Origin: Myxococcota bacterium
GTDB taxonomy: Bacteria; Myxococcota; XYA12-FULL-58-9; JABJBS01
Direction of reading: 5' to 3'
Length of the DNA stretch: 64,000 nt
Assembly: GCA_036339465.1 (NCBI GenBank)
Contig: JAYZAY010000011.1
Location: 1-64,000 of the forward strand
Of this stretch, positions 1 through 64,000 are shown in pieces. Numbering within the stretch: position 1 is the first letter of the stretch; every line of letters starts with the position of its first letter. The notes under the pieces are model-generated. The model did not search any database and was not told the DNA's origin. It worked only from the letters and a program-made list of their open reading frames with translations. Made by a program: the position numbers and the translations under genes.

Positions 1-2
1 AA

Positions 3-404
3 GAACTCGAAAGTGCAGAGGTTTTACTCTTTGAATTTAAAGGGAAAACGGAGTTAAGTGATGGGAAAATCGATGGGCTAAATGGATTGTATGACACGTT
101 GAGGGAGCAATATTCGGAGCAGGAAGAAGTGCTTCGAGAAACGGCGAAAAAATTGAAGGAAACCCTCACGAATCTGGTTTGCATTGAAGGTAAGAATGTT
201 CATATGGGCGAGGAAAATGGGCGTTTGATGGCAAAGTTGGATGACCAGAGGAGTCATCATCAGGCGCTGGAACGACAGCTTGCTGAGGCGAGGGCACTTT
301 CTGAAACGAAAGAGCAAGATTGGCGACGCGAGAACGAGAAGCGTAACGAATTTTTCGAATCTTCTGGGGATGAATTGCGTAAGGAGATTGAGATTAGGGA
401 CTAG
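3..404 (+). CDS. 3' part of a coiled-coil protein (5'-truncated by the window; possibly prematurely stopped)
   Basis: Frame is open from position 3 (ELESAEVLLFEFKGKTELSDGKIDGLNGLYDTLREQ...) to TAG 402-404; E/K/R/L-rich heptad-like sequence. Confidence 0.6.
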   Translation, partial: ELESAEVLLFEFKGKTELSDGKIDGLNGLYDTLREQYSEQEEVLRETAKKLKETLTNLVCIEGKNVHMGEENGRLMAKLDDQRSHHQALERQLAEARALSETKEQDWRRENEKRNEFFESSGDELRKEIEIRD

Positions 405-640
405 AGCGTCGAGTCAGTTAGATTGAGATTCATTAATACGGTGCTGCATGAAGTGGAACAACTGTAGTCTCAAGTGACCAATATACGTGAGCGTGAGCAG
501 GAGTTCGGTGAAGGGATTTTTGAAAATAAGTCGAAGATTTCCCACCGATTAAATCCTATTCATCAAAGATTCATCCAGACTAAGCGAGAGGGGTAGCATT
601 TACCGAGTCGTGATTCTCCCCGGAGGTTGAGCGCATAATC

Positions 641-2050
641 TTATTGATTAAGATACTGACGAATTTTTTCCATGGTAAACGGCTTTTCGAGTACCTGATC
701 TACGCCTCGAATTTGTAATTCACTGTTGGTTAATTCCAATGACCAACCTGTTGTTAACCACATACGGGTATTGGGGTACTTTTGTTTTATTTGCCATATG
801 ACTTCCCATCCGACAGTTCCAGCGAGGTCAAGATCGACAATCACGAGATCGACTTTTGATGTCTGAAATTCTGAAATAGCTTCTTCGTAAGAGGTATAGG
901 TTTGGCACCCATGGCCGAGTTCCTCGAATATTTCGACGAACAAATCTCGAATTGGGCCATCATCGTCAATGACGACGGCGTTGACTTTGGTATGGAGTTT
1001 ACTCAGTGGTTCCCGTTTACGTGAAGTAATTTCTTCTAGCAGGAGTCTAAAGGTCGTGCCTTCTTCTGAAGAGTCCAACTCGATTTGGATATGGTTAATA
1101 TCTAAGCACTTTTTTACCGAACTTAGACCCAGCCCTTGGCCGTCAGTCCCCTTTGTCGTGAAAAATGGCAGAAAGATCTTTTCCTGGAGAGGTTTTGGAA
1201 TCCCCGGGCCGTTATCGGTGACTTCCAATAGCAGTTGCTCGCCTTGGGCAAATGATTTCAAGGTAACTCTCCCACGGGGAGTCACCGCGTCGATAGCGTT
1301 TTTTGTGAGATTCAATAAAGCATCGAATAGCTCAGAGTAGTATCCCTCGTAGAATAGCCCCGGGCTGTGGTCTACCACCAGGGTGACTCCATCGGGAAGG
1401 GAGCTTTCCGTGAATTCCGCGACATCATTTAGGAGGTGAGCAATATTGAAGCGTTTTGTTTTGGGACCATCATTTTGGGCCAGGACACGAATTCGTCGAA
1501 TTGAACTTTCGGCCTTCTCGATGCCTTTCAAGGCTATTTCGGTATGTCTTGAGATGTGTTCTAAGTGCCCAACTTTTTTATCGATTTGGATAAGGTGATG
1601 CTGGCTTACCATGATTGCATTGTTTAGGTCATGGGCTATTTGAGCTGCGTTGAGTCCAAGTTCTTGTAGATTTCGATCGCGTCTTTCATGGGATGCCAAG
1701 CCTGGTGGTTTCGCCAAAATGGGTCGGAAACATAGATTCCAGCACGTAGATGTGGGGGAAGGAATCGGCAAGAAAATTCCGAAAAACATTTCGGTGCCTT
1801 CATTGTCACCCAAGGTTTTTTGGAATGCCAGATCGAAAATTCGCTGAGGTTTTTCGGACAATTGGCGCTCGAGGTTTTGGGCTTTCAATAATTTATCCAA
1901 AGAAACCGGAAGCTTGATCTCTGATGGTTTGATTTCCAGGAGGTGAAGCGCTCGGTTATTGAGCTCGGTGATTTGTCGGTCAACAATGAAGAGCATTGGC
2001 CAGTTGTGAAACGCTTGTTCAGCAATTTGGATATTTGAGCAGGTCACCAT
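641..2050 (-). CDS. Hybrid sensor histidine kinase / response regulator
   Basis: H-box AQIAHDLNN, N-box LLNLTKNAIDA, DNGPGI, FFTTK, GQGLGL; C-terminal receiver (VIDDD...IVDLDL...TTG...LEKPF). Confidence 0.9.
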   Translation of the reverse strand: MVTCSNIQIAEQAFHNWPMLFIVDRQITELNNRALHLLEIKPSEIKLPVSLDKLLKAQNLERQLSEKPQRIFDLAFQKTLGDNEGTEMFFGIFLPIPSPTSTCWNLCFRPILAKPPGLASHERRDRNLQELGLNAAQIAHDLNNAIMVSQHHLIQIDKKVGHLEHISRHTEIALKGIEKAESSIRRIRVLAQNDGPKTKRFNIAHLLNDVAEFTESSLPDGVTLVVDHSPGLFYEGYYSELFDALLNLTKNAIDAVTPRGRVTLKSFAQGEQLLLEVTDNGPGIPKPLQEKIFLPFFTTKGTDGQGLGLSSVKKCLDINHIQIELDSSEEGTTFRLLLEEITSRKREPLSKLHTKVNAVVIDDDGPIRDLFVEIFEELGHGCQTYTSYEEAISEFQTSKVDLVIVDLDLAGTVGWEVIWQIKQKYPNTRMWLTTGWSLELTNSELQIRGVDQVLEKPFTMEKIRQYLNQ

Positions 2051-2158
2051 GGAGTCTACATAACTTTTCTTATGGCGACTGTCATCTTCCCAGGAACAAT
2101 TGATGCGCCCGCATTTTTGTGGTTTTTATGGCCAAAATCAAACAAGGGTTGATGAATT

Positions 2159-3649
2159 ATGTCAGAACTTATTTTAGCGATTGATCAGGGTACCACTGGT
2201 ACGACGTCGCTCATTCTCGATTTTTCGCATGGTGCAGTGGAGGTAAAAGGTCGTGGTTATGCGGAATTTGAACAACATTTTCCCCAACCAGGTTGGGTGG
2301 AGCACAATCTGAACCAAATTTGGGATTCTGTCACGATGTCGATCCATGGCGCCCTAGAGGCTGCAGGGGTAAAGGGTGATTCCATTGGGGCCATAGGCAT
2401 AACAAATCAGCGTGAAACCATTGGTGTTTGGGATGAAAATGGTCGGCCTTTGTGCAACGCAATTGTTTGGCAAGATCGCCGCACCGCCGAAATATGTGCT
2501 GGCCTTAAAGCTGCTCACAAGGAGCCCGAGGTACGAGCGAAAACAGGGTTGCTTCTAGATCCATATTTTTCCGGTACGAAGCTGGGATGGATTCTAAGTG
2601 AGCAACCAGAACTGCGCGAGCGGGCTAGGGCTAAGAAATTACGAGCCGGAACCATGGATACGTGGCTTCTTTGGAAATTAACGAATGGGGCATCCTATAA
2701 AACCGATGTGACCAATGCATCTCGTACGCTTCTTTTTGATATTCACAAGGGTGTCTGGGATGAGAGTTTAGCGGGGATGTGCTCTGAGGTACCGGTTGAT
2801 ATTTTGCCTGAGGTTTTTGGGTGTGACGACTGGTTTGGTGAAACTCAAGGCGTGGCTGGTCTTCGAGATGGTATTCCCATCCTTGGAATTGCCGGTGACC
2901 AGCAGGCCTCCCTCTTTGGGCAGGCTTGTTTTTTGCCGGGAATGGCAAAATGCACCTATGGGACTGGGGCGTTTGCTTTGGTAAATACGGGTGAGCAAGC
3001 GATTCAAAGTGACGAGGGGCTTCTTACGACGATTGCATGGAAGGTTGGAGGAAAGACGAGTTATGCGATTGAGGGGAGCGTTTTTGTGGCTGGCGCTATT
3101 GTGCAGTGGCTTCGTGATGGACTCGGATTTTTTCAGAGCAGTGCTGAAGTAGAGGCCTTGGCCAACACGGTGGAGGATACCGCAGGTGTTATGTTGGTGC
3201 CTGCGTTGACAGGTCTCGGCGCACCCCATTGGAATCCCGATGCTCGGGGGGTCATTTCAGGCCTTACCAGAGGGACAAACCGAGCGCATATCGCTCGGGC
3301 TGCTTTGGAGGGTATTGCTTGGCAGGTGTATGAACTTGTAGGCGCAATGGGAAAGGGAGCGGGTGCCAACAATGTCGAGGTACTGAGGGTTGATGGGGGT
3401 GCCACTGCCAACAATTTCTTAATGCAATTTCAAGCAGATATTTTGGGGCGAAGTATTGAGAGACCGAAGGTTTTAGATACGACTGCCTTAGGCGCGGCCT
3501 ATCTGGCGGCCCTTGGTTTAGGGGCTGTTTCTGGTCAGGGGGCGATCGCAATGGAGCGTCAAATCGATCGTGTATTTGAACCCTCCATGGGGCAGGATCA
3601 AGTACGCGAGCGTTTTGCTCAGTGGCAAGATGCTGTTTCTAAGGCTTAA
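2159..3649 (+). CDS. glpK: Glycerol kinase
   Basis: IDQGTTGT, GITNQRET, IVWQDRRT, DPYFSGTK, TDVTNASRT, GDQQASLFGQ, KCTYGTG, RVDGGA motifs. Confidence 0.97.
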   Translation: MSELILAIDQGTTGTTSLILDFSHGAVEVKGRGYAEFEQHFPQPGWVEHNLNQIWDSVTMSIHGALEAAGVKGDSIGAIGITNQRETIGVWDENGRPLCNAIVWQDRRTAEICAGLKAAHKEPEVRAKTGLLLDPYFSGTKLGWILSEQPELRERARAKKLRAGTMDTWLLWKLTNGASYKTDVTNASRTLLFDIHKGVWDESLAGMCSEVPVDILPEVFGCDDWFGETQGVAGLRDGIPILGIAGDQQASLFGQACFLPGMAKCTYGTGAFALVNTGEQAIQSDEGLLTTIAWKVGGKTSYAIEGSVFVAGAIVQWLRDGLGFFQSSAEVEALANTVEDTAGVMLVPALTGLGAPHWNPDARGVISGLTRGTNRAHIARAALEGIAWQVYELVGAMGKGAGANNVEVLRVDGGATANNFLMQFQADILGRSIERPKVLDTTALGAAYLAALGLGAVSGQGAIAMERQIDRVFEPSMGQDQVRERFAQWQDAVSKA

Positions 3650-6627
3650 TTGGGGCTTTGGTAATTAAAGCTAGCCAGGAAGAGCGATCTGCTTTTCCAG
3701 CCGAAAAGTGTGTAGAGATTGAGTTCTTCAAAAGAAGTGCTGGGGCTATAGAGGCCCAGTAGTTGCCAATAATATGTATTAGATTTTAGGGTCAATTCTT
3801 CTGCTTCTTGGGGAAAGACCGGTAGATCGACGAGTACATTGTCCCCGGCTGAAATAATCAGCCAATGGATGGTTGGACGGGTGATGGGTGGGGCTCCTTC
3901 ACAGGGGATAAATGCCTCAAAATTATAGAGCCAATGGCTATTGGCTGTTGGTAAGACGGGGCTGGTTGAACCGGGCTTGAGTTCGACCTGCAAGTTGATA
4001 GGTGAGGAGCTGGTTTGAATAGAGGATGAGAGCTTGCGGTGGGTAGGAAGAAAAGGGGTTGCAATCACGGGAAGTGTTGGGTCGATCAACCCATAGTTCT
4101 TTGTATCGGATCGAGGCGGATAGGAATTACCTTGATAGCTCATGGCGACCCCGACATCGACGTTAAAGGTGACGAAATCGAGTGCGTCTGGAAGTGCGAG
4201 AGGCATATCCACGAAGAGCAGATCTTTTCCTTTTTCAGTGACCCATGCCATGGGGTGGAGTCCCATGTATCCAAAATCATACCATACTTGAATTGAAGAG
4301 TGGGTCGGTAGGCCGTCTCCAGGTGCGACACCGCTTAAGGGCGGATTGTCTAGGCGGATTTCCAATGGTGTATCCAGAGGTGTATCGATAACAATATCGA
4401 TCTTATCATAGATCTTCATACAGTATTGCAGCCCTTCGATGGAGGTACATTGCTCTCCTTCGCTACAGTCGTTGGGCTCGAAACATGGATCTCCCGAACT
4501 TGGTTCCGTGTACAAAAATGGATGGAATCCCATGGCGTGAACTTTGATGCCTTCCGAACTCAGTTTACCGGCCAACGCAATGACTGAGAGATCGCCGGTT
4601 CGGCCAAACATTTCATATGGGCCATTGCTGTTTAGTTGGGATTTTGGCCCAGGATCGGGAAGTGGCTCTGAGAAATTTCGATAGGTGGTGGTTACCATCA
4701 CTGTATCGTCACCGGTATTGAGCCGATCCTTGATACGGTAGACATTGCCTTTTAGGATCGGAGGTGCTGCACTTTCGGGTTCAGGGCACTCGGGTAGGGG
4801 ATCCGGTGCGGGTCTAGGCTCGGGGGTGAGTTGCATGGTTACGTTTTGGGAATCGATATCCACCAGTGAAAATCGGCCGTGCGCAACTTTACCAGCGTGA
4901 ACCGAAATGGGGCCGGCTAGATCTGGTCCCGAAAGAGTGATCTGACCCCGGGAATTGGTGTATCCCGCTAAATATGGCCGTGATGGATCCACACGTGCTC
5001 CGACCATGACATAAGCGTTGGCCAGTCGATTTCCTTGGGTGTCGGTGACTGTAACGTTGAGTGACCCATTGATTTGTCCACCGGTGGTGAGCTTATTTTC
5101 TACAAATGAATCTACATAGGTGTATGCATCTTCTAAGCGATGTTCGAGACCCAGTCTCTGAAGACTGACGGTTACAGGGCCTTCGTTGACACTTTGGGGG
5201 GTCCGCAGAACCAATCGACTTCGGGAGAGTACAGTGACGTCCTTCGCGTCTTTATGATCAAAGAGAATTTTCATGTCTGAATCGAATCCTGATCCTCTTA
5301 TTTCTACATAGGTTCCACCTGCGATGGAGCCTTGGTCTGGACTTAAACTGGTAATTCTCAAATCGACATATTCAAAAAGGTCATTTCGTATCGCGGTGTT
5401 GTTGTTGTTTTGAATGGAGATTGTGGCTGCTCCCGGCTCGGATTCGGGCGCAAGACAATCCAAAACGTGCGGGTTTTCGGTGGGTTCGCAGGGAGCACTC
5501 AATCCATTGAAAGTGACATAAGCATTGGTTGTTTCGAACCCGGCGACGATAAGTTTAACGGGAGTGCCGCCTTCTGGTGAACCACCGGCTGGAATTACGG
5601 CCAATATTCGCGGAGAGGTATTGTTGGTGTCCACATAGGCAAATGCATTTCGCTCCGTGTCGCGACCAAATCGATTGTTAATGCTCAGCTCCACGAGGCC
5701 TTCGGTATTGGATGATGGGGTTTCCATAGAAAAAGATTGGCCATCGCCCGAAAATTGGGCGGGAATGGTGTTGTCTCCAAATAGAACATTGGAATTACTG
5801 GTGAAACCCGTTCCGGTAACGACCACTTGGGTTCCTCCTGAGAGGGGGCCTGCGACGGGGGCGACTTGGTCGATTTCCACATCCTCGTAAACTCTAAAGG
5901 CATCGATCATGGTATCGGAGCCATTGAGATTCGAGACGGTCACACTGTGGACGCCGCGTTCTAAGGGAGGCGAGAACGTAATGATGGTGTTTGCATTGAC
6001 GAGGGTTGCTGAAGTGGCTTCTGTGGGACCAAATCGCACGATTGTTGCATCCATAAACCCCTTGCCTTTGATAATGACTTCGGTGCCACCTAGGGTGGGT
6101 GCTTCGATGGGCGAGAGTGCTTCTATTTTGATTGGCTCGAAATATTCAAATCCATTTTCAATGAGCGCTGTTTCTGGAGGGCGATCGTTGGTTTCTAGAA
6201 TGACCCGAATCGTCACGCGGGTGGCTGTTGGGTAGGTGGGGGTAAGACATCGAAGTAGGGTATCACTTAGGACTTCTACGTTTTTGCAGGTCCCTGCTGC
6301 AGAAGGCGGTCCGAGCAGGACCCGTGGTGGTGTTTCAGTTGCATAGCTAAAACCGACACCTACAATTTCGATGAGGTCGTCACCTATCGTAGAACCTCGG
6401 TTGGGACGAACCATGTTTAACTTTAGGCGGGGGGCTAATTTGGGACCTTCCTGCTCAACTGCAGATGGGTCTAAGGGGGCGGCGCGGCGGATACCATCTT
6501 CATCGGTTGGACCAATGCGTTGCTCGACTTCTTCCTCGATAGCACCGAGCAACCGGCTGCATGCCGGTAAGGTGGTGATCACCATGCCCAAGGAAAGTAA
6601 AAAGCTAATGTGTTTTGTGGTCTTCAT
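3646..6627 (-). CDS. IPT/TIG-repeat surface lipoprotein
   Basis: Likely start ATG 6627 (MKTTKHISFLLSLGMVITTLPAC, lipobox LPAC); about five repeats of P-x-x-G-x-x-x-GGT-x-V-x-I-x-G-x-GF...F-x-Y; followed by a carboxypeptidase-regulatory-like segment (LNVTVTDTQGNRLANAYV) and a Cys-rich insert. Confidence 0.85.
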   Translation of the reverse strand: MKTTKHISFLLSLGMVITTLPACSRLLGAIEEEVEQRIGPTDEDGIRRAAPLDPSAVEQEGPKLAPRLKLNMVRPNRGSTIGDDLIEIVGVGFSYATETPPRVLLGPPSAAGTCKNVEVLSDTLLRCLTPTYPTATRVTIRVILETNDRPPETALIENGFEYFEPIKIEALSPIEAPTLGGTEVIIKGKGFMDATIVRFGPTEATSATLVNANTIITFSPPLERGVHSVTVSNLNGSDTMIDAFRVYEDVEIDQVAPVAGPLSGGTQVVVTGTGFTSNSNVLFGDNTIPAQFSGDGQSFSMETPSSNTEGLVELSINNRFGRDTERNAFAYVDTNNTSPRILAVIPAGGSPEGGTPVKLIVAGFETTNAYVTFNGLSAPCEPTENPHVLDCLAPESEPGAATISIQNNNNTAIRNDLFEYVDLRITSLSPDQGSIAGGTYVEIRGSGFDSDMKILFDHKDAKDVTVLSRSRLVLRTPQSVNEGPVTVSLQRLGLEHRLEDAYTYVDSFVENKLTTGGQINGSLNVTVTDTQGNRLANAYVMVGARVDPSRPYLAGYTNSRGQITLSGPDLAGPISVHAGKVAHGRFSLVDIDSQNVTMQLTPEPRPAPDPLPECPEPESAAPPILKGNVYRIKDRLNTGDDTVMVTTTYRNFSEPLPDPGPKSQLNSNGPYEMFGRTGDLSVIALAGKLSSEGIKVHAMGFHPFLYTEPSSGDPCFEPNDCSEGEQCTSIEGLQYCMKIYDKIDIVIDTPLDTPLEIRLDNPPLSGVAPGDGLPTHSSIQVWYDFGYMGLHPMAWVTEKGKDLLFVDMPLALPDALDFVTFNVDVGVAMSYQGNSYPPRSDTKNYGLIDPTLPVIATPFLPTHRKLSSSIQTSSSPINLQVELKPGSTSPVLPTANSHWLYNFEAFIPCEGAPPITRPTIHWLIISAGDNVLVDLPVFPQEAEELTLKSNTYYWQLLGLYSPSTSFEELNLYTLFGWKSRSLFLASFNYQSPN

Positions 6628-6798
6628 TGGCTCACTCGTAGTTCTGGGTAGTGAAAGTATGTATTGTAGAGACGGTACTCTTCGGAATTTTGCCAAACGA
6701 CAAGGTACATTTTTCGATTAGCGGTTCCCACTCTTCTATAATAGGATGTGACCCATAATTTGTCGATTTGTAACTTAATCATTGGAGAATTCAAACGG

Positions 6799-7419
6799 AT
6801 GGGGTCTACGAAATACATAGCGGTGGCCGGAAACATCGGTTGTGGAAAGACCACTTTAGTGGATTTTGTGTGCCGAAATTATGGTGTCCAGCCGTTTTTT
6901 GAACCCAACGCCGAGAACCCATATTTGACAGATTTTTACGGCGATATGAAAAAATGGGCATTCCATTCACAAGTGTATTTTCTCACGCATAAGTTTCGGA
7001 TTCATCAGGAGTTAGAGCGGCGTCGTCAGTACGAGACGATTTTACAGGATCGAACCATTTACGAGGATGCAGAAGTTTTCGCCACTTATTTGTATCGTCG
7101 CAGATGCATTGGTCATCGGGACTGGGGGCTTTATAAGGAACTCTATGATACGATTTTGGCTTCCCTGAAACCACCGGACCTTGTCATTTATCTGCGAGCA
7201 TCGGTGAGGACAATTCGCAAACGAATCAAGCAACGGGGAAGGCCCGAGGAACAAGGGATTCCTGTCTCTTACCTTAGAAAATTGAATGAACTCTACGAGG
7301 GGTGGTTTGAGGTCTATGACCGATCGCCAACGATCGTACTAAATACTGATAACCTAAATTATATTGAGGATCTAGAACACCTCATTGATGTTCGTAAAGC
7401 CATCGAGAAATTCCTTTAG
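6799..7419 (+). CDS. Deoxynucleoside kinase (dNK family)
   Basis: GNIGCGKTT P-loop, DRTIYED, PDLVIYL, RIKQRGRPEE lid; GGAG RBS before ATG 6799. Confidence 0.93.
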   Translation: MGSTKYIAVAGNIGCGKTTLVDFVCRNYGVQPFFEPNAENPYLTDFYGDMKKWAFHSQVYFLTHKFRIHQELERRRQYETILQDRTIYEDAEVFATYLYRRRCIGHRDWGLYKELYDTILASLKPPDLVIYLRASVRTIRKRIKQRGRPEEQGIPVSYLRKLNELYEGWFEVYDRSPTIVLNTDNLNYIEDLEHLIDVRKAIEKFL

Positions 7420-7494
7420 AGTCTGAAGCCTTGTGGTGTCGTTGTTTCTTTGAGGGCCAAGCCGACAAAGTTTAATGTGTTACCAATGGACCCA

Positions 7495-8196
7495 TTAGCT
7501 CAATTCCATTTCCAATTGCTTGTCCAATTCGATAGATTTGCGGGATATTTTGGCTCGGTAGGAAAGTGTTTCAACGCCCCTGGCCACAGAATCTCTGAAG
7601 GTTTCGCAATATTCGGAATCCAGTTGGTCGGCCAGGGTGAATTTTTGTACATCGTGTCTTTGGGCCACAAAGATAACCATGGCACGATTGCCTTCTCGTA
7701 CCAGGTTGGTCATACGCTCTAAGAGACTGAGCCCCTCCCGATGTTTCATATCTGGAAAGGCCGCAATCCCGTCCCTTTCATGACTGACACTTTCGACCGA
7801 AAGATAACAAGTTCGTTGGCTGTTGCCTTCAAGAATGAGATTCAATTTATGAGATTGGTCTTTTCGGGGAATGCGCCGTATTGTGGAATAGCCAGCGAGT
7901 TCCGGAATTTGTCCTTTCATGATGGCTTCAGCGACCACGGTAACGGGGCGGCCGGTATGAATTCCCACTGGAGTTCGGCCGGTATAAATGATCTCGAGTT
8001 GGTGTTTAAACCTTATTCTGGGATTCGTGGTTTCTGAGATTAGGACCTTGGCTCCAGGCTCTGAGAGCCCAATCATGCCACCTGGATTGCTGCAATGGAC
8101 AGTGACTTCTTCTCCCGAGCGCAGTTGTACATCGGCTAGGAACCTTTTGTACCGCCGAACAAGTTTGGCTTCTATTAATGGTTCTTCAAAGTTCAT
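7495..8196 (-). CDS. sfsA: SfsA-family protein, catalytic motifs degenerate
   Basis: RRYKRFLADV, HCSNPGGM, AAFPD, GNRAMVIFV, GVETLSY are SfsA-like; RIDF and EVK motifs replaced. Confidence 0.85.
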   Translation of the reverse strand: MNFEEPLIEAKLVRRYKRFLADVQLRSGEEVTVHCSNPGGMIGLSEPGAKVLISETTNPRIRFKHQLEIIYTGRTPVGIHTGRPVTVVAEAIMKGQIPELAGYSTIRRIPRKDQSHKLNLILEGNSQRTCYLSVESVSHERDGIAAFPDMKHREGLSLLERMTNLVREGNRAMVIFVAQRHDVQKFTLADQLDSEYCETFRDSVARGVETLSYRAKISRKSIELDKQLEMELS

Positions 8197-8353
8197 TTTC
8201 TGCCCCCCCGCATTCTGCTTAGATATTTTAGATAACTAGAAAAATACCCAACCAGCTAGTACATATGGTAGATTTTTTCTCTTGTCTAATTATGAATAAG
8301 AATTTCTGAAGCTCTTTCAGCGAGTTTGCTTTCGATGGGAGAGGGCAGATTGA

Positions 8354-8382
8354 TTGACTTGGGGGGCATCGACGTCTACAAT
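8354..8382 (+). promoter_or_regulatory. Sigma70-type promoter for the 8411 gene
   Basis: TTGACT-N17-TACAAT, 28 nt upstream of ATG 8411, which has a GGAG RBS. Confidence 0.7.
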
Positions 8383-8410
8383 CTAACGGTAATATTATTG
8401 TGGAGTTCGT

Positions 8411-9235
8411 ATGCGTTGGGCTATAGTTACAGTGTTGCTCATGACCGGTTCCGTTGCTTTGGGTGAATCAGGCGATGGTGAGATTTCCATGGATGAGAGC
8501 TTAAATAAAGCAGAAATCCAAAAAGATAATCTAGATCGAGCGGCGCGTGGAATTCTTAAGGAGGTCGAGCGGGCTAGAACACAGCGGGATGTGATTAAGC
8601 TCAATTGCCTGGATGATAAGTGGAGAGTGGTCAAGAAATTGGCAGATGTTGGTCAGAGCGCTCTGATGGCCATGCGTGAGGCCAAAGCGACGGGGAACAC
8701 GACCAGTTTTAAGTCCGAGGCAGCGAAATTAAAGAGAACAACCGCAAAGGTCCTACAGATCGGAAAAGACAGTGAGCTTTGTGTGGGGGTCCAGGCGACC
8801 TACGTGGGAAATACCGAACTTGAAGTTGAAGTGGCGGGCAAGACGATCAAGATCGTGACCCAAGCGGCGACCGAGCCGACTTCACCCGGTGATATGGGTG
8901 TTGATTCTGGGGCATCAGCTGATTCCGATAGTTCGGCCTCTGCTGATTCCGACAGTTCCGCATCTGCGGACACAGAGGCCAGTGAGACGGTAGTGCTAGA
9001 AACCTCAGCTGAAGTTGAAACCGACGCGGGGGCCGAATTACAGGCGGATGTTATGGCTTCGGAAGTAACGGGTATCGATGCTGGGGCAACGGCAAGTTCC
9101 GATGAGTCTGATAGTTCCAGTACTGCAGCAGCAGCTTCTACGACTGATGATGGCACAGCCACAGACACAGCCCAAGGGGCAGAGGCTGTGGAGGTTGAGG
9201 TTACTGAATTGCCCCCGGCCAGCGCTACTCAGTAA
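8411..9235 (+). CDS. Secreted helical protein with acidic Ser/Asp/Ala/Thr-rich tail
   Basis: Signal peptide MRWAIVTVLLMTGSVALG; helical domain with two Cys (DVIKLNCL...ELCVG); low-complexity acidic C-terminus. Confidence 0.75.
   Translation: MRWAIVTVLLMTGSVALGESGDGEISMDESLNKAEIQKDNLDRAARGILKEVERARTQRDVIKLNCLDDKWRVVKKLADVGQSALMAMREAKATGNTTSFKSEAAKLKRTTAKVLQIGKDSELCVGVQATYVGNTELEVEVAGKTIKIVTQAATEPTSPGDMGVDSGASADSDSSASADSDSSASADTEASETVVLETSAEVETDAGAELQADVMASEVTGIDAGATASSDESDSSSTAAAASTTDDGTATDTAQGAEAVEVEVTELPPASATQ
8912..8971 (+). repeat. 24-nt coding tandem repeat x2.5 (ASADSDSS)
   Basis: gcatcagctgattccgatagttcg / gcctctgctgattccgacagttcc / gcatctgcggac. Confidence 0.8.
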
Positions 9236-9240
9236 TTGGC

Positions 9241-10548
9241 TTAATTTAGAATAACCTCTTTGATCAATTCATGGGTCTCCTGCAGTTTCCATCCGAATGT
9301 ATTCATTTTAGATTCCAATTTTTTACCGTACCCGATGCAAATCCCATCGGGGTGGTGGTTTGCGCTGTCAAATCCCCGGTCATTTACGGCAGAGGTTAGC
9401 TTTGCCCGGGCCATGATTTTTTCCGAACAACGGTAACTGAGGTCACCGACATAGAGGGTGATATCCGGGGCGTTTGTTGAATGGGTATAGAGTTCTTGGT
9501 CTGAATAAATCCTTGAATTTTCGATGCCCAGCTCTTTGAAAGTTTTTTGTAGTTCGGATGCGATTTTCTTGAATAGTGCAGAATTCTCAGTTTCAGTGGC
9601 GGTTGAAGGATTGAAGTAAATACGGCCCACATACCCCCCCTTTCCCCAGGCTTGGGTTTTTTCCCAGTCAATATCATCGCTCCCCAAGTGGGTGAGCCCG
9701 TCCGAGGCCAATGGATTTCTTAACACGAGATAACCGGCATCATAGAGCCACTGATTGAGTGAGAAACTGCCTTTCATCTTTTGGGCCCCGTGGTCGGAAA
9801 TAACGAGGAGATTATCGTCAGGCTTGAGATTTTCTATGATTTTTCCCAGGAATTCATCCAACAATTGATAGTATTGAAGGATCGTATTTTCTGAATCATC
9901 TTTTTCTTGGAGCTCATTCCAAAATATATGGTGGAGTCTGTCGGTTCCTATATCGACACTCATGAAGAAATCCCAAGGATGTCGTTTTAGCCAGGCTAAG
10001 GAGATGCGCTGATGTTGTCGCAGTCGGGTAAAGAGTGATCTCTTGAGTTCTTCTTGACCCAGGTAGCGGAAGGCTGGGATGTCAAATTGAATGGAGCCAA
10101 ATTCGGACTCTGTGGTCGCTGCGAGCTCTCGGGGATAGGTTGCAAAACCACTGTGGTTTTCAGGGGTGAGACACCCGGTTAACATTGTTCCTTTGAAAGG
10201 CTTGGCGGGGTAGGTGAGGGGGACGCCGAGGATACAGGAGGTCTTGTCTTTTTGGGATAATATCTCCCAGATTGTGGGGGCTGAGATGTCGAGTGAATTG
10301 TGAAGAACGAAGTTGGCTCGATCATCAAGGCGTTTATTGAATCCATAGATATCCAATTCATCGGGTGAGCGGCCTGTGACCATACAGGGCCAAGCGGGAA
10401 TCGTAATGGGGGGGGCGACACTTTGGAGTGAATTCGCTTTGCCTGCGGAAATAATTCGGTCAAAATTAGGTAAGTGGGGGCGAAAGCGTTCAAACACAAG
10501 TTTTGGCGCTAAACAATCGAACCCCAGAAGACATAGTCGTGGTGCCAT
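9241..10548 (-). CDS. Alkaline phosphatase superfamily phosphodiesterase / nucleotide pyrophosphatase
   Basis: LLGFDC, PPITIPAW (Thr nucleophile), GTDRLHH, ISDHG, ANHHPDG; GAGGA RBS before ATG 10548. Confidence 0.85.
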   Translation of the reverse strand: MAPRLCLLGFDCLAPKLVFERFRPHLPNFDRIISAGKANSLQSVAPPITIPAWPCMVTGRSPDELDIYGFNKRLDDRANFVLHNSLDISAPTIWEILSQKDKTSCILGVPLTYPAKPFKGTMLTGCLTPENHSGFATYPRELAATTESEFGSIQFDIPAFRYLGQEELKRSLFTRLRQHQRISLAWLKRHPWDFFMSVDIGTDRLHHIFWNELQEKDDSENTILQYYQLLDEFLGKIIENLKPDDNLLVISDHGAQKMKGSFSLNQWLYDAGYLVLRNPLASDGLTHLGSDDIDWEKTQAWGKGGYVGRIYFNPSTATETENSALFKKIASELQKTFKELGIENSRIYSDQELYTHSTNAPDITLYVGDLSYRCSEKIMARAKLTSAVNDRGFDSANHHPDGICIGYGKKLESKMNTFGWKLQETHELIKEVILN

Positions 10549-10641
10549 GGTTTTTGTCCTCACTCTAAAGCAAGGGGCTTGCTCTAGACTTGGTTTGGTT
10601 TTAGTGGATTCTAGACGCTGCGACAATCCATGGAGTGACAA

Positions 10642-11142
10642 TTGGCTCAACTTTTAATCATTGATGATTTGCCTATTCGATTACTCGCCAATGGAACATG
10701 GTGTCACGGCGATAAACCCCTCCATCCGAAGGTAGCGGCTCTTTTTGCGCGTAGTACGGAGGTTGTTGGTAACAAAGCGTATCGGCTTGTCGTAGGTCAC
10801 CAAAAGGTGATGGTCGAGGTGGAAGATGTGGCCTTTTTTGTTCGTTATGTGGAAATGACGACCGGTGAAGAAGGCGGAATCTCGGAGGTGGTCCTAAACC
10901 TTTCCGATGGTAAAGTGGAGGTATTAAGGCCGGAGTCTTTCATGATGAGTGGAGAAAACGTGCTTTATTGTCAGCTCTTTCGAAGTGGTTATGCGGTTCC
11001 TTGCCGGTTTCGTGCGACCGATTATTACCAATTGGCGTTGACGGCTGAACTTGTTGGAGATGATGCGGAAATAAAGATTGGCGGGGAGGTCTACGTGATG
11101 AATCGACCCTATGATGGTGACTGCCACCTTTTGGCGCCATAG
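10642..11142 (+). CDS. DUF1285-like protein
   Basis: IRLLANGTWCHGDKPLHPKVAALFARS and VEVEDVAFFV resemble DUF1285; TTG start uncertain. Confidence 0.6.
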   Translation: MAQLLIIDDLPIRLLANGTWCHGDKPLHPKVAALFARSTEVVGNKAYRLVVGHQKVMVEVEDVAFFVRYVEMTTGEEGGISEVVLNLSDGKVEVLRPESFMMSGENVLYCQLFRSGYAVPCRFRATDYYQLALTAELVGDDAEIKIGGEVYVMNRPYDGDCHLLAP

Positions 11143-11202
11143 CGTTGCCCACCCTTGGAATCCAAGGGGAAAATCTGGCTTGGTTTTATTTAGAGCACCA
11201 GG

Positions 11203-13170
11203 TCAGGCACTTTGTTTAGACATTGGCTTGGTTTTCTGAGCTTCGTATTGGGTAATAATCTGCTCGACGACCATGGGGTCTGCCAAGGTGGTTATGTCGC
11301 CTAAATTCTCTTTCTCGCCTTCGGCAATCTTTCGGAGGATCCGTCTCATGATTTTTCCGGAACGGGTTTTGGGAAGACCGGCGACAGTGATGATTTCGTC
11401 GGGACTGGCAATGGGGCCAATGCCCTTTCGTACGGCATCTCGCAGCATTTGATTGAGTTTAGTGGCATCGGAGTTTTGTGCAGCTGCGTTGAGTTGGACA
11501 TAGGCCATAATGCCCACGCCTTTGATTTCGTGGGGGATACCAACCACCGCTGCTTCCGAAACCAATCCGCTGGCGACGAGAGCACTTTCGATTTCAGCTG
11601 TGCCGAGCCTATGTCCGGAGACATTGAGCACATCATCCACTCGTCCCGTGATCCAGTAGTACCCATCTGCGTCCCGAGTGCATCCATCGCCGGTGAAGTA
11701 GAGATCCTTGAATGGTCCAAAATAAGTTTCTCTAAAGCGCTCGTGGTCTCCGTAGATGGTGCGGGCCTGGCCAGGCCAAGAGGCAGCAATACAGAGATTT
11801 CCCTTGGTTTCTGTTTCTTCTAGTAGTTTTCCATCATCGTTGACCAAAACGGGTTTCACGCCGAAAAATGGTAGGGTTGCCGAACCGGCTTTCATCGGCG
11901 TTGCTCCAGGTAAAGGCGTAATGAGGATACCGCCTGTTTCTGTTTGCCACCAGGTGTCGACAATGGCACACCGACTTTTGCCCACCACATTGTGGTACCA
12001 GTCCCAAACTTCGGGATTAATAGGTTCACCCACCGTGCCTAGGATTCGAAGCGTTCCAATGTCGTGTTTTTCAACCATCGCATTCCCGTCCTTGGCGATG
12101 GCTCGGATGGCAGTTGGTGCCGTATAGAATTGAGTGACCCCAAGGTCTTCAACCACTTGCCAATAGCGACTTGAGTCGGGATAGGTTGGGGTTGATTCAA
12201 ACATGACGGTGGTGGCGCCGTTGGCGAGGGGACCGTAGATAATGTAACTATGTCCTGTAACCCAACCGATATCTGCCGCACACATATAAACGTCATCGGG
12301 CTTGAGGTCGAAGACATATTCATGGGTCATGGATGCATAAAGCATATAACCTCCAGTGGTATGCACGAGACCCTTGGGTTTACCCGTCGAACCCGAAGTA
12401 TAGAGAATAAAAAGTGGGTCTTCGGCATCCATTTCCGTTGGGGCACAGTAGGGGCGTTCGTGTTCTAGATGTGCATTGAGATCAATATCTCTGCCCTCCT
12501 GCATGGGTACTACGCTTTCTGTTCGCTTTACGACCATCACTGTTTCTACCATGGGAAGGTCTTGGATGGCGTCGTCACAAATTTCTTTGAGCGCAATGGA
12601 TTTCCCCCCCCTTCGCCCTTCATTGGCAGTAAGTAGCACTTTTGAGCCGGAATCGATGATCCGGTCTTTGAGACTCTCTGCCGAGAAACCAGCAAAAACA
12701 ACCGAGTGAATGGCTCCAATCCGTGCACAGGCCAAGACGGCATAGGCGAGTTCGGGAATCATCGGCATATAGATGCAGATTCTGTCGCCTTTTCGGACAT
12801 TGAACCGTTTGAGCAAGTTTGCAAATTGGGATACTTTCTCTTCAAGGGCCTTGTAAGTAATATGCTCATATTGGCCAGGTTCGTCTTTCACCCAGATAAT
12901 CGCAGATTTGTCGGGGGTGGTTACAACGTGACGGTCGACGCAATTGTAGGAGGCGTTGAGCGTTGAGTTTCGGAACCAAGAAAAGTTTGGGGTAGAGAAA
13001 TCTTGGCTGCAGATGTGGTCGCCTCGCCTGAACCACGTTAAGCGGTTGGCTTGCTGACTCCAGAACTCCTCGGGGTTGTCAATGGAGTGACGGTAGAGCT
13101 TTTGGTATTCGTCAAGGCTCTTGATGATTGCTTCATTGGCAATAGTTTCTTTAACGTCAACCACTTCCAT
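11203..13170 (-). CDS. acs: Acetyl-CoA synthetase
   Basis: YTSGSTGKPKG, ADIGWVTGHSY, DTWWQTETG, GRVDDVLNVSGHRLGTAEIES, PKTRSGKIMRR. Confidence 0.98.
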   Translation of the reverse strand: MEVVDVKETIANEAIIKSLDEYQKLYRHSIDNPEEFWSQQANRLTWFRRGDHICSQDFSTPNFSWFRNSTLNASYNCVDRHVVTTPDKSAIIWVKDEPGQYEHITYKALEEKVSQFANLLKRFNVRKGDRICIYMPMIPELAYAVLACARIGAIHSVVFAGFSAESLKDRIIDSGSKVLLTANEGRRGGKSIALKEICDDAIQDLPMVETVMVVKRTESVVPMQEGRDIDLNAHLEHERPYCAPTEMDAEDPLFILYTSGSTGKPKGLVHTTGGYMLYASMTHEYVFDLKPDDVYMCAADIGWVTGHSYIIYGPLANGATTVMFESTPTYPDSSRYWQVVEDLGVTQFYTAPTAIRAIAKDGNAMVEKHDIGTLRILGTVGEPINPEVWDWYHNVVGKSRCAIVDTWWQTETGGILITPLPGATPMKAGSATLPFFGVKPVLVNDDGKLLEETETKGNLCIAASWPGQARTIYGDHERFRETYFGPFKDLYFTGDGCTRDADGYYWITGRVDDVLNVSGHRLGTAEIESALVASGLVSEAAVVGIPHEIKGVGIMAYVQLNAAAQNSDATKLNQMLRDAVRKGIGPIASPDEIITVAGLPKTRSGKIMRRILRKIAEGEKENLGDITTLADPMVVEQIITQYEAQKTKPMSKQSA

Positions 13171-13359
13171 TATTATTCTCCTCGTCTAGACCCAATTGGC
13201 AGACAAACTAGTGGTAATGTGGACTGTGTTGCAACGAAAATAGTCAATTTTGAGCGGTGATGAGTTGGGTTCTGCGGTAAACCTCACTTGTTTAGGGGTT
13301 TGTTTGATGCTTATATCCATAGAGGCAGAGGGCACTAAGAGTTAAAGGTTTTTACAAAA

Positions 13360-14649
13360 ATGAACCAAGAAAATGAAATGAGCGGGTGGTTGTCGCGGGT
13401 CGCGGAAGGGATGCCCGATGCGATTTTTGTGATTGATCAACGGGGTATAATCATTGAAGTCAATCGGTCCGTGGTTACTGTCCTAGGCTACCCAGTCGAA
13501 GCGCTGATCGGAAAGAATTTTGAGCGCTTCCTGTCCGATGGAGATCTACTCAAAACGACGGGAGTCGCTGACTCTTTGGAATTGGGACTTCTCCTCAACC
13601 TGATCGCTTCGTTTGATACTCAAGGTGGTCAGGCCAAGACCTTCGACCTGTCTGGATTCAGGCTAGAGGCAGCAGGGAATGAAAATCTTTACGTGGTTGT
13701 TGGTCGCAATGTTTCTCACGTACAGGAGTTTATGTCTGGCGAAGCTCGTTTGGCGGCGGTTAAGGAGGAAGAGCGCCAAGAAGCAGAAGAATTGAGTTTG
13801 AAATTGGAAGGTGTATTGGCTCGGGAACGTCAGGATCATGAAGAGTTCATTTTAGATATGGATAATACGGTTCAACTGGGTAAACTTGCTTCGTTGATAG
13901 GGCACGAAGTGACCAATCCTGCCCAGTCGATTTCTTTATCGCTGATTATGGCCAAGAAACCTCTAGATGAAATGCGCACCCTTCTCGAGGCCATTGTGGA
14001 CAGCTCGAATGATGCGGGAAAACAGTTTTTGGCTAGATTCGAGCAAAGTTATTGTCAGGTACATAGAATTTTGGAGCAATCCCATTTTGCGCTTCGGCGT
14101 TTGACGGAGGTAACGGACGCGTTCAGGAGCCAAAGTAGAAATGAGACCTCTACTAGCAGCGATATTGATATGAATAAGTTAATTCGTGAAAGCCTGATTT
14201 TATGTCGCGCTAAAATGATACGCTACCGAGTTCGCTTTATTTCTGGTGAGCTGTCCCGGATTACTTGTTTTCCTGGGCGTATAGGGCAGATCTTGATGAA
14301 TCTCTTGGCCAATGCAACAGATGCCCTAGAGCGATGCCAACTGGTGCAGCTTGATTCAGGGAATACAAGTTTTCAAGGCAAGATTGAAATTCAAACAGGC
14401 ATGAAAGAAGTGGATGGAATGGAGGGAGTCAATACAAGTATTCGGGACAATGGGGGCGGGATTGCACCGGATATCATTGATTCTATTTTCGATGAATTTT
14501 TTACCACGAAAGAGGGGCGAGTTGGTTCTGGAGTTGGGTTGAATCTTGCCAAGAAAATAGTGGAAGAGCATCAAGGGAAATTGTTGGTCCGGAATAACGA
14601 AAAATTTGGTGGGGCTGAGTTTTCTCTTTGGCTGCCACGTAAACCCTAG
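13360..14649 (+). CDS. PAS-domain sensor histidine kinase
   Basis: N-terminal PAS (MPDAIFVID...VN...LGY...LIGK), H-box GHEVTNP, QILMNLLANA, DNGGGI, FFTTK, GSGVGL. Confidence 0.9.
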   Translation: MNQENEMSGWLSRVAEGMPDAIFVIDQRGIIIEVNRSVVTVLGYPVEALIGKNFERFLSDGDLLKTTGVADSLELGLLLNLIASFDTQGGQAKTFDLSGFRLEAAGNENLYVVVGRNVSHVQEFMSGEARLAAVKEEERQEAEELSLKLEGVLARERQDHEEFILDMDNTVQLGKLASLIGHEVTNPAQSISLSLIMAKKPLDEMRTLLEAIVDSSNDAGKQFLARFEQSYCQVHRILEQSHFALRRLTEVTDAFRSQSRNETSTSSDIDMNKLIRESLILCRAKMIRYRVRFISGELSRITCFPGRIGQILMNLLANATDALERCQLVQLDSGNTSFQGKIEIQTGMKEVDGMEGVNTSIRDNGGGIAPDIIDSIFDEFFTTKEGRVGSGVGLNLAKKIVEEHQGKLLVRNNEKFGGAEFSLWLPRKP

Positions 14650-14821
14650 CCGCCGATCCACCGCTAAGGCCAGCAATGCCTGCTTTTTTGCCTGCGGTTT
14701 GTATCACTTCGTAACCTAACCCATGACCATGAAACACTGTGCCGTCTTTTGATTTCGACTTGAGTGAGGATGATTGCTTTGGGGAGAGTTGGAGTGACCA
14801 TTTTTGTATTGTCGGTCCGGT

Positions 14822-16462
14822 TTAGGGCGTGAGTTGCGCCCCGAGACGCAGGAGAATCTTTTCTGCCGTACGAATGCCATCTAGGGCAGCACTGGCAATG
14901 CCCCCCCCAAAGCCCATGCCTTCGCCACTTGGATAGAGATTTTCCAGTGCCAGCGCTTGATGGGTTTCACGATCTCTCAATACCCGAATAGGGGAGGCTG
15001 TGCGGGTTTCTACACCAATCAAACTGGCTTCGGCAGTGATAAAACCAGGCATTTTCTTTTCAAAGGTCTTGAGTGCTTCTCGTAGACATTGAACGAGTAC
15101 CTGGGGAAACAATTCATGGATGGGGTAGGGGGTAAGTCCCCTTCGGTAGGAGGTTTTGGGAAGATCTCTCGAGAGTTTACCGTCGAGGAAGTCTGTGAGG
15201 CGTCCCGCAGGAGCCCTGAAATCTGCGCCACCGGCTCTGAATGCATCCCGTTCAAGCTGAGTTTGAAAATCGACGCCTGAGAAAATACCGAGGTGTCCAA
15301 AGGTTTCGAAATCCTTGGGGGTGAGGGTCGCCACCAAGGCGCTGTTGGCGAAGCGACCCGAACGAGCGGCATGACTCATGCCATTGATGCATAATTGTTC
15401 CGGCTTCGTGGGTGTGGGGACGACGACCCCGCCCGGGCACATACAAAATGAGTAGGCGCCTCGCTCGTCTGAGCCTTTTTGATTGTAGCGAAGCACATAA
15501 TCAGCCGCTGGGAGCTCTGGATGGGTAGCATGGCGACCGTACCGAATCTCATTGATAAGTGGTTGCGGATGTTCCAGTCTAAAACCCACGGCAAAGGAAC
15601 GCGCTTCCATGCTGATGTTATGTTTGGCCAATATGTGCCAGACATCGTTGGCCGAATGGCCAGTAGCCAATATAAGCTGGCTTACTTCGAACGTTTCTCC
15701 ATCTTCTGTTCTTAGTGTCTTGACACGGGTACCGTCGAGTTCGAAGTCTACCAGTTTCTTATTAAATAGTATGGATGTTCCTAGACTTTCCAAGTATTTC
15801 CGAAGACGTTTCAATATGTTTACGAGCTTGTCTGTTCCTATGTGGGGGCGAGTGTTGATGAGAATATCCGATTTTGCGCCGAGCTTGATGAGAATTTCAT
15901 AGAAGGCTCGGACCCTGGGATCCGAAACTCGGGTGTACAGTTTTCCGTCGGAATAAGTTCCTGCTCCACCTTCTCCAAAGCAGACGTTGGAATCTGTTTG
16001 TAGTGTGCCACGACTGTAGAGTGAACTAACGTCTCGACTTCTCTCTTCGACCATCTTTCCTCGCTCAAGGATGATGGGTTTTAAGCCAGCTTCGGCGAGA
16101 ATATAGGCAGCGAAGAGCCCGGCGGGGCCTGCGCCAACAATGATTGGGCGGGCTTGGGAAAGAGTCTTAGGGATTTTCCAGTTTCTAGGATTCGGTTCGG
16201 GGGCCCATTCGGCTTTCTTTTGTTCGACGAGTTTTTGGGCAATATCCGCCTCGGTTTCAAATATGACGGCGTAGGTGAACCGGGGGTTATTGCGCCGAAC
16301 GTCGAGTGCACGTTGGAAAACAGATAAATTGGAGATAGCCTCGCTTGAAATACTTAGCTTTTTTGCGGCGCTACGGCGGAGTGTTTCTTCCGGTTCGGCG
16401 GCACACTCCATGGGGGCGTCAATATTTCTTAGAATGATTTTTGCCACAAGTTTTGGTCTCAC
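14822..16462 (-). CDS. Uncharacterised FAD-dependent oxidoreductase (COG2509-like)
   Basis: IVGAGPAG, FGEGGAGTYSDGKL, PHIGTD, LATGHSA, YSFCMCPGG, NGMS, ETRTASP, GEGMGFGGGI. Confidence 0.9.
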   Translation of the reverse strand: MRPKLVAKIILRNIDAPMECAAEPEETLRRSAAKKLSISSEAISNLSVFQRALDVRRNNPRFTYAVIFETEADIAQKLVEQKKAEWAPEPNPRNWKIPKTLSQARPIIVGAGPAGLFAAYILAEAGLKPIILERGKMVEERSRDVSSLYSRGTLQTDSNVCFGEGGAGTYSDGKLYTRVSDPRVRAFYEILIKLGAKSDILINTRPHIGTDKLVNILKRLRKYLESLGTSILFNKKLVDFELDGTRVKTLRTEDGETFEVSQLILATGHSANDVWHILAKHNISMEARSFAVGFRLEHPQPLINEIRYGRHATHPELPAADYVLRYNQKGSDERGAYSFCMCPGGVVVPTPTKPEQLCINGMSHAARSGRFANSALVATLTPKDFETFGHLGIFSGVDFQTQLERDAFRAGGADFRAPAGRLTDFLDGKLSRDLPKTSYRRGLTPYPIHELFPQVLVQCLREALKTFEKKMPGFITAEASLIGVETRTASPIRVLRDRETHQALALENLYPSGEGMGFGGGIASAALDGIRTAEKILLRLGAQLTP

Positions 16463-16582
16463 TATGTTTGGTTCGTGGATAGACAGGGCTTAGACAAAGG
16501 TGCTACCAGTGCTCTCCCAGAGATATGCCGATTAAACAGGTTTTTCGGTTTCGGCAAGAAAAGATTGTAGGTTAGTCCGTAG

Positions 16583-19228
16583 ATGAAGACACTTCAAAGA
16601 GGCCTTGGGTTGTGGGGGGCTGTTTCACTTAGTCTGAGCGCCATGCTCGGCCCCGGGGCCTTTGTGGTTTGTGGCTTGGCGGTGGCCCAAACGGGGGGTA
16701 CCGCTTGGCTTGCGTATCTTTGTGCCGCTTTAATCCTTTTACCCGCGGCGTTGTCGAAGGCCGAGCTCTCAAGTGCTATTCCGCGTTCTGGGGGAACCTA
16801 TGTTTATATCTTTCAGGCCTTTGGCCCGTTTGCAGGTACGAGCATGGGGTTGGGGCTTTGGGCTTCACTCTTTTTGAAAAGTGCATTTGCTTTGATGGGG
16901 GTTGGTGCCTATCTTGCCACGTTGGGAGATATACCCCTTAAACCAGTTGCTTTGGGCTTTTTGGTTTTGATTTTAGTCCTCAATTTAAGAGGTATTAAGG
17001 CTGTAAGCAACGTACAAACTCCCATTGTACTTTTGAGTATTGTTCTCTTATTTGGCTTGATGGCTATGGCCACGGGAGATTTTAAGGCTTCCAATTTTGA
17101 TCCCATCATGCCGGCTGGCTTTCTCGGCTTTGTGGGAACAGTTGGCTTTGTTTTTATGGATTATGCAGGGGTCACAAAAATTGCGGCAGTGGCCGGGGAA
17201 GTCAAAGATCCTGCCCGGAACCTACCCAAAGGTATTTTAGTCTCGTTGGCGCTCATCACGCCGATTTATGTCTGCTTGAGTTTTGTTCTTTGCGGGGTTT
17301 TAGAAGCAGAAGGACTGGTGGGGAATTACAGTTCGATTCATACATTGGCAGTCCATTTATCGGGACCCTCATTCGGTGTGTTTGTTTCGGTTGTTGGGGT
17401 TTTGATCATGGCTGCGATGGCAAATTCAGGCTTATTGGCAGCCTCTCGATTCCCCTTTGCCATGAGTCGTGATCAACTCATGCCGAACTTTTTTGGCTTT
17501 ATTCATCGAGATACAGTAACCCCAGTTTGGTCGATTTTAGTGACGGCTATTCTTATGGGGAGCACTATCCTTTGGGTGGATATCCCCGAAATTATCAAAT
17601 TGGCGAGCGCACTGAAGATCTTGGCTTTTTCGGCCAATTGCCTCGCGGTTTTGGTACTTCGGGAGTCTAAGGCTCAGTGGTATCAGCCTAAATATCGCTC
17701 CCCGCTTTACCCAGGAATTCAGATCTTTGGTGTTATGGGTGGTGGGGTCCTTTTATTCGCTTTGGGCCAGGCTACCCTCCACGCTTGTGCCGCTATTTTG
17801 ACCATTGGTGGCTGTGTTTATCTGACGTACGGCTGGAGGAAGAGTACAGAGAAGGGGGTTTTGGGTAAGATGATTCGCCGCGAGGATCTGAAACGCGAAT
17901 TGGGACCCGAGATTCAGGAAATTCAATCGGTGATGCCGACTGAGGCAGCGGCTATTGTTGCTCTGGTTGGTCGAGAACGGTCTGTGGAAATGCTTACGCA
18001 GTTGGGTACCGCGCTCTCCCAAGGACAGAGAGTTGAGGTTGTACACATCACCGAAATACCTTCACCCATAGCCCTTGATGATTTGCTGGATGAAGACAAT
18101 ACGGTGGCGGCAATTCGGCGTCGAGTGTTGGGAATGCGGGAAATTTCCAACGTGGATGTGAGGTTCGACCCCGTGGTGAGTCATGACACCGTAGAGACAG
18201 TCCATACTCTAAGTGCACAATTGCATTGTGATTGGTTGGTGATGCGCTGGCGAAACTTCAGACTCCTCAACCCTTTGGGGTGGCTGGTCAATCATTTACA
18301 CAGTGATTTAGCTCTTTTCCGAGATGTGGGTATTCGTTATTTGAGAAAGATTTTGGTGTTGGTTGAGCCCGGCGATTTGGACCCGATGGCGGTGGTTGTA
18401 GCCTATAATCTTGCGAAGTATTACCGGGCCACCATAACTGTTGGTCAATTTGCGCCTAAATCATTTTCGGAAGCCGATGTCGAAGGGGCAAGAAATTACC
18501 TCAAGCAATTGACGCATTTGTGTCCAGCGGTAACCGACCAGGTGGTTGTCCAGGGAACTTCAGAGGAGGACTGCGTAGCAACCCTCACTGAAGGATTTGA
18601 TTTAATGGTGTTGGGGTCGCACCCACACAGTCGTGTGAGCAACATTTTCCTGAAGACCCGTGAGGATAAACTCTGTGAGGGTGCTGTCTGCTCGGTTTTG
18701 TTAATGAAGTCACCGAAGGCAGACAAATATCATCAAGCGGTAGCAAGAATGAGAGAAGAATTCCATCTCTTGCCCTTTCTTGAGAAGGATACCATACGGT
18801 TGGGGTTAAATGTTTTGAATAAGGAAGAACTCTTTCTTAGCCTTGCGCAGCAATTTGTCGCGACAGGGGTGAAAATCAACGTCGGCGCTGTCAATGACGC
18901 TTTTTGGGAAAGAGAAAGGCTTAGGAATACAGCGGTATCCCGTGGGGTCGCCATGCCTCATGCTGCCCTAGTTGGTCTTGAGCGAACTTATTTGATTGTA
19001 TCGGTTCTCGATGAACCGATTGAGTATGGGCATGGTGAGGAACTTCAAGAAATTGATATTGTATTTGCGACTGTTGGTCCGGCGGTTTCCAGAGAACACC
19101 ACTTATTCTTGATTGGAGCGCTGTCGAAGATGGCTGTTCATACCAACCTTCTTGAAAATTTGAGGCGCGTTGTTTCGGTCGAAGATGCGTGGGAGCTATT
19201 TAGGAATTGCTCAGAGCAAGCGGTTTAA
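16583..19228 (+). CDS. APC-family amino acid permease fused to USP-like domains and PTS EIIA domain
   Basis: About 12 TM helices with AELSSAIPRSGGTY, AGEVKDPARNLP, ASRFPFAMSRD; USP-like segments (RVEVVHI; FDLMVLGS...CSVLLMK); EIIA motif WERERLRNTAVSRGVAMPHA. Confidence 0.88.
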   Translation: MKTLQRGLGLWGAVSLSLSAMLGPGAFVVCGLAVAQTGGTAWLAYLCAALILLPAALSKAELSSAIPRSGGTYVYIFQAFGPFAGTSMGLGLWASLFLKSAFALMGVGAYLATLGDIPLKPVALGFLVLILVLNLRGIKAVSNVQTPIVLLSIVLLFGLMAMATGDFKASNFDPIMPAGFLGFVGTVGFVFMDYAGVTKIAAVAGEVKDPARNLPKGILVSLALITPIYVCLSFVLCGVLEAEGLVGNYSSIHTLAVHLSGPSFGVFVSVVGVLIMAAMANSGLLAASRFPFAMSRDQLMPNFFGFIHRDTVTPVWSILVTAILMGSTILWVDIPEIIKLASALKILAFSANCLAVLVLRESKAQWYQPKYRSPLYPGIQIFGVMGGGVLLFALGQATLHACAAILTIGGCVYLTYGWRKSTEKGVLGKMIRREDLKRELGPEIQEIQSVMPTEAAAIVALVGRERSVEMLTQLGTALSQGQRVEVVHITEIPSPIALDDLLDEDNTVAAIRRRVLGMREISNVDVRFDPVVSHDTVETVHTLSAQLHCDWLVMRWRNFRLLNPLGWLVNHLHSDLALFRDVGIRYLRKILVLVEPGDLDPMAVVVAYNLAKYYRATITVGQFAPKSFSEADVEGARNYLKQLTHLCPAVTDQVVVQGTSEEDCVATLTEGFDLMVLGSHPHSRVSNIFLKTREDKLCEGAVCSVLLMKSPKADKYHQAVARMREEFHLLPFLEKDTIRLGLNVLNKEELFLSLAQQFVATGVKINVGAVNDAFWERERLRNTAVSRGVAMPHAALVGLERTYLIVSVLDEPIEYGHGEELQEIDIVFATVGPAVSREHHLFLIGALSKMAVHTNLLENLRRVVSVEDAWELFRNCSEQAV

Positions 19229-19280
19229 GTTTCAGGTTTACGGGGGCAGCTCTATCGAGTTGTCTAATCGCTCTAGGGGG

Positions 19281-21485
19281 TTATAACCGGAAGCTTTTGA
19301 AGCCATCGGTTACAATGCGTGATTGTTCGGTACTTTGCTCGATTGAGAGAGAAAGCCTATCTGCGCTGGAGTGAGCCAAGTCCGAAAGTTTTCTGAGTCT
19401 TTCAATTGCTTCTGACGTACTTTCCTGGTTCCTCATTTGCTCGGAGTTGAAATTGTCAATTCGACGGATTTGTTGAGAAATGCCACCAAGGCCCAGGATT
19501 GCATCTTGCATGTCCGCCATTTGGCGCTTGGTTGATGCGACCATGCGACTTAGTTGAATCCTTGTGGTTCGGATTGAGGATTCGAGGTCGCGGCTTTCCA
19601 CTTTTTGCGCGCGGACGGTAGCTTTAATTTGGGTGGTGGAAGATAGCATCTCTTTCAGCGCATTATTGATCTGTCGCGTTCCTTGGGCCTGCCGGGATGT
19701 GGTGTGGGATATCTCTTCTACCTGCTGTCCCATTTGATGGGTGGAGGCCACAATCTGGGTGGCGATTCCGCCCGCGATTTCGGCGCGTTTTACTGACGAA
19801 TTAACGGCCCGAATACCACGCTCCACAATCTGGAGGGCTTGGTCAGAGCCATCTTTTACTTCTCGAATGATTTTTGAGATTTCCCTGGTTGAACCGGCTG
19901 TTCGTGTGGCCAAGTCTTTAATCTCATCGGCAACGATCATGAACCCTCTCCCGGTTTCTCCTGAGTGAGAGGCAATAATTGACGCATTCAAGGAGAGTAA
20001 CCTCGTTCGATTGGAAATATCGTCAATGACTTCGAGAATATGTTCAATAGAGGATGTCTTTTCGGACAAAAAGCGAATGGAGCTTGCTGACTCGTCTGCG
20101 TTTACACTAATTTTCTGGATCGAAGCCAAGGATTCCCGGAATGCACTGACCCCTGTTTCTGCTTGGATTGTAGCATCTGTGGACATCTTGAGCGCTTCAT
20201 TGGTACTGGCCTCAATATTTCTAATATTGTCGGTGATTTCGGTCGATATTCTAGTGGTGGATCTGGTACTTTCGGTGAGATTACTAACCGAGCGGTCGGC
20301 TTCGTTATGACTCGCGATCTTGTCTTCGACCCTTCGTCGGGATTGATCCACATTCTTGGTGAGTAGTTGCATAGAAGCCAGAAAGTTTTCGATGAACTTC
20401 TGAGTTGCTTGTATTTTGAGGGTGGTATCGTTTAGGGAGCGCATGCTTTCCCTTGCTTGGTTTTGAATCAAGTGCGCGTTTTCGGACAAAGCATCGAAGT
20501 TAACAACGGTTTGACGGACCGCATGTGATTGGTCGATTGCGTCTGCGGTAATTTTACTGGATGAATCCAGAACGTGTTTTGAAGCCGTATCGAAATCCCG
20601 GCTGGCAAGTTGGGTGGTTACGATGGTTTTGGTTAGATTCTTACGAATTGTATTGAGTGCTTGTCCAATGTTATCAACAGTTTTGTCACCTTGGGAGATA
20701 AAGGGGTGTGTTAAGTCTCCTGTGGCCAGATTTAATGCGTAGTCTCGTAATGAGTTTATTCGGTTCGACTGTTGCTTTGTTGAAATAAGAATCATTGCTC
20801 CCATGAGTCCGAGGCAAAGTGAAAGCCACAGGAAAAGTCCCCATCTTGTGTGTTCGCGGAAAGTGAGTAGGGTGTCGGGAGCGAAGCGCGCGAGGATTTG
20901 AGCTTCATGGATTTCGATAGATGTTTTGTGCGTTTTGGTTTTTGTTGGGGAAGTCTTTGGAGTTTTAGTTTGCGTGTCTTGTCGCTCAGCATTTTTTTGG
21001 TTTTCACCTTTGTCTTCTTCTCGGACGGAAGGTGATTTTTTAGGGGCGACTCCAGTTCTAATGAGTACATGCATTTTTTGAGTCAGGGGGTTTGTTCTAG
21101 AGCCCAGCCGCTTTTTTTCTGTAAAGATGTTCAACAATTCTTGTCGTACTTCAGGGTCGGTCAAGTCTGTTTCCGAGTTGACCGATGGTGATAAATACCA
21201 GCCAAGGATTTTGGAATTCGCGTCGGTGAGGAGAAAATATTCGAGGCCGGCATCCGAGCTAATCATTTTTTTAAGCAGGGAGTTTATCGCCTCGTGGTCC
21301 CGGTTCTGAAAGGCCTCGCCGATTTCAGAATGGCTTTGTAATGATTGACCAAGCACCGCAACTTGTTGTTTGGATAGATTTTCTATGGATTTATCGAGTC
21401 GGTTTAGGATGAAAAACCAGCCGACTAAACCGCTTACGATACAAATAGCCACGGTCGACAATAGGAGTTGAAGACGAAGTCTCAT
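19281..21485 (-). CDS. Methyl-accepting chemotaxis protein
   Basis: Two TM helices, HAMP (LATGDLT), signalling hairpin ISNRTRLLSLNASIIASHSGETGRGFMIVADEIKDLA. Confidence 0.92.
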   Translation of the reverse strand: MRLRLQLLLSTVAICIVSGLVGWFFILNRLDKSIENLSKQQVAVLGQSLQSHSEIGEAFQNRDHEAINSLLKKMISSDAGLEYFLLTDANSKILGWYLSPSVNSETDLTDPEVRQELLNIFTEKKRLGSRTNPLTQKMHVLIRTGVAPKKSPSVREEDKGENQKNAERQDTQTKTPKTSPTKTKTHKTSIEIHEAQILARFAPDTLLTFREHTRWGLFLWLSLCLGLMGAMILISTKQQSNRINSLRDYALNLATGDLTHPFISQGDKTVDNIGQALNTIRKNLTKTIVTTQLASRDFDTASKHVLDSSSKITADAIDQSHAVRQTVVNFDALSENAHLIQNQARESMRSLNDTTLKIQATQKFIENFLASMQLLTKNVDQSRRRVEDKIASHNEADRSVSNLTESTRSTTRISTEITDNIRNIEASTNEALKMSTDATIQAETGVSAFRESLASIQKISVNADESASSIRFLSEKTSSIEHILEVIDDISNRTRLLSLNASIIASHSGETGRGFMIVADEIKDLATRTAGSTREISKIIREVKDGSDQALQIVERGIRAVNSSVKRAEIAGGIATQIVASTHQMGQQVEEISHTTSRQAQGTRQINNALKEMLSSTTQIKATVRAQKVESRDLESSIRTTRIQLSRMVASTKRQMADMQDAILGLGGISQQIRRIDNFNSEQMRNQESTSEAIERLRKLSDLAHSSADRLSLSIEQSTEQSRIVTDGFKSFRL

Positions 21486-21771
21486 GGCACATCCTTTTCG
21501 ACGAATTAAAGAATTAGAGCTTCTCTCTCATCATTTACTATCAGTTTTTCGAGGTATTTCCAAAACCGGATAGAAGATTGTTGGTTCAAGGGGGCAAGAA
21601 TTGTCGGTTTTTATCCTACACCTAGACAGGAATAACGGATGTTTTCCCAGGGGTTATCCATATGCTCAATCCTACAGTTTTCTCATTGGAGCGAAAAGAT
21701 TGTGGTGTTGATGGAGCCTTGAAAATCGGGAGATTGTTGTGGATTTTACCCGGTTTTATTTGCGCTAAGAA

Positions 21772-23475
21772 TTGAGTTACCCTAAGGAACACAAGATTGG
21801 AAAGGTTGTAAGTGTGAACAAAGGGCCAATAAAAACTAAAGTTCGTTCCGCGGTTCTCGTTCTTTTAGGAAGTTCGGGAGAAGTTTTGAAAAGCTTTTCA
21901 TTGTCTCGTCGTCCCTTGAGTTTGGGGAGGATGCCGTCCAATACCGTCCGATTGAACAGCTCAAAGGTCTCTAAATTTCATGCGACGATAGAACGCACAG
22001 AGAATGGCTATGAGATCACGGATGTGGGTAGTCGAAATGGTACGCTTGTCAATGGTGATAAGATCTCGAGAAAAATACTAGAGGCAGGTGATTCCATTTA
22101 TTTGGGCGACGTTGGTTTTAGATTTGAAGAGGAACAAGAAGAGAACTCTGTTTCTTGGATCCGGGGTGATGGGAATCGCTCAACTCAGGTCATTCATAAG
22201 ACTTCTGTTGAGTCTTTTTGGGATAGCTCTTTCACGACGAGTCGCTTGGAGGAAGCCTACACCCGTCTCAAAACTTCTTTAGAGGCGGTGCAGGATTTAC
22301 TTCAAATAACTGAAGTTTCGGAATTGTCGGAGAGGCTGCTCGCATTTACATTTGAGATTTTGGAAGCGGATGAGGGCGTGGTTTTAGTGCCCAATGCATC
22401 CGATGTCATGGAGGTTCAAGCCGTACGCTCTTTGCAAATGCGAGAGGAGGAAAAGGTTATCGTGAGTGACACGGTAGTAGAACAAGCGCTGAGAGAGAAG
22501 GTGGGGTTGGTTGTCGCTGATATAGCAGGGGATTCTATCTTCTCTGAAGCGAGGTCGCTGGTTTTATCGGGGGTGCGTTCGGTTATGTGTGTGCCGTTGG
22601 TGGCAAAGAACAAGCCCCTTGGTGTTCTCTATATTGCCAGTCATGCTAAGATAGCAGCATTTTCTGAAAGCGATTTAAATTTACTGACCGCCATTGGGCA
22701 TGGGGCAGCCATGGCGCTTGAAAATGTTTATATGACACAAAGACTGGCAAAGGAGTTGAGTCACCGGGAGCGATTGGGGAGGTTTCTATCTCCGGTTCTG
22801 TTGGAAGAAGTAATTTCCAAGCAAGTTGAATTGGAACGTGGTGGTGATGAGATGATGGTCACGGTCATGTTTGCAGATATCCGTGGTTTTACGTCACTGA
22901 CGGAGTCTACTCCAGCCACGGACATTGTTGAGCTTCTCAATGAGTATTTCGACAAGATGGTCGAAGTGATTTTTCAGTACAGAGGCATTCTGGATAAGTT
23001 TATTGGGGATGCCATTATGGCTGTGTGGGGCCCCCCCATGAGTAAAGGTGAGGATAGCGACCGGGCCATTGCTGCAGCCCAAGCGATGTTGGTTGAACTT
23101 CGAAGGCACAACCATGATAGAGCGGAAGCGGGTCTTGACGCAATTGGCGTGGGAATTGGTCTGGCGACTGGAATTTGTGTCTCTGGAACCATCGGTGCAC
23201 GCCGCCGAATGGAGTATACGGTGATTGGGGATGCTGTAAATTTGGCGGCTCGATTGTCGGGCTTGGCCAAAGCAGATGAAATTTTGTGTGATGGTGTGAC
23301 CGTTGAGCGGGTTGAGAATACGCTCAACATCAGGAACCGAAAGTCCTTGGATGTTAAAGGAAAGGCAGAGCCGGTTCAGGTTTATAGCCTGGACTGGGCT
23401 GCTTACAGGGGAGGTGTCGGCACGACGCCCTATATACTTCCAGGCTCAAAAAGTGGGGATCTCTCAAAATCATAG
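21772..23475 (+). CDS. FHA-GAF-class III adenylate cyclase
   Basis: FHA (LGR...VSKFHA...DVGSRNGT), GAF (RSVMCVPL...GVLY...FSESDL), cyclase MFADIRGFT, DKFIGDA, YTVIGDAVNLAARL; start may be GTG 21814. Confidence 0.92.
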   Translation: MSYPKEHKIGKVVSVNKGPIKTKVRSAVLVLLGSSGEVLKSFSLSRRPLSLGRMPSNTVRLNSSKVSKFHATIERTENGYEITDVGSRNGTLVNGDKISRKILEAGDSIYLGDVGFRFEEEQEENSVSWIRGDGNRSTQVIHKTSVESFWDSSFTTSRLEEAYTRLKTSLEAVQDLLQITEVSELSERLLAFTFEILEADEGVVLVPNASDVMEVQAVRSLQMREEEKVIVSDTVVEQALREKVGLVVADIAGDSIFSEARSLVLSGVRSVMCVPLVAKNKPLGVLYIASHAKIAAFSESDLNLLTAIGHGAAMALENVYMTQRLAKELSHRERLGRFLSPVLLEEVISKQVELERGGDEMMVTVMFADIRGFTSLTESTPATDIVELLNEYFDKMVEVIFQYRGILDKFIGDAIMAVWGPPMSKGEDSDRAIAAAQAMLVELRRHNHDRAEAGLDAIGVGIGLATGICVSGTIGARRRMEYTVIGDAVNLAARLSGLAKADEILCDGVTVERVENTLNIRNRKSLDVKGKAEPVQVYSLDWAAYRGGVGTTPYILPGSKSGDLSKS

Positions 23476-23477
23476 GG

Positions 23478-23517
23478 AGCTGAAACCTCCAGTATGGTTT
23501 ACTACCGAGTTTCAGCT
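23478..23517 (+). terminator. Stem-loop just downstream of the cyclase stop
   Basis: agctgaaac...gtttcagct 9-bp arms plus inner agta/tact pairing; no U-tract. Confidence 0.4.
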
Positions 23518-23917
23518 AGAGACCCAACCATAAAATCTTTACTGCTGCGATGGAGCTCAACCCAGTGGCCCGGGTACGAGAGACCCTTTCTGTTCAAGGG
23601 TAGCGGAGAAGGGTTCAAGGGTGGGATAGAGTATGGGGGCTCAGAACAATTGGAATAGGGCGGGGCGTAGGATCAGCAAACATTGGGGATATCTTCGAGT
23701 CGCAATGATTTTTGCCAGAGCGCCATGGTGATTTGTCTTGGTCCGATTTTGATTGGAAAATATTCTCCCAAAGTGCCCGTACTGCCATGGTATCGTTCTC
23801 TTCGTAGCACTTTGCTTTGGATGGTCGTTTTACCCATGAAGCATCTGATTACACGTTCACACCGACGCCTGCGCGCTTTGAAAAATGATGGATCGAAGTA
23901 AGTGGTAAGAAAAGAAG

Positions 23918-23993
23918 TGGAGCTGGCGATGGGACTTGAACCCGCAACCTACTGATTACAAATCAGTTGCTCTACCAATTGAGCTACGCCAGC
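23918..23993 (-). tRNA. tRNA-Thr (TGT)
   Basis: Reverse complement GCTGGCGTAGCTCAATTGGTAGAGCAACTGATTTGTAATCAGTAGGTTGCGGGTTCAAGTCCCATCGCCAGCTCCA: 76 nt cloverleaf, encoded CCA. Confidence 0.97.
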
Positions 23994-24390
23994 CCGCGAT
24001 TTCTTCAGACAACGCCGGATAAGTTATGACAAACCACCGACGCTCAACCTTCAACACACGCCTAATTTCGCGGAATTAGAACTAAGTGACTAAGATTAAA
24101 GGCTTTTATGCGAAGTTTTATGTTACTTGAGGACACAGAACCACGCACCTGAGGCAGGGTTATAGCTCGTTTTCGTGCGATTGAAAAGCCCTTAACTTAG
24201 ATTTTCTTGCCATTGAAACCAGAAGGTTCGCTTGGTTTGGATTACCGTCTTTCTAGCCAGAACCAATTTGATTGGTTTCGGAAGGGCAAAGTGACAAAAA
24301 CCTACATTGCGTGGTGACGCGTTGTAATGTCACACTTAAATTGGGGGGGGTGATTCCCTTCACCGGTCCTTACGAATACGGAGCGTACCA

Positions 24391-25983
24391 GTGTCTGCGC
24401 AGTTGAGTTCAGCTTGGGTAACAAAATGCCTTTTGGAGCAGTGTGAGAAAAATTCCTCCAGAACGGCGTTGTCGATCTTGAAGTTAGAAGACAACGGTTT
24501 GTGTTGGTCAGTGGATATCACCTTCGAGGCATTTCAAAAGAGGGTTCTACAGTTTAACCAGGGACTGCGAGTGGCCAATCTTGTCCCTGGGAGTAAGGTC
24601 ATTTTGGCGGCGAACCCAAGTCCGGAACTGTTTGCTTTTGCGGTAGCGGCTTTAATGATGGGGTTCGAGGTGCTCGTTTCTGATCGTGAGCTCAGTAGCG
24701 AGATGGTAAGAGTATGGGTGAGTTCAGAACAGCCGTCGGTGGTTGTTGCACCGGGTAGCGGTTATCGTTTTTGGTTCTTAGACGAAAATTTACGGGCAGT
24801 GCCCTTGAAATTGAGTGGTGACAAGGGAGGATTTTTGATTCGGTCTTTATCTGTTTTTGGGTCTGATTTGGAGGAGCCTAGCTTAGAAAATCGATTGTCG
24901 GATGAAAATGGTATTTCGATTGTCGGTGTCCAGAAAGACAGGGTTAAGTACCTCTATCGAAAACGCTATTCACAGCTCCACCAAGATGCGCGCAAGTTTT
25001 TCGACCTTTTCCCCGCCCACGAGAAGCAAGTCGATTTGACCGAATATCCGATTCAAGTGCTCATGAACTTAATGGTTGGAGCGTCCTCCCTTTATTGTTG
25101 GCGAGCTTCACAAACCGTTGAATCTAATGATTTTACCTTTTTGATTCCTTTTATCCGAGAGCATGGGGTTTCTTCGGTGACTGTGTCACCTGAATTCATG
25201 AAAAGGATAGCTTTGAATTTGAATTCGCGCAGAGAGAGTCTCGGGCGGGTGAGGCGGGTGGCTGTGGGAGGAACGCCGATGCCAAAGTATCTAAGCGCGG
25301 CGACCCGGACAGCATTTCCAAATGCGGAAGGTTTTTCGTTTTGTGAAATACCGGATGCGGGGCTCGTGGCCAGGGCTTCAATGAGAGACATTCGACAACT
25401 CAATAAGCCTGGCTATCTTGCTGGAAAACTAAGAAATTCTCGTTCCCTCAAGATCTTGGATATTCCGAGAGAAGTCACAGAACTTCGGGAAAAAGAGTTG
25501 GATTCCTTTAGCGTGAGGATAGGAGATGTGGGGGAGTTGGTGATTGAAGGAAATTCCCGTGAGGAATTGGTTGATTCGGGGGTTGGCTATTGTACTTCTT
25601 GGACTAGAACCGGCGAACTTGGTTATATGGATGATGATGGCTTTTTATGGTTGGTGGGGCGAACCGTCGACAACATCGTAAGAGCGGGACGTACGTTGCC
25701 GCCGTATCCCGCTGAAGCGAGGGTTGAGATCCTGCCGGAGGTGGCTCGGGCGGCACTGATTTCTTCGAGTTCCTATCCCGAGGGAGTGATCGTGATTGAA
25801 CCTAAACTGGGACTGCAAGCTTTGCCCGAGCATTCGATCGTGGAAGCCGTTTCATCAGCACTTGCTCTCTCTATTTATGAAGGTGTTCCAATTCGGCTTG
25901 TAAAAAAGATCCCACTTTGTGGGTATGGCGAAGCGAATGTGGATAGAAAAGCTCTGCAGGAAGAGGTTCGCGCGTTGGATTGA
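24391..25983 (+). CDS. Degenerate ANL-superfamily (AMP-binding, OleC-like) protein
   Basis: VAVGGTP, VGELVIEG, WTRTGELGYMDDDGFLWLVGR retained; P-loop and C-terminal Lys absent. Confidence 0.75.
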   Translation: MSAQLSSAWVTKCLLEQCEKNSSRTALSILKLEDNGLCWSVDITFEAFQKRVLQFNQGLRVANLVPGSKVILAANPSPELFAFAVAALMMGFEVLVSDRELSSEMVRVWVSSEQPSVVVAPGSGYRFWFLDENLRAVPLKLSGDKGGFLIRSLSVFGSDLEEPSLENRLSDENGISIVGVQKDRVKYLYRKRYSQLHQDARKFFDLFPAHEKQVDLTEYPIQVLMNLMVGASSLYCWRASQTVESNDFTFLIPFIREHGVSSVTVSPEFMKRIALNLNSRRESLGRVRRVAVGGTPMPKYLSAATRTAFPNAEGFSFCEIPDAGLVARASMRDIRQLNKPGYLAGKLRNSRSLKILDIPREVTELREKELDSFSVRIGDVGELVIEGNSREELVDSGVGYCTSWTRTGELGYMDDDGFLWLVGRTVDNIVRAGRTLPPYPAEARVEILPEVARAALISSSSYPEGVIVIEPKLGLQALPEHSIVEAVSSALALSIYEGVPIRLVKKIPLCGYGEANVDRKALQEEVRALD

Positions 25984-26029
25984 AAAGAGGGTCTGCATCG
26001 GATTTTATGGGACCAAACCTCCCTTGGCT

Positions 26030-26692
26030 TCAGCCTCCACCCCATCCTAGCCATGTTTCTCCATCTGGAGACTCTTCTCTTTTCCAGATCGGGACATCGA
26101 CTTTTATTTGTTCGATGGCCTCCCGTGAGGCTTTGAACGCATCGTCACGATGGGGGGTATTGACTTGAATGACGACGGAAACTTCTCCCACTGACAATTC
26201 TCCAATCCGGTGCCAGATCGATACTTGAGACTTGGGATATTTGGTTTCGAGAGACGCGGCAATTTTTTCCAATTGTTGCGCCGCCATTGGCATATAGGCT
26301 TCGTAGACAAGCCTAGACACGGTGTTCCCCTGGTTATGATTTCGCACGGTTCCCACAAAAAAAGCTGTGGCGCCGTGCTCCTCGGTTGCCCTAGGAACAA
26401 AGGCCTGGGGCGGGATCGGATTGTTTGTTAGAAGAGTTCGATGATTTCCCCCTTGCACGGGGGGGATCAATGCAATTTCGTCATTGGGCTGGAGTTCGGT
26501 TTCCAAGTTTGAAAATTCGAAATTAATCGCCCACCGAACCGTTTGGAGTCGAGCAATGAGTTTGGGATGTCTTTCCTTAATTTCATCGATCACTGTTTGA
26601 AGGGTGGGAGCTGGGTGGTTGATGTTTAAGACCTCTGAGCTACAGCCCGATTCCACCCTCGAACCACCCAAGTATACGACCGTAATATCCAT
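26030..26692 (-). CDS. moaX: Fused molybdopterin synthase MoaD-MoaE (MoaX-like)
   Basis: MoaD domain ending DEIALIPPVQGG (G81-G82 from ATG 26692), then MoaE motifs GATAFFVGTVRNHN, YEAY, HRIGEL, PHRDDAF, VPIWKRE. Confidence 0.9.
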   Translation of the reverse strand: MDITVVYLGGSRVESGCSSEVLNINHPAPTLQTVIDEIKERHPKLIARLQTVRWAINFEFSNLETELQPNDEIALIPPVQGGNHRTLLTNNPIPPQAFVPRATEEHGATAFFVGTVRNHNQGNTVSRLVYEAYMPMAAQQLEKIAASLETKYPKSQVSIWHRIGELSVGEVSVVIQVNTPHRDDAFKASREAIEQIKVDVPIWKREESPDGETWLGWGGG

Positions 26693-26814
26693 AAAGCAGC
26701 GTTGGAGCTTTAATCCTAGAATGTCAATGTCTTCGATGTAAACCAAGCCCCTAAGTACTTGGATTTTATGTTCAGGCGAGGTAGTCAGCCACTCAATCAA
26801 TAGGACAAGGCTTT

Positions 26815-28359
26815 ATGAAGAATTATTGGTTTTTCTGCTCTCTACTCTTTCTCTTTTCTTGTGAGCGTTCTGGAAGTGTTGCGATAACGCCCAAAGGTGA
26901 GGTTTTGGCAACTTCTAGAGTCAGTGGGGAAACCATTGAGCAGCCCAAGCTTGGTTTGTCTAAGGGCGATACTTCCGCTCAGGCAGAGCGGATGGAGCCG
27001 ACGCAAAAAAATGGGACTGGTGATTGGTTTGAACCGTATTCACATTACTACGGTGTTTATTTAAACGGCTCGAAGACAGGGTGGATGCAGGTCACGGGGA
27101 AAGAGAATCACGGGGTTATTGAGTTCAGTACGCTCATGGAGGCAAAGATTGGAGGTATGGGGCGCGTCTCTCAAGTGAATTTATCGGAGAAAAGAGCATA
27201 CAGCGGTTCTGGCAACCTACTCACTCGCCTTCATTTTGTTCAGTCGTCTTCGACAGGAAAAGTGGAAGTGAATGGATTTCGAGATACGGGTAAGTTTAAG
27301 CTCGAGATTTTAGCAGGTGGCAATAAGGTAGAGCGTTTTATGGAGGTTTGGGAAAAGGTTTCAGATATCCTGGATGTCCAAAGTCTTGTGAAGACGGGGA
27401 AAGTTGGAGACAGCATTGAAGTTTCCCATTTTGATGCATCATCCCAGAAAGAGTTTGTGGTTCAACACAGAGTCTTGGCCATGGAGCAAAAGCTTTTTGG
27501 GGGTATCGAAACATCGACGCTTAAAATCGAAACAAATTATCCTGCAATGCAGATTAAAGAGACGAGTTGGTACGACCGGTCAGGTAAACTTTTAGAAGCG
27601 AAGGTGGGTGGTTTTTTTGTGGCGCGTCTTGAGCCAGAAGAGGAGGCTAAGCGTCTCGATTATATTCAGGACCTTTTGGTTAGTTCAGTGGTGAAACCAC
27701 CCAGCCCTTTGACCGGTATCGAGCAACGAACTTCGATGAAACTGACAATGGGAGGATTTGGGAAACTATTGCCGCCCGAAAGCCCACGGCAAAAAGTGAA
27801 ATCCCATGGCGATACACTTAGCGTGGAGTTGCAAGTTGATGATGCCTTGCCTGTCATCAAGTTGCCGATTCAAGGAGGCCCACAGACAGCTTTGGAAGCG
27901 ACCCCTTTTATTCAATCCAACCATCCAAACCTGAAATCGAAGGCGGAAGCGGTCACTTCAAAGGCAGCAACTCTACCAACCGCAGTGGAGCTTCTTGTTC
28001 GTTTTGTTTATTCACATGTTCAGGATGAATATGTGCCTGCTTTTTCCAATGCTCTCGAAGCACTTGAGAGTGGTAAAGGTGATTGTACGGAACACAGTAT
28101 TCTCTTTGTGGCAATGGCCCGAGCTATCGGCATTCCTGCGAGAATGGCGGTTGGTGTGGCGTATTGGCCACCAGGCCAGGGTTTTGGGTGGCATGCGTGG
28201 GCGGAGGTTTGGGCAAATGGCCAGTGGTATGCTGTTGATCCTACGTGGAATCAAGTGAACGCTGATGTGTCTCATATTAAGCTCGCGGAGGGAGCTCCAT
28301 ACCAGCAGGCAAGAATTGTCATGTTACTCGGAAAGCTATCCATTGAAAATGCGGAGTAA
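26815..28359 (+). CDS. Transglutaminase-like (Cys-His-Asp) lipoprotein
   Basis: Lipobox LFSC; catalytic triad motifs GDCTEHS, WHAWAEV, VDPTWNQ. Confidence 0.88.
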   Translation: MKNYWFFCSLLFLFSCERSGSVAITPKGEVLATSRVSGETIEQPKLGLSKGDTSAQAERMEPTQKNGTGDWFEPYSHYYGVYLNGSKTGWMQVTGKENHGVIEFSTLMEAKIGGMGRVSQVNLSEKRAYSGSGNLLTRLHFVQSSSTGKVEVNGFRDTGKFKLEILAGGNKVERFMEVWEKVSDILDVQSLVKTGKVGDSIEVSHFDASSQKEFVVQHRVLAMEQKLFGGIETSTLKIETNYPAMQIKETSWYDRSGKLLEAKVGGFFVARLEPEEEAKRLDYIQDLLVSSVVKPPSPLTGIEQRTSMKLTMGGFGKLLPPESPRQKVKSHGDTLSVELQVDDALPVIKLPIQGGPQTALEATPFIQSNHPNLKSKAEAVTSKAATLPTAVELLVRFVYSHVQDEYVPAFSNALEALESGKGDCTEHSILFVAMARAIGIPARMAVGVAYWPPGQGFGWHAWAEVWANGQWYAVDPTWNQVNADVSHIKLAEGAPYQQARIVMLLGKLSIENAE

Positions 28360-29542
28360 TTCGACACCGTCTGAGGAGTTTGGCCTTTATCTGCATATCC
28401 CTTATTGCCGGACTATCTGTCCATACTGTGATTTCAATGTTTATCAATCCAACTGCATACCTTGGAACGAACTCAGTGCGGCAATGATTCGCAACGCCTG
28501 GGCGTATCAGGAAATGTTTCATGGCCGTGTGCTCTCTACGCTCTATCTTGGCGGTGGTACACCTTCTCTGGCGTCTCCTGATTGGGTGCAAAGTCTTCTC
28601 GAAGGCCTCGCGGAAATCATGCCCTTTTCTTCAGGTCTTGAGATTACCCTGGAAGCGAACCCGGGTACGCTTAGTGAGGATAAGTTGGTAGGGTACCGCT
28701 TGGCTGGAATTAATCGCCTTAGTTTAGGCTGGCAATCTTCTCGTTCTTCTCAGCTCCATATCCTTGGTCGTGATCATGATGGTTTTGAGAGTCGTGAATC
28801 TTTTGAAATGGCGAGGAAGGTTGGATTTGACAATGTTAATATCGATCTAATCTTTGGTGTACCGGGCCAAGCGCTAAAAGATCTAGGACACGATTTGGCC
28901 GAGATAGAGGTTCTTTGCCCCGAGCATGTTTCTCTTTACGAGTTGACGTTTCATGAAGGAACTCCCTTTGCATCGTTTCTCAAACGAGGGCGAATGACTC
29001 GAATGGATGAAGAATTACTTCTAGCGATGACCGAAGAAATAGAAGGCCGATTGAGCCTCTCTGGCTATGAGCACTACGAAGTGTCCAATTTCGCTCAACC
29101 GGGCCGCCGGTCTAAGCACAACAGTAGCTACTGGAATGGTGTTCCCTATTTGGGACTCGGTCCAGGAGCCCACAGCTTTTTTGTGGTCAAAGGTCAATCA
29201 GGCAAGCGTTGGGAGAATCTTCGGCGACCGGAGAAGTATATTGAGGCGTGGGCCGGATCGACCACGGGCATTGTGGCGTATGAGGCCGAGACTTTTCCTG
29301 GGGTTTCTTGGGTCGAATCCCTAACCCCTCAGCAACTTTTGCAGGAACGGATGATGACCGGACTGCGTTGTGCCAATGGGGTAGATCTGGACAGGCTATG
29401 GAAAGAGGGTTGGGGGAGGCCTGAACTTTGTCGCATCGAAATGGCCATCAAGAAGGGGTGGTTGATAAAGTCAGGTTCGTTGGTTCAACCGACCAAGGAA
29501 GGAATGAAGTTGGCAGATTCACTCGCCGCATTGTTTTTTTGA
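28349..29542 (+). CDS. hemW: Radical SAM heme chaperone HemW
   Basis: YLHIPYCRTICPYCDFN, GGGTPS, EANP, YEVSNF, HNSSYW; ATG 28349 overlaps the end of the upstream gene. Confidence 0.92.
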   Translation: MRSNSTPSEEFGLYLHIPYCRTICPYCDFNVYQSNCIPWNELSAAMIRNAWAYQEMFHGRVLSTLYLGGGTPSLASPDWVQSLLEGLAEIMPFSSGLEITLEANPGTLSEDKLVGYRLAGINRLSLGWQSSRSSQLHILGRDHDGFESRESFEMARKVGFDNVNIDLIFGVPGQALKDLGHDLAEIEVLCPEHVSLYELTFHEGTPFASFLKRGRMTRMDEELLLAMTEEIEGRLSLSGYEHYEVSNFAQPGRRSKHNSSYWNGVPYLGLGPGAHSFFVVKGQSGKRWENLRRPEKYIEAWAGSTTGIVAYEAETFPGVSWVESLTPQQLLQERMMTGLRCANGVDLDRLWKEGWGRPELCRIEMAIKKGWLIKSGSLVQPTKEGMKLADSLAALFF

Positions 29543-29703
29543 TGCGACGCCGCTGGTGGATTTTGCTGGTGGATTTTCAGATTCACAACCTTTTTCGTGG
29601 AATCGGCGCAGAAGCAGCCTATGAATGTGCCTTGATGATGGCGGAGGCGGAGCGTGGTTTGCTCTTTGTTCTCTTGCAAAGCTAGAGAAGACGGGGACGC
29701 AAA

Positions 29704-30306
29704 GTGAATAATGAAAGAAGAAATGAAATAGATTGTACCGCCTATATCCTCGCTGGGGGGGCGAGTAAGCGAATGGGTGTTGATAAGGGGGCCCTGGAGT
29801 TCGAAGGTCGAATGCTTCTTGAAAGGGCGATCGACCTTGTATCGCCGTTCTCCTCTAAAACTGTTTTGGTGTTGAATGAGGGGGGGAGATACCCAAATCT
29901 GAAATATCCAAAGATTGTAGACTCGGTTGCGGGTATAGGGCCGTTAGGGGCGTTATTGGCTATTTTGGAGCAACTAGAGAGCGAAAAATGGGCTCTGATT
30001 ACCTCATGTGACGTGAAACTACTTAAGACGGCATGGGTGGAGTCTCTATGGGCAGCGCGAACTGCTTCCAGTGAAGCGGTTGTTTTCAAAGGAGACCGGT
30101 GGCAACCCTTTCATGGCATTTATAAGGGCACGTTGTTAAAGGGGGCTACAAACTATCACGAAAGTGGCCGACGTTCGCTTCAAGGACTCTTGGACCAAGT
30201 AAATGTGACCGCCGTACCACTGCCCATTGATTGGTTGGATCCACCTTCCTTTAATAGTCAGGAGGATATTTCGAAGTGGTCAGCCCCCCCGGGTATGCAT
30301 CTCTAA
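29704..30306 (+). CDS. mobA: Molybdenum cofactor guanylyltransferase
   Basis: ILAGGASKRMGVDKG, GPLGAL, SCD, FNS. Confidence 0.9.
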   Translation: MNNERRNEIDCTAYILAGGASKRMGVDKGALEFEGRMLLERAIDLVSPFSSKTVLVLNEGGRYPNLKYPKIVDSVAGIGPLGALLAILEQLESEKWALITSCDVKLLKTAWVESLWAARTASSEAVVFKGDRWQPFHGIYKGTLLKGATNYHESGRRSLQGLLDQVNVTAVPLPIDWLDPPSFNSQEDISKWSAPPGMHL

Positions 30307-31299
30307 ATGGGGGTCTTTTTTGAGGGTGGCCAAAGGGATCAATGAATGCTCGTTTTGTCGGAACCGATTTTCTGCCCCTTTATCGGTTCTTTTTTTCCAG
30401 TGATGCTGAATAAAGGAGATGAATGTCTCTTCATCGATCCTGTTTCTAAGCATTGTTCTGATGGGGATCCCTTTTTCTCCGTAAAGGCAATGATGCCACA
30501 GGCCGTCTGCGGTGATTCGACTGCGGTCACAAGTTCCACAGAACGGTTCGGTCATAGATGGGATGATCCCAAATTTAGTCCCGTCTTTTAATTGAAAACG
30601 GGCAGCAGGGGCATGTCCACGGTCGCCGAGAGTCGTAACGGGACCAAAAAACTCGGTGACCACTGACAGGATATCCTGCTTCGAGAAGACTTTTTCATCT
30701 TTCCACTGTGTGGCCCCCCCAACATCCATATATTCGATGAATCTGATTTCAGCATTGATACTTTGGGCATATTTCAAAAGGGTCGCAATTTCAGAATCAT
30801 TGATACCTCGAATGATTACGGCGTTTATTTTTAGGCCATGTGGGTAGAATTTTAGGGCTTGGCCAATGCTTTTTTCCACTTGTATGAGGTCGTCTCTACC
30901 GTTGAGTTGTCGATAAATTGTGGGTTTGAGCGTGTCTAGACTGATGGTTATTCTATCTAGACCCGAAGCCCAGAGGGCTTCGACTTTTTCCCCCAACAAA
31001 ACCCCATTGGTTGTGAGTGTTATTTCTTCAAGATTGTTAATCGTTTTGAGTTGTCTGATGAGTTCTTCAATGGCTTGTCGGAGCAGGGGTTCCCCGCCCG
31101 TCAAACGTATTCGCGCCACTCCCGCTCTGACGAAGGCGTTCGTCAAGGTCACGAGTTCTTCGAAACTCAAGATATCCTTTTTGGGTAGCCAGCGATAACT
31201 TTCTTCGGGCATGCAATAGCTGCAACGTAGATTACAGCGGTCTGTCAGCGAGAGGCGCAGACTACGAAGTGGCCGATTGTATTGGTCTAAGGAAGGCAT
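30280..31299 (-). CDS. moaA: GTP 3',8-cyclase MoaA
   Basis: LRLSLTDRCNLRCSYCMP, RLTGGEPLLR, RFIEYMD, FCGTCDRSR...C, C-terminal MHTRGG. Confidence 0.97.
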   Translation of the reverse strand: MPSLDQYNRPLRSLRLSLTDRCNLRCSYCMPEESYRWLPKKDILSFEELVTLTNAFVRAGVARIRLTGGEPLLRQAIEELIRQLKTINNLEEITLTTNGVLLGEKVEALWASGLDRITISLDTLKPTIYRQLNGRDDLIQVEKSIGQALKFYPHGLKINAVIIRGINDSEIATLLKYAQSINAEIRFIEYMDVGGATQWKDEKVFSKQDILSVVTEFFGPVTTLGDRGHAPAARFQLKDGTKFGIIPSMTEPFCGTCDRSRITADGLWHHCLYGEKGIPIRTMLRNRIDEETFISFIQHHWKKRTDKGAENRFRQNEHSLIPLATLKKDPHLEMHTRGG

Positions 31300-31502
31300 G
31301 CAAATACTTGGTTAGGGTGGAGTCACCAGCTAGCGGGTTTGATTACCCTTGGCAAGTGATGTAGGGGCGGAAATGATAGGGTTTCATCCTCTCCTCTTGG
31401 GCGTGTCGGCCATGCCCAGACGCTCCTTGAAATGTTTGCTACGATAGGTTTGCTTTTGGAGGGGAATACGGAGTCTCGCTAAATTCTGCTGCGGCTTCAC
31501 GG

Positions 31503-31523
31503 GGGCTCGATGAATTCGGGCCC
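31503..31523 (-). terminator. Hairpin downstream of the CheR-cNMP gene
   Basis: gggctcga-tgaat-tcgggccc inverted repeat 10 nt past the stop codon; no clear U-tract. Confidence 0.35.
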
Positions 31524-31533
31524 GATTGAGATC

Positions 31534-33465
31534 TTAGTTCGCCATTCTCGATTTTACCAGAATCTTAAGTTCTTCGGAGAAGGCAGGATTGTTTTCATAG
31601 AAATATTCGAATAATTTAGGGGTAATCACGAAAACGACCGTTTGTGACTTGACCAGGACAGTCGCACTTGCGGGTTCTTTCATGATGACTGACATTTCGC
31701 CGAAAATATCACCTTCACCAAGGCTAGCAGCTTGGTTCCCGGGGGAGAAAAAAGATTGGCCGGTGGTCACGCTCACCTCCCCTGAATAGATAATGAATAC
31801 CGCAGGACTCTTTTGGCCTTCTTTAATTAGGCAGATCTTTTCGGGAAGTTCGATAAGTCTAATGTAACGCCACAACTGGTCGATGGCTTCGAAGTCCATT
31901 TTTTCAAAGATCCGGTAGGCGCGAATAAATGAAGTGAAAGCTGCCCTAAGTTTTTTATTCAGTTCTACTTCTCGGCAGTTCTCGGGGAGGGTCTTCCAAT
32001 CGATCTCAAATTCCCTGCGTTGTTTGGTATTTCCTTCCGAGGTGAGCAAACCGAGTGTTGGAATGGCCAAGTATCGCTTGTTTTTGAAGGCCTCGTTGTA
32101 TTGTTGTCGTTTCGCGACGAGGGTCCTAATTTGGCTCGCAAATTTTGTGTTTTCTTCATATAGGGCGTCAAATTGGGTGCTGGCAACACAGATTGTCTTG
32201 AGGGGGCTGGTCGCTTTAACGGTGGCTGTGGAGGGGCTCCGTTGAATCAGAGACATTTCACCAAAGAGATCTCCGGAGTGCAAGGTGGCAATCTCTCTAG
32301 GTTTGCGTAAGAGCCCTGAACCGATAATGACCGATGCGGTTCCGCTGATGATGATGTACATGTAGTGATTCGGTTCGCCTTCGTCGATTATAACATCGTG
32401 GCTAGAAAATTCCCCGATGGTTAGACGTTGGCAGAAGTCGTCAACCTGCTCTGCCGTCAATCCGAAGAAGAGATTTGTTTGTCGCACGAATCTCGCGAGA
32501 TGCATATAATCTTCAGTGGAGAGTTCTTGTCCCTGCTCCGCCACAGTGGCCAGTTTCTTGAAGGGCGATATGTTTTTGTCTTCAGTTTGACTTGATTGGC
32601 CTGACCGTTTCTTGCCCGATTTCATCGGCCTGATTTGATAGGATAGGACGGACTTATATTGCACTATTTTTTCGTAAGAGCTTGGCACCTCAATGCTTTC
32701 GCCTGGTCCAAGGATTAAGAAGGCACCGGGCAATGCCACATGCTCGAGTTGGGCGTACAGTCGGTTGCGGGCCTCGTCTGTTAGGAAAATCAAACTTCCT
32801 TTGGCGATGACCAAATGAAGTTTTGGAAGATTGTTCACTGCATCCAGGGGCTTCATGGGGAGGAATTCGATATTGTTTCGGTGTTTGGGATGAACTTCCC
32901 AACCTTGCTCGGTTTCAACGAAGTTATTTTCCAACACAGATTCAGGAAGACCGGCGCGAACTTCAGAGTGGGTAAAATGCCCCTCTTTAGCGATCGTCAT
33001 TTCTGTCTCCGAAATCCGGGAAGCATAGATTTTGTAGGGAATACCTTGAAGTGTGTTCTGACTCATGTCGAGCATGGTAGCCATGGAGTAGACTTCTTGT
33101 CCGTGGCGCGTATCTATAACCCAAATATTGAGTGTTTCTGTTTTAGGATACGTTTGTAATATTTCGGGAATACAGCGGTGACGGATAAACTTAAATGACT
33201 TGAGGCTTCTGAAAAAAACGTGATCTTCTTTCAGTGTATAACGAACGAGTAGCTTTAGCGCTTGATTCGATTTTTCCGTGTCGTCGAAGAGAGTAGTCAC
33301 GACTCTTTCTGGCGTCCAGTCAGCGGTGTCCATACAGAGTTCAGTGAGTTTCTTGATTAAATAAGAATCGTGGGCTTGGGGTAATTCGATCAGTGTTTCT
33401 TTGTAAACACGGGCTCTTAACCGATTTAGAAGTTCACTGTCTGTTAGTAGATCAAAATTCACCAT
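31534..33465 (-). CDS. Degenerate CheR-like methyltransferase domain fused to two cyclic-nucleotide-binding domains
   Basis: CheR-like VFFR, NIWVIDTRHGQEVYSMA, PGAFLILGPGE; two CNB domains (IIDEGE..YIIISG..GDLFGEMSL..ATVKA; IKEGQ..FIIYSG..GDIFGEMSV..ATVLV); likely start ATG 33465. Confidence 0.85.
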   Translation of the reverse strand: MVNFDLLTDSELLNRLRARVYKETLIELPQAHDSYLIKKLTELCMDTADWTPERVVTTLFDDTEKSNQALKLLVRYTLKEDHVFFRSLKSFKFIRHRCIPEILQTYPKTETLNIWVIDTRHGQEVYSMATMLDMSQNTLQGIPYKIYASRISETEMTIAKEGHFTHSEVRAGLPESVLENNFVETEQGWEVHPKHRNNIEFLPMKPLDAVNNLPKLHLVIAKGSLIFLTDEARNRLYAQLEHVALPGAFLILGPGESIEVPSSYEKIVQYKSVLSYQIRPMKSGKKRSGQSSQTEDKNISPFKKLATVAEQGQELSTEDYMHLARFVRQTNLFFGLTAEQVDDFCQRLTIGEFSSHDVIIDEGEPNHYMYIIISGTASVIIGSGLLRKPREIATLHSGDLFGEMSLIQRSPSTATVKATSPLKTICVASTQFDALYEENTKFASQIRTLVAKRQQYNEAFKNKRYLAIPTLGLLTSEGNTKQRREFEIDWKTLPENCREVELNKKLRAAFTSFIRAYRIFEKMDFEAIDQLWRYIRLIELPEKICLIKEGQKSPAVFIIYSGEVSVTTGQSFFSPGNQAASLGEGDIFGEMSVIMKEPASATVLVKSQTVVFVITPKLFEYFYENNPAFSEELKILVKSRMAN

Positions 33466-34037
33466 TCCATAGTAGCACATCCTATGGTGACAGGAAGAAT
33501 TTGGTGTTCGGAGAAAATAAAGTAACGGAATTGTAGCCACTTAGGCTGGTTTTTACGGCATCCGTGGAGTGGGGATACCTGCCTTGCTCGGATGGTAACC
33601 TTGGGGGCGCATTGGAATTCCCCCTATGAGACTGTGGTTGCCTACATTGTGGGATGACGCCTACGTCAACCAAAAGATGTTTTTATCTCCATGCTTAAAC
33701 CCAGAAGTACATGATAACTCACCGCGTCTAAATTTGAGATGCCATAAGAAACAGAGCTACCGTTGGGGTTCTCTAGCTTCCGAATATTTTCGGTTTTCCT
33801 CATTTGTTTCTGTAATGATTTTAGGGCCTATGAATGAATCAAAAGAAAAATGGGGCTGCTCGCCTGGGACAAGAGTCCCAAAATCCGAGGTACCGATTCC
33901 TAAGGGTATAGGGCATATTTCTTAGGGCCAGGGCCATTTCCTCGGAAGCGTTGCACAGGGAGAACCAAATTATCGTTTTGGCATTTGATAAAGACTTTGC
34001 AGTCATGATAGGGGCGGTGCCCCTTTTGAGCTGGTGA

Positions 34038-35510
<1,473 letters not shown>

Positions 35511-35689
35511 TCGCAAAATGGATATTTCCTATTCTAAAACTAAAATGTGTTAACAATGGCTAGAGCCTGAAATACCTGATCAGGTTCGCCAGGAATTGGG
35601 CAAGTTAAATGAAGTCAGAGTTCTCTTTTGGGGAATCTGATTGCTATTGTTGCATTGCTGTGCCTGGATGAACCCAGGGAGGAACAACG

Positions 35690-37144
35690 ATGAGTGAAAG
35701 ACGTCTTAATAATTTCGCGAACGGAGAATGGCGGGTCGTCGATGCGGAGCGTTGGCAGAGGGTTTGTAATCCGGCCACAGGAGAGGAATTAGCACAGGTT
35801 CCATTTTCGTCGAAGAAAGAAGTGGATTCGGTGATTGAGACCGCTCATGTTGCGTTTGAGGATTGGAGGATGGTTCCTCCCGTTGAGCGTGCACGCTATC
35901 TATTTAAATATAAATCGCTGCTCGACACATACAAAGAAGATCTTGCTCAGATAGTAACCAAAGAGCATGGGAAAACCCTTGCTGAATCCCGAGGCAGTGT
36001 ACGCCGAGGCATCGAGAATGTAGAACATGCCTGTGGTCTGCCGGCCTTGTTGATGGGGGAAAGCCTTCAAGACGTCGCCCGTGGCATTGATACCCAAAGC
36101 CTACGTCAGCCCCTGGGGGTTTTTGCGGGCATCACACCTTTCAATTTTCCTGCCATGGTTCCTCTTTGGTTTTGGCCTTATGCGTTAGCAAGTGGCAACA
36201 CCTACATCGTCAAGCCTTCTGAGCAAGTACCTCTTACCCAGCAGTTGCAATTTGAGCTGATTGAAAAAGCGGGTTTTCCCAAGGGCGTCATCAATATGGT
36301 TCATGGTGGTCGTGAGGCCAGTGAAGCACTCATCGATCATCCTCTTGTCAAAGGGATCTCTTTTGTTGGTTCCACACGGGTGGCCCAAGCTGTTTATGAA
36401 CGCGCTGCGGGTCTTGGTAAGAGAGTACAGGCCCTCGGTGGTGCTAAGAATCATGTTATTGTGATGCCAGATGCAGTGGTCGAGCCCACGGTCGATGCGG
36501 TGATCGAGAGCGCTTATGGCTGCGCCGGTCAACGTTGTTTGGCTGCCAGTGTGGCTGTGCTGGTCGGTGATGCCTACGATATTTTTCGAGACAAGCTCGT
36601 TGAACGCGCTGCCAGTTTAAAGATGGGCAATGGCACAGAAGAGGGTGTGGAGCTCGGGCCTGTGATTGGCGTTGGAGCGCAGGATCGTATCCTGTCGATG
36701 ATCGAGGCAGGTGTGCAAGAAGGCGCTGAGTTGGTGCTCGATGGCCGTAACCAGAAAGTTGCGGGTTGCGACGGGGGAACTTGGGTTGGAGCGACCCTCT
36801 TTGACAAAGTGACCCCCGACATGTCTATCGCTAAGGAAGAGGTTTTTGGGCCGGTATTAGCGCTATCTCGAGCAGATACCCTCAAAGAGGCCATCGAACG
36901 AATCAAAGACAGCCGATACGCAAATGCCACGTCTATTTTTACCAGTAGCGGTAAGGCCGCTCGCACGTTTCAGCACGAGGCTGGCGTGAGTATGATGGGT
37001 GTTAATATCGGTGTTGCAGCACCGATGGCGTTCTTTCCATTTGGTGGAACAAAGTCGAGTTTTTTCGGAGATGTTAAAGCCCACGGTCGGGACTCTGTTC
37101 GGTTCTTTACGGATGCAAAAGTAGTCATCTCTCGTTGGTTCTAA
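35690..37144 (+). CDS. mmsA: CoA-acylating (methyl)malonate-semialdehyde dehydrogenase
   Basis: ITPFNFP, SFVGST, RVQALGGAKNH, GCAGQRCLA, EEVFGP, GVNIGVAAPMAFFPFGG. Confidence 0.93.
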   Translation: MSERRLNNFANGEWRVVDAERWQRVCNPATGEELAQVPFSSKKEVDSVIETAHVAFEDWRMVPPVERARYLFKYKSLLDTYKEDLAQIVTKEHGKTLAESRGSVRRGIENVEHACGLPALLMGESLQDVARGIDTQSLRQPLGVFAGITPFNFPAMVPLWFWPYALASGNTYIVKPSEQVPLTQQLQFELIEKAGFPKGVINMVHGGREASEALIDHPLVKGISFVGSTRVAQAVYERAAGLGKRVQALGGAKNHVIVMPDAVVEPTVDAVIESAYGCAGQRCLAASVAVLVGDAYDIFRDKLVERAASLKMGNGTEEGVELGPVIGVGAQDRILSMIEAGVQEGAELVLDGRNQKVAGCDGGTWVGATLFDKVTPDMSIAKEEVFGPVLALSRADTLKEAIERIKDSRYANATSIFTSSGKAARTFQHEAGVSMMGVNIGVAAPMAFFPFGGTKSSFFGDVKAHGRDSVRFFTDAKVVISRWF

Positions 37145-37155
37145 AGGAGGAAGCA

Positions 37156-38028
37156 ATGCCTAGAGTAGTAAAAGCAGGTTTAATTCAAATGAGTAACCCC
37201 ATCAACGACGACTCTGCACGTGTTGAAGATGTTCGGGATGCTATGGTTAAGAAACATATTCCGCTGATTGAAAAGGCAGGTCAGGAAGGTGTGCAGATCC
37301 TTTGTCTTCAGGAAATGTTTAATGGACCTTATTTCTGCCCAAGCCAAGATGCGAAATGGTGTGATATTGCGGAAGCGGTGCCAGGGCCCACCGTTGAAGC
37401 TCTCTCTGTCTATGCAAAGAGATATGAGATGGTTCTGATTGTTCCTATTTATGAACGAGAAATGCCCGGTGTCTATTACAATACCGCAGCTGTTATTGAT
37501 GCTGATGGCTCGTATCTTGGTAAATACAGAAAAAACCATATTCCTCATACCTCTGGTTTTTGGGAAAAGTTCTTCTTTAAGCCAGGGAATCTTGGCTATC
37601 CCGTTTTTGAAACGAGATATGCGAAAGTGGGTGTTTATATCTGTTACGATCGGCACTTTCCGGAAGGAGCGCGCCTCTTAGGCCTCAATGGCGCTGAGGT
37701 TGTTTTTAATCCATCTGCGACTGTGGCGGGTTTGTCCCAATATCTTTGGAAGTTGGAACAGCCAGCCCATGCGGTCGCCAACGGCTATTTTATGGGATGC
37801 ATCAACCGTGTTGGTACCGAGGCACCTTGGAACATTGGCCAATTTTATGGTTCCAGCTATTTTGTTGATCCTAGAGGTGAATTCTTGGCCGAAGGTTCTT
37901 TGGAGAACGATGAGCTGGTGACTGCTGAACTCGATCTGGACCAACTGGAAGAAGTACGTAGAGTATGGCAATTTTATCGTGATCGCCGCCCGGAGTCCTA
38001 TGATGCGATGACTCAACAATTGCCTTAA
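37156..38028 (+). CDS. Nitrilase-fold beta-ureidopropionase (N-carbamoyl-beta-alanine amidohydrolase)
   Basis: E-K-C triad: CLQEMF, YRKNHIP, ICYDRHFPE; FYRDRRP; AGGAGG RBS; operon context. Confidence 0.88.
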   Translation: MPRVVKAGLIQMSNPINDDSARVEDVRDAMVKKHIPLIEKAGQEGVQILCLQEMFNGPYFCPSQDAKWCDIAEAVPGPTVEALSVYAKRYEMVLIVPIYEREMPGVYYNTAAVIDADGSYLGKYRKNHIPHTSGFWEKFFFKPGNLGYPVFETRYAKVGVYICYDRHFPEGARLLGLNGAEVVFNPSATVAGLSQYLWKLEQPAHAVANGYFMGCINRVGTEAPWNIGQFYGSSYFVDPRGEFLAEGSLENDELVTAELDLDQLEEVRRVWQFYRDRRPESYDAMTQQLP

Positions 38029-38100
38029 ATTCCAAAGTGTTTTGACGAATCTTGATTTTTCTTGAGCTTATCCCTTCGGGATATTTTGGAGATTTTTGTA

Positions 38101-39396
38101 ATGAGCATGGATGATGTTCGAAAAGGTCACGATGAGTTTCTATTTCCGTGCGTGGCAAATTACTATGAAGAGCCGCTGGTTTTAACGGAGGCTAAGGGAA
38201 GCTGGGCCAAAGACAGTCAAGGAGAGCAATATCTCGATTTCTTCGGGGGTATCCTCACGGTTTCTTTAGGCCACTGTCAGGACGAAATTACCGAAGCTGT
38301 TACCAAACAGATGCAAACTTTGGGACATGTTTCGACCCTTTATCAAACCAGTCCGATGGTGGACGTCGCGCGGCATTTGGCAGAATTGACACCAGGGCCG
38401 CTGAAAAAATCCTTCTTTACCAACTCTGGGACCGAGGCGGATGAAACTGCGGTTTTATTGGCGCGGATTCACACCGGCAATCAGGAAATTATCGCGCTTC
38501 GTCATGGCTATCATGGGCGTTCTAATTTATCGATGAATTTAACGGGCCATAGCTCCTGGCGGGCCAGTGGTAGTACGGTGCCAGGAATCAAGCATGCCCA
38601 TGCCCCCTACTGTTATCGTTGCCCATTTGGCGCGAAGTTCCCCAGTTGTGGTATCAAATGCGCCCAAGACCTAGAGGAATTGATTCAAACCGAGACAAGT
38701 GGCAAAGTCGCAGCTTTATTGGCTGAACCAATTTTGGGGCTCGGTGGCTATATTGAGCCACCCAAGGAATATTTTGAAGTGGCGGTCGGTATTGTCCGGA
38801 ACTACGGCGGTGTCTTTATCTGTGATGAAGTTCAAACGGGTTTTGGGCGGACTGGGGAACATTGGTTTGGGATTGAGCACCATGGTGTCGAACCCGAAAT
38901 TATGACCATGGCCAAAGGCATCGCGAACGGGATGCCCGCGGGGGTCACAGTGGCCACCGATGAAGTCGCCAATAGCTTTAGTGGAAAATCAACTTGCACC
39001 TTCGGTGGTAACCCCGTCTCTATGGCGGCTACGAACGCAACCCTATCGGTGATGGTGCGGGAAAATATTCCGAACCGAGCCTCGATCCTCGGCGCAACCC
39101 TACGGGGCTATCTCATGGAAATGAAGGAAAAATACGGATTGGTAGGCGATGTGCGGGGCAAGGGCCTAATGCAAGGAATCGAGCTCGTTAAGGATAGAAA
39201 GAGTAAGGAACCAGCGGTTGAGGCAACCACTCGGCTGATGGAAGTGAGCAAGAAAGAGAAGCTCCTGATAGGTCGAGGCGGGCTTTATGGAAATGTGATC
39301 CGTCTTGCCCCACCTATGCTGATTGAGGAAGAGGAACTAATCGAGGGATGCCGTCGACTTGACAGGGCTCTTTCGGAGGTTTGTGGAAATGAGTGA
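38101..39396 (+). CDS. Class III aminotransferase (AGXT2-like; probable beta-alanine/beta-aminoisobutyrate transaminase)
   Basis: YLDFFGG, NSGTEA, YHG, DEVQTGFGRTG, MAKGIANG (PLP Lys), TFGGNP. Confidence 0.9.
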   Translation: MSMDDVRKGHDEFLFPCVANYYEEPLVLTEAKGSWAKDSQGEQYLDFFGGILTVSLGHCQDEITEAVTKQMQTLGHVSTLYQTSPMVDVARHLAELTPGPLKKSFFTNSGTEADETAVLLARIHTGNQEIIALRHGYHGRSNLSMNLTGHSSWRASGSTVPGIKHAHAPYCYRCPFGAKFPSCGIKCAQDLEELIQTETSGKVAALLAEPILGLGGYIEPPKEYFEVAVGIVRNYGGVFICDEVQTGFGRTGEHWFGIEHHGVEPEIMTMAKGIANGMPAGVTVATDEVANSFSGKSTCTFGGNPVSMAATNATLSVMVRENIPNRASILGATLRGYLMEMKEKYGLVGDVRGKGLMQGIELVKDRKSKEPAVEATTRLMEVSKKEKLLIGRGGLYGNVIRLAPPMLIEEEELIEGCRRLDRALSEVCGNE

Positions 39397-40858
39397 AGAG
39401 CGTTTAAGTAATCCTGATTTGGAGCCAACCACAGAGGCTGACCGAACTTGGGACCGGTGGCATATTGCTGCCCTATGGGTAGGTATGGCCGTTTGTATTC
39501 CCACCTACACCTTGGCAAGTGGCATGGTCAGCCAAGGATGGTCTTGGAAGAGTGCGGTGTTGGCGGTGGCACTGGGGAACTTGATTGTGTTATTTCCTAT
39601 GCTTTTAAATGCCCATGCAGGCGCGAAGTATGGGATCCCATTTCCAATCCTTCTGCGTTCGTCATTCGGTATTCTGGGTTCGAATATTCCGGCGATGATG
39701 CGTGCATTTGTTGCGTGTGGCTGGTTTGGTATTCAAACTTGGATCGGAGGCAGCGCGCTCTATCGTCTTTGGCTCAGTCTATTTCCAAATAGTCCGAGTT
39801 TACCGGAACTTGTTCCGGCCTGGTTTGGGATTAATACAGGAGAGTTTCTTGCTTTTGTGGCATTTTGGCTTCTCAATGTGGCTGTGATTGCGAAGGGCAT
39901 GGATTCCCTCAAAAAATTAGAGGTGTGGGCGGCTCCCTTTCTTCTTCTCTGTGGCGCGGGCTTACTCGCTTGGGCGTGGAGCAACCTTGGTAGTTGGACT
40001 GAATTACTTGCGGAAAGGGGAGAGATCACACGTGATACGTCGAGTGCTTTGTTAGGTGCGGGGCTTACGAGTGGTGTTGCTTTCTGGGGAACTTTGGCTT
40101 TGAATATTCCAGACTTCGCCCGTTATGCGAAAAATCAAAAGGAACAAATCGTAGGGCAGGCCTTAGGTTTGGTTCCCACTATGACTGCCTTTGCCTGGAT
40201 TGGTGCAGTGGTCACCAATGCTACCGTTGTTATTTTGGGAACCAAGGTCTCAGACCCCGTTGCTTTGGTTTCTCAGCTTGGGGGGCCCTTCCTGACGGTC
40301 CTAGCGATGGTTGGCTTAATTATTGCGACCCTCAGTACCAATTTGGCGGCAAATGTTGTCTCGCCAGCCAATGACTTTTCAAATTTAGCGCCCAAGAAAA
40401 TATCGTTTAAGACAGGAGCGCTGATTGCTGCCACGGTGGGTATGGTGATGATGCCGTGGAAGCTTTACATTGATGGTGCCAATTATCTTTTTACATGGCT
40501 CATTGGCTATGGGGGAATGCTTGGCGCCGTTGCCGGCATTATGCTCACGGATTATTATCTCATCCGGAAATGTAGTCTCAATGTTGATGCGCTCTATGTT
40601 AGGGGGAGTGAGTATGAGTATTCCAATGGGTTCAATTGGATTGCGGTTTTGGCGCTGTGCTTGGGTATTTCTGTGAATCTACCTGGTTTTTTGGGGGCTT
40701 TGGGCGTTATTGAAGTTGGGGATTTCGCGCGAGCTATCTATGAGAGAGCGTGGTTTGCAGGGGTCTTCATTTCTGCCTTCACCTATTGGGCGGGTATGAA
40801 ATTTCTTCTACCGGCGCCATTGTTTAATCGGGACGTGTCCATCTCAAATGCGGACTAG
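39389..40858 (+). CDS. NCS1-family nucleobase:cation symporter
   Basis: DRTW...LWVGM, GAKYGIPFP..LRSSFG, GWFGIQTWIGG, LNIPDFARY, NLAANVVSPANDF; ATG overlaps upstream gene end. Confidence 0.95.
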   Translation: MSEERLSNPDLEPTTEADRTWDRWHIAALWVGMAVCIPTYTLASGMVSQGWSWKSAVLAVALGNLIVLFPMLLNAHAGAKYGIPFPILLRSSFGILGSNIPAMMRAFVACGWFGIQTWIGGSALYRLWLSLFPNSPSLPELVPAWFGINTGEFLAFVAFWLLNVAVIAKGMDSLKKLEVWAAPFLLLCGAGLLAWAWSNLGSWTELLAERGEITRDTSSALLGAGLTSGVAFWGTLALNIPDFARYAKNQKEQIVGQALGLVPTMTAFAWIGAVVTNATVVILGTKVSDPVALVSQLGGPFLTVLAMVGLIIATLSTNLAANVVSPANDFSNLAPKKISFKTGALIAATVGMVMMPWKLYIDGANYLFTWLIGYGGMLGAVAGIMLTDYYLIRKCSLNVDALYVRGSEYEYSNGFNWIAVLALCLGISVNLPGFLGALGVIEVGDFARAIYERAWFAGVFISAFTYWAGMKFLLPAPLFNRDVSISNAD

Positions 40859-40863
40859 CTGAT

Positions 40864-41325
40864 TTATCCGCCCATCATGGTGATAATATCCCATTCTTGC
40901 ATGGAAATAGGCATGACTGAGAGCCGGTTTCCTTTCTTGAGGAGGGCCATTTCTCGGAGTTTTGGTGTATTTCTGAGTTGGTCTCTATCAATGGGATGCG
41001 GGAACTTTCGTACAAACTGAATCTCTATGGCTATCCACCGGGGTGAATCGATCGTTGCTTTAGGATCGAAGTAGGCAGAACTGGCCTCGAATTGACTGGG
41101 ATCTGGATAAGATTCACGGGTTACTTTGGCCTGACCGACAATGCGCATCGGGTTGGTGCTTGAATGATAAACCAAGATACCATCATGGAGTTTAATCTGA
41201 TCTCTCATGAAATTACGTGCCTGGTAATTTCGAACGCCGTCCCAACAAGTTGTCTTATTCGGACAATGCAAGAGATCATCAATGGAGAACACTTCGGGTT
41301 CAGTTTTAACGAGCCAGTAATTCAT
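40864..41325 (-). CDS. EVE domain protein
   Basis: MNYWLVKTEPEVFSIDDL, WDGVRNYQARNFMR, YHSS, RLSVMP. Confidence 0.95.
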   Translation of the reverse strand: MNYWLVKTEPEVFSIDDLLHCPNKTTCWDGVRNYQARNFMRDQIKLHDGILVYHSSTNPMRIVGQAKVTRESYPDPSQFEASSAYFDPKATIDSPRWIAIEIQFVRKFPHPIDRDQLRNTPKLREMALLKKGNRLSVMPISMQEWDIITMMGG

Positions 41326-41423
41326 TACAGCCCCTATAACTCAAACAAAGACAATGGGTATCTTTAAAACAAGGATGCAGCTAAACAGGCGCTGAGGGCC
41401 GAACGTCCCTCTACAATTTCCAA

Positions 41424-41499
41424 TGGTGGAGCCGATCGGGATCGAACCGACGACCTTCTGAATGCCATTCAGACGCTCTCCCAACTGAGCTACGGCCCC
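41424..41499 (-). tRNA. tRNA-Ala (GGC)
   Basis: Reverse complement GGGGCCGTAGCTCAGTTGGGAGAGCGTCTGAATGGCATTCAGAAGGTCGTCGGTTCGATCCCGATCGGCTCCACCA: 76 nt, encoded CCA. Confidence 0.97.
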
Positions 41500-41565
41500 A
41501 CTAGAGCGCACTTTCTAATATCGATGATTTAAAAGAGCAAGGGAAATAGTAAGCTCCACAAGGAC

Positions 41566-42201
41566 TTAGTTCGCGTTTTTCTTAGCGGCCTTTTTGGCAG
41601 GGGTTTTCTTATCAACTTTTTTGGCAGGGGCTTTCTTATCAACTTTTTTGGCGGGGGCTTTCTTATCAACTTTTTTGGCGGGGGCTTTCTTATCAACTTT
41701 TTTGGCGGGGGCTTTCTTATCAACTTTTTTGGCAGGCCCCTTCTTCGTGGTCTGTTTAGTCGTGGTTTTATTTGTCGCCTTTTTCGTTGTTTCGCTAGGG
41801 GCCTTTCGGGTTACTTTCTTGGTGGTTGCCTTCTTGGACGGTTTTGTTTTTTGACTCGATTGGGCTGCCGAAGCGGTCCTTTTGGCGGGGGCCGGCGCAG
41901 GTGCAGGATTTGAGCTTCCAGCAGCTCGTTTTTCCTGGAGTTCTTCGATAAGTTCGTTAAGTTTTTCGATGGTTTTTCTAAGGCCCGCAGGCAGTGCAAT
42001 TTTACCTTGGTTGTTTAATTTGAGTGTTTGTTCTCCGAGGGTTCTGAATAATTTATCCTTCTCAAGCCGAACTCGATGAAAATCTTCTTCAAATTTATCT
42101 CGAGACCGAACCAAGAACACTTTGGCTTCTTCGATTTGATCGATGGCTTGTTGCCAAAGGTCATTTGCGTACTTTTTGATGTCTTCTTTAGGGGAGGTCA
42201 A
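41566..42201 (-). CDS. Coiled-coil protein with histone H1-like Lys/Ala/Pro tail
   Basis: N-terminal amphipathic helices, C-terminal PAKKVDKKA repeats; AAGGAG RBS is best spaced to TTG 42201 (ORF track starts at 42207). Confidence 0.8.
   Translation of the reverse strand: MTSPKEDIKKYANDLWQQAIDQIEEAKVFLVRSRDKFEEDFHRVRLEKDKLFRTLGEQTLKLNNQGKIALPAGLRKTIEKLNELIEELQEKRAAGSSNPAPAPAPAKRTASAAQSSQKTKPSKKATTKKVTRKAPSETTKKATNKTTTKQTTKKGPAKKVDKKAPAKKVDKKAPAKKVDKKAPAKKVDKKAPAKKVDKKTPAKKAAKKNAN
41590..41736 (-). repeat. 27-nt coding tandem repeat x5 (PAKKVDKKA)
   Basis: + strand unit ttttttggc(a/g)ggggctttcttatcaac repeated five times plus a partial copy. Confidence 0.95.
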
Positions 42202-42312
42202 CGTCAAGCTCCTTTTGCTGGGATTGGATTTTTACTAATACGGGTGACTCAGCCAGTCAATGCTGCACATGTCGGATTTTATTCGGTTTGTTTCAGTTCG
42301 TCAGGGAAGAAC

Positions 42313-42909
42313 TTATGGTTTTTTTGCGCTTTTTTGTGCTTTCTCGAAGGCGGCTCGGATTTTCGGGAGTAAAGATTTTACCAACTTTTTGTTGGCAGCA
42401 TTGGTACTCTTTTCAAATTGCTCCAAAAAAAGATGCTTGTTTTTCTGAACATATTCGATCTGCTTGAGCAGCGCGCGTTTTTCTGAGGCTGGAAAATTTG
42501 GATCCGCCAGTTTGAGTTTGATTTCAGAGTGCTCCGGACTCAAAAGCATCGATTCAAAGGCGGTTGGCTCCAATACGAAGTAGGTCGCCATTAGGGCCGA
42601 AATCTGCATGACAAATTCTTCCATGCTGAACCCATGTTGCACGTAAATCCTATTAAGTCTTTCCATTTCATCGTGGCTCATGGACTGATCCGGCGTGCCG
42701 CCAGCGAAATTTCCCATAAGTTGGTGGTGTTTTCCGGCCGTTGCTTCCGCTAATTTCGGAATTAAGATTAATAGTTTTTCGACGGATTCACGCTTGAGAG
42801 CCGTAACTGGCGGGGTAAGAGCTTCTCCAAAGCCTTCACCAGGTGCAGCTTCTGATATTTGAAGTTGAAACCCAATCGCGAGTAGAATAATCATAGAATT
42901 AAATCGCAT
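42313..42909 (-). CDS. Hypothetical secreted helical protein
   Basis: 198-aa ORF, signal peptide-like N-terminus, GAGG RBS; no recognised motif. Confidence 0.65.
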   Translation of the reverse strand: MRFNSMIILLAIGFQLQISEAAPGEGFGEALTPPVTALKRESVEKLLILIPKLAEATAGKHHQLMGNFAGGTPDQSMSHDEMERLNRIYVQHGFSMEEFVMQISALMATYFVLEPTAFESMLLSPEHSEIKLKLADPNFPASEKRALLKQIEYVQKNKHLFLEQFEKSTNAANKKLVKSLLPKIRAAFEKAQKSAKKP

Positions 42910-42927
42910 CTATTAACCTCATACGAA

Positions 42928-44049
42928 TTGAAGACGATGAAACATTTGAATAACTTCAGTTCCCAAAGACGTCTTAACTTGATTCCTCAGTGGACCATTG
43001 TGTGGATTTTTGCGCTAGCATTTTCTGGCCAAGTGGCGCAAGCCGCAGAGTCAGTGAAATGCGAAAAGGGTGGGAAGAGCAAGTGGCACAAGGTGTGGAA
43101 AATCTATGGCAGCGTTAAGGATATGCCAGAGATTTTGGAGAATGAGGGGGTGCATATTTTAGATTTTCCTCCCTCGATTTGGGAGGATCGGCAGGCGGTC
43201 GACATTGCGTGGGCGGCAAAAGATTGGTGCAAAGTTAAGTATTTAATGGGGGCCGTGGACTCGGCTTTTAGCCGAATTCCCTCGGCGGAACTAACCCCAG
43301 ATGAATTTGGGCGATTTGTCATTGAGAAGTTTAGAAGGTTGGAAGCTTGGTATCGAGTGGCGAGTCTAAGTGCCCAAATCAATGCCGAGGGTTATTTGAA
43401 GCATGGGGTGGCACAGCTGGCCGACGGTAAGTTTCTAGAAGCGAGTCAGCAGTTCAACCGAGCTTTGAATCATGTTTTCAAGTTAGAGAACAATTGGCAG
43501 ATTCCACAACTTCTGCCCACTGTTTCAATCAAGGGCCACAAGCAAGCGGAATTGAACCCGGATGAAATTGTAGCGGGGTGTCCCGATCTTGGTGCAACGG
43601 TCACCAAAGAAGAGTATGAAACCATTTTGGCAAAGATGTCAAAAGTATTCAATGAGCGTCTTCTCCGGCCGGTTGATCTAAAGGATGCTACAGATTTGAT
43701 TGCAGATTTTTCGAATTACTATCGATTAGGCGTGATGGCTGCAGCGGCGAGGGTAGGGTGCGTTTTGATCAAGCGGGCGGGAGAGTTCGATGTCGATCTT
43801 GGGACGGTGATGCGACGGTATCAATTGGTCAATCAGCTCCAGCAGGAGAAGACGCTACCGAAGTATCGGCGACGTGAATTCAAGAAGTTTGTACGATTGG
43901 CGAGTGATCACCTTGCGCAGTCTCGGTTTCAACTCGCCCATCAGTCCTTAGAGAAAGTGTTTGTTCTTTTTGGTGAACCAGTCTCACCGAGTTCTTATCT
44001 AATGGGGGCGCCGGATTCTCCTAAGCATCTCAAGGGTCCGAAAAGGTAG
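42928..44049 (+). CDS. Hypothetical secreted alpha-helical protein
   Basis: 373-aa ORF, signal peptide ending AQA-AE, several Cys; no recognised motif; start uncertain. Confidence 0.65.
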   Translation: MKTMKHLNNFSSQRRLNLIPQWTIVWIFALAFSGQVAQAAESVKCEKGGKSKWHKVWKIYGSVKDMPEILENEGVHILDFPPSIWEDRQAVDIAWAAKDWCKVKYLMGAVDSAFSRIPSAELTPDEFGRFVIEKFRRLEAWYRVASLSAQINAEGYLKHGVAQLADGKFLEASQQFNRALNHVFKLENNWQIPQLLPTVSIKGHKQAELNPDEIVAGCPDLGATVTKEEYETILAKMSKVFNERLLRPVDLKDATDLIADFSNYYRLGVMAAAARVGCVLIKRAGEFDVDLGTVMRRYQLVNQLQQEKTLPKYRRREFKKFVRLASDHLAQSRFQLAHQSLEKVFVLFGEPVSPSSYLMGAPDSPKHLKGPKR

Positions 44050-46359
44050 GTGTGGGTAGGCGTACTCGGAGTTCGCCAAATCTCTTTCTTATACTTGCGA
44101 GGAACGATCTTCTGGGGAACACTTGTTTGTGGAGGGTCCAATTTGGTGAAGCGCACTTACGGTGTCCGGCGCCGCGGTAGGGAAGTGTATAATCCGTTCC
44201 GCGCACTATTGTACGATTGGCTCGTACCACGCCTTCTCAATCTTTTTCGACACGGCGCAGGCATTCTCTTGTCTCTTTCGATGATTCTCTTGTCGATACG
44301 GGGTTTTTTTAGAGGAAGTCAGTTTTTTCAGGTGGCGCCATTGGTTCTTGTGGGGGTGACTCTTTCCGTCTTATTTTGGCGTTTCCATCTGACATTTCGA
44401 AAAGGCCTTCCAATAGCTTCGAAAACGAAGCCGATTCAACCAGAGTTAGATATTGCGATGCTCACGCTCGCATTGGTCTTTGTGTGTTTAGAGGGGGGAG
44501 GAGGTCCCTCGGGGCTACTTTATCCCTTTGCTTATGTCTTTGTTGCTTTCAGTGTCGCCGTTTGTTCGAAGAGGGTCCTCTTTTTTGTCCTGCCCCTTTT
44601 ATTGGTCACCGAAGCGTTGATTATTACCTATCAACCAGAGGTTGGTGGTTGGAAACTTTTGGCTGCGCATACATTATTTTCATTTTTATTCGGAAGCCTG
44701 TTTGCACTCTTATTACGCGGTGAGGTGATGAATCGCCGAAATTCCATGGAAAGGGAAATCGAATGTATGCTCACGTCGATTTCCCAAGATGCACAGGACT
44801 TTCGTCTTACTTCGGGAATGGCATGGGATGGAAAAAAATTGAGTCCCGAAGAACTTAAATTTCGAAGGAATGTAAGTTCGGTGGAAGTTATACATGAGGC
44901 TTCTTACAATGTTTTGGCTATTGCCGAGCACGCTTTAGATACACATACCGTGGCGCTTTATTGGCTTGATGTGAATAACGCAAAACTTATTTTGAAAGAG
45001 CAAAGAACCCATGGGGAAGCCGAATTAGCGGCGTCCATTGAGGCCGTGGAAGGTGTTGTGGGGGCCATTAAGAAAAAGGCTGAACCCATTAGGCTTCATT
45101 CTTTGAGCCCAGGGTATTCTGGGTTGACCTATTATGCGGGCAAGGTCAGTCCTTCGAGTTTTCTCGGTGTCCCTTTACTGGAACATGGCCACTTCAGAGG
45201 TATTTTGGTGGCCGACCGGGTCAATTCTCTGCCTTTCTCTGACGATGATTTACAGATTCTGGTTACCATTGGTGGCGAAATTATCAGGGCTATTCAAGTG
45301 GAGCGTATTTTTAGCGATATGGATCGAGAGAAATTTCGAAAAGAGCAGTTTTATAAAGCTTCTCGGGCTTTCAATGGAACTTTAAGAGTGGAGGATGTCG
45401 GTCAAGTCGCGATTCAAGCCGCTATGGAAGTTGCGGGCTTGGAAGGGGCTGCCATGGTTCGATGTCTTTCGAGGCCTGACGAGTTTGAGATAGTCTCTAT
45501 TTCTTGGCCAAAACCGAGGGTGGTGGAGGCACTTCAAGGAGCCCGTTTTCTTGGTTCTGGGGGGTTGGTGGCTGCTAGTTTGAAGGCGCGGCATTCATTG
45601 CCTTATGGAGAGATATGCTCCCAGGGACAGACAGTATTTGCAAAGGATTTGTCGTTTGAACCATCAACGCTCATGATTTTACCATTGGTCTGGAATGATG
45701 AACCCATCGGAGCACTTTTGGTGGCTGACCCACGGCCGCGCAAATTGAATCACGAAGTGAGAGATATGCTGCATGTTATTGCCGATCACGCTGCAATTGC
45801 CATTGCCAACGGTCAAATGTATCAGCAGATGGAGGAGCTCGCGACCACCGACGGACTTACTGGGTTGGTAAACCATCGGCATTTTCAGGAACTATTTGAT
45901 GTTGGGTTGAAGTCGGCGGCTCGGTATCAACGAAACTACGCCTTGATACTATGTGACCTTGACCATTTTAAGAGTGTTAATGACACCTATGGCCATCCAG
46001 TCGGTGATGCTGTACTAAAGAGAATTTCAAGTGTGCTGAAAAGGTCTGCTCGGGGTACAGATATTGTTGCTAGATATGGGGGAGAAGAATTTGCAATCCT
46101 TATGGATGAAACCGATGCTACTGGCGCGACGACCATTGCGGAGCGGATCAGGAATCTGGTCAAACAGGAGTTGTTCCACAGTGAGATTGGAAGTTTTCGG
46201 TGTTCCATGTCTCTTGGGATTTCGGTATTCCCTCTCCACTCGTCCATAAAGACGGAGTTGTTGGTTGCTGCTGATGAGGGGCTTTATGAAGCGAAACGTG
46301 CGGGCAGGGATCGAGTTGTTTTGGCGAAGTTTCCAACAACTCGAAAAAAGGCAGGATGA
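44050..46359 (+). CDS. Membrane-bound diguanylate cyclase (multi-TM, GAF, GAF, GGDEF)
   Basis: Hydrophobic N-terminal helices, two GAF-like domains, ATTDGLTGLVN, DLDHFKSVNDTYGHPVGD, RGTD I-site, RYGGEEF; true start probably downstream of 44050 (TATAAT at 44188). Confidence 0.92.
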   Translation: MWVGVLGVRQISFLYLRGTIFWGTLVCGGSNLVKRTYGVRRRGREVYNPFRALLYDWLVPRLLNLFRHGAGILLSLSMILLSIRGFFRGSQFFQVAPLVLVGVTLSVLFWRFHLTFRKGLPIASKTKPIQPELDIAMLTLALVFVCLEGGGGPSGLLYPFAYVFVAFSVAVCSKRVLFFVLPLLLVTEALIITYQPEVGGWKLLAAHTLFSFLFGSLFALLLRGEVMNRRNSMEREIECMLTSISQDAQDFRLTSGMAWDGKKLSPEELKFRRNVSSVEVIHEASYNVLAIAEHALDTHTVALYWLDVNNAKLILKEQRTHGEAELAASIEAVEGVVGAIKKKAEPIRLHSLSPGYSGLTYYAGKVSPSSFLGVPLLEHGHFRGILVADRVNSLPFSDDDLQILVTIGGEIIRAIQVERIFSDMDREKFRKEQFYKASRAFNGTLRVEDVGQVAIQAAMEVAGLEGAAMVRCLSRPDEFEIVSISWPKPRVVEALQGARFLGSGGLVAASLKARHSLPYGEICSQGQTVFAKDLSFEPSTLMILPLVWNDEPIGALLVADPRPRKLNHEVRDMLHVIADHAAIAIANGQMYQQMEELATTDGLTGLVNHRHFQELFDVGLKSAARYQRNYALILCDLDHFKSVNDTYGHPVGDAVLKRISSVLKRSARGTDIVARYGGEEFAILMDETDATGATTIAERIRNLVKQELFHSEIGSFRCSMSLGISVFPLHSSIKTELLVAADEGLYEAKRAGRDRVVLAKFPTTRKKAG

Positions 46360-46382
46360 ATTTAACGGGTAAGAGAAAACGA

Positions 46383-47693
46383 ATGAAAAAAACTTTTGTT
46401 CTTGATACGAATGTTCTTTTGCACGATCCCAATGCGATTTTCGGATTTGAGGAAAACAAAATTGTTATTCCTATTTACGTTATTGAAGAGATCGATACTT
46501 TCAAAAAAGACTTGTCTGAATTGGGCCGCAATGCACGACATGTCACCCGTGCTTTGGATGCATTACGTGTGCGAGGTGCCCTCAGTGAGGGCGTGACCAT
46601 GTCCAATGATGGCAGTCTTCAGGTGGTGATGACGAATCATCGTCTGCCGGAAGGTTTTACCTCTCGAAATTCCACTGACAACATGATTTTGGGCACGGCC
46701 TTGGAGGTTCAAGATAGGAATCCTGAGGATCGAGTCGTTTTTGTTTCCAAGGATGTTAATCTCCGAATTCGGGGGCACGCCCTTGGATTACATGTGGAAG
46801 ATTATGACTCCGAGGGTACGGATATTAGCGAACTTTATACGGGGATCCGAGAGCTTGGGGTCGATGGAGAGAGAATCGACTCATTTTATAGGGACGGTGT
46901 TCTTCCTGTGGAGGAGGAAGCAACCACCCCCAACGAATTTGTGATCCTAAAAAATCCAGTGAATCCCACGCACACCGGTTTGGGCAAGGTCGACACCGAT
47001 GAGCAAGTGATTCGGCCAATTTATTCTCCTAAGGATGGCATGTGGGGAATTCGGCCTCGCAACAAAGAACAGAGTTTTGCCGCCGATATTTTACTCAACG
47101 ATGAGGTAAAGCTTGTAACCCTCGTTGGTAAAGCGGGTACCGGTAAAACATTGCTGGCCATAGCAGCGGGTCTTCATAAGGTCACTGAAGAGGGGGCTTA
47201 TCAGCGCCTTTTGATATCTCGGCCTATTTTTCCACTGGGAAAGGATATTGGTTATTTGCCGGGGGATGTCGAGGAAAAGTTGACACCGTGGATGCAGCCA
47301 ATCTTTGATAATATCGAGTTTCTAATGGGAATATCCCGTAACGACAAACGGCAAGGCCGTGGTTATGCGGAGCTGATGGATTTGGGGCTTTTGGAAATTG
47401 AACCACTGACCTACATCCGAGGCAGGAGTATTCCGAATCAATTCATGGTGGTCGATGAAGCTCAAAATCTAACCCCCCACGAGGTGAAAACCATCATCAG
47501 CCGTGCCGGCGATAACACAAAGATTGTTCTAACCGGCGATCCATATCAGATTGACAATCCCTATGTTGATTCGACCAACAATGGTTTGGTGCATGTGGTC
47601 AATCGGTTTCAGCAGGAGAGAATCGCGGGCCATATTTCCTTCAGTCGAGGTGAGAGGTCGGATTTAGCAGAGAAGGCAGCGAATTTATTGTAA
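46383..47693 (+). CDS. PhoH-family ATPase with N-terminal PIN domain (PhoH2/YlaK-like)
   Basis: FVLDTNVLLHDP, VSKDVNLR, GKAGTGKT, IGYLPG, YIRGRS, VDEAQN, TGDPYQID. Confidence 0.95.
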   Translation: MKKTFVLDTNVLLHDPNAIFGFEENKIVIPIYVIEEIDTFKKDLSELGRNARHVTRALDALRVRGALSEGVTMSNDGSLQVVMTNHRLPEGFTSRNSTDNMILGTALEVQDRNPEDRVVFVSKDVNLRIRGHALGLHVEDYDSEGTDISELYTGIRELGVDGERIDSFYRDGVLPVEEEATTPNEFVILKNPVNPTHTGLGKVDTDEQVIRPIYSPKDGMWGIRPRNKEQSFAADILLNDEVKLVTLVGKAGTGKTLLAIAAGLHKVTEEGAYQRLLISRPIFPLGKDIGYLPGDVEEKLTPWMQPIFDNIEFLMGISRNDKRQGRGYAELMDLGLLEIEPLTYIRGRSIPNQFMVVDEAQNLTPHEVKTIISRAGDNTKIVLTGDPYQIDNPYVDSTNNGLVHVVNRFQQERIAGHISFSRGERSDLAEKAANLL

Positions 47694-47799
47694 GAATTCT
47701 CGCTGATAGACAGAGATCTATGGCAATATGCTTGACGTCGGTAAATATCACTGGTTATGAGCTTCAGACTTAAGTTCAAAGTATAGCGAGGTTACGAAA

Positions 47800-47973
47800 A
47801 TGCGGGATATAACAGAAGATACTCTTTATGACGTTCGTTTGATTGAGCGCCACATGAAAGAAGGTATTTTGAAGCAAGAAGAACTCGATGCCCATTTGGC
47901 TAAGATCCCTGATTCAGAATCGAAGTCGTCAATGGTCAATGTGGATGAACTACGCACCAAGAACGTCATCTAG
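47800..47973 (+). CDS. Small 57-aa protein (absent from the ORF track)
   Basis: MRDITEDTLYDVRLIERHMKEGILKQEELDAHLAKIPDSESKSSMVNVDELRTKNVI; GAGG RBS; TTGACG-N18-TATGAG upstream at 47732-47761. Confidence 0.75.
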   Translation: MRDITEDTLYDVRLIERHMKEGILKQEELDAHLAKIPDSESKSSMVNVDELRTKNVI

Positions 47974-48107
47974 GTCCAATCCTTCAGATATCTTATTGAC
48001 CTGGCCACGATTATTGGTCGTTAGGTCCTATCTTCCTTGATTCACAATCGCCGCGCTTGTTTTGGTGTTTGGCTGTCTTTTCGAAATAGCATTCTAATGG
48101 AATACCA

Positions 48108-48137
48108 TCGTCTTTGAAGATGTCGTCTTTGGAGATG
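48108..48137. repeat. 15-nt direct tandem repeat upstream of clpB
   Basis: tcgtctttgaagatg / tcgtctttggagatg. Confidence 0.7.
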
Positions 48138-48329
48138 GGTACCGGGTTTTGCCGCTCCTATGTTTCAGGATTCTCCAGCAAAACGTGCTTTCATGGTCTT
48201 TTTGGATTAATTTTTTCCCATTGTCCCAGCTCGGTCGTATCCTATTGAAGCAGTTGCGGTTGGGCTGAAGTCCCCTATTCTATATCTCAGAGCGGGACTT
48301 TTCGCCCGATTGAGGGGCCTGAATCAGGA

Positions 48330-50897
48330 GTGGTTATGCGTATGGAGAGACTGACTCACAAAGCGGTTGAGGCAATGGACGATGCCCAAGTTGAAGCGAA
48401 GCGTCGCGAACACCAGGGTATCGCAGGCCTTCATTTACTGTGGGCATTGGTCCGCCAGGATGGGGGTATCGTGCCCAGCGTATTACAAAAGATTGGCGTT
48501 GATCCGTCGGTCATTCTTGGTCAGGTGGACGGTGCATTTGGTTCTTTGCCCAAGGTTCAGGGGGGCAGTGCTTATGGGTCCGATGATCTTCAGCGAGTCT
48601 TAGAAGAAGCTGACGCGGTCGCTGATCGCATGAACGATGACTATGTTTCCACTGAACATCTCTTCTTGGCGATTTCCATGAAGCAGGGAAAGGCTCAAAG
48701 AATTCTAAACCGTCTCGGGGTTACCGATGAAGGGATTATGAGGGCATTGGAGGGAGTTCGTGGGAGCCACCGAGTCACGGATCAAACGCCAGAAAATCGA
48801 TACGAGGCTTTGGCTCGGTATGCTCGAGATCTGACTGACCAGGCGCGGCGGGGAAAAACAGATCCCGTTATTGGACGAGATGAAGAAATTAGAAGAGTTA
48901 TCCAAGTTCTGTCTCGTCGGACGAAGAATAATCCGGTTTTAATTGGCGAACCAGGGGTGGGTAAAACAGCCATTGCTGAAGGACTGGCCAGACGCATCGT
49001 CGATGGAGATATACCTTTGGGGATGAAGGATCGAAGGGTCTTGGCCCTCGACTTGGGCGCGCTTGTGGCGGGAGCAAAATATCGAGGTGAGTTTGAGGAT
49101 CGCCTGAAGGCGGTGCTCAAAGAAGTCACCGAGGGTGCGGGTAGCATCATTCTATTTATCGATGAAATGCATACTCTGGTGGGCGCAGGAGCGTCGGAAG
49201 GGGCGATGGATGCTTCGAATATGTTAAAACCAGCCCTAGCTCGAGGTGAACTGCATTGTATTGGTGCCACGACTTTGGACGAATATCGGAAGCACATTGA
49301 AAAAGATCCAGCTTTTGAACGGCGGTTTGCTCCGGTGCTCATTGAGCCTCCCAGTGTGGAAGATACGGTTTCAATTTTGCGAGGCTTGAAGCAACGCTAC
49401 GAGATTCACCACGGCGTTCGAATTCAGGATGGGGCCTTGGTTGCGGCCGCGAAGCTTTCAGCTCGATATATACCTGAGCGATTTTTGCCAGATAAGGCCA
49501 TCGATCTTATAGACGAGGCGGCCAGCCTTTTAAGACTCCAAATTGACTCTCTTCCAACTGAATTAGATCAATTAGGGCGCAAAATTGTTCAGTTGGAAAT
49601 TGAGAGACAAGCGCTCTTACAAGAAGTGGATCAGGGTTCAAAACAAAGGCTTGAAAAGCTCAACCGCGAATTGAATGGATTAAAAGAAAACGAACGAGAA
49701 CTCAAAATTCAGTGGCAATTGGAGGTTGATGATCTCAAGAAAAGCCAAAAGTTTCAGGAGGAACTCGAAGTGCTTCGTCAGGAGCAGGCAACCGCCGAAC
49801 GAATAGGGGATTTGAGTCGAGCAGCTGAGATTAAATTTGGAAAGATCCCCGAAATAATACAGGAGCTTGATGATGTTAAGAAAGCATTCGAAGCCAAGGA
49901 AAACTCTCTGATTCATGAGGAAGTAGAGCCCGAAGATATTGCTGCGATTGTTTCAAAGTGGACCCATATTCCCGTGACAAAAATGTTGGAAGGTGAAACC
50001 GAAAAACTTTTGAGAATGGAGGAAGTACTTACGCAAAAGGTCATAGGTCAATCTAAGGCAATTGAAGCCATTGCCCACGCTATTCGCAGAAGTCGTTCTG
50101 GGCTGTCTGACCCCAATCGACCTTTAGGGTCGTTTCTCTTTTTGGGACAAACCGGCGTAGGGAAAACCGAGACAGCTCGAGCTTTGGCTACTTTCCTCTT
50201 TGATGATGAAACCGCGATGGTTCGGATCGACATGAGTGAGTATATGGAAAAGCACGCCGTTTCTCGTTTGGTGGGAGCGCCTCCTGGATATATCGGCTAT
50301 GAACAGGGTGGACAGCTCACGGAAGTGGTTCGCCGAAAACCTTACGCTGTTATTCTTCTCGATGAGATTGAGAAGGCTCACGACGACGTATTCAATCTCT
50401 TTCTTCAGCTCTTAGAGGACGGTCGACTTACCGAGGGCCAAGGGCGAACCGTAGATTTTAGAAATACGGTCGTCATAATGACCTCAAATTATGGTGTGGA
50501 CAAACTCCTGAATACAAAGTTCTCCGATGAGAATCTCAGGGCGCTACTTGGAACTCGATTTCGACCAGAGTTTATCAATCGGGTTGATGAGGTTGTGGTA
50601 TTCAATGCATTGGATGACACGAATCTCCAAAAGATTCTCGAGCTTCGGATTGCTGATATTAATCAACGGCTGGCCGAAAGAGAGCTCATTTTGGAAGTTG
50701 AACCAGCAGCTAGGGGAAAATTGCTCGAATTGGGTTATGATCCGTCGTTTGGGGCTCGACCTCTCAAGCGCTGTCTACAAAGATACATTGAAAATCCACT
50801 TGCTTCTGCTATTTTGGCCGGGGATTTCAGTGCAAAGGATTCCGTTTTGTGCACTTGGAATGAGGGGTTTCGTTTCCAGAAAATGAAGCTGATGTAG
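48330..50897 (+). CDS. clpB: Chaperone ClpB
   Basis: Clp N-domain, [14 protein letters not shown], coiled-coil M-domain, [36 protein letters not shown]. Confidence 0.97.
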
Positions 50898-50989
50898 GTG
50901 TTGATTGGTCGCATATTTTTTCAGTGAGCTTGCGGTGAATGGTCGCGCTTCGTTAGAATCAAGTATGTCTCGATAACTTGGTTCAAAAC

Positions 50990-51856
50990 ATGCCTGCACG
51001 TTTTTTTGGTCAATATTTACTAGAGCAAGGCGTTGTTTCCACATGCCAACTCGACCTAGCTCTGCGTTGGCTCGATGAAAAATCCGAACGTATTGGAGAA
51101 ATTGCGCTCCGGCGTGGGTTGTTAACCTCGGTTCAAATTAAAGAGTTAACCCGCATCCAACGAAACATCGATTGTTCGTTTGGTGAATTGGCCATTGAGC
51201 GAGGGTATCTATCCCGTGACAACTTACAACTTTTACTCGCTGAACAAGCGCGGTGTCGGATTTCTATAGGTGAGGCACTTGTGGACTTGGAGGTTATACA
51301 GAAAACGGCATTGCATGGGTATTTAGACGCATTTCACTACGAAGAGTCTCTGCACAATCAAAGTCGACAAACGTCGGATATTGAATTGTCTCGGCCTATA
51401 TTGATGAAAAACATAGAAGAAGTTTTTCCAAGACTCGTTTTTCGTTTAACGGGTGTTCGAGTTAAGTTATCCCAACTAAGCCGTCGTAGGCTGAATTTGG
51501 CGCAAGGAGATAAATGGTATATCGCTCGTGTCGATCTCGAATTGATAAAGCCTGAAGGAGAATTGGCTCAATGTGGCTCAATTTGGATGGTCATTGGTAA
51601 ACATTTGGCAGATTTAGTTTTGGCCGCTTATCTCCAGGAGTGTTTCGTCGAGGAGAGCGATAATGTCCAGCCTGAAGAAGCTCTATCCTCGATTTTGAGT
51701 GTCATTTCTGGCAACCTATTGCGTGGGACTTGGGAAGGTAATGGCCGAGGTCGTATGGGCCCCCCCGCAACTCTTGGGTTTTCCGAAGAAATGATGTGGG
51801 TATGGGAAATGGTAAGTCCCTATGGAGATGGCTGGGTTGCATACATAGAGCGTTAG
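50990..51856 (+). CDS. Four MshEN-like repeats fused to a degenerate CheX/CheC-like domain
   Basis: Four 24-aa motifs with 5-aa linkers; C-terminal EEALSSILSVISGN resembles the CheX ExxN helix; likely start ATG 50990. Confidence 0.7.
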   Translation: MPARFFGQYLLEQGVVSTCQLDLALRWLDEKSERIGEIALRRGLLTSVQIKELTRIQRNIDCSFGELAIERGYLSRDNLQLLLAEQARCRISIGEALVDLEVIQKTALHGYLDAFHYEESLHNQSRQTSDIELSRPILMKNIEEVFPRLVFRLTGVRVKLSQLSRRRLNLAQGDKWYIARVDLELIKPEGELAQCGSIWMVIGKHLADLVLAAYLQECFVEESDNVQPEEALSSILSVISGNLLRGTWEGNGRGRMGPPATLGFSEEMMWVWEMVSPYGDGWVAYIER

Positions 51857-51888
51857 ACACATAGAGCATTAGATACATGGAGCATTAG
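51841..51888 (+). repeat. 16-nt tandem repeat x3 spanning a stop codon
   Basis: atacatagagcgttag / acacatagagcattag / atacatggagcattag. Confidence 0.9.
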
Positions 51889-51997
51889 ACAATGGGGCCT
51901 TTGGGTTCACGAATCGATTGCACCGCAGGATTCCTTATATTATCCGGCACATAGAGAGAAGAACGGAGGGGCTTGTCCCCATGCTAAAGGAGCTCAG

Positions 51998-53413
51998 ATG
52001 ACTGCGAACGAGCAACAGCCACTTTGGGGAGGGGGAGATTCTATGATGCATCCTGCCCTTGATGCGATTTCCGTATCGTTGCGGCAGGATATGCCTCTGG
52101 CCGAAGCAGATTTAAAGGCGTCTGCGGCTTACGCTAGAGCCCTGGGCAAGTGTGGTGTGCTCTCCATAGAGGATGGGGAGGCCCTTTCCAAGGAGTTGCT
52201 AACAATCCGGGGTGAGTACCGGAAGGGTGAATGGCGGCCGGATGGTTTTGAGGATGTTCATACGGCTATTGAAGCGGAGGTTACCCAGCGTTTGGGAGAT
52301 CTAGGCGCCAGATTACATACGGGTAGAAGTCGAAATGACCAGGTTGCCACAGCTTTTCGCCTGACTGTCATGGGGATTATTGATGATTTGGCAAAATGCG
52401 GAACGGATCTCCTCATGGTTATTCTGAATCGTGCAGAAGATGAAATTGACACCCTCATGTCGGCTTATACGCACTTACAACGCGCACAACCCATTCGTCT
52501 GGCTCATTGGTTGATGTCCTATTTTTGGCCACTAGAACGAGATCTAGAGCGACTTATGCAATTGCGTCAGAGGGTTGCCGTTCTACCTTTGGGTGTGGGG
52601 GCGGTATCGGGACATCCTTTTGACATCGATCGGAATTATCTGGCAGATGAGTTGGGTTTTGATGCGATCAGTGAGAATAGTCTGGATACGGTGGGAGATC
52701 GTGATTTCGCGATTGAATTTGTTTTTGCATGTTCTTTAATTGGGATTCATCTGTCGAGAATGTCTGAAGACTTGGTTGTATGGAGCTCAGCGGAGTTCGG
52801 TTTTATTAAGTGGCCTTCTAATTTAGCGACTGGCTCCAGCTTGATGCCGAACAAAAAGAACCCAGATTTACCCGAATTGGTTCGGGGAAGAGCGGCTCAA
52901 CCCATTGGGGATTTGATGACACTTCTAACTTTAATGAAGGGGTTGCCCACAAGTTATCAGCGAGATCTTCAAGAAGATAAGCAGCCTGTATGGCGTTCGA
53001 ATTATGTCACTCGAACCAACCTTTTGGCCATGACCGCAGCCATTGATGGGGTTGTCTTTAATGGCGATGCCCTAAGTGGTGATCTTTCTGATGATATTCT
53101 AGCGACTGAATTGGCTGATTTGTTGGTGGGGCGTGGTGAAGCATTTCGAACTGCGTATCGGGCTGTCTCTTGTTTGGTGGCGAGGGTTCGAGAAGGTGGT
53201 GGCACACTGAAGGAGTATGCGGCGTCGGCTTCTCCAGAAGAGCTAAAACCATTTATGGCTGAGGATATTCTAAATTGTCGAGTTGAGGATGCCATTGAAC
53301 GTCGGACGACACCAGGTGGAACGGCGCGAGAAGCGGTTGAACTTCAATTCAAAGATGCGCAAGAGGTAATAGACTTTTACCGAGATAAATTTTTCGCTCT
53401 ACAAGACGATTGA
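51998..53413 (+). CDS. argH: Argininosuccinate lyase
   Basis: EDVHTAIE, LHTGRSRNDQV, AYTHLQRAQP, TGSSLMPNKKNPD, YQRDLQEDK. Confidence 0.96.
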   Translation: MTANEQQPLWGGGDSMMHPALDAISVSLRQDMPLAEADLKASAAYARALGKCGVLSIEDGEALSKELLTIRGEYRKGEWRPDGFEDVHTAIEAEVTQRLGDLGARLHTGRSRNDQVATAFRLTVMGIIDDLAKCGTDLLMVILNRAEDEIDTLMSAYTHLQRAQPIRLAHWLMSYFWPLERDLERLMQLRQRVAVLPLGVGAVSGHPFDIDRNYLADELGFDAISENSLDTVGDRDFAIEFVFACSLIGIHLSRMSEDLVVWSSAEFGFIKWPSNLATGSSLMPNKKNPDLPELVRGRAAQPIGDLMTLLTLMKGLPTSYQRDLQEDKQPVWRSNYVTRTNLLAMTAAIDGVVFNGDALSGDLSDDILATELADLLVGRGEAFRTAYRAVSCLVARVREGGGTLKEYAASASPEELKPFMAEDILNCRVEDAIERRTTPGGTAREAVELQFKDAQEVIDFYRDKFFALQDD

Positions 53414-53452
53414 TTTTATCTCATGAACGAATGCTTGAGAGGAGATACAGGA

Positions 53453-53953
53453 ATGGCAGGGAATCAATCTTTTGACATAACCACGGGGTGTGATCTTCAA
53501 GAAGTGGATAATGCTGTGAATCAGACCAACAAGGAATTGGGACAACGCTATGATTTTCGGGGTGTTGAGTATGAGTTGGTTTTCAAAAGAGGGGAAGCAA
53601 GTGTTTCGATCCACGCACCAGATGAGCATAAATTGAACGCGATTTGGGATGTTCTACAGGGGAAATTGGTTCGGCGAAGCGTCCCGGTCAGAAACCTCGA
53701 TCGTGGTAATGTCATTCAGGCAACGGGATTTTCTGTGCGTCAAGACATTGCCCTGACTCAAGGAATTTCGTCGGACACCGCTAAGAAGATCATCAAGTTT
53801 CTTAAAGAAAAAAAATTGAAGAAGGTCCAGTCCACCATTCAGCAAGATCAAGTTCGAGTTGTTTCGCCTTCAAGAGATGCTTTGCAGGAGGTTATGGGGA
53901 TCTTAAAGCAAGAAGATTTTGGGGTTGAACTACAATTCGGTAACTACCGTTAA
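53453..53953 (+). CDS. yajQ: YajQ-family cyclic di-GMP/nucleotide-binding protein
   Basis: SFDI, EVDNAVNQ, RYDF, QGI...AKKI, KVQSTIQQDQVRV, RDALQ, LQFGNYR; AGGAG RBS. Confidence 0.93.
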   Translation: MAGNQSFDITTGCDLQEVDNAVNQTNKELGQRYDFRGVEYELVFKRGEASVSIHAPDEHKLNAIWDVLQGKLVRRSVPVRNLDRGNVIQATGFSVRQDIALTQGISSDTAKKIIKFLKEKKLKKVQSTIQQDQVRVVSPSRDALQEVMGILKQEDFGVELQFGNYR

Positions 53954-55133
53954 ATCGCGAAATTCCATACTACGAAGTATCCTTCACGTTGACATGGATG
54001 CGTTTTTTGCGGCTGTGGAAGTGAAGGACTTTCCTGAGTTGGTGGGAAAACCCGTGGTGGTGGGTGGTTCTTCCAGTCGCGGAGTTGTGGCCACAGCTTC
54101 TTACGAAGCCCGTCGGTTTGGGATCCACTCCGCTCAACCCATGGTCCATGCATTAGAGCGCTGTTCCCATCTTATTGTCCGGCCCCCACGAATGAAGCGC
54201 TACCAGGAAGTAAGTCGAGGTCTTTTTGAGATATTTCGACGCTTTACCCCGGTGGTGGAGGGACTTTCTTTGGATGAGGCGTTTCTTGACGTGACGGGAA
54301 GCGAGTCGCTATTCGGTTCGGCATTTGAAATTGCAAAGAATATCCGAAGGCTGATTTGGAGTGAATTGGGTTTAACTGCATCTGCGGGAGTTGCAACGAA
54401 TAAGTTTTTGGCCAAATTGGCGTCTGAGGAAAACAAACCAGATGGGCTAACGCGAGTGCAATTGGAAGAAGTCGAGGGATTCTTGTCTGGGATGCCCATC
54501 GAGAGGATGTGGGGGGTTGGTCGTCTTACTGCCAAGATTCTTCGAGAAAGAGGGATCTGCACCATTGGTGGGCTGAACCATTTAACGGATTTGCAAGCGA
54601 CCAATATTTTTGGTTCTTCAGCCAGTACATTCTTGTTGCTTGCCAAAGGCATTGATCTGCGCGAGGTAATATCCGAGTCGGCTCCCAAGTCTGTGGGTTC
54701 CGAACACACTTTTGAGATTGATACGCGTTCCCAGGAAGTTTTGGAGCAATCAATTCTTCAACACAGTTTCATTATTTCGGCTCGACTTTTTGACAAGGGT
54801 TATCACGGCAAGACAGTGACTCTAAAGTTGAAAGATCCGATGCATGGCGTTCGGACGTGTCAGCGAAGCCTGAAAAAGGGGATTTTTTCTGGCGACGAAA
54901 TTTATCAGATGGCTCGAGAAATTCTTCGCGGGGAAATGCCCCTAAGGAGCCCGGTCCGGCTGGTTGGGTTGTCGGTATCCAATTTATCTGTGGAGCGCCA
55001 AACAAGTCTATTTCAGGAAAAGAAAAATGAACGTTGTGAAAAGCTAGAAAAAGTTCGTGCGCAATTACGTACGAAATTTGGTAAGGATATTTTAACTCGA
55101 GGTACGATTTTAGGAGAGCGCTCCAATAGATGA
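53919..55133 (+). CDS. dinB: DNA polymerase IV
   Basis: ILHVDMDAFFAAVE, RGVVATASYEAR, SLDEAFLD, NKFLAKLAS..KPDG, WGVG, PKSVGSEHTF; start codon uncertain. Confidence 0.95.
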   Translation: MGLNYNSVTTVKSRNSILRSILHVDMDAFFAAVEVKDFPELVGKPVVVGGSSSRGVVATASYEARRFGIHSAQPMVHALERCSHLIVRPPRMKRYQEVSRGLFEIFRRFTPVVEGLSLDEAFLDVTGSESLFGSAFEIAKNIRRLIWSELGLTASAGVATNKFLAKLASEENKPDGLTRVQLEEVEGFLSGMPIERMWGVGRLTAKILRERGICTIGGLNHLTDLQATNIFGSSASTFLLLAKGIDLREVISESAPKSVGSEHTFEIDTRSQEVLEQSILQHSFIISARLFDKGYHGKTVTLKLKDPMHGVRTCQRSLKKGIFSGDEIYQMAREILRGEMPLRSPVRLVGLSVSNLSVERQTSLFQEKKNERCEKLEKVRAQLRTKFGKDILTRGTILGERSNR

Positions 55134-55199
55134 AGGCGCACAGTCTTTGATTGGGGCAACAATATGAATGGCCAAGGTAAAGCAGCATCGATAATCGGC

Positions 55200-55721
55200 G
55201 CGCCGGCTTCTGCATCATGCTACCACCCACTTTTCGCGTTATCGTTTTCAATAAAATAGGTCTTTTCGGAGTAGAATAAAATCTTTTGAGAGGGGTAGAA
55301 GTTCGACTGGCATGGTGACCCTCGATTTCTCATCAACCTCAAATTCGCCGTTTCGAAGTGATATCCATTTGAGGTTTGGTTTTCGAGTTTGGGAGTTGGG
55401 AACCACATACATATGCTTGGCAATTGATTTGCGGTGTAAAAAATATTCATTGTTCTGCAAGGCTATGTTTGTGTCCAATCATTTTGCGATCTCATCGGGA
55501 TTTTGGTTTGCGGCTTTTCCCGAGTTTGAAGTGACGGGAATGATTCGCAGGATGATTGGAGATGTGTTTTTCGACCGGGGCATGTTTAGATTACGTTGTT
55601 CAAGGTGCCCAAAAGATTGGGTGGTTGGGAAATAGAGTTTTTGACAGGTCAGGTGGCGTTCATGTTCTTTTGCTGCTTGTGATGGTATGAATTGATATCG
55701 AAGCAAGCGTTTTGGGCACAT
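55200..55721 (-). pseudogene. Decayed gene remnant with in-frame stops
   Basis: Track ORFs 55479-55721 and 55248-55478 abut in the same frame, separated by one TGA; further TGA/TAA stops follow. Confidence 0.45.
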
Positions 55722-55769
55722 CGTTTGAAAGGAGTGCCCATTCCAAGACCGTTAGCTCGGTTTTTTCGT

Positions 55770-55802
55770 AAAAAAAGCCGCCCGAAGTAGGCGGCTTTTT
55801 TT
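55770..55802. terminator. Bidirectional intrinsic terminator (ends hpf transcript)
   Basis: aaaaaaagccgcc-cgaagta-ggcggcttttttt, 19 nt past the hpf stop. Confidence 0.9.
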
Positions 55803-55821
55803 CAATCATTGGGATTTCTCT

Positions 55822-56265
55822 CTATTCAATTGGCACCAGAGCCGGGCTTGAATTTTCATACTCAAGAACCTCTCTTTCCCATTTTTCTGGTGCTGAAGAT
55901 AGATTTTCCTTGGTTTCAAACTGTCTACGTTTCGCTGCAGCTTTTCGTGTACGGCTGGTGTTACGTCTCCTACCCCTTTCTCGCTTTACCTGCTCCACGA
56001 GTCGGTCTTTGGCGAGGTCTATGGCCTTGTACATATCGTCATCTACTTCTGTGATGTTGATAGGGCGAGATTGTGGCATGAATACGGCGATCCGACATTC
56101 ATTGTTCCTTCTACCTGTGATTTCTCCTAGGTCAGAAAGCTCAATTTCAATCTTTGCGGCTGGTCGGTCGAAAATACGCATCAGCGAATTACCGATCTTG
56201 TCTTCCGCGTGGTTTTTCAACGACCGGGTTAAATTCATGTGTCTCGCTTTAACAATCACTCTCAT
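55822..56265 (-). CDS. hpf: Ribosome hibernation promoting factor (HPF/RaiA family) with atypical basic C-terminal extension
   Basis: MRVIVKARHMNLTRSLKNHAEDKI, DDMYKAIDLAKDRLVEQVKR; GGAGG RBS. Confidence 0.88.
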   Translation of the reverse strand: MRVIVKARHMNLTRSLKNHAEDKIGNSLMRIFDRPAAKIEIELSDLGEITGRRNNECRIAVFMPQSRPINITEVDDDMYKAIDLAKDRLVEQVKRERGRRRNTSRTRKAAAKRRQFETKENLSSAPEKWEREVLEYENSSPALVPIE

Positions 56266-56639
56266 TAAGAAAATCCTCCTGACCCGTTGCTTTTCGAGCC
56301 ATTGTCCCCTGCGCTATCGCGCTTACCTTAAAAGAAAAATAGGTCGAATGCAGGCGCACCGACCCCTACGATTGGTTGATAGTTAACACTCCTTTGGGTG
56401 TTTACGCTCGGATGAGCGAACTCAGTAAGAGTCCAGACAAGAACAAGGCTCTGTAAATGCCAAGTCTTATCATGGGCTTTGGATACCTTAACCTTATCCA
56501 TTACGATCAGTATGGTAGTAAGCGATGGCTCCGTCCAGTGTTGAATATTTTAAAAGCAAACAAATCATAATCCTCATGATCGTTCTATCGGAACGGCCAA
56601 AATTTTGCCCTCTTTGAAAGTACGTGGGACGCTTGGCTT

Positions 56640-56957
56640 ATGGAACTCACGACAATTATTTCTATGCTGCAGCGCATCGAAGAACGGCTCGACGCGCTCG
56701 ATGACAAACTCGAAAGTATGAAGGGTAATACCAAAAAGTCTATGGAATGGATCGGTACCTTATCCGAGCATGTTCGTTCGCTGGATGAATTTCGGGAAGA
56801 GGTTAGGGCAACTTTTGAGCCCATGGCTCAGAAGATGGACAATGTTGATGAGGTTACTCGGATCCTCCGTCACGCGACCGTAGATATTTCTAGGCGAGTT
56901 GAAAAAATTCAACGCAGGGAAGACCGGGGTGATTTGGCGGATGTCATGGAGAACTAA
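56640..56957 (+). CDS. Hypothetical coiled-coil protein
   Basis: 105 aa, heptad pattern (LQRIEERLDALDDKLESM). Confidence 0.65.
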   Translation: MELTTIISMLQRIEERLDALDDKLESMKGNTKKSMEWIGTLSEHVRSLDEFREEVRATFEPMAQKMDNVDEVTRILRHATVDISRRVEKIQRREDRGDLADVMEN

Positions 56958-57008
56958 TCTTTGGTGTTTCCCTGGGCGTCCCAAGGGCTCGTTGAACTGT
57001 TTCTGGAT

Positions 57009-57374
57009 TCATTTAGACAAGAGTGGGCCGAGGGCGTTCTTGAAATGACTGACGCCGAATGGCTTAGAGATTAAAAAATTTGCGCCATTATTATCCGCGA
57101 TTTTTCTGCGTTCATTGCTACCTTCCGAGGTAACGAATCCTATGGGAAGATTTGGATACCATTTCTTGACGATTTTGAGAAGTTCGAGACCATCCATGAC
57201 GGGCATGTTCCAATCACTAATGACTAGGTTTGGCTTCTCACTGGAAATTAAGTCGAGGGCATCTTTGCCATTGGCAGCTTGGATGAATTCCGCAGACTCC
57301 CATCCGGCGGCCTTAATATTTCGGATAACCAAACGCCTCATGGGCTTGCTGTCATCAACGACGAGTATCTTCAT
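57009..57374 (-). CDS. Single-domain CheY-like response regulator
   Basis: ILVVDDS, ISDWNMPVMDG, FVTSE, ISKPF. Confidence 0.93.
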   Translation of the reverse strand: MKILVVDDSKPMRRLVIRNIKAAGWESAEFIQAANGKDALDLISSEKPNLVISDWNMPVMDGLELLKIVKKWYPNLPIGFVTSEGSNERRKIADNNGANFLISKPFGVSHFKNALGPLLSK

Positions 57375-57476
57375 GGTCTATCTTCGAGGGGCATTTGTTT
57401 GATTCTATCGTTTGGGGGGTGACAAAAGCAATAAGGTGATGTTTTCCAGAGAGTTGCGGATACGATTTTGAAAAAG

Positions 57477-57929
57477 TTAGTCTACGACGAGGACTTTCGT
57501 ACCATCCTGTGCTGTTTCGGATGCCACATAACCAATGGCCCCTTTATGGGCTTTTACGAAAGCCATGAGTTCCGTTTCAGAGGTGAAAGTCGGGGGCATC
57601 TTACCTTTTCCGGAGAAGACCATTTTACGCCAGTAGTTGGTAAATTGCTTGGCTGTTTTGCCCGCAAATTTTTTCATGAAGCGTTCGTGGAGGTCTCCTG
57701 TCTTCAATGTCACCAGAACAACTTGGTCACCGTTACCCCATTTTTTCATTTTGCCCAGAAGAATTTTCTTGAGTTTTCCTTTAGAGATGGTGGCCACGGG
57801 GTTGTCTGCTTTGACAATGGCCACGTCATCAGCCAAAGCACTGGATGCCCCCAGCATCATTAAAGCAGTGAAGAGACATGTCAGATCTATCTTACTTTGC
57901 CTTGCGCGTGATTTGATCAATCTGGTCAT
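57477..57929 (-). CDS. Small periplasmic binding protein (single-lobe PstS/PBP-like)
   Basis: Signal peptide ending ALA; DVAIVK..NPV..IS...LKKILLGK..KWGNG, YWRKMVFSGKG..P, FV....GAIGYV; GGGGGAG RBS directly after porin stop. Confidence 0.85.
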   Translation of the reverse strand: MTRLIKSRARQSKIDLTCLFTALMMLGASSALADDVAIVKADNPVATISKGKLKKILLGKMKKWGNGDQVVLVTLKTGDLHERFMKKFAGKTAKQFTNYWRKMVFSGKGKMPPTFTSETELMAFVKAHKGAIGYVASETAQDGTKVLVVD

Positions 57930-57944
57930 CGTCTGTTCTCCCCC

Positions 57945-59309
57945 CTAGAACGTCACCGTGGTTTTGAGTCCAAAGATTGTCCAATAGCGCTCTAGGTATG
58001 GATTGTCTGGATTGTCTTTTTCGCCAACCATAATGGTTCCATCTATAAGGTGGCCCTCGATCTTAAAGAGCCAATAGTCAGTGATATCGAAGCGCATGGA
58101 CAACGCTAAGTCTTTGGAGAATGCGTTGTAGTGGGGTTGTAAGAGTTCATCGATGCCATTTCCATAGATCCGGTTACCGGCAAGGTCTTTACAGTCTAAA
58201 TCCCCGTTTCTGCAGGTAGGATCGTTTTGAACAGAGAGGTAAGTCGCTGCTTCAAACCAATCAGTGAAACGGTAAGAGAGTTGCACGTACCAACGTTCCT
58301 GATTCAAAGCCATGTTGCTAACGAAGGTGTTGTTGCTCAGGAAATCACCATGGTAACGCGCATATTCCGCAGCGAACACTGCGTTTTCATAGGTGTATTC
58401 AAGGGACGCAACCCAAAACACGGTATTTGGAAAAGTGATTCTGAAGTCTTTTTGACTGATCGAACTTACGAGTCCCCGTCCCATGAGTTCATCGAAGTAG
58501 GCATCACCGATTTGGCCTTCGGCGTAACTGCTGCCGAATCGTAGGTGTGTGAATTTGAGTAGCAATGTACCCCATTTATAGTCGGTGAGGTCTTCGAGTG
58601 GGGTATTCCATTGAAGCGCGAGGCTGGTCATTGCAGAATTGTACAGGTCGGATACGTTAATCGCGTAGATACCCTTGAATTGGTCATAGCCACGGTTCTT
58701 GAAGAAGTCTGTGACCGACGAATTATCTGGGTCAGGTACGCCCCGTCTGCCGTAACTGACCTGATAATCGAAAGACCCCAAGGAATAGTCTGAGAGGTCG
58801 ACGTTGCCGTAGGCTTGTACGCCGTTGAAGGCGATTAGAAGGTCTCGGAGGGCCAAGTAGTACACGCTGGGCGGCATTAAAACAGTGGTTCGTGTTAAGT
58901 CCAAGTCTTGATACTCACCATAAAGTCCGTAGGGCTGCTTCACGAGGCCGGCTCGTAGGTTAAACCAGTCGGTGATTGAGTAATCGATAAATGCCCAGTC
59001 CACTTCTGGTCTAAGGTTACCTAGCGCCCCCAGGGTTCGAGCAAAAATCTGAGTGCCAACTCGGGCGTCCCCTAGGTCGGCACCAAAGTTCAAGCCTATT
59101 TCTCCGTAGGCCAGCGAGCCATTCTTTGTTTGACCGAGGTAATTGTTGCCCGTCGATTTAAGATAGCCTTGACTTACAAAACCATGGACATCGACTTGTG
59201 CGTTTGCAATGGGACTCAGAAGCAGAAAAAAGGCGGCTATGAATGTACACCCCCACTGGGCCAAGAGTGGCTGTTTCGTTGCGAACCATACGGCCCTATT
59301 TTGGCTCAT
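57945..59309 (-). CDS. Outer-membrane beta-barrel (porin-like)
   Basis: Signal peptide ending ANA; VHGFVSQGY, VDWAFIDY, LRAGLVKQPYGLY, RFD...WLFKIEGH; C-terminal beta-signal TTVTF; GGAG RBS before ATG 59309. Confidence 0.85.
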   Translation of the reverse strand: MSQNRAVWFATKQPLLAQWGCTFIAAFFLLLSPIANAQVDVHGFVSQGYLKSTGNNYLGQTKNGSLAYGEIGLNFGADLGDARVGTQIFARTLGALGNLRPEVDWAFIDYSITDWFNLRAGLVKQPYGLYGEYQDLDLTRTTVLMPPSVYYLALRDLLIAFNGVQAYGNVDLSDYSLGSFDYQVSYGRRGVPDPDNSSVTDFFKNRGYDQFKGIYAINVSDLYNSAMTSLALQWNTPLEDLTDYKWGTLLLKFTHLRFGSSYAEGQIGDAYFDELMGRGLVSSISQKDFRITFPNTVFWVASLEYTYENAVFAAEYARYHGDFLSNNTFVSNMALNQERWYVQLSYRFTDWFEAATYLSVQNDPTCRNGDLDCKDLAGNRIYGNGIDELLQPHYNAFSKDLALSMRFDITDYWLFKIEGHLIDGTIMVGEKDNPDNPYLERYWTIFGLKTTVTF

Positions 59310-59819
59310 TGAAGACAACTCCCGTGCGCGAGCGTTTTTCGTTGCATGAGTCCGAAAGTTCTTTAGCGAAGTCCGAAAATCCAGGCGAAGCCAATTTTCG
59401 ATTCTGTTTCAACGTCGGATTCCCCTCAGGTGTTCACTGTCTGTCCGTGGTGGGATAAACGCCTTTATGATTCCCTGATTTATGCGCATTTCATACCCCA
59501 GACACCAGTGCCCGACATTAATATCCATATCCGACCTTAAGTAAACTTCTTTACCCGCAAACTGCCCGAAACTTGTTTAAATTGATGATGATTACTGGAC
59601 CGCGAGGTTGTTTTTAATAAGCGTCTAAATATTTATTGAGCTCGTGTTAAGCGGTTTCTTTAGCATTGTTTTTTTAAGAACTTGATCCGAGATACTAAAT
59701 TGATGTCCAATAAGTACATAGAGGACCTGCGTGCTCTTTTCCAGGGGTTTAGGTTGTGAGCAAAGTGGTGAACGTAAGCTTGGGATATTGTGACTGGTGT
59801 ACTATTTCGGAGGGCGTGA

Positions 59820-61409
59820 GTGCGTATTACGGCTAAGATATGGCTTAGTGTCGGCGTATTATTTGGAGGCTATCTCTTCTCTATCGCGGTGAATTATCAT
59901 TTCGGAAAAGACAATGAGAGTCTCATCAGCAATGCGAGGGACATCATTTTTCCTGCCGCGCAAAAAGCACAAATGGTCGAAAGTGAGTTTTCGAAAATTC
60001 TCAAGGCCTATGAGGATTCGTCCATGTTGGGCGATTTAGAGGTGCTGGAAAAGACAAAGGTTTGGCAGAAAAGAGTCGAGAATGAATTACGCTCAATAAC
60101 GGAATTTGGGGGGTTGGAGGAGAATTTAGTATTGGAGGCCAAGCGCCTACTCAAAGATCTTAGCACGTTGTCAGCCAAAGCCTTCAAGGTATACGGCGTT
60201 TTAGCATCCGGGGAAGAACTCGAAGATTCCGAAATAGCGGGTAAAGTTCGTCGTGAAAATCAGGCGTTAAAAGAGAGTCTCGGGAGGTTTTCAACCGCGC
60301 TTTCCACTGCACTGGAAAATCAATTGGATTTGGCCGCTGAACAATCCACAAATAGTCGCAACTTAGGATTTGTTGTTTTTGTCGTCACCGTCCCGATTAC
60401 TCTATGGAGCATTATCTTTGTGATTCGGAGACTCATTTCACAGCCCTTGCAGGCCATTGTGTCGCGCCTACGAGATATTGCTGAAGGGCAAGGGGATCTC
60501 ACCAAGAGAGTGTTGGTTACGAATCGCGATGAGATTGGTGAATTGGCGGATTGGCTCAATGTCTTTCTCGAAAAGCTTCAAGGCACTATCGAGAGTGTAG
60601 CCGACACCACAGAAACCCTATCGAGTTCGGCACAAGCTCTGGCAGGAACGTCTTTGGAAATGGGCGGAACCGCCGATGAAACCTCGGTGAAGGCGGGCGA
60701 TGTTTCGAGTTCAGCTGCTCTCGTAAGCGAAAATGCTCAGAGGGCAGCCGTTGGGGTCGAGCAGATGAGCTCCAGCATTCGGGAAATCGCCAAGAGTGCC
60801 AATCGGGCCGCTGAGGTCGCCCGTTCTGGGGTGGAGATGGCGCGAGTGACCAATGAAACCGTGGTTCGTTTGGGGCAGAGTAGCGCCGATATTGGTAAGA
60901 TCACTTCGGTTATTACAGGGATTGCCGAACAGACAAATCTCCTGGCTCTCAATGCCACGATCGAGGCGGCTCGGGCCGGTGAATCAGGCAAGGGTTTTGC
61001 GGTGGTGGCCACTGAGGTGAAGGATTTGGCCAAGGAAACCGCGAAGGCGACTGAAGGAATTAGAGAGAGGATTCAAGGTATTCAAGAGGAATCCGTGGCT
61101 TCAGTTGATGCTATTGGAAAGATAGTGAGGATTATTCAAGAGATAAGCGATTTGCAGGCGGGAATTGCGGGTGCGGTTGAAGAGCAGAGTTCGACCATGG
61201 GCGACATTGGTCGCAGCGTCTCGGTGGCCGCTGAAGGAAGTACAGATATTGCGTCGAGCATCATTATGGTGGCGGATGCAGCAAATGCCACCACAGGCGG
61301 TGCCAGGAATACGGAAGAAGCAGCGGCGGATTTATCCATGATGTCCGGTGAGCTTACGAGCCTGATTGGACAGTTCCGGTATCGTGACGATGACGATCTT
61401 GGTTTCTAA
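59820..61409 (+). CDS. Methyl-accepting chemotaxis protein (periplasmic helical sensor, HAMP)
   Basis: TM1, ~150-aa helical periplasmic domain, TM2, HAMP ([11 protein letters not shown]...DEIGELA), [30 protein letters not shown]. Confidence 0.95.
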
Positions 61410-61621
61410 ACCTTATGTTATGACGCAACGCACAGGCGACATATGCCTAAGCTCTCATACAAATGTTTGCTTCAGTGGCTTATTAAGAAAAGGCTGAAAT
61501 TATTGTGACTTTTGGCTGAGGCTGTTCTAACAATTCCAGATGAATTTTTGGGCGGCCCTCTCGTTTCTCTTTGAGACGGGGATATTTTCCAGGCGGCGCT
61601 AACAATGAGGGGGGGTGCAAG

Positions 61622-64000
61622 ATGCTAAAACGTAGCCTGTTGGCTCTTTTTGGTATTGTCTTGTTAAGTGGCTGTGAAGCTTTATTTCCAGAACCATCAA
61701 CAACGCATGACTTGGTTCAAGCTGGGGTCGATGAAGGCCTAACGGAGGAAGCGATTCCTGCTGGTGCACAAGGAAATGTGGCAGCGGTTTTTGATCCGGT
61801 CAATGTGGATATTCCCTATCCCAACAACCTGCTTTTCGCTGCCGGTGGATCCGGGCCAACCGATGGGACGATGAACATTCCCATGGGGGGCGAATGTACG
61901 GATCCGGCCGACCTCCCCGAGGGGGTGACAAAAGCCGATGAGAATTATTCGGATCCTTTTTTCGTTCTAAATACCTTGGATGGGTTCTCGACCCTCCAAC
62001 CCATGATATTCCGGTTCAATGGCAGTGTTGATCCAGACACGGTGGTCGCGGGTGAGACGGTCCGGGTCTTCGAAGTGGAATTGGCGAATTACCTCTTAGA
62101 CGCCAAGGCCGTGCGAGCGGAACTGGCGGCCCCCAATGCGCTCTTAGGGGTTTTGGGCGACTACACCGTGGAAGTGGTCACCGACAGCAGTTCGACCAAG
62201 GATGATACCGGTGAGGTCATCGGTCGTACTTATTACGACTTTGTTAAAATTGTTCCCACAAAGCCTTTGAAGCCCGACACCGCCTACCTTGTGGCGGTGA
62301 CCACAGGCATTACTGATTTGGGCGGCCATCCGGTTGGCTCGGCCACTCTCTACAAGTTGGCCAAAAGCAAGGCGTCCTTTTTTGATTCAGAGGGCAATCT
62401 CAAATCCGATCTACCCACCAGTGGTGAGCAGAGCTTTGGTCTTGCCAATGAAAAAAATCGAGACAGCTATGGTTCACTAGAAACCATCCGGAGCCTAACC
62501 AATACCTACGAGCAGGTGCTGGCGCCCTACATCCCCAGCGATGATATTGTCCTCTCTTGGGCCTGGACCACCCAGTCCACCGACAACATGCTCAAGACCA
62601 TTGTGAAGAATGTCAAAGCCGGTCGTTATGCCCTGGGGCCTGCGCTGCATCCCGCAGATACTTCCAAAGTATCCACCACCCGGGACCTCTGCCCCGAAGT
62701 CGCCACCGATGCTACTTGTAAGGTGATTGCCGATGCCACCGCATGCGGGGCCAATCCCCTCTGCACCCACACACCAGCCACGGGTTGTATTGCCAGCGGC
62801 TGCATCAGCTACAATCTTTTGGGGCTTTCGGAAATCTATTTAGGTGCGGTGGAGCTTCCCTACTTTCTCAAGACCGGCAACAAGAGTCGAACTTCTTTTT
62901 GGGAAGGTCACTTGGGCCAATACGCCACGCGGTTTTACTCTGCCGGTTCAGGTGGACTCGGACCGAAAATGTATGGTTCCGAGGTGGTTCCTTTGGTGGT
63001 TTCCATTCCTTCAGCGGTGCTGGGATGCTCCAAACCCTATAAGACGGCCATTTTTGCCCACGAGGTTTTAACCGACCGCACCACCATGGCCATCATCGCC
63101 GACTCCTTTGCGAAGGAGTGCATGGCCATGGCTGCCATTGATCTACCCCTACACGGCATCAATAAGTACGAAGGCCCGGCCACTTCGAATGATCCGGCCA
63201 AGGGTCTCTCCCCCTACTATTTTGTGTCTGCGGATTTCCCCACCCCCCAGGCGTATAAAGCACTTCACGGCAATACCTGCGGCGTTTTAGATGCCGCCGA
63301 TTGCCACGCCAACCGCGTTTGTGAATTCGACAATGCCAACGATGTTTGCGGGGTTTCCAGCATTATTTATGCGTTCAACGGTGCCTGCGTCTCTTACAGC
63401 AATGAAACCGCCTGTACCGGGGGACAATCCTGTAGCTGGGATGGTTTTACTTGTTCGGCTGCGCCTATCGCCGGTGCCTATTCAAACCTACCGTGGTATT
63501 CAACTGTTTTGGGGCCGCTCCGTGAACGCCACTTTAACCTCGACTTCGCCGACAACAGCGCCGCTTTGGCAGTGGCCTCTCCCAACTATCCTACCGGCGA
63601 TGGCAAAGTTGATCCATCGGGATTCGACTTTATCAATCCCAATAAGCTCTTAACCACGCGCGACAATGTTCGACAGGCCGTTTCCGATTTCCTCGTGTTG
63701 GCCGAGACCATTCCTGAAATCACCGACAACTCAGAGGGCATGCGCCACCTCTTGAGAATCGGTGCCAAGTTTCCACACATTGTGGGTGGCCTAGCCGGAG
63801 GTGACACGAGCTACTCCATGAGGATGAATCTTGGTGAGGCTCTACCTGGGCTCTTCTCGGATCCCTCAGCCGCTCCCGAATTGGAAATACCTCAAGACGA
63901 GGGTGTTTGCAGTGCAGATCCAGCAACCTATTGTCGAATGAAAGACCCCACCAATCCTCTCTTGGGTGCACAATGCCCTCGTAAGGAATTGGATGACCGA
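61622..64000 (+). CDS. Large surface lipoprotein of the Pla-1/cef/VolA extracellular lipase family (3'-truncated; absent from ORF track)
   Basis: Hand-translated, 793 codons open to the window end: MLKRSLLALFGIVLLSGC lipobox; FDP..IPYPNNLLF, DGTMNIP, LNTLDGFST, PTKPLKPDTAYLVAVT, WTTQS, LPYFL, AIDLPLHG, ERHFNLD, DPSG..FIN...LTTRDNVRQAVSD. Confidence 0.88.
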   Translation, partial: MLKRSLLALFGIVLLSGCEALFPEPSTTHDLVQAGVDEGLTEEAIPAGAQGNVAAVFDPVNVDIPYPNNLLFAAGGSGPTDGTMNIPMGGECTDPADLPEGVTKADENYSDPFFVLNTLDGFSTLQPMIFRFNGSVDPDTVVAGETVRVFEVELANYLLDAKAVRAELAAPNALLGVLGDYTVEVVTDSSSTKDDTGEVIGRTYYDFVKIVPTKPLKPDTAYLVAVTTGITDLGGHPVGSATLYKLAKSKASFFDSEGNLKSDLPTSGEQSFGLANEKNRDSYGSLETIRSLTNTYEQVLAPYIPSDDIVLSWAWTTQSTDNMLKTIVKNVKAGRYALGPALHPADTSKVSTTRDLCPEVATDATCKVIADATACGANPLCTHTPATGCIASGCISYNLLGLSEIYLGAVELPYFLKTGNKSRTSFWEGHLGQYATRFYSAGSGGLGPKMYGSEVVPLVVSIPSAVLGCSKPYKTAIFAHEVLTDRTTMAIIADSFAKECMAMAAIDLPLHGINKYEGPATSNDPAKGLSPYYFVSADFPTPQAYKALHGNTCGVLDAADCHANRVCEFDNANDVCGVSSIIYAFNGACVSYSNETACTGGQSCSWDGFTCSAAPIAGAYSNLPWYSTVLGPLRERHFNLDFADNSAALAVASPNYPTGDGKVDPSGFDFINPNKLLTTRDNVRQAVSDFLVLAETIPEITDNSEGMRHLLRIGAKFPHIVGGLAGGDTSYSMRMNLGEALPGLFSDPSAAPELEIPQDEGVCSADPATYCRMKDPTNPLLGAQCPRKELDDR

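Follow-up and report, generated by a model that had tools for sequence, protein, structure and literature searches.

A serine-less lipoprotein of the VolA/Pla-1 family

Judged from its sequence, the product of the gene that begins at position 61622 of the window (the whole stretch of 64,000 nucleotides that was analysed) is a lipoprotein that descends from the (lyso)phospholipases of the VolA/Pla-1 family, themselves lipoproteins, and that has lost the ability to function as a serine hydrolase. VolA-type lipoprotein lipases act at the cell surface, where they release fatty acids that are then taken up. Since the serine that a phospholipase requires has been lost here, the protein probably binds its target instead of cutting it. 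The best reading, which we hold with somewhat better than even confidence, is that of a catalytically dead, disulfide-stapled binding lipoprotein of VolA/Pla-1 descent.

Translation of 61622-64000 gave 793 residues with 0 stops, in agreement with the 793-codon frame open to the window end that had been described in an earlier reading made from the letters of the window (the sequence-only reading); at the base composition of the window, 793 open codons would arise by chance with a probability of about 3e-19. The frame extends beyond the window on the same contig, whose coordinates are those of the window, and comprises 1615 codons (61622-66469, forward strand). The Shine-Dalgarno-like sequence GAGGGGGG precedes the ATG at 61622, a scan for promoters and terminators returned counts not above those of shuffles, and a single weak hairpin was seen at 61559-61581. 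No RNA data set was listed as carrying the sequence. Comparison of the GC content of the gene (0.541) with that of the contig (0.48), the neighbouring gamma-glutamyltranspeptidase (GGT) gene (0.563) and the top 5-kb window (0.543) gave no clear signal of horizontal transfer from composition.

The proposal of a Pla-1/VolA-like lipoprotein was borne out by the lipobox, by a match to Lipase_bact_N and by a match to TIGR03502, the NCBIfam model of the VolA/Pla-1/cef family, of which VolA (VCA0863) of Vibrio cholerae is the type member. The lipobox lies in the N-terminus, MLKRSLLALFGIVLLSGC, and Cys18 is invariant in a 10-sequence alignment (A2). In the search against family models that had been suggested, Lipase_bact_N matched with E values of 4e-15 to 3.9e-14 (53.1 bits, with the cutoff at 22.3), and TIGR03502 matched with an E value of 1e-47, its 162.8 bits being spread over four stretches and lying below the curated cutoff of 383.9. 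By the same model the serine-less relatives G003b (786 residues) and G001 scored 276.3 and 172.1 bits and the serine-bearing P0174 428.5 bits. A profile of 127 shorter relatives gave 426.2 bits in three colinear pieces, with profile positions 7-413 on residues 2-518, 419-484 on 632-703 (69.4 bits) and 484-691 on 1347-1611 (Table 1). A sequence search of the PDB with the lipoprotein gave nothing meaningful (best E 0.092, kinases).

Table 1. Features of the lipoprotein gene and its neighbours, in contig coordinates
Feature	Position	Strand	Basis and remarks
CheY-like response-regulator receiver, 121 aa, behind half-PBP	57009..57374	-	Pfam Response_reg, E 8.9e-22
Half-PBP, secreted, 150 aa, PBP_like_2-like, 3' of barrel	57477..57929	-	Pfam, E 3.6e-5, 24.1 bits, under cutoff 27
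Divergent outer-membrane barrel, porin-like, 457 aa, C-terminus ...TTVTF	57945..59318	-	Neighbours 41-52% identical in G001, G005, G003b
Methyl-accepting chemotaxis protein (MCP), 529 aa	59820..61409	+	Pfam MCPsignal, E 1.9e-32; HAMP, E 2.7e-11
Lipoprotein gene, in-window part, 793 of 1615 codons	61622..64000	+	Translation
Lipoprotein signal peptide, lipobox L-S-G-C (Cys18)	61622..61675	+	Translation
Ig-like N-terminal domain, Lipase_bact_N (PF12262), residues 63-259	61808..62398	+	Pfam
Insertion 1 (residues 357-394), Cys module 1 with six Cys, between Ig-like domain and hydrolase fold	62690..62803	+	Unaligned in profile alignment
Alpha/beta-hydrolase core, first half (helix A, strands b1-b4), residues 401-518	62822..63175	+	Profile alignment
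H480-E481, oxyanion-hole position (family H-G)	63059..63064	+	Profile alignment
Insertion 2 (residues 519-631), holding Cys modules 2 and 3, past strand b4 (DLPLHG)	63176..63514	+	Unaligned, between first and second profile pieces
RDNVRQ segment of the family (helix B), residues 632-703	63515..63730	+	Profile alignment
Insertion 3, in-window start, residues 704-1346 (643 residues), ends 65659	63731..64000	+	Unaligned, between second and third profile pieces
Alpha/beta-hydrolase core, second half, residues 1347-1615 plus stop	65660-66469	+	Profile alignment; beyond window
Nucleophile elbow G1362-L-G1364-M-G1366	65705-65719	+	Profile alignment; beyond window
Gly1364 at catalytic Ser position	65711-65713	+	Profile alignment; beyond window
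Retained Asp1489	66086-66088	+	Profile alignment; beyond window
Retained His1552	66275-66277	+	Profile alignment; beyond window
Gamma-glutamyltranspeptidase (GGT), convergent	66493-68307	-	Pfam, E 4.4e-146; beyond window

Active site

The sequence-only reading had found no GxSxG in the roughly 110 residues after RDNVRQ, and a regular-expression search returned 0 matches in residues 686-793 as well as 0 in the whole 1615-residue protein. The elbow lies 680 residues past RDNVRQ, against about 31-43 in relatives; there the profile string vsfvGhSLGgivg falls on VTMVGLGMGATVV, GhSLG being read as GLGMG. Further downstream lpDqvvPn aligns with DPTAPT and dHgSlldp with DHAAFLLP, giving the Asp and His of the triad. 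Extension along the contig in search of GxSxG, Asp and His, which had been proposed as a check, thus recovered Asp1489 and His1552, with Gly1364 in place of the serine.

The HE noted earlier within IFAHEVLTDR was confirmed at the oxyanion-hole position, where the profile string IFqHGitrnRt aligns with IFAHEVLTDRT and the QHG of the family reads HE in the lipoprotein. Among 219 serine-bearing relatives, a set selected for Ser and Gly, the nucleophile column holds Ser in 219/219 and the oxyanion column, which has Glu here, holds Gly in 219/219; in an unselected list of relatives, H-G was present in 114 of 121 serine-bearing rows. HE was found in no further relative among those examined. The PGGG loop and the vPN columns have also been lost in the serine-less rows, as compared with the 219 serine-bearing relatives. 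The opposite outcome, a complete triad downstream with HE common in active homologues, was looked for as well, and the elbow was found to read GLGMG, with 0 occurrences of HE in the other relatives examined.

Predicted structure

An AF2 model was built on alignment A5, which had been rebuilt so that the elbow was aligned. A model on alignment A1 was set aside (mean pLDDT 52.6, about 28 at the elbow), MAFFT having given the elbow of the protein (G000) columns of its own. In the A5 model, strand 953-963, the elbow and helix 965-983 (model residues) are predicted with pLDDT of about 95, and G962 and G966 of the model sit in columns of A5 that are at least 90% conserved. The first core half (model residues 1-120) has pLDDT values mostly of 70-97 and the RDNVRQ segment forms a helix at model residues 273-299 in a block of pLDDT 80-94; insertion 2, with Cys modules 2 and 3, is modelled at about 40 and insertion 3 at 25-50, except for model residues 610-680. 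VIA-align matched model residues 3-1198 to the alpha/beta-hydrolase 7qjm_B with a Z-score of 23.1 and an rmsd of 3.2 Å over 245 residues, and DPP10 (4wjl_B) was among the structural matches with a Z-score of 19.1. Structure prediction, another of the suggested checks, therefore returned an alpha/beta-hydrolase core with the elbow between strand and helix and Gly at the nucleophile position. As modelled, the protein is an intact alpha/beta-hydrolase fold in which the nucleophile has been swapped for a residue unable to act as one.

Loss of serine across a clade

Sixteen distinct proteins lack the nucleophile serine, with Gly in 14 and Ala in 2. In the tree, 11 serine-less rows group together with an SH-aLRT of 86, and an inner group of 9 has a support of 99; the clade is centred on one Myxococcota family, and P0108, P0147 and P0161 are its basal members. 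Its short members, of 741-840 residues, have lost the serine and have no big insert. Frames are intact in 5/5 same-family genomes. Between G001 and G004, which are relatives and not G000 itself, pN was 0.14-0.26 and pS 0.75-0.82, with pN at 0.26 in the insert and 0.14 in the core; only pN and pS are given, and no dN/dS, because synonymous sites are saturated. These values indicate that the serine-less proteins are kept by purifying selection and are not decaying.

Serine-bearing paralogues also occur. One is encoded in the same genome (G000:C64:18519-21170, 884 aa) and has the elbow GQSLG with H-A at the oxyanion position; G001b (762 aa) has GHSLG with H-G. Both resemble the lipoprotein in genome or family, in lipoprotein nature and in domain order, and the C64 paralogue shares a Cys-rich loop past DxPxHG; in contrast to the lipoprotein, they keep the nucleophile and are without the 643-residue insert. 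To have a serine-bearing paralogue in the same genome is usual for pseudoenzyme paralogues.

The source is a metagenome-assembled genome in 102 contigs, and the 643-residue insert is without a homologue except for one fragment. Both points would suit a broken or mis-assembled gene, in which the Ser-to-Gly change or the insert is an artefact, or a decaying pseudogene. However, the 1615-codon frame is uninterrupted (about 2e-38 by chance), and contigs of four runs from three studies match at 99% or more, spanning both key codons and both junctions of the insert. The Gly1364 codon is covered by contigs of runs X1, X2 and X3 and the H480-E481 codons by contigs of X1, X3 and X4, with no other letter at either site. 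The loss of serine is, moreover, common to 15 further proteins, and the relatives are under purifying selection. An artefact or pseudogene is already contradicted by the contigs of independent runs and by the shared loss of serine, and we find it hardly credible.

The residues that the clade has kept bear on a second alternative, namely that the protein is still an enzyme of a non-classical kind, in which His1552-Asp1489 would activate water, or the Thr, Asp or Glu at the former oxyanion glycine would serve as nucleophile or acid from a new site. Asp is retained in 15 of the 16 serine-less proteins and His in 14; the former Gly position holds Thr in 8, Asp in 7 and Glu in 1 (Glu 1, Thr 7 and Asp 7 in the 15 rows aligned), so that the replacement always bears a side-chain oxygen, and the core is under purifying selection. 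Retained Asp and His together with an oxygen-bearing side chain are not obviously needed by a purely passive binder, and they count against the reading preferred here. Against an enzyme, the residue that replaces the oxyanion glycine varies in kind, G002 and P0003 are without both Ser and His, and the PGGG and vPN loops are gone too; in a comparison of serine-less with serine-bearing columns only two clade-specific conserved columns emerged, neither of them near the triad. We consider non-classical catalysis quite unlikely.

Insertions and cysteine modules

Three insertions split the fold (Table 1). The three four-Cys strings picked out in the sequence-only reading lie at residues 366-389, 553-576 and 589-611, and the further Cys-rich stretch that it had seen near the window end corresponds to C763, C771, C785 and C795 at the start of insertion 3. 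The pattern C-x7-8-C-x5-C-x6-8-C occurs 13 times in the genome's frames of at least 150 codons (1.35 million residues), 3 of these being in the lipoprotein frame. The genome also encodes a PilW-like pilin with a Cys module of similar kind. The idea of disulfide mini-domains fits the cysteine spacing and may stand in that respect, but the modules are modelled at a pLDDT of about 40 only.

Insertion 3 is rich in Ala and Gly and about half of it is predicted helix. Searches for its relatives, including a word-index search for stand-alone shorter proteins, returned only the fragment P0004 (240 residues); the ESM Atlas gave a best score of 0.81, below lead level, and no BLASTP similarity to the same-site inserts of G001 and G002 was detected at E values up to 1. 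By tblastn against its own genome insertion 3 found itself and no paralogue, and insertion 2 found only itself at E < 0.7.

These features raise the possibility of a surface adhesin or structural envelope protein, in which the dead fold would serve only as scaffolding and contacts to prey, particles or kin cells would be made by the insert, the Cys loops and the Ig-like domain, with no small ligand involved. Such a role would agree with the N-terminal Ig-like domain, with an insert that is long and fast-evolving (dissimilar to those of G001 and G002, and with the higher pN given above), with the Cys module of the PilW-like pilin and with the existence in animals of adhesive non-catalytic alpha/beta-hydrolase folds such as the neuroligins. 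The short members of the clade, however, are serine-less yet insert-free, so that a function common to the clade cannot reside in the insert; moreover, the hydrolase core is more conserved than the insert, and Pfam gave no match to an adhesin family. An adhesin or structural role is in our view unlikely.

Gene neighbourhood

The MCP stop at 61409 and the ATG at 61622 are 212 nt apart, exactly as the sequence-only reading had it. A counterpart of the MCP at the same position was found in G001 only. For the barrel, Pfam gave weak matches only (Porin_O_P in 2/4 members, best E 0.0067, Porin_4 and OMP_b-brl) and no match to Toluene_X at E values up to 10, and Atlas structure rows reached TM 0.68-0.79 to porin-like clusters. 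A FadL identity of the barrel was set aside as unsupported, and the parallel that had been drawn with VolA and FadL finds no support in the porin partner, the barrel looking like a porin and not like FadL. The half-PBP is 58% identical to its counterpart in G001 and is also present in G003b; the CheY-like receiver has a counterpart in G001 and none was seen at the G005 and G003b loci. GGT adjoins the lipoprotein gene also in G001, G002 and G005. PADLOC assigned no defence family to the lipoprotein, barrel, half-PBP or MCP.

A synteny check of the proposed porin-PBP-MCP linkage was carried out on the four syntenic loci with a readable upstream side. The barrel is the conserved neighbour, divergent upstream in 4/4; the half-PBP is present in 3/4 and the MCP in just 2/4. 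The syntenic genomes are all from one bacterial family, and unrelated genes (HPF, GGT and amine oxidase) also keep their order in them, so shared ancestry can explain the linkage. The paralogue G003a lies in a different gene context. That the lipoprotein may be linked to a ligand for a porin-PBP-MCP module is thus weakly supported.

A bolder form of this idea would make the serine-less lipase the ligand-capturing arm of a lipid-sensing module, which binds (lyso)phospholipid of prey or particles uncleaved and presents the lipid via the barrel and half-PBP to the MCP and CheY-like regulator. We think this very doubtful. If true, a myxobacterial lineage would possess an accessory through which a chemoreceptor responds to lipids. 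The lipid-sensing protein of Myxococcus xanthus is still poorly defined. Lipid chemotaxis is known in that species, and the consulted passages of a review name the matrix protein FibA as important and name no receptor (PMC4880591).

Proposed function and comparison with known systems

That a lipase scaffold has been turned to a use other than catalysis, as had been proposed, is supported by Gly1364 in place of serine and by an HE that no other relative examined shares. As a catalytically dead binding lipoprotein, the protein would be held in the cell envelope through its lipid tail, while an acyl- or lipid-like ligand would occupy the former substrate pocket and be retained there without cleavage. 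The Cys loops, if disulfide-stapled, would give stability outside the cytoplasm. Insertion 3 would exit the core past helix B and ahead of strand b5, facing away from the former active site, and this fast-evolving, mostly helical stretch may be a separate variable domain. More weakly, and by analogy, we infer that the lipoprotein may work with the divergent porin-like barrel as VolA does with FadL, minus the hydrolysis. Several observations weigh against the best reading: the barrel linkage lies within one family, the barrel resembles porins and not FadL, the context of G003a differs, and the insert and Cys modules are of low model confidence (pLDDT 25-50).

VolA itself is a lipoprotein of the cell surface that contains GxSxG, and its gene is transcribed together with fadL (PMC3656444). 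The lipoprotein has in common with the VolA/Pla-1/cef family the lipobox, the Ig-like Lipase_bact_N domain, a colinear alpha/beta-hydrolase core, DLPLHG and RDNxRQ, and the Asp and His of the triad; an outer-membrane barrel gene adjoins in both cases, fadL in Vibrio (PMC3656444) and a porin-like barrel here. In contrast to the family, its elbow Ser has become Gly and its HG has become HE, the PGGG loop is absent, and three insertions, one of 643 residues, interrupt the fold and account for the longer RDNVRQ-elbow distance. Its TIGR03502 score also lies below the cutoff that P0174 exceeds, and its barrel does not look FadL-like.

Animal non-catalytic proteins of the alpha/beta-hydrolase fold serve binding instead of catalysis, and DPP10 and the neuroligins have Gly at the Ser position. 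The serine-less lipoprotein is like these (DPP10/DPP6, neuroligins and the cholinesterase-like domain of thyroglobulin) in that the fold has been selected after loss of the nucleophile serine. They are, however, eukaryotic and of unrelated subfamilies, none is a bacterial lipoprotein, and none has anything comparable to the insert between helix B and strand b5.

Significance

In full-text literature searches, judged mostly from the openings of abstracts, no description of serine-less members of the family was found. The clade has retained its scaffold under selection although nucleophile, oxyanion glycine and another loop of the active site are gone, and in one sub-branch a single site has gained long inserts that diverge rapidly. 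It would thus provide a bacterial, lipid-related example of a pseudoenzyme from the alpha/beta-hydrolase fold, with 16 natural variants and a serine-bearing paralogue in the same genome as a control. Annotation by similarity to Lipase_bact_N or TIGR03502 would mislabel the serine-less proteins as lipases. For the marine Myxococcota, the lipoprotein is a candidate non-hydrolytic, lipid-binding envelope protein whose gene lies beside those for a porin and a half-PBP, with a chemoreceptor gene also present in two genomes.

The gene and its family assignment

The frame that the sequence-only reading found open over 793 codons to the window end proved to run on along its contig (185,623 bases, from a MAG of 4.17 Mb, 102 contigs and 92.8% completeness), encoding the lipoprotein P0002. 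At the base composition of the window, 793 codons would stay open with a probability of about 3e-19, and 1615 codons with one of about 2e-38. The ATG is preceded by a Shine-Dalgarno-like string, GAGGGGGG, and the protein begins with a lipoprotein signal, MLKRSLLALFGIVLLSGC. The position 212 nt past the stop of the MCP gene agreed with the gene coordinates, and the His-Glu pair at 63059-63064 (H480-E481, where the family has the H-G of the oxyanion hole), the three 4-Cys strings (Cys modules 1-3) and, close to the end of the window, a fourth group of Cys were all recovered. The G-x-S-x-G string reported missing from the window is found nowhere in the 1615 residues. As had been proposed, both Lipase_bact_N (Pfam; residues 63-259, E 3.9e-14) and TIGR03502, the NCBIfam model of VolA/Pla-1 family phospholipases (E 1e-47), match P0002, the latter with a score of 162.8 bits that lies below the curated cutoff of 383.9.

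Features of the Ser-less lipoprotein P0002, its gene neighbourhood and its paralog in the Myxococcota genome under study (G000)
Feature	Location	Strand	Remarks
CheY-like receiver	window 57009-57374	-	behind barrel
Secreted half-PBP	window 57477-57929	-	150 residues, behind barrel; PBP_like_2 E 3.6e-5, below cutoff
Outer-membrane barrel	window 57945-59318	-	457 residues, C-terminal Phe; divergent from MCP
MCP	window 59820-61409	+	upstream of lipoprotein gene; MCPsignal E 1.9e-32
Ser-less lipoprotein gene (P0002)	ATG 61622 to 66469	+	1615 residues; last part beyond window
Gamma-glutamyltranspeptidase (GGT)	downstream		convergent with lipoprotein gene
Second VolA-family lipoprotein	G000:C64:18519-21170 (L105:1520-4171)	+	884 residues
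Profile 7-413	P0002 residues 2-518		alignment piece 1
Profile 419-484	P0002 residues 632-703		alignment piece 2
Profile 484-691	P0002 residues 1347-1611		alignment piece 3
Insertion 1	P0002 residues ~357-394		Cys module 1
Insertion 2	P0002 residues 519-631		Cys modules 2 and 3, past DLPLHG strand
Insertion 3	P0002 residues 704-1346		643 residues

A complete but split fold without the nucleophile

A profile built from 127 shorter family members, G000 excluded, matched P0002 with 426 bits (E 1.4e-131) as three colinear segments; the whole fold is therefore present, interrupted by insertions. In this alignment the family motif IFqHGitrnRt pairs with IFAHEVLTDRT, vsfvGhSLGgivg with VTMVGLGMGATVV, the acid motif lpDqvvPn with DPTAPT and the histidine motif dHgSlldp with DHAAFLLP. 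These pairings therefore place Glu481 at the oxyanion Gly and Gly1364 at the nucleophile Ser, with Asp1489 and His1552 retained, so that extension of the contig located the elbow but yielded no complete Ser-Asp-His triad. The spacing from DNxRQ to the elbow is 680 residues in P0002 vs 31-43 in ordinary members (74 of 80 genome loci; the remaining six comprise three loci read at an earlier string, one N-terminally cut locus and two Ser-less Myxococcota loci).

Structure prediction, as had been suggested, returned an alpha/beta-hydrolase core. The AF2 model was built on a 53-row alignment made so that the elbow columns agree, an earlier run having been poor because MAFFT set the G000 elbow in columns of its own. 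It predicts a strand (953-963), the elbow and a helix (965-983) in a block of pLDDT ~95 (model numbering; adding 400 gives protein numbering), with the strand and helix order of an alpha/beta-hydrolase, the acid past b7 and the histidine past b8. All eight Foldseek matches at E up to 0.001 were hydrolases of this fold, and alpha/beta-hydrolases stood all through the VIA-align list against 48,161 chains, headed by 7qjm_B (Z 23.1, rmsd 3.2 A, 245 aligned residues, model residues 3-1198). The 643-residue insert exits the core between helix B, which bears RDNVRQ, and strand b5. In the usual topology this edge faces away from the active site, and on established knowledge of the fold the insert would thus sit on the opposite edge. 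About half of it is predicted as helix at pLDDT 25-50 (65-79 for model residues 610-680), and the Cys modules were modelled at pLDDT ~40, too low to give folds.

Reality and distribution of the Ser loss

Four public runs on marine and seawater metagenomes, belonging to three studies, supplied contigs with at least 99% identity to the gene. The Gly1364 codon was covered by three of these runs (X1, X2 and X3) and the His-Glu codons by X1, X3 and X4, in neither case with any other letter, and both insert junctions were bridged. Homologs were present in 5/5 same-family genomes examined; these genomes and the protein collections gave 16 distinct Ser-less proteins, with Gly (14) or Ala (2) at the Ser position and Thr (8), Asp (7) or Glu (1) at the oxyanion Gly. 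HE is therefore not common among homologs, Glu being confined to G000 among the 16. Wherever the sources give a name, it is 'hypothetical protein'. The Ser was kept in 121 of 126 collection proteins of at least 550 residues, 114 of these 121 with H-G, and a profile search added 107 of 115 further proteins that keep both. No Ser-less elbow was seen among 78 non-Myxococcota genome loci, 74 of which read cleanly as H-G plus G/A-x-S-x-G.

A 76-row tree took in the 11 Ser-less rows known at that point, eight unusual H-x rows and every second of 114 ordinary rows, 57 being omitted (LG+G4, quick search, rooted on the distant Ser-bearing paralog G001b). It joined the 11 Ser-less rows in a single group (SH-aLRT 86), inside which nine rows grouped at SH-aLRT 99; G000 clustered with the other long forms (SH-aLRT 98). 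For the basal Ser-less protein P0108, one cluster member is labelled Gammaproteobacteria by its submitter.

Between G001 and G004, two genomes of one genus, pN was 0.14 for the N-terminal and 0.17 for the C-terminal part of the core, against 0.26 for the insert; synonymous sites were saturated (pS 0.75-0.82), and pN and pS are accordingly given in place of dN/dS. Read from these coding sequences, the comparison shows purifying selection across the entire Ser-less gene, with the insert evolving about twice as fast. That the protein is an artefact or the product of a pseudogene is hardly credible beside this selection and the public contigs.

The triad Asp was kept in 15 of the 16 Ser-less proteins (Asn in G005) and the His in 14 (Phe in G002 and the collection protein P0003). 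An enzyme of non-classical mechanism might use this retained His-Asp pair with the Thr, Asp or Glu at position 481; we hold this to be distinctly unlikely, the PGGG loop past b6 and the vPN motif past the acid also being gone from the Ser-less rows when set against 219 Ser-bearing relatives (columns beyond the elbow were counted in eight short rows; the long rows, read separately, gave the same result). The G005 protein (L019:1028-3532, -), the one with Asn, carries an extra C-terminal Cys-rich tail of ~25 residues with 7 Cys, missing in other members.

The paralog on contig C64 has a GQSLG elbow, Asp and His, with GHA at the oxyanion site, and the organism therefore likely has an active enzyme beside the Ser-less one. 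It also carries a Cys-rich loop past DFPYHG, and the family profile has two matches in its N-terminal domain.

The large insert and the Cys modules

The long forms carry their inserts at one site (643 residues in G000, 451 in G001, 441 in G002 and 443 in P0003). The G000 insert showed no BLASTP similarity to the others at E up to 1, and those of G001 and G002 are alike only in their first 110-180 residues (27-29% identity). An exhaustive search of 1.84 billion representatives gave 382 matches at E up to 0.001, and among the best 150 a 240-residue fragment, P0004, was the only one with its best stretch inside the insert. A word-index search among shorter proteins found no relative besides P0004, and no paralog of the insert was found in the G000 genome. 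The insert is rich in Ala (15.2%) and Gly (10.9%) and has 12 Cys, mainly in short-range pairs. That the protein is purely an adhesin or scaffold is unlikely but deserves some weight.

A PilW-like minor pilin frame (G000:C30:46214-47713, +; prepilin N-terminus GFTLVELMVT) has several Cys-rich inserts, one of which, C..NET.C.....CSWD....C, closely resembles Cys module 3 of the lipoprotein; judged by these strings, a small disulfide module may be common to extracellular proteins of the organism.

Genomic neighbourhood

Four syntenic loci could be read upstream, G000 included (the loci of G002 and G004 are cut by contig ends, and G003a is a paralog from another locus). The proposed linkage to a porin-PBP-MCP module held for the barrel (4/4; counterparts in G001, G005 and G003b 41-52% identical and divergently upstream of the Ser-less gene) and the half-PBP (3/4); the MCP was found, together with the receiver, in 2/4 (G000 and G001). 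GGT was present in 4/4 loci readable downstream. HPF and an amine oxidase hold their places too; gene order is therefore generally conserved in this family, and linkage is thus weak evidence for shared function. A bolder reading, in which P0002 would capture lipids on behalf of the adjacent chemoreceptor module, seems improbable. Lipid chemotaxis occurs in Myxococcus xanthus (PMC4880591).

The barrel resembles porins (Atlas structure rows at TM 0.68-0.79; Porin_O_P in 2/4 members, best E 0.0067, a weak match), and these structure rows and Pfam gave no support to a FadL identity. The half-PBP matches one lobe only of the PstS-type PBP_like_2 domain; its pairing with the barrel, kept in G001 (58% identity) and G003b, may hint at a phosphate or phospho-ligand theme. 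The receiver and MCP, both missing from the syntenic G005 and G003b loci, look like a chemosensory pair that is acquired or lost together. Between the MCP and lipoprotein genes, at window 61559-61581 (+), is a weak terminator-like hairpin with ATATTTTCC behind it; overall, the promoter and terminator scan found sites no more numerous than in shuffles. The lipoprotein gene (GC 0.541) and GGT (0.563) both rank with the most GC-rich 5-kb stretches of the contig, which has 0.48 overall (genome 0.489).

A putative envelope binding protein

Our results show that P0002 is a lipoprotein derived from the VolA/Pla-1 family. Its alpha/beta-hydrolase core is intact, but the nucleophile Ser and the oxyanion Gly are missing, as is one more active-site loop. 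A whole clade that evolves under purifying selection shares the loss, and the genome also encodes a paralog with the Ser. With these residues gone, P0002 would no longer cleave esters by a serine mechanism. We favour, with moderate confidence, a non-hydrolysing binding protein of the cell envelope in which the former acyl pocket would serve as the binding site. The many short-range Cys pairs suggest an oxidising, extracytoplasmic location, and the variable insert would form a separate domain. A possible partner is the divergent porin-like barrel, by analogy with VolA and FadL in Vibrio cholerae, where the surface-located lipoprotein VolA carries a GxSxG motif and its gene shares a transcript with fadL (PMC3656444).

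By homology P0002 belongs to the VolA/Pla-1 lineage, but by curated score, GxSxG and HG it falls outside the enzyme family, so that it ought not to be classified or annotated as a phospholipase. No description of Ser-less members was found in the accessible parts of the literature on the family, the domain and pseudoenzyme lipoproteins. In working, P0002 would most resemble the non-catalytic alpha/beta-hydrolase-fold proteins of animals; DPP10, which is in the fold list (Z 19.1), and the neuroligins have Gly at the Ser position. Dead alpha/beta-hydrolases are an already known theme; the Ser loss described here is clear-cut, common to the clade and under selection, and the large insert is out of the ordinary.
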